This document shows, piece by piece, positions 1 to 34,284 of a stretch of DNA of 34,284 bases. The notes beneath the pieces are model-generated. The model was not told the DNA's origin. It saw nothing but the letters and a program-made list of their open reading frames with translations, and did no database searches. The translations under genes were made by a program, and so were the position numbers. Every line of letters starts with the position of its first letter. Positions within the stretch are counted from its first letter, which is position 1. The stretch lies in assembly GCA_007128345.1 (NCBI GenBank), contig SKXS01000024.1, forward strand, positions 1-34,284, read 5' to 3'. The DNA is from Spirochaetia bacterium (GTDB taxonomy: Bacteria; Spirochaetota; Spirochaetia; PWKH01).

Positions 1-51
1 CTTCCGTGGTATCTCTTAATCACCAAGCGTGGACATACGAGGAGCCATACC

Positions 52-1437
52 ATGATCGAAAGAATCCGAGAGCTGCTGAACAGGGAACCCGCGGAAATTC
101 CAGTAACCGCACAGGGATGGGTGCGCACCAAGCGGGATACGAAGCACGTCACCTTCCTGGAAGTGAATGACGGTTCGTGCCTTAAGAGCCTCCAGGTCAT
201 CATCGACCGGAATTCCAGGGAGGTAACCGATACGCTGAACCGGGTTTCCACAGGCGCCAGCGTCTCCTGCACCGGCAGGCTGGCTGAATCACCGGGGAAG
301 AACCAGAAAGTGGAACTGCACGCTGACACCATTGAGCTCATCGGTGAGGCTCCTCCTGAAAGCTATCCCCTGCAGAAGAAGCGCCACAGCTTTGAATTCC
401 TCAGGGAGATTGCCCACCTGCGTCCCCGCACTAACACCATCGGTGCTGTTGCCAGGGTCCGCAACGCCATGAGCAGGGCTGTGCACACCTTTTTCCAGGA
501 GCGTGATTTCCTGTATATCCACACGCCCATCATCACCACTTCAGACTGCGAGGGCGCCGGCGAGATGTTCCAGGTTACCACCCTGCCCCTGAACCAGGTC
601 CCCATGCGGGAGGGCTCACCAGACTACTCAAGAGACTTTTTCCAGAAGCCTGCAAACCTCACGGTCAGCGGGCAGTTGGAGGCGGAAATTTACGCCCTGG
701 CTATGACCAACGTATACACCTTCGGGCCTACCTTCCGGGCTGAGAACTCCAACACCAGCCGTCACCTCTCAGAATTCTGGATGATTGAACCTGAGATGGC
801 CTTCTGTACCTTGGAGGGAAACATGGAGGTCGCAGAATCCTTTCTCAAGTATGTCTTCTCCCACGTACTGGAGACATGCAGGGAGGATATGGAGTTTTTC
901 AATCAGTGGATCCAGAAGGGAGTCATCGATTCCCTCAGCTCAGTTGCCGAGGGGGTCTTCACCCGGATGACCTACACGGATGCGGTGAAGGAACTCACCG
1001 CCGCCCCGGTTTCCTTTGAGTATCCAGTCAGCTGGGGGGCAGACCTCCAGTCGGAACATGAGAAGTACCTCACTGAACAGGTGTGCAGAGGACCGGTGAT
1101 CGTCACCGACTATCCCAGGGAAATCAAGGCGTTCTACATGCTGCTCAACGACGACGAAAAGACCGTCCGCGCCATGGATGTGCTGGTGCCCAGGCTGGGT
1201 GAGATCATCGGGGGCAGCGAACGTGAGTACCGCTATGACGTGCTTACCCGGCGTATCCTGGAGTCGGGACTTGATCCGAAAGATTACTGGTGGTACCTGG
1301 ACCTTCGGCGATACGGAACGGTACCCCATGCCGGTTTCGGCCTGGGGTTTGAACGCGCCGTGCAGTATGTGACGGGCATGCAGAACATCCGGGACGTGAT
1401 CCCCTTCCCCAGGGCTGTAGGAAGCGCTGAATTTTAA
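52..1437 (+). CDS. asnS: Asparagine--tRNA ligase
   Basis: 461 aa. N-terminal OB fold ([16 protein letters not shown]), class II motif 2 ([25 protein letters not shown]), motif 3 ([11 protein letters not shown]), and the AsnRS-type [18 protein letters not shown] at 40-44. Confidence 0.97.
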
Positions 1438-1438
1438 C

Positions 1439-1460
1439 GGGATCCCGCGATGGGGATCCC
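1439..1460. terminator. Hairpin between convergent asnS and the 93-aa ORF; possible terminator
   Basis: GGGATCCC-gcgatg-GGGATCCC gives an 8-bp stem just after the asnS stop. No strong U-tract on either strand. Confidence 0.4.
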
Positions 1461-1469
1461 AAACCGCCC

Positions 1470-1751
1470 TCATCTCTCCTCAATGAAGGAACGCCATACG
1501 ATGTACGCCGTCCTGGCAGTGACGGGTATGCACATCGTATAGAGCACCACAAGGTATACAACCATCTCATGCATGAATGGATCAATGACTCCAGCAGCGG
1601 CTGTCAGGTGTATCACCGCTGAGGCAACCGCAGCTGCTCCGCAGAGAAGCACATCACTGCTGTGCACACTCTCCTTCCTCCATACACGCAGAGCAGCAAG
1701 AGATGCCATGAGAAATCCAAACCACAGCGCGTAGATAAGAAATCTGCTCAT
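1470..1751 (-). CDS. Small membrane protein (about 3 TM helices); candidate immunity protein
   Basis: 93 aa with three hydrophobic stretches (FLIYALWFGFLMASLAAL; VLLCGAAAVASAVIHLTAAAGVI; MVVYLVVLYTMCIPVTA). Starts 15 bp after the stop of the precursor gene on the same strand. Confidence 0.6.
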   Translation of the reverse strand: MSRFLIYALWFGFLMASLAALRVWRKESVHSSDVLLCGAAAVASAVIHLTAAAGVIDPFMHEMVVYLVVLYTMCIPVTARTAYIVWRSFIEER

Positions 1752-1766
1752 CAGGGATACCCGTCC

Positions 1767-2123
1767 TCAGTGTCCATAGCGGATATAGTACGATCCGATC
1801 CTGAAGGATGTCCCTGCCACCACCCCCAGTCCTGCCAGGGCGCCCGCTGCAGGGCTTACTGCAGCCACAGCGCCTATCGCGGCGGATTTCATCGTGCCCT
1901 CCCAGGTTGGGGTAATGTTTCTGCCCAGGCAGTCCGCCAGGTAGGTCAGGCTGCCAAAAATGGCGCCTCCCAGAAGAGCCTTAAACACCCCGTCACCTTC
2001 GGCATCCTCCATCTCGCACTCAGTCATCTGTTCGCCGGGTACTGAATCAAAGAGTCCCCCATGTGCCCATACGCCCTGTGCTGAAATCAGCAGAACCAGG
2101 ACGACCGTCACCATCTGTTTCAT
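1767..2123 (-). CDS. Secreted bacteriocin-like precursor: Sec signal, double-glycine-like leader, Gly/Ala-rich core
   Basis: Strong GGAGGT RBS. Signal peptide MKQMVTVVLVLLISAQGVWA. Acidic segment LFDSVPGEQMTECEMEDAEGDG resembles the F..Ls..EL..I.GG leader pattern. Hydrophobic core rich in GxxxG/AxxxA. The CDS is well supported; the function is inferred. Confidence 0.65.
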   Translation of the reverse strand: MKQMVTVVLVLLISAQGVWAHGGLFDSVPGEQMTECEMEDAEGDGVFKALLGGAIFGSLTYLADCLGRNITPTWEGTMKSAAIGAVAAVSPAAGALAGLGVVAGTSFRIGSYYIRYGH

Positions 2124-2147
2124 AGCGCACCTCCGTAACGATTGTAT

Positions 2148-2792
2148 TTACTCCCAGAGGAACGTAATGCCCGACTGCAGCGCCAGCCTCGTCATCTCGG
2201 CGATGGAGCAGGCTCCGGTCTTCCGGGATATCTGTTTTCTGTAGGATTCTACGGTATGATGGGAGAGCTTCAGCTCGTAAGCGATGGACTTGGTGGTTTC
2301 GCCCCGGCTGATGAGTCCCAGGACCTCCCGCTCGCGGACGGTCAGCTGCCTGACATAATTCTTCGCTTCCGTCCGCTCACGGGGATATGATAATCCCTTG
2401 GGCTCCAATTCCCTGCATTCACAGCGGCAGGGCTCAAGGAACTCCCTCACTGATGTGATCATCCGGGCATACTCCTCCGTGCAGTCAATGATCCGTGTGA
2501 TGCCCAGCGAGAGCAGCACAAGTTTCGTCCGCCGTTCAAGAGTACGGGGAGATCCGTAGGCCAGCACATGGGCTTCAGCAGTCAGGCGCATGAGCATCCA
2601 GGATACGCACTGGTCTCGCTCCACCAGCTCAGCCTCGATGCAGTAGACATCAATCCCTGGCATGGGTATGCTGCCCCGAAGGATATCAAGTTCTTCGTAG
2701 GCACAGACCACTGCACAGTTGCATTCACCTTCAAAGAGGTGCATGACCCCTTCCCTCAGCAGATTTGATTTACCGATGATTATTGAGTTCAT
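2148..2792 (-). CDS. LuxR/NarL-family transcriptional regulator with degenerate receiver-like domain
   Basis: C-terminal LuxR HTH: LTVREREVLGLISRGETTKSIAYELKLSHHTVESYRKQISRK. The N-terminus (IIIGKSNLLREGV...DVYCIE) aligns by eye to a receiver fold without the acidic pocket. Confidence 0.85.
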   Translation of the reverse strand: MNSIIIGKSNLLREGVMHLFEGECNCAVVCAYEELDILRGSIPMPGIDVYCIEAELVERDQCVSWMLMRLTAEAHVLAYGSPRTLERRTKLVLLSLGITRIIDCTEEYARMITSVREFLEPCRCECRELEPKGLSYPRERTEAKNYVRQLTVREREVLGLISRGETTKSIAYELKLSHHTVESYRKQISRKTGACSIAEMTRLALQSGITFLWE

Positions 2793-3087
2793 GCAATAGG
2801 TATTGGGGGATGCGGAATATTTGATTCACCTATGAAGCGACATTTGTATACATTTTTTCACAGGAGATAAACAGCGGAGAAACTCCTGTCCGATGCTGAC
2901 AGGGAAGACTGCAGGCACTACTAAGCATATTCAGCTGATCTGCAATGGCCCTTGCATCCTATACTGACGCATATGCATTTGCTGCATGGGGATTCCTCAA
3001 AGACGCACAGATCCCGTCATCAGAAGTACATTGAGCAGAGTCAATTACAGCAGATAATCACATCAGTTTGTTCCGCACACCAGTATG

Positions 3088-3606
3088 CTAGAGGAAGGTG
3101 ACCAGCTCTTCAAGGGCCTTCCGGTGCTTCTCCGTCTGTTTCTCATACCCGTCCCTCGGGTAGCCCAGGGGAGTGATCGCGAAGACCTCCTCATCCGTAC
3201 CCAGCGAAAGGGCGCTTGTGAGTAGGTTCGGGTCAAATGCGGCAATCCAGCAGGTGCCAACCCCTTCGCTGTCAGCGCAGAGGATCATGTGATCCATAGC
3301 GATGGTGAGATCGGTCTCAAGAGAGTTGTACCCGTCATGCTTTCGTGTCCAGGCATCTGCCCTTCTTCCGGCCACCGCCAATACAGCCGGTGCGTCCTGA
3401 AACCAAGGAGCTTCGTAGCTCTGCTTCACCTGGTCGAGCATATCCTTTGACGTAATGACGAAAAACCGCCACGGCTGACGGTTTGCTGCTGACGGTGCAA
3501 GCCTTCCCGCTTCGAGAATCCGCTTGAGCACATCCCTGGGTATCTTCCGATCAGGGTCGTAGTTCCTCACACTCACACGACTTTTGACGATCTGTACATA
3601 ATCCAT
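3088..3606 (-). CDS. Nitroreductase family protein
   Basis: Motifs R.SVRNY, AGRLAPSAANRQPWRF, GVGTCWIAAF and LGYP. Confidence 0.92.
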   Translation of the reverse strand: MDYVQIVKSRVSVRNYDPDRKIPRDVLKRILEAGRLAPSAANRQPWRFFVITSKDMLDQVKQSYEAPWFQDAPAVLAVAGRRADAWTRKHDGYNSLETDLTIAMDHMILCADSEGVGTCWIAAFDPNLLTSALSLGTDEEVFAITPLGYPRDGYEKQTEKHRKALEELVTFL

Positions 3607-3637
3607 ACCTTCCCCCTTATGCGTACGGCCGGCGAAC

Positions 3638-4078
3638 TTATTTCAGCACCTGTTCAAGAGCCCGGGCAAATGCTGAGGAGCTTCCGCCGTGCCGCTTTTT
3701 TCTCCGTCCTATACCGTGGGGTTCCGCTTCACGAACCCCTTCCATGAACTGGAGCAGCGAGAGCCGCTCCCTGATATTCTCACTAGTGTAGGTCTTCCCG
3801 GAATCATCGATGCACCATGCACCCTTTCGGATGACCTCTTCCATCAGCCTGACATCCCGGGTGATCACCAGGTCACCCGGCATGACCCTTGATGCAATGT
3901 ACGCATCGCTGCTCCCTTCTTGTATCTCCACCAGCTCCAGTGAAACCAGTTCGTGGCGGGGTATGTCAACCTTCCGGTCAGCTGCAATCCGCACACTGAC
4001 ACCTCTTTGTATCCCTGCTTTACAGGCAATCTCCCGGATCCGCTTCGGGCAACCGTCACCATCCACCCAGATTGTCAC
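3638..4078 (-). CDS. YaiI/YqxD family protein (DUF188)
   Basis: Motifs IWVDGDGCP, DLVITRD and YTSENIRERL. GTG start overlaps the manA stop. Confidence 0.88.
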   Translation of the reverse strand: MTIWVDGDGCPKRIREIACKAGIQRGVSVRIAADRKVDIPRHELVSLELVEIQEGSSDAYIASRVMPGDLVITRDVRLMEEVIRKGAWCIDDSGKTYTSENIRERLSLLQFMEGVREAEPHGIGRRKKRHGGSSSAFARALEQVLK

Positions 4079-5232
4079 TGACTGACCCCCTGCGATGCCA
4101 GGTAGAGCTGACCTGTGCTCTCAATACTGTACCGGCCTATACAGGCGGGAATCACGAAGGACTGCCCCCTGTTTGCCTGGTACACTCGCCTGCCCCCTTC
4201 CCAGGAAATCATCGTCTCCCCGGAAATCACAATACCGATTTCCAGATAATCGGCCCTCTCTATAGTCCATCTGCCTTCGGCACATTCGCGAAGCAGGAAA
4301 TCATCCGCCGCCGCAGGGAAAGCGGGACGCGGATCACCAGCTGATCGGCACGCGGTAAAAGGGACAACCGGCTGCTGGTCTATGGAGAAGACCTCCAGCA
4401 GTTCCCTGACATCTATGTGCTTCTTGGTCAGCCCACCCCGGATTACGTTATCGGAGTTTGCCATAAGCTCCACGGCAAACCCTGAAATGTACGCATGAAG
4501 GTTTCCCGGGGAAAGGAAAATTGCCTCGCCGGGGGAGAGGTCCAGCACCTGGAGATAGATCGGGGAAGCAATGCCGATATCCAGTCCAAAGCGCTGGCTG
4601 AATTCCCGTGCAAGGGCGTAGATGCCGTGATCATCATCCTCTATGACCGACAACAGCTGCACGAATTCCTGGAGCAGACGCTGCCTGAAGCCCTTCGGGG
4701 AACAGAAAAGCCGGCGGACAAATGAGACGCATCCGTCACGGGCAAGGTCCCTGAGCATAGGAAACGGAGAAGCCAGCTTATGAAGTTCCGCATCACTGCG
4801 CAGGCCGCACATAGCCCTGAAGGGAGAGAGGGCGCAGAGAATCTCAGGTTTATGTTGTGCATCCCGGTAGGTACGGTTTGGCGCATCCCTGGGTATGCCC
4901 TCCTGCTCCTCCCGGGCGAATCCCCTGCGCGCCTGCCCGGCATCGGGATGACACTGGATGGAAAGCGGTGCAGCAGCTGCGAGCAGCTTGAAAAGAAAGG
5001 AGATATCATCCCCCATGCCGATCCAGTACCCGGGATCATCCTCTATGCAGGCACGCAGGGACTTGCGCACACCGCCAAGTTCAACCATGCTCATGCCGCC
5101 CGGGTGCGTACCCATCCAGAGTTCAGCGTAAGGGGTTTGTTCCGGATTCTCCAGCCCGAGGAGCCGGGGAATATGAACCGGAGAACCCCATGGGTACTGC
5201 TGGACCGCGGGAATAAGGGTATGCACGTTCAT
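4075..5232 (-). CDS. manA: Mannose-6-phosphate isomerase, class I
   Basis: Motifs QQYPWGS, AELWMGTHP, PLSIQCHP, HKPE, LHAY.SG and ELMANSDNVIRGGLT.KH. Start placed at ATG 5232; the ORF track's TTG at 5268 is the -35 box. Confidence 0.93.
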   Translation of the reverse strand: MNVHTLIPAVQQYPWGSPVHIPRLLGLENPEQTPYAELWMGTHPGGMSMVELGGVRKSLRACIEDDPGYWIGMGDDISFLFKLLAAAAPLSIQCHPDAGQARRGFAREEQEGIPRDAPNRTYRDAQHKPEILCALSPFRAMCGLRSDAELHKLASPFPMLRDLARDGCVSFVRRLFCSPKGFRQRLLQEFVQLLSVIEDDDHGIYALAREFSQRFGLDIGIASPIYLQVLDLSPGEAIFLSPGNLHAYISGFAVELMANSDNVIRGGLTKKHIDVRELLEVFSIDQQPVVPFTACRSAGDPRPAFPAAADDFLLRECAEGRWTIERADYLEIGIVISGETMISWEGGRRVYQANRGQSFVIPACIGRYSIESTGQLYLASQGVSQ

Positions 5233-5239
5233 ATCTGCA

Positions 5240-5268
5240 ATAATGGACCAATCATATGGGGATGTCAA
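5240..5268 (-). promoter_or_regulatory. Sigma70-type promoter of manA (probably leaderless)
   Basis: Minus strand: TTGACA-17 nt-CATTAT, then 7 nt to the ATG. No SD sequence. Confidence 0.6.
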
Positions 5269-5279
5269 TGCGAAGCGAG

Positions 5280-5308
5280 TTGAAGAAGAGATTCATTTTC
5301 AATATACT
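5280..5308 (+). promoter_or_regulatory. Sigma70-type promoter of pfp
   Basis: TTGAAG (5280-5285)-17 nt-TATACT (5303-5308). Confidence 0.6.
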
Positions 5309-5340
5309 ACCTGCATTCAACCAGACCAAAGGAGTTGCAT

Positions 5341-6999
5341 ATGGCCTATTCACCCCTTCAGCAGGTACGCTACGGCTACCAACCAAAACTTCCCGGAGTG
5401 CTTCGAGAAGACATCAGGAAGATGACCCCAATGAAGGGGGCAGCCACTGAGTCGGCATCTGACCACTCGGAGATTCGAGAACGGTTTCCCCATACCTACG
5501 GCATGCCCATGGTGCGCTTCGAGCAGGGAGAGAATCCCGATGTTCCGGAAAAACGAAATATCGGTGTGGTGCTCTCCGGCGGGCAGGCGCCGGGAGGGCA
5601 CAATGTCATAGCCGGGCTCTACGATGCGCTGGCAAGCGCCAATCCGGAATCAAAGCTCTACGGATTCATCGGCGGTCCTTCGGGCATTCTCAAGGACGAC
5701 TGCCGTGAGCTCACGGGAGCAGTCATTGACGAGTACCGCAACACAGGTGGATTCGACATCATCGGGTCCGGCAGGACCAAGCTGGAATCCGAAAGCGACT
5801 TTGCGCAGTGCGCCAAGGTCTGCAACGCCCGTTCCATCTGCGCGCTGGTGATCATAGGAGGAGATGATTCAAACACAAATGCTGCAATGCTTGCCGAATA
5901 CTTTGTCCGCAACAAATCAGGCATACAGGTGATCGGGGTGCCCAAGACAATTGACGGAGATCTGAAAAACGAACACATTGAGGCATCCTTCGGATTCGAT
6001 ACCGCCACCAAAACCTATGCGGAGCTCATTGGAAATATCCAGCGTGACGCCAATTCATCCCGCAAGTACTGGCACTTCATTAAGCTCATGGGACGCAGCG
6101 CTTCTCACATATGCCTCGAATGCGCCCTGCTTACCCGTCCTACCATGGCCCTCATATCAGAGGAGGTGGAAGCGAAAAAGCAGACCCTCGGCGACATCGT
6201 ATCCCAGATAACCGACTGCGTGGTCTCCCGCGGCAGGCAAGGGATGCACTTCGGCATCGTCCTGGTTCCCGAAGGGCTCATCGAGTTCATCCCCGAAATG
6301 AAGACCCTCATATCGCGCCTCAATGACCTGCTGGCGCAGGACGGCGGGGAGATATCAGGTATAGAAGATCCTCTACAGCGATGCACCAAGGTAGCGACGC
6401 TGCTCCCGAAAGCAAGCGGATCACTGTTCAGCACTCTGCCCCAGGAAATCCAGATGCAGCTGCTGCTTGACCGTGACCCCCACGGCAATGTGCAGGTATC
6501 CCGTATTGAAACTGAAAAACTCCTCATCCAGATGGTCGCTGACCGGCTCAGGCATCTCAGGCAGGAGGGGATCTATACCGGACCGTTCAGCTCACAGCAC
6601 CACTTCTTCGGCTACGAAGGACGGTGCGCATTCCCGTCAAACTTTGATGCTGACTACTGCTACTCCCTCGGGTATACCGCATTCCTGCTCATTGCATCAG
6701 GCCTTACCGGGTATATATCTTCAGTCACCGGTCTTTCCAAACCCGCAGACAAATGGAATGCAGGGGGAGTTCCCATCACCATGATGATGAATATGGAAAA
6801 GCGTCACGGTTCACAGAAATCTGTAATCAGGAAGGCTCTGGTGGAACTCGACGGCAAGCCCTTTGGGGTGTTTGCAGCATCACGCGATGCCTGGGCTTCG
6901 GGCAACGAATTCCTCTATCCCGGTGCCATCCAGTATTTCGGTCCACCCGAGGTATGCGACCAGCCGTCGGTCACCCTAACCCTGGAACAGGAATCCTGA
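5341..6999 (+). CDS. pfp: Diphosphate--fructose-6-phosphate 1-phosphotransferase (long PPi-PFK)
   Basis: Motifs [18 protein letters not shown] (Asp typical of PPi-dependent enzymes), PKTIDGD, MGRSASH and FFGYEGR. AAGGAG RBS before ATG 5341. Confidence 0.96.
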
Positions 7000-7015
7000 A
7001 GCATTCAGGAATTCC
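6990..7015. terminator. Hairpin between convergent pfp and ADH genes
   Basis: GGAA-TCCTGAA-gca-TTCAGGA-a-TTCC: an 11-bp stem with one bulge, spanning the pfp stop. Confidence 0.4.
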
Positions 7016-7020
7016 GTGCA

Positions 7021-8193
7021 TTATAAGCGGCTCAGAAGCACTGCCTCCAGTTCCCCGGCATCCAGGATGACCGGGGCCTGCTTGCAGTCGGAAGCAGCCG
7101 CGGCGCGTTTCAGCTTCTCTTTGGTAAATCCGTATTCTGAAAGCCTCGGCCTGACAAGCTGCTCCTGCCACCGTGAAAGGGTGTTCAGCAGCATGGGTAT
7201 TCCATCTTCCGCAGTGCATGTGTCACTGCTGCCTGCAAGGGCGCATCCCGCACGGGCATACTTCCGGTAGGTTTCCCCGTCTCTATAGCCGCTTGATTCC
7301 AGCTTCCTGATGCTGGCAGCCGTTATTTCGAACAGCAGCGTGCCGCAGACAATATTGTGGGGAATATCCTGCATTCCTCCCAGAACGCCGGCAACCCCAT
7401 GGACAGCCCCGAGACCAGCGTTTGACAGTGTGATTCCTGAGAGGTATGCGGCAAGGAGCATCTGCGCCCTGAAATCTTCATCAGGCTCATCACGTACAGC
7501 TTTGTCGAACGCCGATCCGGCAAGGCAGAGCCCCTGGAGAGCAAGCGCATCAGTAATGGGATGTGCCCGCACCGAGACATAGGACTCAAGCAGCTGGGTC
7601 ACAGCATCAAGTCCCGATGCGGCTGTCACTGACGGGGGACAGGTGAGTGAGAGCTGCGGGTCAAGGACGGCAATATCAGGTGTGTAGGCTTCATGACGCA
7701 GGGACTTCTTGAAGCTTCCAATCCTGCTGATGACCGCGTTGAACGACGATTCGCTCCCCGTGCCTGCAGTGGTAGGTACCGCACTGAAGTGGACTCGCTT
7801 CCCCGACGGCTTCCGGTCCCCTACCCCTTCCAGGTAGCGCTCCACCCCAAGGGGTTCACACACCATAGCCGAGACGGCCTTAGCCGCGTCAATGACGCTC
7901 CCCCCGCCGACGGCCGTTACGGCCTGGACATGGAATTCCTTGGCTTCCCGCGTGATATCATCCACCAGTTCTACAGAGGGCTCTCCCTTCACCCGATGGA
8001 TCTGGCATGCAATGGAGGCATCCCTGAAAGCCTCTTCTATCCGTGCACGCCATCCTGAGCGGTCAAGGGAAGATCCTCCGGTCAGCAGCGCCGCCCGTTG
8101 AATCCCCATGCTTCCGAGCATCCCAGGAAGCTGCAGCACTCCCTGCGAAGCGCATACAAGCTGCCCTGTACTGTACATACGAAATTCCTTCAT
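7021..8193 (-). CDS. Iron-containing alcohol dehydrogenase family protein
   Basis: Motifs GEP, GGGSVIDAAK, PTTAGTGSE, GLDAVTQ, GLGAVHG and PHN. Confidence 0.92.
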   Translation of the reverse strand: MKEFRMYSTGQLVCASQGVLQLPGMLGSMGIQRAALLTGGSSLDRSGWRARIEEAFRDASIACQIHRVKGEPSVELVDDITREAKEFHVQAVTAVGGGSVIDAAKAVSAMVCEPLGVERYLEGVGDRKPSGKRVHFSAVPTTAGTGSESSFNAVISRIGSFKKSLRHEAYTPDIAVLDPQLSLTCPPSVTAASGLDAVTQLLESYVSVRAHPITDALALQGLCLAGSAFDKAVRDEPDEDFRAQMLLAAYLSGITLSNAGLGAVHGVAGVLGGMQDIPHNIVCGTLLFEITAASIRKLESSGYRDGETYRKYARAGCALAGSSDTCTAEDGIPMLLNTLSRWQEQLVRPRLSEYGFTKEKLKRAAAASDCKQAPVILDAGELEAVLLSRL

Positions 8194-8197
8194 ACCT

Positions 8198-8497
8198 CTA
8201 TTCCCTTGGAACCCCCGGAATCACGTTCAGCTGAGGATCTGCATTGCGTCGGTAGAGAATGCCTACATTCCCGATTACCGCAACTTCCTCAGCCCCGGTA
8301 CGCCGGGCGAGCTCGCTGAAGATCTCCAGTTTCGACTCCTTGAAGCCAACCCACTTTACCTTGATCAGTTCGCGGCAGCTGAGGCTTTCGTCTGTGCTTG
8401 CTACAACCGGTTCGGTGAGCCCCATCTTCCCGATCATGACCGTGGGGCGTATATGATGCGCCTCACGCATAAGAATTTTCCGCTTTTTACTCGTCAT
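8198..8497 (-). CDS. yhbY: YhbY/CRM-domain RNA-binding protein
   Basis: Motifs MTSKKRKILMREAHHIRPTVMIGKMG, ELIKVK and IGNVGILYR. Start placed at ATG 8497, just after the stop of the upstream gene. Confidence 0.88.
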   Translation of the reverse strand: MTSKKRKILMREAHHIRPTVMIGKMGLTEPVVASTDESLSCRELIKVKWVGFKESKLEIFSELARRTGAEEVAVIGNVGILYRRNADPQLNVIPGVPRE

Positions 8498-8504
8498 GGT
8501 TTTG

Positions 8505-10241
8505 CTACTTATACTCCTGGGCATATTTGAATCGTTTGATCTTCTTCGTGGTGGTCATTGCCATGGGCTCCTTGAGCACGTGGACCCTGCTGATGCGCTT
8601 ATAGGGCAGCAGGGACTTGTTCACTTCGTCGATGATCTCGTTGATGCGCTTTTCCACCTGTACATCCAGTTCATCTCCCTGAAATGACTGCTTCATCCGC
8701 TCCATAAATGTCTCGCTCGGATATGCCAGCGCCTGGATGCCCTCAGACTTCTCCTTCTTGTCAAGTTCGTATCCCATCACCAGGATCTGATCAATTTCCT
8801 CATAGAGCTGGAAGAGCTCCTCAATCTCCTCGGGGAATACATTTTTACCACCTTCGGTGACGATCAATGACTTCTTCCTCCCGGTGAGGTAGAGATACCC
8901 GTCACGGTCCTGGTATCCTACATCCCCTGTACGCAGCCATCCGTCCTTATCGAGGATTTCATCAGTATCTTCCTTGTTCTTATAGTATCCCCACATCACC
9001 ATGGGTCCCCGCACGGTTATCTCTCCAATCCCCCGATCATCAGGTTCAAGGATGCGCACCTCCACCTGGGGAAGGGGCAGCCCTACAGAGGATTCCCGGT
9101 AGGCCGTCACGGGGTTGAGAGTCAGGATAGGGGATGTTTCAGTCAGACCGTAGCCCTGGACGAAGTCAATACCCAGCTGGTTGAACATCCTAAAGGTGGA
9201 TGTGGGCAGCGGGCCTCCACCGGAAATGCAGATCCTGTTGGTGTCCAGGGAGATCTTCTTGAGGATGCCGCCGAACATCTTCTTTCCGGGATTGACCTTG
9301 AAGGTCTTCTTGATGAACCCGCTGATGCCCATAAGTCCCCGGATGATCCCGTAGATCACAATGCCCTTCTCCCTGATGCCCCCCATGACCCCCTTGATGA
9401 GCTTATTAAAGAGCATGGGCACCCCAAGGAACATGGTCACATTCCCCTCCTTGAGGTCCTTGAAAATCTGGGAGACAACCAGCTTCTTCCCGAAGACAAG
9501 TTCCGATCCTACGGATATCCCCTCGATGAAAACTGCCAGCATGGTGTAGGAGTGGTGAATCGGCAGCAGCACATAGAATACATCCGTCGGATAGAGGGTC
9601 ATGAGCGCCTGCGCCAGGAAACAGTCACTTGTAATGTTGCGATGGGTGAGCATGACCCCCTTGGGATTCCCGGTAGTTCCCGATGTATAGAGGATTGCCG
9701 CAAGATCAAGCTCTTCGCTCTTAGCGTTTCCATGGGGTTCATGATCCCTGACATCCAAGATGTAGGGCTTCTTGTGTTTTGAAAGGGAGACCTTCTTTGC
9801 CAGGGTGACATGCGTGCCTACCTCGTTGAAGAGCTCCTCATCGACAAAGGCAATCTTTGCATCCGAGTGATCCATGAGGGCATCCATATCCTTCGGCTTC
9901 AGCTGATAGTCCAGGGGAACCACAACACAACCCGCATAGAGCACTGCAAGGTAGGCGATCGCCCATTCAGGGCTGTTCTTACCGGTTACGACGATGCGGT
10001 CACCCTTCTTCGCTCCCGCCTTGGCTAGAAAATTGGCAACCCCGGTAATTGCCTCATGGGCTTCCCGGTAGGTAAGCTCAATTTTCTCCGGGCTGAACGC
10101 GGTAAAGCACCTGTTTTCGGGGTAGCGCTTCACCGTGATATCAAACATCTCCGGTAGTGTCGGCCATTCACCGGTGAATAGGGTACCGCGGTACTCATCG
10201 AGGAATTTCCAAGGTTTTGAGGATTCATACATCTTTGCCAT
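8505..10241 (-). CDS. Long-chain-fatty-acid--CoA ligase (AMP-binding family)
   Basis: Motifs YTSGTTGNPKGVMLTH, QGYGLTETSP, GWLRTGDVG and GRKKSLIV..GGKNVFPEEIE. GGAG RBS before ATG 10241. Confidence 0.92.
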   Translation of the reverse strand: MAKMYESSKPWKFLDEYRGTLFTGEWPTLPEMFDITVKRYPENRCFTAFSPEKIELTYREAHEAITGVANFLAKAGAKKGDRIVVTGKNSPEWAIAYLAVLYAGCVVVPLDYQLKPKDMDALMDHSDAKIAFVDEELFNEVGTHVTLAKKVSLSKHKKPYILDVRDHEPHGNAKSEELDLAAILYTSGTTGNPKGVMLTHRNITSDCFLAQALMTLYPTDVFYVLLPIHHSYTMLAVFIEGISVGSELVFGKKLVVSQIFKDLKEGNVTMFLGVPMLFNKLIKGVMGGIREKGIVIYGIIRGLMGISGFIKKTFKVNPGKKMFGGILKKISLDTNRICISGGGPLPTSTFRMFNQLGIDFVQGYGLTETSPILTLNPVTAYRESSVGLPLPQVEVRILEPDDRGIGEITVRGPMVMWGYYKNKEDTDEILDKDGWLRTGDVGYQDRDGYLYLTGRKKSLIVTEGGKNVFPEEIEELFQLYEEIDQILVMGYELDKKEKSEGIQALAYPSETFMERMKQSFQGDELDVQVEKRINEIIDEVNKSLLPYKRISRVHVLKEPMAMTTTKKIKRFKYAQEYK

Positions 10242-10321
10242 ACTATCTCCTTGCTGGTAAGAATTGGTACCGCTGCCTGCCGGTGCCTGCACATGGTATT
10301 GGTCCGAGCGGCACTGATGAC

Positions 10322-10330
10322 AGTATACCA
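10322..10330 (-). promoter_or_regulatory. Extended -10 promoter of the acyl-CoA ligase gene
   Basis: Minus strand TGgTATACT about 80 nt upstream of the start. Confidence 0.45.
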
Positions 10331-10346
10331 TACTTCGCATGATGTT

Positions 10347-11213
10347 TCATGCGTACCTGCGGGCAATGGATGTCACTGACGACAGATATCCCCCGCCGAA
10401 CATGCACAGATGGTTGAGCAGATGGTAGAGGTTGTAGATCTCCTTACGCTGCCCATAGCCGTCCTCAAGAGGGAATTCGCTGTGGTAGCCATGGTAGAAC
10501 TCCTGGGGAAACCCTCCGAAGAGTTCGGTCATTGCCACATCCGCTTCCCGATGCCCGTAGGATACCGCAGGATCGATGAGCACCCCCTCCCCATCAGTGG
10601 AAATCAGGTAGTTCCCTCCCCACAAGTCTCCGTGGAGCAGTGATCCCCATGCAGGTTCCACGAGCAGGTCAGGCAGGCGGAGGCAGAGCTTCTCCAGCAG
10701 CTGCAGGTCCCCTCCCTTCAGCAGCCCCTGCGACTGTGCACGTGATACCAGGGGTGCTATGCGGAACCGGGTGAAGAACTCCGCCCATGAATCGCACCAG
10801 GTATTTATCTGCGGGGTCTTCCCGATCAGGTTATCCTGATGGAACCCGAACTTCCGCGATCTTCCTTCCCGGTGCATGCAGGCCAGCGCACGCCCAAGGT
10901 TCCTGAGGCTCTCAGACTGCTTCCTGCCGGGATGGATGTACTCAAGCATGAGTGCTGATGCATCACCCCCATCCACCAGGGCAAAGACCTCCGGCACCCG
11001 GGGTGCGGATGGTACTGAGGCTATAGCCTGGAGTCCCGCGGCTTCAGCCTCCAGCAGCTTCCGGCAATGGTGCACCTTCATGAAGTACCGGTTCTTCCCG
11101 TCAAACCGGTAGGCCGCGCAGATATCGCCCCCGCTGACGGGAGTCAGCTTCACATCCCGCGCCTCTTCGCTGACCGCTTCAGCCGCAGCGCTGATGAGCT
11201 CATTTGCCACCAT
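10347..11213 (-). CDS. Fructosamine/ketosamine-3-kinase family protein
   Basis: Motifs VSGGDI, YFMK, EAEAAGL, FGFHQDNLIG.TPQIN, LLHGDLWGGN, IDPA..YGHREAD and YHLLNH. Confidence 0.93.
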   Translation of the reverse strand: MVANELISAAAEAVSEEARDVKLTPVSGGDICAAYRFDGKNRYFMKVHHCRKLLEAEAAGLQAIASVPSAPRVPEVFALVDGGDASALMLEYIHPGRKQSESLRNLGRALACMHREGRSRKFGFHQDNLIGKTPQINTWCDSWAEFFTRFRIAPLVSRAQSQGLLKGGDLQLLEKLCLRLPDLLVEPAWGSLLHGDLWGGNYLISTDGEGVLIDPAVSYGHREADVAMTELFGGFPQEFYHGYHSEFPLEDGYGQRKEIYNLYHLLNHLCMFGGGYLSSVTSIARRYA

Positions 11214-11673
11214 GCAGCCGCTCCCGAACAACCTCTAGCAGGCCTCTGCATGAACGCAGAGTGACCGTCACCGCATCGTTAAAACCTTCAGGACCGCCGT
11301 AGTACGGATCCTCAAGGTCTCCAGGACCAAGGGGATCGAAATCCCTGAGCAGATGGACCCTGGCCCGGGATGCCTCGTCAGGTGCATGCTGCATAAGGTA
11401 TCTCCGGTTTTCTTCATCCATGGCTATGATCATATCGTATGAAGCATAGTCCTTGGCGAACTGCCTGCTCACATGTGTTATATGAATCCCCTTCCTGGCT
11501 GCCGCACTGCGCATCCGCGGATCCGCAGGCTCTCCGACATGATAGGCGCAGGTGCCGGATGATTCAACAGACACGCTGCCTTCAAGACCGTACTCACTGA
11601 GCAGCGACCTGCATACCGCTTCTGCAAGGGGAGACCTGCAGATATTTCCCAAACAGACATACATGATTCGCAT
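11200..11673 (-). CDS. Low-molecular-weight protein-tyrosine phosphatase
   Basis: P-loop VCLGNICRSP, AMD..N and DPYYG. Overlaps the start of the kinase gene. Confidence 0.95.
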   Translation of the reverse strand: MRIMYVCLGNICRSPLAEAVCRSLLSEYGLEGSVSVESSGTCAYHVGEPADPRMRSAAARKGIHITHVSRQFAKDYASYDMIIAMDEENRRYLMQHAPDEASRARVHLLRDFDPLGPGDLEDPYYGGPEGFNDAVTVTLRSCRGLLEVVRERLHGGK

Positions 11674-11680
11674 GAACGAG

Positions 11681-11710
11681 AGCATACCATGCTGCAGGCG
11701 TAAGGGTCAA
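11681..11710 (-). promoter_or_regulatory. Promoter of the LMW-PTP/fructosamine kinase pair (probably leaderless)
   Basis: Minus strand: TTGACC-18 nt (ending TGG)-TATGCT, then 7 nt to ATG 11673. No SD sequence. Confidence 0.5.
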
Positions 11711-11798
11711 AGGATACGTGACCTCTTTTCCCTAGCCTGCGAAACAGGTATAATACACCAACCTGCCGCAAGGCGGGCATTACAATCGGCAGGTAGAT

Positions 11799-13181
11799 AT
11801 GAAATTCAGCAGCCTTGATCACGCATTCACGCATATTGAGTCCTTCACCAACCTGGAGAAAACCCAGCAGTATACCGTACGTACCTACAGGCTCGACCGG
11901 ATGTTCAGCATCCTGGACCACTTTGACCATCCGGAACGCTCGTACCCGGTCATCCATGTTGCCGGATCCAAGGGAAAGGGGTCAACCTGTGCGTTCCTGG
12001 CCAAGGGGCTCAAAGCCCTGGGATACAAAACAGGTCTCTATGCGTCACCCCATGTGTCAACCTATATGGAACGATTTACCCTTGCGGGAACCTTTTTTCC
12101 CCCTGAGGAGGTCCTCAGTACCATAGAATCCATGTTCGCTCACCTGGAGGGATTCACGTTCGCCAAAGAGCGGGGGCTTGAGACACCCACCACCTTTGAA
12201 CTGCTCACCCTGCTTGCGTTCCTCCTGTTCAAGCGCTCCTCGTGCGACTACGCCGTGCTAGAGACCGGATTGGGGGGGAGGCTGGATGCAACCAATGTAG
12301 TCTCCCCCGTGCTGACCGCAATTACCCCGATCGAACTTGAGCATACCCAGATACTCGGATCAACCATCAAGGAAATTGCCCGTGAAAAGGGCGGGATCAT
12401 TAAGGAAGGGGTGCCTGTGGTAATCTCAGCCCAGCACAGCGATGCCAAGAAGGAGCTTCGCAGTATCGCCCAGCAACGCGGCAGCAAAGCATGCTTTCTC
12501 ACTGACCACCTGAGTCGCAGCACCTCCCACTCTTCTCCTGGGGTGAACCACCTGCAGCTCTACTGGTCCGATGACTCCTACGACGAATTTGATCTCCGCA
12601 TGCTCGGCAACTTCCAGGGAGAGAACTGCGCGCTGGCGCTCTTGATGCTTTCTCTGCTGGGATGCATTGCTGATCAGCAGCACAGGAAGCAGGCAATTGC
12701 GGGCATGTCCTCAGCCTATCTTCCGGCAAGGATGGAGCTGATTGAAGGCAGTCCCCCTGTCATTATCGATGGGGCCCATACAGGCAAGTCCGTTGACCGG
12801 CTCATCCATTCCTACCGGGAGATGTATCCTAAGGGCGGGGTGGTCATATTCGGAGCAGTTACGGGAAAGGACCACACCCAGATGGCCGAATCGGTGATCC
12901 GCACATTCGACCGAATCGTGATATCTACCCCGGGAACCTTCAAGCCCAGCAACCCCCTGGAACTCTACGAACTGTTCACCCACATAGCCCACACCCTGGT
13001 AAGTGAAGGCCTCCTTGAAGCGCCTCCCATCATCATCCTGGAAAAGGATCCCCGCTCTGCGTTACTGCGCGCCCGGGGCATGCTCTTTGCCGGTGAAGCC
13101 ATCCTCTGTGCCGGATCGTTCTATATGGCTTCAGAGATCAGAAACTGCATACTTCAGGAGACGGAAACGTGTACGAAGTAG
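11799..13181 (+). CDS. folC: Folylpolyglutamate synthase / dihydrofolate synthase
   Basis: Motifs HVAGSKGKGST, Y.SPH, ETGLGGRLDATNV, EH..LG.T...IAREKGGIIK, IDGAH and GSFY. Confidence 0.93.
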   Translation: MKFSSLDHAFTHIESFTNLEKTQQYTVRTYRLDRMFSILDHFDHPERSYPVIHVAGSKGKGSTCAFLAKGLKALGYKTGLYASPHVSTYMERFTLAGTFFPPEEVLSTIESMFAHLEGFTFAKERGLETPTTFELLTLLAFLLFKRSSCDYAVLETGLGGRLDATNVVSPVLTAITPIELEHTQILGSTIKEIAREKGGIIKEGVPVVISAQHSDAKKELRSIAQQRGSKACFLTDHLSRSTSHSSPGVNHLQLYWSDDSYDEFDLRMLGNFQGENCALALLMLSLLGCIADQQHRKQAIAGMSSAYLPARMELIEGSPPVIIDGAHTGKSVDRLIHSYREMYPKGGVVIFGAVTGKDHTQMAESVIRTFDRIVISTPGTFKPSNPLELYELFTHIAHTLVSEGLLEAPPIIILEKDPRSALLRARGMLFAGEAILCAGSFYMASEIRNCILQETETCTK

Positions 13182-13369
13182 GTGCTGGGAAGCTGTCTGC
13201 CATAACGGAAAACCTCACGCCTGGTGCAGAAGCAGGGAATCACCTTCACATACGCAGACAGCACAATGCAGACGAATCTTCTGCGAATCTTATTTCGAGG
13301 GAGGCGACCAGGGAGGATGGGATGAAATCTTCTCTCATTTTCGATACACAGGCGATTTATGTCACTTAA
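13169..13369 (+). CDS. Possible small hypothetical protein bridging folC and rqcH
   Basis: 66-aa GTG-start ORF preceded by CAGGAG. It overlaps the folC stop and the rqcH start. No recognisable motif. Confidence 0.25.
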   Translation: MYEVGAGKLSAITENLTPGAEAGNHLHIRRQHNADESSANLISREATREDGMKSSLIFDTQAIYVT

Positions 13370-14792
13370 CTGGAAAGAGATAGACTGCATACTCTCTGAA
13401 CTTCCCCTGGTGAATTCCCGGGTGCAGCAGGTAATTCAGGGAGCCTACCACAGCATTACCCTTGAGCTCTACCATCCTGAAAAAGGACGCTGGCGATGCT
13501 ATATAAGTCTTGCCCAGCAGACTGTCCGGATGCATGAACTCACCTTCCCCCGTACTATGGAGCGCGTTAAGCTCCAGCGGTTTGCTCAGCTGCTTCGTTC
13601 GCATATTGTAGGCGCACGGATAGGTGAAGCAGTCCAGCTGGGAAATGACCGGATCGTCCGCATCATCCTGGAACGGGGAGGAGAAGAGCTGCTGCTCTAC
13701 ATCCGGCTCTGGGGCGGTGCGGGAAACATCATCCTGTGCAGCAGAGACGGGACAATCCTGGACGCATGCTTCCGCCGGCCGAAACGGGGGGAAGTATCAG
13801 GGGAACACTTTAACCCTGAACCCGTCTTATCGGGAAGCGGAAACGGCACCTATGAAGTCAGACCCAGGATCCCCGGTTCCTCCTTCAATGAACAGATTGA
13901 CAGGGAATACTGGAACCGGGAACTCAGCGATCGCTGCCGGAGGCTCTCACAGCGCATCCGGACATTATTGGATGATCAGGAAGCACGGCTGCTGAGCAAA
14001 CTGCATACCCTTGAGCAGCAGCAGCTCACCCAGGACGGCAGCAGGACCAGGGAACTTGCCGATCTTCTGGCTTCGAACATCCACCTTGTGAAAAGCGGCG
14101 ATACACGCATCGAAGTCCATGACTTCTACCACGACAACACCCCGGTCATCATCCCCCTGGATGGGAGACTTGAACCGGGAGCTCAAGTTGAGGCTTACTA
14201 TCGGAGGGCTTCCAGGGAGAAGCGGGCTCTGGAGCATCACCGTGAGGAGGGTGATGCAGCCATACGAGACCTTAGGGAGATCAGGCATCAGCGTGCCGAT
14301 CTTCTCAATGAGGAAGGAACCCTGGAGGAACGGATAGCCCGGATGCAGTCGTTCCTGGCCGCTGAAGCTCCCGCACGACGGAGGGCTGCGGAACCGAAAG
14401 AGATTCCGGGGCTCCAGTTCCGCTCAGGCATCCATCGCATCCTAGTGGGGCGGACTGCCCGGGATAATGAGGAACTCCTGCGTCGGCATACGAGAGGGAA
14501 CGACTGGTGGCTCCACGCGAGGGACTATCCCGGCGCGTATGTGTTTATTAAGGGGGTTGCTGGAAAAAGTGTACCTCTGGAGACACTCCTTGACGCAGCT
14601 GTTTTAGCACTCTACTATTCCAAAGGAAGGCAGGGCGGAAAGGGGGACATCTACTGCACCCAGGTAAAGTATCTCAGACGGGTGAAGCACGGCAAGCCTG
14701 GACAGGTTATCCCCACACAGGAGAAGAACCTGTCGGTTCACCTGGAGCCCGAGAGACTGGAACGGCTGCTGGGAGGTACCCGTGAAGCGTGA
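13359..14792 (+). CDS. rqcH: NFACT family protein (RqcH/FbpA; ribosome quality control)
   Basis: NFACT-N with QLGNDRIV (DR motif), a central coiled coil, and NFACT-R (LVGRTARDNEEL, WLHARDYPGAYV, LLDAAVLALYYSK). Confidence 0.87.
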   Translation: MSLNWKEIDCILSELPLVNSRVQQVIQGAYHSITLELYHPEKGRWRCYISLAQQTVRMHELTFPRTMERVKLQRFAQLLRSHIVGARIGEAVQLGNDRIVRIILERGGEELLLYIRLWGGAGNIILCSRDGTILDACFRRPKRGEVSGEHFNPEPVLSGSGNGTYEVRPRIPGSSFNEQIDREYWNRELSDRCRRLSQRIRTLLDDQEARLLSKLHTLEQQQLTQDGSRTRELADLLASNIHLVKSGDTRIEVHDFYHDNTPVIIPLDGRLEPGAQVEAYYRRASREKRALEHHREEGDAAIRDLREIRHQRADLLNEEGTLEERIARMQSFLAAEAPARRRAAEPKEIPGLQFRSGIHRILVGRTARDNEELLRRHTRGNDWWLHARDYPGAYVFIKGVAGKSVPLETLLDAAVLALYYSKGRQGGKGDIYCTQVKYLRRVKHGKPGQVIPTQEKNLSVHLEPERLERLLGGTREA

Positions 14793-15573
14793 ATCAATCG
14801 GAAGCGATATATTCTTTCCCTCGGATCCAGAAGAGCTGCGCTCAATCATTGATGGTTCTCTGGAGCTGTCATACTCTCCTGCAGGCTCCTGCGGGACGAT
14901 CATCGTACCCCATGGTGAATACGGAGTGACCGCCCCGCTAGCCGGGGCAGCCTGGAAGGCGGCATCCCGACAGCAGGCATCCCTCATTCTTCTCCTGCTC
15001 CCAGTCCACTCTCCGGTGAGTTCCCAAAACGAAGGACTCTGGATACCCTCATTGACTGCCCTCTCCTCCCCGCTTGGGGAAGTGCCGGTTTCCAATCCCC
15101 TCACCAAAACTGCCTGTTTCCGTGAGGATCATCAGTATGTCTGGGAGGAACCCGCACTGGACACTGCCCTCCCCTATATTTCCGTACTTTTCCCCGGCAT
15201 ACCGGTGCTGCCGGTCTTCTGCGCAGGACACACCAGCAGGGTTGCGGCATCGCTGGAAGAGCTGATCTCACATCTCAGCACCCTGAGCGTACTTTTCGTG
15301 GTTTCATCGAATATGTCGGGACATGAACCGCCCGAAACGGCACAGGCGCACCTGGATGCGGCGGTCAGCCTCCTCACTGCTACAGACCGGGCAGAGGGAC
15401 ATGAGCCGCTGCTTGAACCTTGGAGAAGAGGGAGAGTCAGCATGTGCAATCCCGCATCCCTGGAAGCTCTCAGGCGGGGGGTAATGAAGGGCAGATCCTA
15501 TCGTCTGCTGGGACACGCCTGCTCACCCGAGCATCTCGACAGAATAACTGCGTATGCCTCCTTTGCCGGGTGA
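14782..15573 (+). CDS. MEMO1 / AmmeMemoRadiSam protein B family, degenerate
   Basis: N-terminal FFP.DPEEL, IIVPHGEY, SPLGEVPV, LPYI, VVSSN and C-terminal SMC...YASF match the MEMO fold pattern. GGAGG RBS, GTG start. Confidence 0.78.
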   Translation: MKRESIGSDIFFPSDPEELRSIIDGSLELSYSPAGSCGTIIVPHGEYGVTAPLAGAAWKAASRQQASLILLLLPVHSPVSSQNEGLWIPSLTALSSPLGEVPVSNPLTKTACFREDHQYVWEEPALDTALPYISVLFPGIPVLPVFCAGHTSRVAASLEELISHLSTLSVLFVVSSNMSGHEPPETAQAHLDAAVSLLTATDRAEGHEPLLEPWRRGRVSMCNPASLEALRRGVMKGRSYRLLGHACSPEHLDRITAYASFAG

Positions 15574-15648
15574 GCCGCTGGACTTTCATCCTGCTTACCG
15601 GTATCTTGGAATCAGCAAACTGGACGCACAAGGAGCTTGTGGACCTGA

Positions 15649-17022
15649 ATGTACTTCGAGACACATACCATTACGGTTGACCAAAAAAGCAAAACCGCCA
15701 TCCCCCTGGGACCTGAATCCATCATCATATCGAGGAGCATGTTCCAGGGAGGCAAGGCCCTGGGGTACATTGCCTCACCGTCCTCGGTCACCCCATGGTT
15801 CTGGCAGGGCATCCAGACACTTGAGGGAAGGCGATGCGTGTATACCGATACCGAGAACCTGCAGCCCCTTACCCTGCTCTTTGACTCCTCCTCTTCCCTT
15901 GCATCCCGGCTGGATCTCCTGGTGCTTCTCATCAGGTCACTGAACCGGGCGCAAACTGAAATACCCGCACCCTGGTTTGCCGAATCATTCATACTGCCTG
16001 CGGTCCGCATCATACCGGGAACCGGTGCCCTGATATTACCGAAGCCGATTACTGAACTCATGGAACAATCCTTCACTGAGCAGGACAAGATTGAAATGCA
16101 CGATGCGTGGATTCGGCCGAGGCTTCCGGCAGGCACAGGCTGGATATTCCAGTGCATTTCCCTGCTGTACCGAATGCTTACGGGAATACCGCCGTTTCTT
16201 GACGATGATGTACGGGAAGTCGGGTATCAGCCTGTCCCCGTCGGCCTGCTCAACCCTGGAGTCGGTTCTCACGCGGCAAAGACCATCAATCTCTGGCTCA
16301 AGGGAGCTAAGGATCTCCCCAGTGCAGAGGACCTGGCTTCATGGATAGAGGCAAATTATGAAGCATTGACCACTGAATCGGTACGGCAGCAGGATCGCGA
16401 TGCGGAGACTGCTCTCAAGGCATACCGGCGTGATCTCGCAAGGAAGGCGAAACGACATGTCTACCTGAGAAAAAAGGGTATGTTTCTGGCTGTCATCTCC
16501 GCTGCGGTGGTCATCAGCGCCGCTTTTCTGATCTCCCACATCATTGAGGCAGCCAAGCCGCCGCCTACTGTCGGGTGGAGTGCCGAAGAGGTGGTCCGGT
16601 ACTACTACCAGCTTCAGGACGAGCTGAAACTGGATGCAATGAATGACATCCTCTCGCGGTCTGCTCGGAAGGTGCGTGAGACCCAGCTGGTGTATCTCCA
16701 TGTGACCAGTTCGGTCCGCAGGGCCTACGGAGGCGACGAACTCATCAGGGCAAGCGATTGGATTGAAGCGGGGAAACCCCAGCTCGGCCCGACCGACATG
16801 GTCTACGGCATTACTGATCTGGACATACAGAGGATGGACGACCTACGCTACCAGGCCTCATACATTTTCTGGCTCCCGGAAGGACAGGAAACCGATCCTG
16901 CTTCAGCGCAGCAGGTCAGGGTGACAGGCGCATACTACCTGGAAGAGCTGGTCCTGGAAAAGCGTACCGACCACTACATCATTGATGACATCATGATCAT
17001 AGAATCCCGCATAGTTTACTGA
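15649..17022 (+). CDS. Hypothetical single-pass membrane protein with a kinase C-lobe-like cytoplasmic segment
   Basis: 457-aa ORF after AAGGAG. Contains LLYRMLTGIPPF, a basic stretch followed by a TM helix (GMFLAVISAAVVISAAFLI), and a C-terminal exported domain. Confidence 0.75.
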   Translation: MYFETHTITVDQKSKTAIPLGPESIIISRSMFQGGKALGYIASPSSVTPWFWQGIQTLEGRRCVYTDTENLQPLTLLFDSSSSLASRLDLLVLLIRSLNRAQTEIPAPWFAESFILPAVRIIPGTGALILPKPITELMEQSFTEQDKIEMHDAWIRPRLPAGTGWIFQCISLLYRMLTGIPPFLDDDVREVGYQPVPVGLLNPGVGSHAAKTINLWLKGAKDLPSAEDLASWIEANYEALTTESVRQQDRDAETALKAYRRDLARKAKRHVYLRKKGMFLAVISAAVVISAAFLISHIIEAAKPPPTVGWSAEEVVRYYYQLQDELKLDAMNDILSRSARKVRETQLVYLHVTSSVRRAYGGDELIRASDWIEAGKPQLGPTDMVYGITDLDIQRMDDLRYQASYIFWLPEGQETDPASAQQVRVTGAYYLEELVLEKRTDHYIIDDIMIIESRIVY

Positions 17023-17941
17023 GTGACCGGTCATCATCAGGATGGATCCATACGGTCCGGCTGATGGACCTGAAGAAGGTCATCTGCTGCTTGGCATATC
17101 TGACGGTATGCGCACGTACCTGCTGTTCGGTATCTCGAAGTGAGTATTCGCCGCTGTGCCTGGAGAGGAAGAATTCACGGTAGCCGATGCCCTTCATCGC
17201 CGGCCATGCGCTTGTAGCCCCGCTGCGCATGAGCTGCTGCATCTCACGAACCAGTCCCTGGTCCATCATCATTTTGACCCTCTGCGCAATACGCCGCCGC
17301 AGCTCCTTCGGTTCACGCGTCAGGCCGATGACCACAGGGTCCAGCCGGTCCCGCACACATTCAGGCACGCGGAAGGACGAAAGCGGCCTGCCGCTGCACC
17401 TGCAAACTTCCAAAGCACGGGTAATGCGGTAGGCATCAGCAGGTGCTATCCGTGAAGCAGACTGCGGATCCAGAAGCTCCAATTCCCGGTAGAGCGATGC
17501 CAGTCCGTTGAGCCGCAGTTCCTCCTGAAGACGTGAGCGGACCTCCGCATCTCCCGGAGGGGCTCCAGGAAGGCCGTAGAGAAAATGCTTCAGGTAGTAT
17601 GCGGTACCGCCGGAAATCAGGGGTATATTTCCCCGTGAGGTGATTTCATTGCATAGTCTGTCCGCCAGACGCACAAAATCACCCACGGTGAACTGCTCAT
17701 AGGGTTCCCGTATGTCTATGCAGTGATGAGGAAGCAGTGACTGCTGGTATGGGGATGGTTTGGCAGTCCCGATGTCCAGTCCCCGGTATACCTGAAGTGA
17801 ATCCGCGCTGACAACCTCGCATCCCCGGGAAAACCGTCTGAACAGAAGCTCAGTCTTTCCCACGGCAGTGGGCCCGAAGATCACCACCACCCTGATGCGG
17901 TCGGTTACGTTACTCTTCTTTTTCGAAATGGTACTCAACAC
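16997..17941 (-). CDS. miaA: tRNA dimethylallyltransferase
   Basis: Motifs GPTAVGKT, SADSLQVYRGLDIGTAKP, GGTAYY, RITRALEV, IGYRE and YAKQQMTFFR. Start uncertain; overlaps the end of rpoZ. Confidence 0.95.
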   Translation of the reverse strand: MLSTISKKKSNVTDRIRVVVIFGPTAVGKTELLFRRFSRGCEVVSADSLQVYRGLDIGTAKPSPYQQSLLPHHCIDIREPYEQFTVGDFVRLADRLCNEITSRGNIPLISGGTAYYLKHFLYGLPGAPPGDAEVRSRLQEELRLNGLASLYRELELLDPQSASRIAPADAYRITRALEVCRCSGRPLSSFRVPECVRDRLDPVVIGLTREPKELRRRIAQRVKMMMDQGLVREMQQLMRSGATSAWPAMKGIGYREFFLSRHSGEYSLRDTEQQVRAHTVRYAKQQMTFFRSISRTVWIHPDDDRSLSKLCGIL

Positions 17942-18107
17942 GGTCTTCCAGGACCTGGGTCAGTGCCGTGGAGACGATCTTATCATCATGAAGATCCAGT
18001 TCCTCATCGTAGAACTTAGTTAAAAAGGCTGCACGCTTAATAACCACGCAGGTCTTTTCGTACATATTTCCCTGCTTGTTGATCAGGGTATCCATAGGAA
18101 TTGCCAC
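17910..18107 (-). CDS. rpoZ: DNA-directed RNA polymerase subunit omega (short form)
   Basis: C-terminal 65 aa of the 148-aa track ORF, from GTG 18107 with a perfect GGAGGTGA RBS: (M)AIPMDTLINKQGNMYEKTCVVIKRA...KIVSTAL. Fits the omega pattern N.Y......KRA..L...K.v..Al and the yicC-kinase-rpoZ context. Confidence 0.85.
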   Translation of the reverse strand: MAIPMDTLINKQGNMYEKTCVVIKRAAFLTKFYDEELDLHDDKIVSTALTQVLEDRVEYHFEKEE

Positions 18108-18136
18108 AGAATCACCTCCACTGTGCGGTCTCCGAC

Positions 18137-18165
18137 AGTATAGAAAATTTTCCTGATTATGTAAA
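18137..18165 (-). promoter_or_regulatory. Internal sigma70 promoter for rpoZ-miaA
   Basis: Minus strand: TTTACA-17 nt-TATACT. Confidence 0.6.
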
Positions 18166-18702
18166 CGCCCCGGTACTGCGTTCACGGTATGCCGAGACAA
18201 TCTGTGAAGCAGCCTCGAACTGATCGCACCGATCGGTATCGATGACCAGGTCCGCCCATCGGTAGTCCGATGTGTCGATGCCGTATATGCGCAGGTAGCG
18301 CTCGGAATCCCGCAGATCCCGTGCTTTGGTCTCCTCCAGCTTACGCAGAAGGTCATTCCCCTCGCGCTTCATGATCCTGGCAGCCCGGGTCTCCAGGGAG
18401 GCATCTAGGTATACGGTGAGGGCTGCATCCGGCACCAGCCAAATTGCCAGCCGTGATCCCAGAACACAGTTTCCGCTGCGGGCCAAGGAGACCTGGCGAT
18501 CGTCCAGCATCCGGTCATAGCGGTCATCCTGCTGGGCACGTTCGGCGAGTTCTTCAAAGGAGATGCCTAAATCGTCGGCGAGGGAACGGAAGGTATAATT
18601 GATCATGACAAACCCAAGCTGTTCAGCCGCAAGGGCGCTAACGGTGGTGTTCCCGCACCCGCTTTTCCCTGATATCGCAATAATTCTCCTGCTATTCGAC
18701 AT
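18157..18702 (-). CDS. Cytidylate-kinase-like nucleoside monophosphate kinase (short type) with Walker A GxxGxGNT
   Basis: Motifs IAISGKSGCGNTTVS, FRSLA..LG, D..LD..Q, GSRLAIW, RAARI..REG, RD..D..RY..IYGID and DLVIDT. Confidence 0.85.
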   Translation of the reverse strand: MSNSRRIIAISGKSGCGNTTVSALAAEQLGFVMINYTFRSLADDLGISFEELAERAQQDDRYDRMLDDRQVSLARSGNCVLGSRLAIWLVPDAALTVYLDASLETRAARIMKREGNDLLRKLEETKARDLRDSERYLRIYGIDTSDYRWADLVIDTDRCDQFEAASQIVSAYRERSTGAFT

Positions 18703-19558
18703 TGCGCAGCTGCTCCCTGATGTTTTCGAGGTGGTCCTTCATGATGACTACAGCCTGGTTCACTTCAGCCATGGTGCTCTTTGATGCTATGGTATTGATC
18801 TCGCGGTTGAGCTCCTGGCAGAGAAAATCAAGGCGCTTTCCCACCGGTCCTTTTGATGCAAGAATGGACTGGAATACATCGAGATGGCTGGCAATCCGCT
18901 TGATCTCCTCATTGACTGAGTACTTTACCAGCATCACCGCAGTCTCTGCAAGGATGCGGTTCTCATCATAGGAGCTGCCCAGCAGTTCCTCAAACCGCTG
19001 CCTGAGCACCTCCTGCACGGACTGCTCAAGCTCACCTGCCTTGTCTGCAACTTTCCGGTATGCCTCGGAAAATCCCTCAAGCTGCTCCTTGATATCCCGC
19101 AGCGTCGCTTCACCCTCCGCTGACCGCATGGCATCATGATCATCTATGAGCTTGAGAAGCAGCGATGTGATCAGCGCCCTGCTGGAATCGGGGAGCTCAC
19201 CCCTGACGGGCTTGAGCACCTCTTCAACCTGGAGAAAGTGATCAAGACGCAGCTGGTCATCCAGACCGACGGCTGCAATGATGTCCCTGAATGCGTCTGC
19301 GTAGCGCTGCAGTGCCTGACGGTCGACGTGAAGTTCCAGGTTGCTTTCCAGCATCCTGAAGCGAATCAATAACTCCACATACCCGCGGGACACCTTCGTC
19401 TTGATGATTCCCCGCAGCTCAGGTTCCATTGCATTGATGGACCCCGGAAGATGCACGTTGATATCCAGATACTTGTTATTGTGCGACTTGAGTTCCAAGG
19501 AGACCTGGAACACATCGTCCTGGTATTCCGTTGATGCATACCCTGTCATGCTCTTCAT
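18692..19558 (-). CDS. yicC: YicC/YloC family endoribonuclease
   Basis: Motifs MKSMTGY, ELKSHN.KYLD, SRG.VE, EEI.R..SH, GKRLDFLCQELNREINTIASK and IREQLRNVE. Confidence 0.95.
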   Translation of the reverse strand: MKSMTGYASTEYQDDVFQVSLELKSHNNKYLDINVHLPGSINAMEPELRGIIKTKVSRGYVELLIRFRMLESNLELHVDRQALQRYADAFRDIIAAVGLDDQLRLDHFLQVEEVLKPVRGELPDSSRALITSLLLKLIDDHDAMRSAEGEATLRDIKEQLEGFSEAYRKVADKAGELEQSVQEVLRQRFEELLGSSYDENRILAETAVMLVKYSVNEEIKRIASHLDVFQSILASKGPVGKRLDFLCQELNREINTIASKSTMAEVNQAVVIMKDHLENIREQLRNVE

Positions 19559-19560
19559 TG

Positions 19561-20919
19561 CTATGTTCGCTCCTTTGGTGGAGCAGCTGCAAGAGATGCT
19601 CCGAGACTGCGGTTGTCACCGGCACCCATAGTAATAAACAAATCACCGGGTTTCAAGAACCCCGCAAGGAATATCCGTGCGGTTTCATAGTCAGGGAAAA
19701 ACCGTGAGTCCCTCACCAGGTCTGCCAGGTCAGCCCCGGAAAGCCCGCCTGCCGGAGGTTTCTCCCTGCTGGGCTGGTAGATTTCCTGGATGCATACTGC
19801 ATCTGCCGCACTGAGGGCCTGGGCAAATTCATGAAGAAACGCCTTGGTCCTGGAAACGGTATGGGGAACAAAGTCAACCACCAGCCGTCGACGGGGATAC
19901 CGCTGCCGGAAAGCAGTGAGGGTTGCCTCAATCTCCCGGGGATGGTGCGCATAGTCATCATAAAACAGCACACCGCCGGATTCGCCGATACGCTCGCATC
20001 TCCTCACAGCGCCTGGATACGACGCTATCCCCTGGATGACTTCCAGCAGTTCCTGTCCATTGAGTTCACTGCCCCGGTGCGTCCGCATCCAGGCATTGCA
20101 GGCCAGCAAAGCCCCGAGCCCATCTTCTGCGATATGGTCACCGGGAACTGTGAAGGTGCACTCATGGCCCCAGGGCTCAAACCGGTAGCGGCCTGCCTCC
20201 CGGTCTACCGGGATAACCGCATACTCTGATGAGCCGCCGTAGCTTACGCGGGCTGCGGCGGCGGGTCCGATCTGATTATATGCATCCTCATGGATCACCA
20301 GCGTGCCCGACACCTTGCCGCAAAATTCCCTGAATGCCTGACGATATGCCTCCTGGTCACGATAGCAGTCCACATGATCGTAGTCCACCGAGGTTACCAA
20401 GGCAATCGCCGGGAGGTAGCGCAGAAAATGCCGGCGGTATTCACATGCTTCAATAACCAGCACCTCGGGAGTGCGGCAGAATGTGATCCCCGATACAGTT
20501 CCGGTGAGTGCTGCGGCCTTGACGCCGGCGGCAAGAAATCCCCTGGCTGTCATGACTGCCGAGGTGGTCTTACCGTGACTTCCCGCCACAAAAACCGACG
20601 GGTATTCCCTGGACAGCTCGGCAAGCGCTTCGGGATACGATTGCATGGGGATACCGTATGCTTCGGCCTGTCTGAGCTCACTGCAGGCATCAGGAGCATA
20701 GGCGGGTGAGTAGATAACTCGGTCTATGGATGTATCAATACGGGAGGAAGTAAACCCTTCGTACACCGGGATCCCGGCTTCTGAAAGCTGCTTCCGGGTA
20801 TAGAATGCGGAAAGAAGATCGCTGCCGGATACTTCGCATCCCTGGGTATGCAGAAACAGGGCCAGGTTGGATAATCCGGTCCCGCAGATGCCGATGCAGT
20901 AAACCTTGGCTCTCTCCAT
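19561..20919 (-). CDS. murC: UDP-N-acetylmuramate--L-alanine ligase
   Basis: Motifs IGICGTGLS, VSGSD, AGSHGKTTS, EACEY, DHVDCY, DDYAHHPREI, F.PHT.SRT and MGAGD. Confidence 0.9.
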   Translation of the reverse strand: MERAKVYCIGICGTGLSNLALFLHTQGCEVSGSDLLSAFYTRKQLSEAGIPVYEGFTSSRIDTSIDRVIYSPAYAPDACSELRQAEAYGIPMQSYPEALAELSREYPSVFVAGSHGKTTSAVMTARGFLAAGVKAAALTGTVSGITFCRTPEVLVIEACEYRRHFLRYLPAIALVTSVDYDHVDCYRDQEAYRQAFREFCGKVSGTLVIHEDAYNQIGPAAAARVSYGGSSEYAVIPVDREAGRYRFEPWGHECTFTVPGDHIAEDGLGALLACNAWMRTHRGSELNGQELLEVIQGIASYPGAVRRCERIGESGGVLFYDDYAHHPREIEATLTAFRQRYPRRRLVVDFVPHTVSRTKAFLHEFAQALSAADAVCIQEIYQPSREKPPAGGLSGADLADLVRDSRFFPDYETARIFLAGFLKPGDLFITMGAGDNRSLGASLAAAPPKERT

Positions 20920-20942
20920 GATCCTCCCGGTACCTCAAGAAG

Positions 20943-20964
20943 AACGGGACCATCAGGTCCCGTT
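20943..20964 (-). terminator. Intrinsic terminator of the zinc-ribbon microprotein gene
   Basis: Perfect 9-bp stem AACGGGACC-atca-GGTCCCGTT, followed on the minus strand by CTTCTT. Confidence 0.7.
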
Positions 20965-20981
20965 ATGTTTCGCGGATGCAG

Positions 20982-21164
20982 CTATGATGCTTTCTTCGTT
21001 CCGTGCTTGAGTGCAGCGCTGCACTGCTTGCAGACTTTCTGTTTCTTACCGCTGATTTCCCGTTCGTGCAGAAGCTTAATTCCCGTTCTGCTGCACACCG
21101 GGCAGGTTCCCCTTCCTTGCTTCTGCAGTTCGCGAATACCGGCTCCCCTATGTGATTTGGCCAT
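20982..21164 (-). CDS. Small basic zinc-ribbon protein (CxxC...CxxC)
   Basis: 60 aa, Lys/Arg-rich, with CPVC and CKQC. AAGGAG RBS, own promoter and terminator. Confidence 0.85.
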   Translation of the reverse strand: MAKSHRGAGIRELQKQGRGTCPVCSRTGIKLLHEREISGKKQKVCKQCSAALKHGTKKAS

Positions 21165-21201
21165 AACAACTCCTTAGATCAGTACAACATACGTGTGCAT
21201 G

Positions 21202-21230
21202 ACTATAGTAAGCGGAGAAAAAAAAGTCAA
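21202..21230 (-). promoter_or_regulatory. Near-consensus sigma70 promoter of the zinc-ribbon gene
   Basis: Minus strand: TTGACT-17 nt-TATAGT. Confidence 0.75.
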
Positions 21231-21293
21231 GCGGGATGTGCTGATGCGCCGGGGTCTTTACTTTTGCATCTCCAGGTAGTAGCATGCTCAATT

Positions 21294-21611
21294 ATGACAC
21301 CAAAACAAGTACCGGGCATGGAAGACCTTAAGGAACTCATTGAGGTGTTTGCCGAGATTAACAGCTACGATGAGATGAACAAGCTCTTCAGAGAGCTCTT
21401 CACAGTCAAGGAGATCTACGATGTTGCCCTCAGGTGGCGCCTCATGAAGGATCTGTACCGGAAGGTCCCCCAACGCGAAATAGCCCACGACCTGGGCATA
21501 AGCCTGTGCAAGATAACCAGGGGCTCAAAGATTCTGAAGGAAGATACATCGCAGTGCAGGAAAATTATCGGCACACTGCTCAACGGTGATGAGGCAGGCA
21601 CACAGAAGTGA
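21294..21611 (+). CDS. TrpR-like (Trp repressor/YerC family) transcriptional regulator
   Basis: ELFT.KE...V..RW and HTH VPQREIAHDLGISLCKITRGSKILK. Start at ATG 21294 or 21318. Confidence 0.85.
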   Translation: MTPKQVPGMEDLKELIEVFAEINSYDEMNKLFRELFTVKEIYDVALRWRLMKDLYRKVPQREIAHDLGISLCKITRGSKILKEDTSQCRKIIGTLLNGDEAGTQK

Positions 21612-21642
21612 TCCCGGCTCATGTGACCGCATTCACGCCTTT

Positions 21643-22758
21643 CTAGAAGGATATACCGCCGGTGATCCGCAGCTTTGGCAGTTCCCCATCATAGGGATCA
21701 TCTCCGGTTTCGTTAAACAGCGGCAGTGCCGTCGCTGGGATCTGAATGGCTGCGTCGGCGGAGATATGGAGCAGTTCAACCCCGACTCCGAGGGAAAAGG
21801 TCCCCCGTGAAGGTTGTATGGCTCCCACCAGGACATCTGACAGATTTTCCAGCTGCTCAGCATAACCGGCCCGCACAGCGATGCGGTTGTAGTCCGTCAG
21901 GTAGAGACCGCCTTCCACCCCCAGCTGGAGCATTCTCCGGTCATCATCGCCGATATGATCGACGTCAAGAGAACCCATGACCCGAAAGGTATTGATTCTC
22001 CCAAACTGGTCGATTCTCCTGCTCCGCAGTCCTATTCCCACGTTGAGGTCGTCGGTGAGTCCGTTGAATGCGGGAAACTCCCGGTCCTGGGACCAGGCCA
22101 TGAAGTCAAAAAGCTTTTCATGGTACGCACCGACTGATACAATGCCGGTATCAAAGAGGATGCCGGCCTTCATGACCAGCACGTCATAGGCATCTCCTTT
22201 GGGCTCGTAGTCGCTGAGCATCAGATCGAGGGCCAAATCGTATATGGCCCCTATGCTCAGGTTATGCTGACCCATGGAGATGTTATCGGTGACACTCTCC
22301 TTTGAGGCCTGGAGGGATACGCCGAAGGAGAGCATGCCGATTCCCATGGCAGCCCCCACGTCGAGAGTATTGACCTTAGTCACTTCGTACGCGCCGTTAT
22401 TGAAGTCGGAGGGATTCATGTAGTAAGTTGAATGCATGCCGACCCCCCATCCGGGGGCAGTAAATACAAAACGGGGAATAAAGATAGGTGTATACTGCTG
22501 TTCCCCAAAGCTTCGGGGATCAGCATAGTCTTCGTACCCCAGAGTAAATCTGAACCTCCTGTCAGGAATGGTATCCAGTCCTGCGGGGTTCATGAACAAT
22601 GTGTTATGGTCATGGGCTACTGCGGTGTAGGCATGAGAAAGTCCGAATGCCCGGGCATCTCCCGGCGAGGTATAGTGTTCATGCCCTGCAAACAGCAATC
22701 CCGGTACAAGCATACAAAACATGGCGCACACCCATGCGCGAACAATTTTTTTAACCAC
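21643..22758 (-). CDS. Outer-membrane beta-barrel protein, FadL/PorV-like
   Basis: Sec signal ending GLLFA, N-terminal hatch motif ARAFGLSHAYTAVAHD...FMNPAGL, amphipathic strands (IAVRAGY, FSLGVGV) and C-terminal Phe (GGISF). GTG 22758 follows a CAGGAG RBS. Confidence 0.75.
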   Translation of the reverse strand: MVKKIVRAWVCAMFCMLVPGLLFAGHEHYTSPGDARAFGLSHAYTAVAHDHNTLFMNPAGLDTIPDRRFRFTLGYEDYADPRSFGEQQYTPIFIPRFVFTAPGWGVGMHSTYYMNPSDFNNGAYEVTKVNTLDVGAAMGIGMLSFGVSLQASKESVTDNISMGQHNLSIGAIYDLALDLMLSDYEPKGDAYDVLVMKAGILFDTGIVSVGAYHEKLFDFMAWSQDREFPAFNGLTDDLNVGIGLRSRRIDQFGRINTFRVMGSLDVDHIGDDDRRMLQLGVEGGLYLTDYNRIAVRAGYAEQLENLSDVLVGAIQPSRGTFSLGVGVELLHISADAAIQIPATALPLFNETGDDPYDGELPKLRITGGISF

Positions 22759-22836
22759 GTACAACTCCTGATATGTTTGTGCTACCATACATTAAACTAT
22801 TTACTTGATAAAAAGTTACAAAGAAATGTGAGACTG

Positions 22837-23817
22837 TTATGACTGCCGTTTTGCAAGCCTGTGCAGGAGTCTGCTCAGCGATTCCCGCGCATCGCATGCG
22901 GGGAGCCTGGAAAGCTCCCGATTTGCCTGCTGTTCATAGCTGCGGGCTGTCCGCCGGGCCGCATCCACCCCCCCGATCCTATGTATCTCAGCGATAATCT
23001 CGGGAATCTGCCGGTCTCCGGGGACAGCACCATCAAGCATACGCTTCAGCTTTCCGCTGCGGTCCATCTCCAGGGCGCAGATAAGCGGAAGCGTAGCGAT
23101 GCCTACGGTGAGGTCCTTGCCGACATCCTTTCCCATCCGGTTCGGCCTGCCGGTAATATCAAGTATGTCGTCGTGCATCTGGAAGGAGATGCCCAGGTTG
23201 TATCCGAAACGGGACAAGGCCCGCACCTGTCCGGCATCGAGCTTGCCCGCCGATGCCCCCAGGTAGCAGCTCAGTGAAAAGAGGGCGGCCGTCTTCCCAC
23301 CAATGCGCCGTATGTAACGGCTCTTCGGAATAAAGAAGTTTCCTATCTCGCTGTCCTGGTCGATCTCACTCTCGCACAGCTTTGCCATACGGTCTGACAC
23401 CACTTTGCTGTCGTAGGAACGCTTCATATCCTGAGAGAGGAGCGCGAATGCCCTCACCAGGATATAGTCCCCGGCAACCACGGCCTTGCGGTTTCCGATG
23501 CGCCGATGCAGGGTCTCCTCCCCTCTCCTGGCGGAGGCCTCATCAATGATGTCATCGTGGATAAGTGAAGCAGCGTGGACCAGTTCAATGCCTGCAGCCA
23601 GGGCTGTCACTTCCTCCTGCTGGCTGCTGCCGCTGCCCACCCAGGAAGCAAGGATGAGCAGGGCAGGCCTGAGCATCTTGCCCTGCTGGCTTGCAATGTC
23701 CTGGAGATGCGGCCTGATGTACCCGCGGGCTCCTGAAAGGGTTCCTTTGATGTTGACGCGGACGTGTTCAAGCCACTCAGCAAGCAGTGGGTCCTGGTTC
23801 CAGTACTCGTTGCTCAC
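22837..23817 (-). CDS. Polyprenyl diphosphate synthase (heptaprenyl synthase component II; DmkB-like)
   Basis: Motifs GKMLRP, ELVHAASLIHDDIID...RRG, AGDY, GKTAALF, FQMHDDILD and GKD...G..TLP. Starts 7 bp after the ndh2 stop. Confidence 0.93.
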   Translation of the reverse strand: MSNEYWNQDPLLAEWLEHVRVNIKGTLSGARGYIRPHLQDIASQQGKMLRPALLILASWVGSGSSQQEEVTALAAGIELVHAASLIHDDIIDEASARRGEETLHRRIGNRKAVVAGDYILVRAFALLSQDMKRSYDSKVVSDRMAKLCESEIDQDSEIGNFFIPKSRYIRRIGGKTAALFSLSCYLGASAGKLDAGQVRALSRFGYNLGISFQMHDDILDITGRPNRMGKDVGKDLTVGIATLPLICALEMDRSGKLKRMLDGAVPGDRQIPEIIAEIHRIGGVDAARRTARSYEQQANRELSRLPACDARESLSRLLHRLAKRQS

Positions 23818-23824
23818 GATGCAC

Positions 23825-25828
23825 TTAGCCTTTCTTCCTGAATCTCTTCTTTCGGACTACGGGTTCATCCAGGTAGAGGTACGTCTTGTGGGCAAGCCTG
23901 CAGCCGTTCCACCACTTCTTGATCCACGGCATCACCCAGTAGTCCAAGCCGAAGCACTTGCCTGCGCCTCCAAGCATGACGATGGATACCGCAATGTACC
24001 AGAGAATTTCCTGGCTGGCCAACGCGCCCATGAGCAGCATGAGTGAAAGCCCGATGGACGCAATCGCCGCTGGAAAGGTGAAAAGACCGACAAGGAAGGC
24101 CAGGCCTAAGGCAATTTCCCCGAGCACGATGGACACCTGGAAGAAATACGGCGCCTGGGCAACAAAGGTCTCATTTACCCACTGAAAGATTGCCGTAGGT
24201 TCACTCAGCAGGGGCGGAGCATACTGCGCCACCTCACCGCCGCCTGGGGTTGCCATGGTAAGCGCGTCAGTTGCGGCGGTGACCCCTTCTGCCCCGTTCT
24301 CCCAGGGGGTTGAAGTGGTTACAGCTGACACCCCTTCTGCCCCGTTTTCCAAGGGGGTTGAGCTGGTCACAGCTGACACCCCTTCTGCATCGTTGGCTTC
24401 CCAGGTTGCCCCTGCGGTACCGTCAGCACTTCCCCAGTACACCTTTCCCCCGGTTGTGTCGCTAAGCCAGCCTTGGGGAATCTTCTTGGCTCCTTCAATG
24501 AACCACATAACTCCCAAATACATCCTGAGGAAGGTCAGCCAGTAGGACTGGAGCTTGGCAGTAGCAAGTCCTCCTATGAATGATCGTTTGTTCTTTATAT
24601 CCAGGATCTCATGCTGCAGGTAGCGCCACCATCCGTTGATGCCGCAGGTCGTATGCTGGTAGTAGACATTGACCAGATGCTTCAGCCCCATGGCGAATAT
24701 GCCCGACATGGCTATGCCCATGGTGTACGAGACCGCGTAGCGGCCCCCAATGGACACCATGTACCCGTGGAAATTTGACTTGAATGGTTTAGGCTCCTTG
24801 GCACTGAAGCCAAGTTCCTTGCGTATTTCATAGACCATGCTGTCTACGGCGGTGAAAGCGGTCTGTTCAGCGGCCTCAACTGTCTGGGGAAGCGGAAGCT
24901 CATGCTCAATAAACCATACGGCATCGCCTGCCAGGTAGACTCGGTCGTAATCAACGCTCTTCATGTACTCATTGACCCGCTTCCTGGCCATCATTCCTTC
25001 AGCGAGGGGGAGCTTCTGGGCAAAATCGCTGCCCTTGATGCCGCAGGTCCAGATCACCGTATCGGACTTGATAACCGTCTTGTCCTTCAATGTGATGCTC
25101 CCCGGCTCAGCCTTCACAATGAATGAATTGAGCTTGATCTCCACGCCTTTCTTTTTCAGGTACTTCTCTGCCTTCATGCGGGGCTTTTCCGGCCAGGTAT
25201 TGAGGATCTTGCCGAGGCCTTCAACGGTGATAATCTGTATCTCGTCGGGGTCGGCCTTGAACTCCTTACAGAGGACAGGAATCCATTCAATAAGCTCTCC
25301 CACCATCTCAATACCGGTAAATCCTGCTCCTGCAACCACAAAGGTGAGCATCTGCCTGCGGCGCTCAGGGTCCTTCTCGTAGGAAGCCGCACGTACAGTA
25401 TCCTTGATGTGCTCACGTATCTTCAGGGCATCTGCAAGTCCCCACAGCGAGAACGCGTGCTCCTTGATGCCGGGAATGCCAAAGTCAGAGGACTCCGCTC
25501 CGGTACCCATGAGCAGGTAGTCGTAGCCGTAAGTCTCTGTACTTGAGGTGAGCGTCCGCCCCTCAAAGTCAATGGAAACGATGGTATCCTGCACCACCTT
25601 GACCATGCTGCCGGCGAATATCCGGTCAAAGGATATTTTAACCGATTCCTCCGGGACCCTGCCCCCTGCCAGTTCATGGAGCTCCGTCATGAGTACATGG
25701 AACGGATCCTTGTCTATGAGGGTGATCTCCACCCGGTCGCGCATTTTCTTAAACTGTTTGTGCAGCTTCTTTGCCGCGTGCACTCCTGCATATCCCCCGC
25801 CCAGCACAACTATCTGTATTGGTTTCAT
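23825..25828 (-). CDS. Type II NADH dehydrogenase with C-terminal DoxX/TQO membrane domain (FLEET Ndh2-like)
   Basis: FAD motif VVLGGGYAG, NADH motif VVAGAGFTGIE, WTCG and AGD. C-terminal LRMYLGVMW..EG..K, E..LGLA.L.GLFT and GAGK.FGLDYWVMP are DoxD-like. GGAG RBS before ATG 25828. Confidence 0.92.
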   Translation of the reverse strand: MKPIQIVVLGGGYAGVHAAKKLHKQFKKMRDRVEITLIDKDPFHVLMTELHELAGGRVPEESVKISFDRIFAGSMVKVVQDTIVSIDFEGRTLTSSTETYGYDYLLMGTGAESSDFGIPGIKEHAFSLWGLADALKIREHIKDTVRAASYEKDPERRRQMLTFVVAGAGFTGIEMVGELIEWIPVLCKEFKADPDEIQIITVEGLGKILNTWPEKPRMKAEKYLKKKGVEIKLNSFIVKAEPGSITLKDKTVIKSDTVIWTCGIKGSDFAQKLPLAEGMMARKRVNEYMKSVDYDRVYLAGDAVWFIEHELPLPQTVEAAEQTAFTAVDSMVYEIRKELGFSAKEPKPFKSNFHGYMVSIGGRYAVSYTMGIAMSGIFAMGLKHLVNVYYQHTTCGINGWWRYLQHEILDIKNKRSFIGGLATAKLQSYWLTFLRMYLGVMWFIEGAKKIPQGWLSDTTGGKVYWGSADGTAGATWEANDAEGVSAVTSSTPLENGAEGVSAVTTSTPWENGAEGVTAATDALTMATPGGGEVAQYAPPLLSEPTAIFQWVNETFVAQAPYFFQVSIVLGEIALGLAFLVGLFTFPAAIASIGLSLMLLMGALASQEILWYIAVSIVMLGGAGKCFGLDYWVMPWIKKWWNGCRLAHKTYLYLDEPVVRKKRFRKKG
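24282..24388. repeat. 48-bp in-frame tandem repeat (about 2.2 copies) in the DoxX loop of ndh2
   Basis: ACCCCTTCTGC recurs at 24282, 24330 and 24378. Encodes AEGVSAVTSSTPLENG / AEGVSAVTTSTPWENG / AEGV. Confidence 0.92.
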
Positions 25829-25864
25829 GTATAACTCCATCTCCTAACCTATGCTTTCTATTCC

Positions 25865-25915
25865 AAAGTATTATTCTATCGCAGGGTTGTCAAGACTTAG
25901 CTTTTTCATCATAAT
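25865..25915. promoter_or_regulatory. Divergent sigma70 promoters for ndh2 (-) and apbE (+) with overlapping -35 boxes
   Basis: Minus: TTGACA (25893-25888)-17-TACTTT (25870-25865). Plus: TTGTCA (25887-25892)-17-CATAAT (25910-25915). Confidence 0.6.
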
Positions 25916-25921
25916 TATTTC

Positions 25922-27022
25922 ATGAGTAAATATCACATATTACGCAGCATTAATGTATTATTGTTAATAATATTACCATTGTTGTTTATAATTAACTGTT
26001 CTGACAATAAGAATTCACATAATAGTGCTGCTGTTTCACATAATCCGACGGCGAAAAACCACCTTGCGCTGGGCACAGCCTCCCGGGTTACTATTTATGA
26101 CCAGGAACCTGCACGGGCTGAGGAGATTCTCAAGCGTTCGTTTGCCCGGATTGACGATATTGAAGCGTCCATGACCCTCTACAACTCTGGCAGTGAGATC
26201 GCCAGGGTGAACAGGAACGCCGGAGGTCAGTTCACATCAGTTTCTGAGGAGACCTTTTTGGTCATCACCCAAGCCCTGGAGATAGCCGCTCAGACAGGCG
26301 GCGCTTTTGACCCGACCGTGGGGCCCTTGGTGAAGGCTTGGGGGATCGGATCAGACAACCCTATGATACCCGGAGAACAGGAGATGGCCATGCTCCTGGA
26401 CCTTGTGGACTATCGTGAGGTCGAACTCTCCCGTGAGGGCGGGGATTATCTTGTCAGGCTGAAGCGTCCCGACATGATGCTCGACCTCGGCGGCATAGCA
26501 AAAGGGTACGCCGCTGACGCGGTTAAGGAGGTGATCACGGGGATGGGCTCCTCGAGCGCCCTTATCAACCTGGGGGGAAACATTCTCCTGAAAGGAAGCA
26601 AGCCCGACGGCACACCCTGGAGGATAGGAATCCAGGATCCCGATGCAAACCGGGGAGCCTATGTGCTCATCCTTAATCTGACCTCGGGGACGGTGGTCAC
26701 ATCGGGCACGTATGAGCGGTTTTTCTACGATGCATCCGACCAGCGGTTCCACCACATCCTTGATCCGTGGGACGGATATCCCGTTGAAAACGGGCTGGAA
26801 AGCGTCACGATAGTCACTGAGAATTCCGCGTATGCCGACGGACTCTCCACAGGAGTGTTTGTTCTCGGACTCGAGCGGGGATGGGAGCTTGTGGAGTCGC
26901 TTCCGGGGGTGGATGCCGTGTTCATCACCGAGGATCAGAAGATATATATCACGCCGGGGATCACTTCCTATACGCTTTCAAACCAGGAATTCACTATCCG
27001 CAGCACCCTGCAGTCTCCTTGA
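25922..27022 (+). CDS. apbE: FAD:protein FMN transferase lipoprotein (ApbE/FmnB)
   Basis: Lipobox-like LFIINC, ALGT, SEI.RVN, GAFDPTVGPLV..WG, LDLGGIAKGYAAD, NLGGN, TSG.YER, HHILDP..GYP and ADGLST. Confidence 0.95.
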   Translation: MSKYHILRSINVLLLIILPLLFIINCSDNKNSHNSAAVSHNPTAKNHLALGTASRVTIYDQEPARAEEILKRSFARIDDIEASMTLYNSGSEIARVNRNAGGQFTSVSEETFLVITQALEIAAQTGGAFDPTVGPLVKAWGIGSDNPMIPGEQEMAMLLDLVDYREVELSREGGDYLVRLKRPDMMLDLGGIAKGYAADAVKEVITGMGSSSALINLGGNILLKGSKPDGTPWRIGIQDPDANRGAYVLILNLTSGTVVTSGTYERFFYDASDQRFHHILDPWDGYPVENGLESVTIVTENSAYADGLSTGVFVLGLERGWELVESLPGVDAVFITEDQKIYITPGITSYTLSNQEFTIRSTLQSP

Positions 27023-27587
27023 AGTACAGCCATGCACCCCATACCGCCGCAGCTGCAGCGGCACTTATGACGGCAGTCAGCTTCCATGGACCTGCAGCCG
27101 CCTCAACTGCGTCGGGACTATCGGTTTCCATGCGTACAAGCAGCGCATCAAGACTGCTTACTATCTGTCCCGGCTTCAGGGAGAGACGGTGCTGGAGAAA
27201 CTGATTATAGTACGAGAACTGCATGCTCAGCAGCATGCCGATCCTTCCCGGGAACCTGGGCTTCCCTGATACCATGAACCGGGACAGATAGATCAAGGCG
27301 ATGAGGGTGAGGGCCTTGCGCAGTCCGATCTCCAGGGCTCCCTGGGTTATCGGGAGGGACCAGAGGGTGAACAGCACCCGTCCATGGGCCTGCAGAAGGT
27401 TAAGCGCCGTTACCGACACTATCATGATGATGTTCGGGAGCATCCGTATTCGCTCGCCCCGTATGATCTGGAGGATCATGAATATGATCACCTGGGCTGC
27501 CAGCGAGCCTACTGATGAATGGAAAACCACTGCAGGAAGCATCACCAGTCCTGCCGCCATGGGGATATTCCTGCTGCTGATCAACAC
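26994..27587 (-). CDS. Membrane protein resembling the TM part of an ECF T-component (possible FmnA counterpart)
   Basis: GTG/TTG start (27587/27584) after CAGGAGG, coupled to the eetB-like stop. Several TM helices. GRVLFTLWSLPITQGALEIGLRKALTL resembles EcfT; no coupling-helix ARG motifs seen. Confidence 0.6.
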   Translation of the reverse strand: MLISSRNIPMAAGLVMLPAVVFHSSVGSLAAQVIIFMILQIIRGERIRMLPNIIMIVSVTALNLLQAHGRVLFTLWSLPITQGALEIGLRKALTLIALIYLSRFMVSGKPRFPGRIGMLLSMQFSYYNQFLQHRLSLKPGQIVSSLDALLVRMETDSPDAVEAAAGPWKLTAVISAAAAAAVWGAWLYFKETAGCCG

Positions 27588-28123
27588 GGCGCCTCCTGAT
27601 CTGCAAGCCACCGGGAGGATCCCGCAAACTGCTCGGCAAACAGGCCCAGGAGGACCGATGTGACCAGCCCCATAATGAGAAACGGCGGGGCGATCAGCCA
27701 CGCACTGCGGCCGAAAAGCAGCACTCCGGCCAGTATAAGCTGTGAGCTGTTGCTCACCGTAGCCCCTGCTACGCTGATACCGACGAAGGTTATCCGCTTC
27801 CCGCAGGTTCGGTAAAGCAGGTACATCACCAGCGCGCTGGAGAGGGTTCCCGCCAGGGAAAAGAGAAAGACATAGGAGACTAATGTGCCGTGGATGATCC
27901 CCTGGCCAAGTACTTTGAGCACCACCAGGAGGGAATACTCCCGGGTATTCAGGGCGATCAGACCGATCATCACAGCCAGATTCGCAAGTCCTATGCGCAC
28001 AAAGGGCATGGGACGCGGGATGAGGTACTCAACTGTAGACAGAAAGAGTGCAAACGCAGCAAGCATGGCAACGGATCTGATACGCAGTTCCGCTCTGCCT
28101 GATGCCCGGTCAGAATGCGACAT
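27581..28123 (-). CDS. Gx transporter family / heptaprenyl synthase component I-like membrane protein (EetB-like)
   Basis: Motifs LSTVE..IP.P.P..RIGLAN, FLFSLAG...S, GIS..GA...N..QL and G..T..L.G. GGAGGT RBS before ATG 28123. Confidence 0.88.
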   Translation of the reverse strand: MSHSDRASGRAELRIRSVAMLAAFALFLSTVEYLIPRPMPFVRIGLANLAVMIGLIALNTREYSLLVVLKVLGQGIIHGTLVSYVFLFSLAGTLSSALVMYLLYRTCGKRITFVGISVAGATVSNSSQLILAGVLLFGRSAWLIAPPFLIMGLVTSVLLGLFAEQFAGSSRWLADQEAPC

Positions 28124-28493
28124 CGTCCACCTCCCGCTCTCCTGTTTCAATTCCTTCAATGCGGATGAAGACATCGTTGGGCAGGCAGATAATCCACTGC
28201 CCGATCCTGCTGATTGTCTTCATGGATTCGCAGACCTTGTTCCTGCAGGTTGAGTCCGACACATGCACGCCCCCCTGATGGATGGTTACCTCCGTCGGTC
28301 CCAGGGGTCCCGGGATGCTGACGACAGTGTCTGACTCAATTGAGTAGATCCACTGCTGCCCTGAAGCTTCAATGAGCACCTGGGGCGTGCCCTCCCTTGA
28401 TCCGTATACGGAGAATGCGAGCAGCCCTACGGCAATCACCGTGATTCCTATGATACCTGCATCCAGCAGCGTCAGTCGTTTCATCTCGGCCAT
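28110..28493 (-). CDS. NusG domain II-containing protein (DUF1312; EetA-like)
   Basis: N-terminal TM anchor, GPLG.T.V.I..G.V.V..S.C.NKVC...I...GQWIICLPN.V.I.I and C-terminal VD. Confidence 0.92.
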   Translation of the reverse strand: MAEMKRLTLLDAGIIGITVIAVGLLAFSVYGSREGTPQVLIEASGQQWIYSIESDTVVSIPGPLGPTEVTIHQGGVHVSDSTCRNKVCESMKTISRIGQWIICLPNDVFIRIEGIETGEREVDDVAF

Positions 28494-28534
28494 GATATAC
28501 TATATTTTTTTGTTTTAATACAGGGGCAGATATA

Positions 28535-28563
28535 TTGCATGACAAAAACAATTAGCTTATAAT
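28535..28563 (+). promoter_or_regulatory. Sigma70 promoter of the FMN-binding protein gene
   Basis: TTGCAT (28535-28540)-17 nt-TATAAT (28558-28563) in an AT-rich spacer; GGAGG RBS downstream. Confidence 0.75.
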
Positions 28564-28606
28564 TTTGATATAGTATTATCTATATACGTAATCGGAGGAA
28601 TTTACC

Positions 28607-29836
28607 ATGAAGAGACTCATCGCAGTACTCATTGTATTGACAATCGTCCTGGTTTCAGCAAGTGCTGCCGGGACACGCGACGTGTCGCACCTCATCCCTG
28701 TGGAATCTGCAGGATTTGAGGACGGCATCTATTTTGCCCAGGAACCCGGATTCGCGGAACGCAGCGGCTGGAAGTACGTCGTCACCCTTGAAGTGGCAGG
28801 AGGCAGGATCGTATCAGCTGACTGGAACGGGGCGCACCGGAATGCCGGCCTTGACAAAAAGACCCTGGATAAAATGGGCGGCTACCAGATGGTGGCCCGA
28901 GGCGGCGCCATAGACGAATGGTATGTCCAGGCGCAGCGGGTTGAGCAGAAGCTCATAGAAACCCAGGATCTCGCTTCCCTGCCCTACGATGAAGGCGGGT
29001 ACACCGACGCGGTGAGCGGAGTAACCATACATATCAATGAATTTGTGGATTTGGCAGCTGAAGCGCTTGCCCAGGGACCGGTAGGACGCGGACCCCATGC
29101 TGACGGGAGCTACTTTGCCCAGGATCTCCAGTTCCCTGAACGGGGAAGCTGGAAGAGCACCGTCAGGCTCACAGTCATCAACGGATACATCGTTGCAGCC
29201 AACTGGAGCGGAGTCAATCCGCAAGGTGACGACAAGAAGACCGTTGACCGTGCAGGCGGCTACCAGATGGTGGCACGGGGCGGCGCCATCGACGAGTGGT
29301 ACGTCCAGGCAGGACGGGTGGAGGCCCATCTGCTGGAGACACAGGATCCCCGCATCCCCTATGATGAAGGCGGGTACACCGACGCAGTCAGCGGCGTGAC
29401 CATCTATATTAATGATTTTGTCAGACTGGTCCACAAAGCCCTTGAGAAGGGTCCCGTGGGCGCACCTCCCTACGTTGACGGTAGGTACACCGCACAGGAG
29501 GCAGATTTCAACGAGCGGACCGGATGGAAGTCCACTATTGAGATCCTCGTTTCCGGCGGATTCATCGTTGATGTCAACTGGAGCGCAATTCACCGGGACG
29601 GACGTGACAAGAAGACCGTAGACCGTGCCGGAGAGTACCAGATGGTGGCCCGGGGCGGCGCCATAGACGAGTGGTACGTTCAGGCAGGCCGGGTGGAGGC
29701 CCATCTGCTGGAAACACAGAATCCCCACATCCCCCACGATGAGGGCGGGTACACCGATGCAATAAGCGGCGTGACCATCTACATAGATGACTTTGTCAAA
29801 CTCGCAGACAAGGCGCTCGAAGGAGCTCGAAGATAG
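28607..29836 (+). CDS. Exported protein with three tandem FMN-binding domains (PplA/major-membrane-immunogen-like)
   Basis: Three repeats of about 125 aa: DG.Y.AQ....GWK..V.L.V..G.IV...W...KK......Y.M......W..Q...E..L.ETQ, ending in DAVSGVT, DAVSGVT and DAISGVT. Signal peptide without Cys. Confidence 0.92.
   Translation: MKRLIAVLIVLTIVLVSASAAGTRDVSHLIPVESAGFEDGIYFAQEPGFAERSGWKYVVTLEVAGGRIVSADWNGAHRNAGLDKKTLDKMGGYQMVARGGAIDEWYVQAQRVEQKLIETQDLASLPYDEGGYTDAVSGVTIHINEFVDLAAEALAQGPVGRGPHADGSYFAQDLQFPERGSWKSTVRLTVINGYIVAANWSGVNPQGDDKKTVDRAGGYQMVARGGAIDEWYVQAGRVEAHLLETQDPRIPYDEGGYTDAVSGVTIYINDFVRLVHKALEKGPVGAPPYVDGRYTAQEADFNERTGWKSTIEILVSGGFIVDVNWSAIHRDGRDKKTVDRAGEYQMVARGGAIDEWYVQAGRVEAHLLETQNPHIPHDEGGYTDAISGVTIYIDDFVKLADKALEGARR
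28853..29800 (+). repeat. Intragenic triplication with period about 375-378 bp
   Basis: GACAA(A/G)AAGACC at 28853, 29231 and 29606. TACCAGATGGTGGC..GGCGGCGCCAT.GACGA.TGGTA and GGCGGGTACACCGA each occur three times. Confidence 0.92.
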
Positions 29837-29842
29837 CACACC

Positions 29843-29876
29843 AAACGGCCAGGAAGTCACCTGGCCGTTTCCTTTC
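29843..29876 (+). terminator. Intrinsic terminator after the FMN-binding protein gene
   Basis: 11-bp stem AAACGGCCAGG-aagtca-CCTGGCCGTTT followed by CCTTTC. Confidence 0.8.
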
Positions 29877-29879
29877 TGC

Positions 29880-29908
29880 TTGACCAATACCCCAATGTAT
29901 CCCATGAT
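29880..29908 (+). promoter_or_regulatory. Promoter of the patatin gene (probably leaderless)
   Basis: TTGACC-17 nt-CATGAT, then 6 nt to ATG 29915. No SD sequence. Confidence 0.5.
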
Positions 29909-29914
29909 GCCGGT

Positions 29915-30985
29915 ATGAAACTGTTCACCAAGTTCCGCAGACGCAGGGACGTGACGATCCTCTCCATAGACGGCGGGGGGGTGAGAGGCATCATTCCCAT
30001 CACCGTCCTGCTGGCGCTGCAGCAGGAAATGGAGCTCCAGGACATCAAGCTGCCTCTGTATGCCTGTTTCGACCTGATAGCGGGATCTTCCACCGGAGGC
30101 CTGGTGGCCCTAGGCCTGGCGGCCCCCAATGCGAACCTTCCGAAAGATGATGCTTCACCTGACAGACCGAAGCAGCGGAACCTCCCCGCTCCCATCCTGC
30201 CCGCAATGACATTGGAGAGCATCCTCCATATCTATGAAGCGCGAAGCGGAGACATCTTCCCCCAGGGTCCCCTGAAGGACCTCAGGGCTCTCGCACAGCT
30301 GTTTACCGAGAAGTACCAGGAAGACTCCCTGGAAAATCTGATTTATGAAATTTTCGGCGACCTCTCCATGGCGGATGCTCTGACACCAGCAATGATTACC
30401 TCCTACGAATGTCTTTCCGGAGAACCCTTCCTCTTCACATCCTATGCCGACCACCCCTACCGCATGCGGGAAGCAGCCAGGGCGACCACCGCCGCACCTA
30501 CCTATTTTTCCCCTACGGTCATCAGGTCACCTGAAGACGGGACAAACAGGTGCTTCATAGACGGCGGGGTGGCGGCAAACAATCCCGCGCTCTACGCCTA
30601 CTGCGAGGCCAGGAAGCTCTATCCTGAGGCGATACGGTTTCACATCCTCTCAATCGGCACATCGGGAAGTTCCTTCTCCGTATCCATGGGCAACATTAAG
30701 CGTATGGGAATTCTTGACTGGATTTCTCCTGCAAAGGGTGTTCCCCTGCTCAACGCCTATGCCGCCAGCCAGTACTATACCCAGGAGCATGTGCTGAAGA
30801 ATATTGAGGGGGTGACCTATCACCGTATTGCCGGAAACAAGGGGAATATATCAATTCCTATGGATGACTCCAGCAGGGAGAACATCCTGCGCGTCAAGCG
30901 AACCGCAAGCGCCATTGTCAGGGACCACGAGGAGGTGATCGAAGCGTACTGCAGGCTCTACCTCGCCAACCGACGGCATGCGTGA
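29915..30985 (+). CDS. Patatin-like phospholipase
   Basis: Oxyanion motif LSIDGGGVRG, nucleophile FDLIAGSSTGG, ATTAAPTYF, catalytic DGGVAANNP and LSIGT. Confidence 0.93.
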   Translation: MKLFTKFRRRRDVTILSIDGGGVRGIIPITVLLALQQEMELQDIKLPLYACFDLIAGSSTGGLVALGLAAPNANLPKDDASPDRPKQRNLPAPILPAMTLESILHIYEARSGDIFPQGPLKDLRALAQLFTEKYQEDSLENLIYEIFGDLSMADALTPAMITSYECLSGEPFLFTSYADHPYRMREAARATTAAPTYFSPTVIRSPEDGTNRCFIDGGVAANNPALYAYCEARKLYPEAIRFHILSIGTSGSSFSVSMGNIKRMGILDWISPAKGVPLLNAYAASQYYTQEHVLKNIEGVTYHRIAGNKGNISIPMDDSSRENILRVKRTASAIVRDHEEVIEAYCRLYLANRRHA

Positions 30986-31620
30986 ACGACTGCAGCGAGC
31001 CGCTGCGCCTGGGTGCGCATGAAGCGGGAAAAGCCCTTGGGCCGACGGTCTTCACTGTCATCCGAGACAATTTTTACGATTACCAGGGGCACATGACGGC
31101 GCTCACAGACATAGGCAACGGAAAAACTCTCCATATCAACTGCGGCTATGCCGTTCCACGCAGAGCTCCCAAAGAGGCGGGCTTTATCATGGGGGGTAAA
31201 GAACCTGTCTCCCGATGCTATCCCGCAGCCGTCACGGGGCCTCCCGCCTGCCGCATCAGATACCACACGGGCAAGCCGTGCCCCCCACGGATGGGATAGT
31301 GCACTGCGCATGGGAACAGGCTCCCGGGATCCCAATGACGGATTGAGGAAGCTGTCGGCATCTGAAGCCCAATGGGGAATCACCATATCACCTACGGAAA
31401 GTGCAGGGTCTGCTCCACCGCATATGCCCAGGTGGAGCACCGCCTCGGGGGCGCATGCATGGAGGCACTCCTGGATTGAGAGCGCACTGTGCACCTTCCC
31501 GGTTCCAAGGCAGCAGACAAAGAGATCTTCAGCCAGGGAAATCAGGCCCTCACCCACCTCCACGCCTGGCGGCATGAGCCCCTGAAGCTCACCTGCCATA
31601 GCTGCGGTCACGAGAATCAT
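30958..31620 (-). CDS. mtnN: 5'-methylthioadenosine/S-adenosylhomocysteine nucleosidase family
   Basis: Motifs AAM..E, GTGKV.SA, G.CGG, ASGDRF, VDMES and K.VSD. ATGA overlap with pdxK. Confidence 0.82.
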   Translation of the reverse strand: MILVTAAMAGELQGLMPPGVEVGEGLISLAEDLFVCCLGTGKVHSALSIQECLHACAPEAVLHLGICGGADPALSVGDMVIPHWASDADSFLNPSLGSREPVPMRSALSHPWGARLARVVSDAAGGRPRDGCGIASGDRFFTPHDKARLFGSSAWNGIAAVDMESFSVAYVCERRHVPLVIVKIVSDDSEDRRPKGFSRFMRTQAQRLAAVVHACRRLAR

Positions 31621-32504
31621 AGGGGTACTTCCAGTTCTTCGAACTCAGCATGCTCAGGAAGTTCGTGGATCATGGGAATAACCCGCTCAAGGAGGATTCC
31701 CTCCCTGCGCGGAACTTCCGACTCCATGCTCACCCGCAGCGCCGCCTGTACCACCTCCGCTGCGTGGAAGGCAGCCTTCGGCAGGGAATTCCCATGCAGT
31801 ATGGATCCGGTCATGACGCTTGCAAAGAGGTCTCCTGTTCCGGGGTATGATGCAGGCACATACGGATGCTCAGTCCGCCAGTGCCTATTGCTTCGGCTGT
31901 CACGGATGTACACGCCGCAGAGATTCTCCCTGCCTTTCACCGGAACGCCGGTCAGCACGGCTTGGGACGGACCCATTCCGGTGAGTCTGCAAAGCCAGTC
32001 AGCCACTTCCTCTTCCGTGAGCAGCGGTCTCCACGGTTCATCCAGCAGCAGTGCCGCCTCGGTCACGTTCGGGGTAATCACGTCTGCCTGGGAAGCAAGC
32101 TCCTTCATCCTGGCTATGAGGCTTCCGTCAACTGGGCCGTAGGGTTCCCCGTCATCTCCGAGCACAGGATCAACGACTACCAGGGTATGTGCATCGGCGC
32201 ACCGGGAGATCAGGCCGGAGACCAGTTCGGTCTGACGGTAGGAACCCAGAAATCCGCTGTACACGCAGGAAAACAGGAGCCCGAGGGAACTCCAGTGATC
32301 TATGATGGCGCCCATCTCCTCAGTGAGGTCCCGGTAGACATAGCCGCTGAATCCGTCGGTCTGGGTTGAGAGCAGCGCAGTCGGCAGCGGACACACCTGT
32401 ATGCCCATAGATGAAAGCACGGGGAGCACTACCGTCAGCGATGCTTTTCCGAATCCTGAGATATCATGCACCGCCGCAAGCCTGGGAATCTCTTTACTGA
32501 TCAT
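31617..32504 (-). CDS. pdxK: Pyridoxal/pyridoxamine kinase
   Basis: Motifs HDISGFGKASL, LPTALLST, YSGFLGS, VDPVLGDDG, ITPNVTEA and GTGDLFAS. GGAG RBS before ATG 32504. Confidence 0.92.
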   Translation of the reverse strand: MISKEIPRLAAVHDISGFGKASLTVVLPVLSSMGIQVCPLPTALLSTQTDGFSGYVYRDLTEEMGAIIDHWSSLGLLFSCVYSGFLGSYRQTELVSGLISRCADAHTLVVVDPVLGDDGEPYGPVDGSLIARMKELASQADVITPNVTEAALLLDEPWRPLLTEEEVADWLCRLTGMGPSQAVLTGVPVKGRENLCGVYIRDSRSNRHWRTEHPYVPASYPGTGDLFASVMTGSILHGNSLPKAAFHAAEVVQAALRVSMESEVPRREGILLERVIPMIHELPEHAEFEELEVPL

Positions 32505-32607
32505 ATGCTTCTCTCCATGTGCACGAACGCAGGGTATAATACCACAGATGGTGTACAAAATCATCACCTTCTGGTACGCTTCATGTGGTTATCAACAGGA
32601 GGCATCA

Positions 32608-34284
32608 ATGCATACCATCCGATTGACCGATACCCCGCCTGCCGGCGAATCAGTGCTCGCATCCCTTGATGAGATGATCCTGTCAGCATCCGGCTGGAGG
32701 AAGGTGTTTGCCGCCGACCGCGATGAAGAGAGCATCTCATGGGAGATCACCCGGGAGGACGGCTACCTTGCAGGCCTGGCGGCACTGGTGTTTTCACGGT
32801 TCCTCCGAGAAGCAGATCCTGACGCCCGCATCCTCGTCCTTGCCATGGACGCACGTTTTACCGGCCCGGCCATAGCTGAATACATGTTCCGGGTATTTTC
32901 AGCACTCCAGTGGGAGGTGCGCTGCCTTTCCATAGCCCCTGTACCCGAAGTCATCGCATACCTCACCTCCGATGCTTCGATCAGCGGATGTGCATATATT
33001 TCGGCCAGCCACAATCCGGTGGGGCACAACGGGATGAAATTCATCGCCGCATCGGGGGTCATCGGGGGAAATGACTCTGCCAGGCTCATCAGATCCATGC
33101 GGGATGCCTGTACCAATGCGCATGCCCTGCAGGAGGTGCACACCTGCCTGCATCGTTCAGACAGCACATCCTGGGAGACCGCATGTCATGAGGAATCCGT
33201 ATGGAAGCAGCATGCAGAAGACGCATACCGCCAATTCATCGGCCTTACCGCGTCAGGCAGTTTCTGTACATGCACAGTTGATGATCTCTACAACCGGATC
33301 CGCTCATCGCTGAGCAGATCTCCCATGGGAATCGTCATCGACTTCAACGGGAGCGCGAGGACCCGTTCAATCGACGTGCAGCTGCTTGAAAGCATCGGTA
33401 TCCGCGTGCGTACCATCAATGAGAAACCCAGGCAAATTGCCCATCCAATCATCCCTGAAGGTGAAAACCTCATCCCCTGCGCCCGTGCGCTTGAAGAGGC
33501 CTGGAGGACGGACCCCTCCTTTTCCATGGGGTATCTCCCGGACAACGACGGGGACAGGGGGAACATCGTCATCATTGATGAGGCCACCGGAGAAGCGAAG
33601 CCCGTTGAAGCCCAGGAGCTTTTTGCTCTAGTTACAGTCTCAGAGCTCTCCTACCTGGTCCAGCAGGGGGTCACTGAAGGACTCGCCGTGGTGGTCAACG
33701 GTCCTACCTCCATGCGCATTGACGAGATAGCCCGCTTTTTCAATGCAGAGGTTTTCCGGTCTGAGGTAGGTGAAGCGAACGTTGTCGAACTGGCCCGAAT
33801 AAAACGCAGGGAAGGCTGCATTGTGCGCATCCTTGGGGAAGGGTCCAACGGAGGCAACATCACCCACCCATCGGTGGTTCGGGATCCATTGAACACCCTC
33901 CTCTCCCTGGTTAAGCTGCTTGCCCTGCGGGACACCCCGAACAGCAGGGGACTGGCAGGCATCTGGAGGGATGCCGCCGGCCTCACTGGTCCGTTTCCTC
34001 AGATACACACGCTCCAAGATATACCGGCAACCCTGCCTGCGTACATAACGACAGGAGTAACCGAAGAACGTGCGCTCATGCATCTGTCAACGCGTGACCA
34101 GTCAAGCCTCAAGGCCGAATACGAGCGGCTCTTCCTGGAAGCTTGGGAGAGGGAGCGGGATCTCTTCAGGGAACAGTTCGGCATATGCTCATGGAAAGCG
34201 GTGCAGTATGAAGGCACTGCCGCCCGTGACGGCATTGGGCCGGGCAGCCGATCCCAGGAGGCATCCGGAGGATTGAAAATCATC
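32608..34284 (+). CDS. Phosphoglucomutase/phosphomannomutase family protein, 3'-truncated by the window end (absent from the ORF track)
   Basis: CAGGAGG RBS, ATG 32608. Translates MHTIRLTDTP..MILSASGWRKVF, catalytic ISASHNPVGHNGMKF, metal loop PDNDGDRG, EVGEANV and GEGSNGGNI. Frame appears open to the end. Confidence 0.9.
   Translation, partial: MHTIRLTDTPPAGESVLASLDEMILSASGWRKVFAADRDEESISWEITREDGYLAGLAALVFSRFLREADPDARILVLAMDARFTGPAIAEYMFRVFSALQWEVRCLSIAPVPEVIAYLTSDASISGCAYISASHNPVGHNGMKFIAASGVIGGNDSARLIRSMRDACTNAHALQEVHTCLHRSDSTSWETACHEESVWKQHAEDAYRQFIGLTASGSFCTCTVDDLYNRIRSSLSRSPMGIVIDFNGSARTRSIDVQLLESIGIRVRTINEKPRQIAHPIIPEGENLIPCARALEEAWRTDPSFSMGYLPDNDGDRGNIVIIDEATGEAKPVEAQELFALVTVSELSYLVQQGVTEGLAVVVNGPTSMRIDEIARFFNAEVFRSEVGEANVVELARIKRREGCIVRILGEGSNGGNITHPSVVRDPLNTLLSLVKLLALRDTPNSRGLAGIWRDAAGLTGPFPQIHTLQDIPATLPAYITTGVTEERALMHLSTRDQSSLKAEYERLFLEAWERERDLFREQFGICSWKAVQYEGTAARDGIGPGSRSQEASGGLKII

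Follow-up and report, generated by a model that had tools for sequence, protein, structure and literature searches.

Pairs of a standalone periplasmic C39 peptidase and a FapF-type outer-membrane channel are known from the Fap system of Pseudomonas and the nap island of Neisseria (PMC5557850, PMC11798529). In Pseudomonas, FapD is described as periplasmic, active and required for secretion through FapF, while its substrate and recognition sequence are called unclear and the Fap proteins are without a canonical C39 site (PMC5557850). In the nap island (NapR, NapA/B/C, NapI, NapH, NapP and NapF), a regulator and GG peptides stand together with an immunity-like gene and a 3-TM gene, alongside a standalone C39 and a homologue of FapF. 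The peptides promote autolysis and were inactive as antimicrobials when other strains were the target, and how they pass the inner membrane is left open by the authors, who suggest the holin-like NapH (PMC11798529). Class II microcins and GG-leader bacteriocins, such as MccV and the proteins linked to tepA/B in T. denticola (PMC11879956), are by comparison exported by peptidase-containing ABC transporters (PCATs).

Against this background we analysed a 34,284-nt stretch of a Spirochaetia bacterium genome (the window; the genome is G000), together with four other genomes of the same family (G001-G004). The window carries a cassette of three co-oriented minus-strand genes, which encode a LuxR/GerE regulator, a 118-aa protein and a 93-aa protein with three predicted membrane spans (Table 1). 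An earlier note on this DNA had singled out these tightly linked genes, and the coordinates bear this out; moreover, the luxR and 118-aa genes are syntenic in all four relatives. The chromosomal position of the 118-aa locus next to asnS is fixed in 5/5 family genomes; in all three genera covered it occurs once, in synteny, and is inherited vertically. Read directly from the sequence, the Shine-Dalgarno GGAGGTG is separated by 4 nt from the start codon (ATG) of the 118-aa gene. A scan of positions 1380-3150 found no sigma-70-like site, promoter or terminator on the minus strand, and repeats upstream of luxR were short and unconvincing. In an RNA library, run X10, one contig of 241 nt matches positions 2055-2295 of the window with 0 mismatches, a stretch that runs from the 3' end of luxR across the spacer into the beginning of the 118-aa gene. 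As a sign of expression this is weak at best, since DNA carry-over is possible and a contig does not show transcript ends; regions lacking RNA coverage are uninformative.

Table 1. Positions in the window of the cassette, its parts and its neighbours.
Feature	Position	Strand	Basis
LuxR/GerE-family regulator gene, first in cassette, 214 aa (2792..2148)	2148..2792	-	ORF and Pfam; upstream of the 118-aa gene in G001-G004
luxR/118-aa gene spacer, 24 bp	2124..2147	-	Shine-Dalgarno GGAGGTG at plus-strand 2128-2134, read directly
118-aa gene	1767..2123	-	ORF
Sec-type signal peptide MKQMVTVVLVLLISAQGVWA, aa 1-20	2064..2123	-	inspection; predicted helix 2-20
Acidic double-glycine-type propeptide HGGLFDSVPGEQMTECEMEDAEGDG, aa 21-45	1989..2063	-	leader HMM, E 2.5e-9
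Gly/Ala-rich core (34%), 73 aa, aa 46-118	1770..1988	-	composition, predicted structure
118-aa gene/93-aa gene gap, 15 bp	1752-1766	-	sequence
93-aa gene, three hydrophobic segments	1470..1751	-	ORF and Kyte-Doolittle scan
asnS, convergent with the cassette on one side	52..1437	+	neighbour
Nitroreductase-like gene, upstream side of the cassette	3088..3606	-	neighbour
Region upstream of luxR, 295 bp, presumed promoter region	2793..3087	-	inference only

The 118-aa protein is laid out as a signal peptide, an acidic propeptide and a core. The signal peptide has no lipobox Cys, and its end reads VWA followed by HGG, so that by inspection the putative cleavage site falls after VWA(20). Residues 24-45 have a net charge of -8 and the core one of +3, giving an anionic leader ahead of a cationic core. 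The propeptide motif, MTECEMEDAEGDG, fits the spacing of LSxxELxxIxGG up to the first Gly (the invariant G43), but it follows a Sec signal peptide, with Asp or Glu where the second Gly is expected (EG[DE]G). C39 peptidases typically accept Gly, Ala or Ser at residue -1; as the canonical spacing would put an atypical Asp/Glu there, a cut can be placed only to within the EGDG region. The core is predicted to form helices at 45-68, 74-89 and 91-116, and the structure model is all-helical. The protein matched no Pfam family at E<=1, bacteriocin models (PF10439, Bacteriocin_IIc) included, and its sole NCBIfam row was MprF, at E 0.072.

A profile searched against 1.84 billion representatives gave 51 matches at E<=1e-3. 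Thirty-three of these were short (75-171 aa), and every one, on inspection, shared the same plan, in which a signal peptide is followed by an acidic motif (L[ST]xxE...EG[ED]G or GG; fuller consensus DLFAxVxAxxLTxxExxxVEGEG) and a variable Gly-rich core; the dual leader proposed in the earlier note is therefore real at the level of the family. The 18 long matches (416-4740 aa, many weak stretches) were set aside as spurious, a verdict that rests on the six inspected (P0007, P0009, P0010, P0012, P0016, P0038), which held FG-GAP-like 'DIDGDGDLDLVVGE' or other repeats, each stretch weak. A word-indexed homologue search, with 8000 candidates scored each time, returned at least six proteins at E<=0.01 from a first alignment (A1) and at least 14 at E<=1e-5 from an alignment of 35 sequences (A3). 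Of the A3-profile matches in the class (64 of 401), most span model positions 1 to ~30 only, that is, the signal peptide of unrelated larger ORFs, and were left out of the membership for that reason.

Orthologues of the 118-aa protein in G001-G004 are 38-57% identical over their full length. The earlier note had named a conserved leader with a variable core as support for its reading, and this pattern holds among members outside the G000-G004 family (leader 50%, core 22% identity) but not inside it, where identity peaks in the core (55%) and is lower in the leader (46%) and the signal peptide (38%). In an 88%-identical variant, two of the 14 differences fall inside the core. The canonical LSxxE[LM]xxxxGG stands behind a Sec signal peptide in three genomes (G310, G353, G130), and one paralogue in G040 shows a plain GG without any signal peptide. 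Relatives are found in bacteriocin-like loci, where CPBP/Abi proteases, ABC-2 transporters and small TM proteins are often encoded. The source names that we saw for these relatives read 'hypothetical protein' throughout, bar one 'outer membrane lipoprotein SlyB', and we found no description of the leader family in spirochaetes in the literature. The family is thus without annotation; taken as a whole, its leader is conserved and its core varies.

Beside the leader family in other Spirochaetia lies a two-gene module, made up of a Sec-exported standalone C39 peptidase and a 12-stranded barrel. G000 has exactly one such module, on contig C162, a different contig from that of the cassette. PF03412 matched the whole assembly once, in a 201-aa standalone C39 (E 3.3e-10, above the cut-off) whose hydrophobic N-terminus, read by eye, is a putative signal peptide. 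The earlier note had reported no C39-ABC exporter in the window, and this stands; no C39-ABC fusion (PCAT) was found in the assembly (90% complete) either, its sole C39 having no ABC domain, although the missing tenth may hold an unseen PCAT or additional substrates. The catalytic set is intact (Q30, C36, H122, D142-P143); across 22 sequences, H122 and P143 are invariant, and C36, Q30 and D142 are each present in at least 90%. The best NCBIfam matches are C39_FapD (8e-8) and FilB (1e-7), although against the C39_FapD equivalog the enzyme reaches 31.8 bits, far under the cut-off of 330.

At 20 of 24 loci the gene directly downstream of the C39 gene matched the barrel profile, 16 of these having built the profile and four being independent. 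The 229-aa barrel of G000 is modelled with 12 strands (pLDDT 86.6) and no N-terminal coiled coil. Compared with PDB structures, its matches at ranks 1-10 were all FapF (E 1.5e-8, TM 0.66-0.71), to be read with the caveat that beta-barrels match one another readily and that there were 152 PDB matches at E<=0.001. In a PDB sequence search, FapF again gave the only matches, which were not significant (E 0.43).

Linkage, co-occurrence and modelling all bear on the pairing of leader and peptidase. In nine of the 24 C39 loci examined (G040, G132, G310, G400, G288, G130, G062, G182 and G108), an ORF with the leader is found no more than about 1.5 kb from the C39 gene. Among the 401 genomes of the class, 11 have a leader match that covers the motif at E<1e-5 and 23 have a standalone C39; 10 of the 11 leader genomes have both. 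The 118-aa ORF is the only leader carrier among the 28,975 six-frame ORFs of G000 (next best E 4.3). All five family genomes keep both modules, each at a fixed position and unlinked from the other, so that in this family the two are paired on the strength of their co-occurrence and of a single candidate substrate for a single enzyme. A model of the leader/C39 complex, run with our own alignments, scored 0.69 (runs 0.66-0.72; best control 0.00), passing a mark that is reached by 116 of 157 solved complexes and by two of 215 mismatched pairs. The runs have at least 58% of contacts in common, with a partner pLDDT of 56-58. The modelled interface involves leader residues 24-45 and, among others, C39 residues 36-37 and 120-123; the model thus places the leader on the C39 active site, although the pass may stem from solved PCAT-leader complexes already known to the predictor.

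The explanation that we favour, and hold to be somewhat better than an even call, is that the cassette is a LuxR-headed operon for a pre-pro-peptide matured in two steps with the unlinked C39 and barrel. The signal peptide would take the precursor through Sec, with signal peptidase I cutting at the site read from the sequence. In the periplasm, the standalone, Sec-exported C39 (FapD/NapP-like) would then bind the acidic leader (aa 24-45) and cleave at or beside EGDG(42-45), as the family context and the complex model suggest. By analogy with FapF and NapF, the 12-stranded barrel encoded directly downstream of the C39 would pass or receive the 73-aa core at the outer membrane. The released peptide would most likely be membrane-active, bacteriocin-like or Nap-like, and may act on competitors or on the envelope of the producer itself. 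The LuxR protein would control the operon, and the 93-aa protein would be an accessory or protective membrane protein, dispensable to the system. Being hydrophobic, the 73-aa core could also remain in the inner membrane after Sec. Further points that weigh against this explanation are the unlinked positions of precursor and C39/barrel pair, the atypical residue at -1, the non-significant sequence match of the barrel to FapF, the low C39_FapD score, the loss of the 93-aa gene in two of four relatives, and a core so well conserved among close relatives that it differs from diversifying bacteriocins.

A wider proposal, which we put forward tentatively and at a little short of even, is that Spirochaetia have a two-step route in which a Sec signal peptide and a double-glycine-type leader, a FapD-class periplasmic C39 and a FapF-like barrel carry polymorphic cargo to or across the outer membrane. 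If so, the cargo would comprise glycine-zipper peptides, ~150-aa Arg-rich 'HCDIIA' domains and others, and the cassette in the window would be a domesticated, LuxR-controlled, single-cargo version of that route. Neither the 'HCDIIA' cargo proteins nor the G108 cargo matched a Pfam family.

Of the described systems, the nap island offers several likenesses, which we draw from the published description of the Nap proteins. Both have (i) a putative regulator upstream of small, helical, cationic peptides with a GG motif, (ii) an immunity-like and/or 3-TM membrane gene, and (iii) a standalone C39 with a proposed periplasmic action together with a FapF-type outer-membrane channel. A role in autolysis, as reported for Nap, would fit the conserved single-copy gene seen here. 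In contrast, the nap paper has no mention of a 'signal peptide', whereas the GG-type leader here follows a Sec signal peptide; the Nap cores are 16-36 aa, against 73 Gly/Ala-rich residues here; and nap is a horizontally acquired island (PMC11798529), unlike a cassette that is syntenic across three genera and whose peptide genes are unlinked from the C39 and barrel in the G000-G004 family.

The Fap system is alike in placing a Sec-exported periplasmic C39 (catalytic Cys, His) beside a 12-stranded outer-membrane barrel (FapF structures PDB 5o65, 5o67, 5o68), and in having Sec-dependent substrates (PMC5557850). It differs in that there are no FapA/B/C/E homologues and no amyloid repeats here, in that the barrel of 229 aa is modelled with no N-terminal coiled coil and the C39 scores far below the FapD cut-off, and in that the substrates here bear an explicit GG-type leader. 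With class II microcins the protein shares an acidic amphipathic leader with L[ST]xxE[LM]...G-G spacing and a Gly-rich, hydrophobic, helical core, and small TM genes lie nearby, with CPBP/Abi and ABC-2 genes in related loci; here, however, the leader is internal, behind the signal peptide, its motif is EG[DE]G and not GG, and the assembly yielded neither a C39-ABC fusion nor a bacteriocin-model match. The Cdz proteins of Caulobacter leave the cell by a type I system, and a small immunity protein is encoded adjacent to them. CdzC and CdzD are described as contact-dependent bacteriocins of the glycine-zipper type (PMC5380434); the 118-aa protein would resemble them in being small, in coming from a diderm and in acting at the surface of cells.

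Four other explanations were weighed. The one that survives best, although we consider it unlikely, is that the 118-aa protein resides in the envelope as a glycine-zipper membrane protein of two or three helices, which is not exported and whose acidic segment, a periplasmic linker, stays uncut, with the C39 and barrel serving something else. The strong conservation of the core, the fixed position beside asnS, the predicted hydrophobic helices and the one relative named as SlyB would all suit such a protein. It shows, however, neither of the marks of a SlyB/Pcp-type lipoprotein that we looked for, a lipobox Cys and a Gly-zipper Pfam match (E<=1); the acidic segment is the conserved hallmark of the family and has canonical GG-leader spacing in some relatives; and the genome has one standalone C39 and no second ORF with the leader, while relatives are linked to the C39/barrel pair in nine loci and the complex model passes its controls.

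Quite unlikely, in our estimate, is the self-contained regulator-toxin-immunity unit of the earlier note, in which the 118-aa protein would be a competitor-killing class II bacteriocin or microcin and the 93-aa protein its dedicated immunity protein, with no part for FapD/FapF-like machinery. The bacteriocin side of this proposal finds some backing, since relatives occupy bacteriocin-like loci: in G040, the genes of distant relatives are interleaved with small TM genes and adjoin CPBP and ABC-2 genes. The anionic leader with a cationic core points the same way, as does the nearest cluster in an ESM Atlas feature search, auto-named 'Bacteriocin' (0.93, 190/256 features; a lead only). The cassette is not, however, a self-contained minimal unit, because likely processing and export genes (the C39 and the FapF-like barrel) are on another contig. 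The high conservation of the core, single-copy, vertical inheritance and the lack of a match to Bacteriocin_IIc or other bacteriocin models also speak against it, as does the conserved second leader, which a Sec signal peptide alone leaves unexplained.

The 93-aa gene varies in its presence among the relatives. The 3-TM description in the earlier note agrees with the three hydrophobic stretches of our Kyte-Doolittle scan; the protein matched no Pfam or NCBIfam family and no known immunity family. Its gene adjoins the 118-aa gene in G000, G001 and G002 and is absent at the locus in G003 and G004 (gaps of 39 and 97 bp), where it was not found elsewhere at E<=1 (genomes 85% and 81% complete, respectively). 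The earlier note had counted full-length conservation away from the TM gene against its own reading, and the G000-G004 family shows this in part, with full-length conservation throughout and the TM gene missing in two of four relatives. We regard the 93-aa protein as a candidate immunity or accessory membrane protein.

It is improbable that the core is a subunit of a Fap-like surface fibre or functional amyloid, exported through the barrel to polymerise outside and serve in the matrix or in adhesion. Aggregation at the cell surface is possible for glycine-zipper peptides (cf. CdzC/D; PMC5380434), the module resembles FapD/FapF, and core conservation suits a structural role. Against this, the 118-aa protein on reading has no Asn/Gln-rich imperfect repeats of the FapB/FapC type, its model is all-helical, the cargoes are polymorphic, and the CPBP, ABC-2 and small TM genes of related loci suggest self-protection from a toxic product. 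A peptide-pheromone circuit, in which the peptide, once processed, would be secreted as a signal and sensed by way of LuxR, is highly improbable: one operon does hold a regulator and a secreted peptide, double-glycine leaders are also used by pheromones such as ComC, and ComC-bearing ESM Atlas clusters lie at 0.77-0.80 (below the lead threshold), but known pheromones do not resemble a hydrophobic product of 73 aa, no sensor kinase gene adjoins the cassette, and the LuxR protein has no autoinducer-binding or receiver domain match (Pfam, E<=1), leaving no ligand domain to make it a peptide-signal receptor.

Returning to two-step maturation by C39 and barrel, the precursors described here would answer, in sequence form, what the Fap and Nap systems leave open: passage of the inner membrane would fall to the Sec signal peptide, and recognition by the periplasmic protease to the GG-type leader that follows. 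If true, this would give periplasmic C39 peptidases explicit substrates found in nature and a motif by which they recognize them, and it points to a general route by which diderms without PCAT/TolC could export hydrophobic peptides and small toxins.

The putative controller of the operon is recognizable from its C-terminal HTH, where PF00196 (GerE; aa 149-204, E 9.2e-15) is the sole Pfam family and to which NCBIfam matches to response regulators are also restricted (C-terminal ~70 aa). Its N-terminal ~135 aa are of receiver-like length, with no family match and no REC match. The LuxR protein of the G310 locus, a GerE regulator of 216 aa, was rejected as its orthologue, only the HTH being in common (E 0.023).

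The earlier note had placed three co-oriented genes here, and the minus-strand coordinates in the table bear this out, with spacers of 24 bp between luxR and the 118-aa gene and 15 bp between the 118-aa and 93-aa genes. A Shine-Dalgarno sequence, GGAGGTG, ends 4 nt ahead of the ATG of the 118-aa gene. In Pfam and NCBIfam searches, the only cassette domain recognised was the GerE helix-turn-helix of the regulator (aa 149–204, E 9e-15), with no receiver or autoinducer domain beside it and no family match for the 118-aa or 93-aa proteins; the 93-aa protein has three hydrophobic stretches in a hydropathy scan. A palindrome (GGGATCCC...GGGATCCC, window 1440–1462) separates the converging stop codons of asnS and the 93-aa gene. 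It lacks a T-run but may act as a terminator hairpin in both directions; it was not among the sites reported by a terminator scan of the window.

Genes of the cassette and its flanks, and of the C39 loci in the window's genome and in three other Spirochaetia
Feature	Location	Strand	Remarks
LuxR/GerE-type gene, 214 aa	2792..2148	-	sequence read
118-aa gene	2123..1767	-	sequence read
93-aa gene	1751..1470	-	sequence read
asnS	52..1437	+	convergent with cassette
Nitroreductase-like gene	3606..3088	-	upstream of cassette
C39 peptidase (201 aa) + FapF-like barrel (229 aa)	C162 ~22907-24198 (L042:8908-10199)	-	between recO and lon
~200-aa protein, Sec signal peptide + GG-type leader (e.g. MTAGEMDETEGA)	L072:6075-6686 (G288)		next to C39/barrel
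~200-aa protein, Sec signal peptide + GG-type leader	L068:6230-6820 (G062)		next to C39/barrel
~200-aa protein, Sec signal peptide + GG-type leader	L071:3983-4573 (G182)		next to C39/barrel

Among 1.84 billion representative proteins, a profile of the 118-aa precursor gave 51 matches at E ≤ 1e-3. The 33 short ones (75–171 aa) were all inspected and, as in our 35-sequence alignment, follow one common plan: a Sec-type signal peptide (MKK...VFA|AP) and a variable spacer, then a conserved DLFAxVxAxxLTxxExxxVEGEG, then a variable, hydrophobic, Gly-rich core frequently closing in ...LPF. The classical double-glycine leader consensus is LSxxELxxIxGG. The dual leader proposed earlier holds at family level, all 33 having a Sec signal peptide followed by a conserved acidic motif. 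Because identity in the wider family is 41% in the signal peptide, 50% in the leader and 22% in the core (with many gaps), this family has the conserved-leader/variable-core pattern of secreted peptide precursors, whereas the window's own family (38%, 46% and 55%, respectively) shows the reverse. Six of the 18 long matches were inspected and rejected as spurious, being FG-GAP-like or other repeats in which many weak stretches are summed. The giants P0007 (4740 aa) and P0009 (3539 aa), with 16–26 FG-GAP-like repeats (NPFxGIDVG...ADIDGDGDLDLVVGE..GTLKYYQNTG), owe their high scores to summed weak matches, and proteins of this kind can mislead profile searches with this family.

An 88%-identical variant of the 118-aa protein differs at 14 positions: eight in the signal peptide, four in the leader and two in the 73-aa core. 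In the window's 118-aa protein, net charge is -8 in the leader (aa 24–45) and +3 in the core, against family means of -5.5 and +1.4. An AlphaFold model (pLDDT 78.6) predicts helices in the signal peptide (2–20), the leader (a short one, 35–41) and the core (45–68, 74–89, 91–116), with a helix break at EGD. The closest cluster in an ESM Atlas feature search bears the automatic name 'Bacteriocin' (0.93), no more than a lead.

When the window's genome and 40 relatives were searched at E ≤ 0.01, the 118-aa protein matched in six of the 41: its own genome, all four others of the same family (G001–G004; 38–57% identity, full length) and G040, of a different family (E 4.7e-4). G001–G004 preserve the gene order, which runs nitroreductase – luxR – 118-aa gene – (TM gene) – asnS. 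The supposed linkage of TM gene and precursor stands in the window's genome, G001 and G002, but not in G003 and G004, where the 118-aa gene lies just 39 and 97 bp from asnS and a profile of the three TM proteins found none elsewhere at E ≤ 1 (genomes 85% and 81% complete).

The window's genome contains a single PF03412 match, a 201-aa standalone C39 peptidase on another contig (C162) with a family-less 229-aa protein directly downstream; no C39-containing ABC transporter (PCAT) was found in the assembly. The arrangement recO – C39 – barrel – lon recurs in G001, G003 and G004 (two copies in the last), and in G002 the C39 gene opens a contig with recO beside it. In all five family genomes the two modules occupy constant, unlinked sites, luxR-precursor by asnS and C39-barrel between recO and lon. 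H122 and P143 are identical in all 22 of the standalone C39 peptidases compared, and Q30, C36 and D142 are kept in at least 90%; together these five form the C39 catalytic set. The top NCBIfam matches of the peptidase are C39_FapD (8e-8) and FilB (1e-7), both far under the curated cut-offs, and its PDB sequence matches are the peptidase domains of LahT, PCAT1 and ComA. A model of the 229-aa protein from a 16-row alignment (pLDDT 86.6, pTM 0.77) has a signal peptide and then 12 beta-strands. FapF chains take all ten top places among its PDB matches (E 1.5e-8 to 1.4e-7, TM 0.66–0.71), but the 152 matches at E ≤ 0.001 also include non-FapF barrels such as NanC (3.4e-6); by sequence, FapF chains were the sole PDB matches, at a non-significant E of 0.43. 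Outer-membrane barrels end in an aromatic residue, and many members of this barrel family have one at the C-terminus. A barrel-profile match lies directly downstream of C39 in 20 of 24 loci, 16 of which went into building the profile; the four independent ones scored E 5e-16, 3e-8, 2e-6 and 3e-3.

Precursor and machinery meet in G040. Here three paralogous small genes alternate with two small TM genes, and downstream of this array lie a CPBP/Rce1-like protease (PF02517, 7.6e-12), a 215-aa standalone C39 with a hydrophobic N-terminus (PF03412, 6e-10; 31% identical to that of the window's genome, E 1e-20), a 294-aa protein without known family, an ABC ATPase with two ABC-2 permeases, and a two-component system (OmpR-type regulator and histidine kinase). 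The whole stretch (L008, G040:C25:1-9500) is a full bacteriocin-like locus, with precursors, TM genes, CPBP, C39, barrel, ABC/ABC-2 and two-component system, in keeping with the bacteriocin-like ancestry earlier suggested for the cassette. All the paralogues share an invariant E-G in an acidic stretch (e.g. AAEEMTTEEAAEIEGEG). One has no signal peptide and a leader closing in plain GG (EIEGG|LPWW) at classical double-glycine spacing, so that export with and without a signal peptide may coexist in this genome.

More widely, nine of 24 loci examined (G040, G132, G310, G400, G288, G130, G062, G182, G108) have a leader-bearing ORF no more than ~1.5 kb from C39. Several have canonical leader spacing behind a Sec signal peptide (G310 LSSSEMEKEKGG|IALIVVIGG, G130 LSDSEIVIITGG|, G288 MTAGEMDETEGA|), as does G353 (LCAEEMKMVQGG|), whose precursor contig stops short of any C39 and whose peptidase is on a separate contig. 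Cargo varies by locus, including a Gly-zipper peptide and, in G288, G062 and G182, a ~150-aa Arg-rich domain; no cargo protein matched a Pfam family. The ~200-aa proteins of these three genomes, which share this family-less domain with its 'HCDIIA(R/Q)N', may represent another class of cargo, larger in size, that takes the same route. Precursors are flanked by CPBP genes in three genomes (G040, G310 and G353); two of these, G040 and G310, also have ABC-2 transporters, and G310 has a GerE regulator as well. In G400, a PIN-domain/DUF6364 pair, likely a toxin-antitoxin module, directly adjoins the barrel gene (L038:7026-7699).

Across 401 sampled genomes of the class, the precursor profile matched in 64 at E ≤ 1e-3, the majority over the signal peptide alone, and reached the motif (model position ≥ 53) at E < 1e-5 in 11. 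C39 matches at E ≤ 1e-8 occurred in 24 genomes, 23 in frames of 119–274 aa and one in a 729-aa PCAT-like frame. Ten of the 11 motif-bearing genomes have a standalone C39; the exception, G225, is a fragmented genome with its precursor match at a contig end. The co-occurring genomes span six families; since relatives are not independent, we give no P value. Among 28,975 six-frame ORFs (≥ 40 aa) of the window's genome, a leader-only HMM picked out the 118-aa ORF (E 2.5e-9; next best 4.3), as did the full-length profile (6e-52; runner-up 0.058): this genome has one enzyme and one candidate substrate. Modelled as a complex, C39 residues 22–201 (22-row alignment) and precursor residues 21–70 (35-row alignment) scored 0.69, 0.66 and 0.72, the best of three controls scoring 0.00; the mark for this score is one that 116 of 157 solved complexes attain, as do 2 of 215 mismatched pairs. 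Between runs, at least 58% of contacts were in common (partner pLDDT 56–58), with a confident interface of precursor residues 24–25, 27–33, 35 and 37–45 and a C39 side including 36–37 (catalytic Cys) and 120–123 (His). The model is support for leader-C39 binding rather than proof of it; since solved PCAT-leader complexes exist, the pass may reflect memory of that likeness.

Two described systems are close. In the Fap system FapD, which bears a Sec signal peptide, is active in the periplasm, and secretion of FapC through FapF, a 12-stranded barrel, depends on the catalytic Cys of FapD; what FapD targets 'remains unclear', and the Fap proteins are without a canonical C39 site (Rouse et al., 2017; PMC5557850). 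The Neisseria nap island comprises a putative regulator (NapR), three cationic helical GG-motif peptides, an immunity-like NapI, a holin-like 3-TM NapH, a standalone C39 (NapP) and a FapF homologue (NapF); the peptides showed no antimicrobial activity and promoted autolysis, and their passage over the inner membrane was left open (PMC11798529). Set against these components, LuxR corresponds to NapR, the 118-aa peptide NapA-C, the 93-aa 3-TM protein NapI or NapH, and the C162 pair NapP/NapF. Unlike Nap as described there, the precursor here has a Sec signal peptide ahead of its GG-type leader, the core is long and Gly/Ala-rich, and the peptide operon lies apart from the machinery. Treponema denticola has classical PCAT-dependent GG proteins (PMC11879956). 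In the literature covered, which takes in few subscription journals, we found no account of a Sec-plus-GG precursor family or of a FapD/FapF-like pair from spirochaetes.

We lean, if only slightly, towards reading the 118-aa protein as a LuxR-controlled pre-pro-peptide and the sole cargo of a periplasmic module, FapD/FapF-like (Nap-like), for processing and export; the self-sufficient toxin-immunity unit of the earlier note is not supported, the proposed module being on the separate contig C162. Judging from its sequence, the precursor would pass via Sec and be cleaved by signal peptidase. The periplasmic C39 would then recognise the acidic leader, as linkage in relatives, co-occurrence, the one-to-one count and the complex model suggest, with a predicted cut at canonical spacing (first Gly at -2, Asp/Glu at -1) or, alternatively, after the second Gly. 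By analogy, the product may pass through the barrel, and LuxR, from its position, may regulate the operon. That relatives have CPBP, ABC-2 and small TM genes nearby suggests a membrane-toxic product. In the window's family, the core is strongly conserved, the gene is single-copy and vertically inherited, and two genomes have lost the TM gene; these features suggest instead a role that is constrained and perhaps self-directed, as with Nap. The main interest is that periplasmic C39 peptidases would thereby gain explicit substrates and a motif by which to recognise them.

DNA contigs from metagenome runs with soda-lake, salt-lake and alkali-sediment labels contain the region. A 241-nt RNA-library contig spans the luxR/118-aa junction with zero mismatches, at most a weak hint of expression because DNA carry-over is possible. 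A variant contig from run X4 has six differences in the two small genes (window 1683, 1703, 1950, 1956, 1965, 1992), by codon reading four synonymous, S17A in the TM protein and D44E in the precursor; D44E, also seen in database proteins P0001 and P0002, converts EGDG to EGEG, the family's form.
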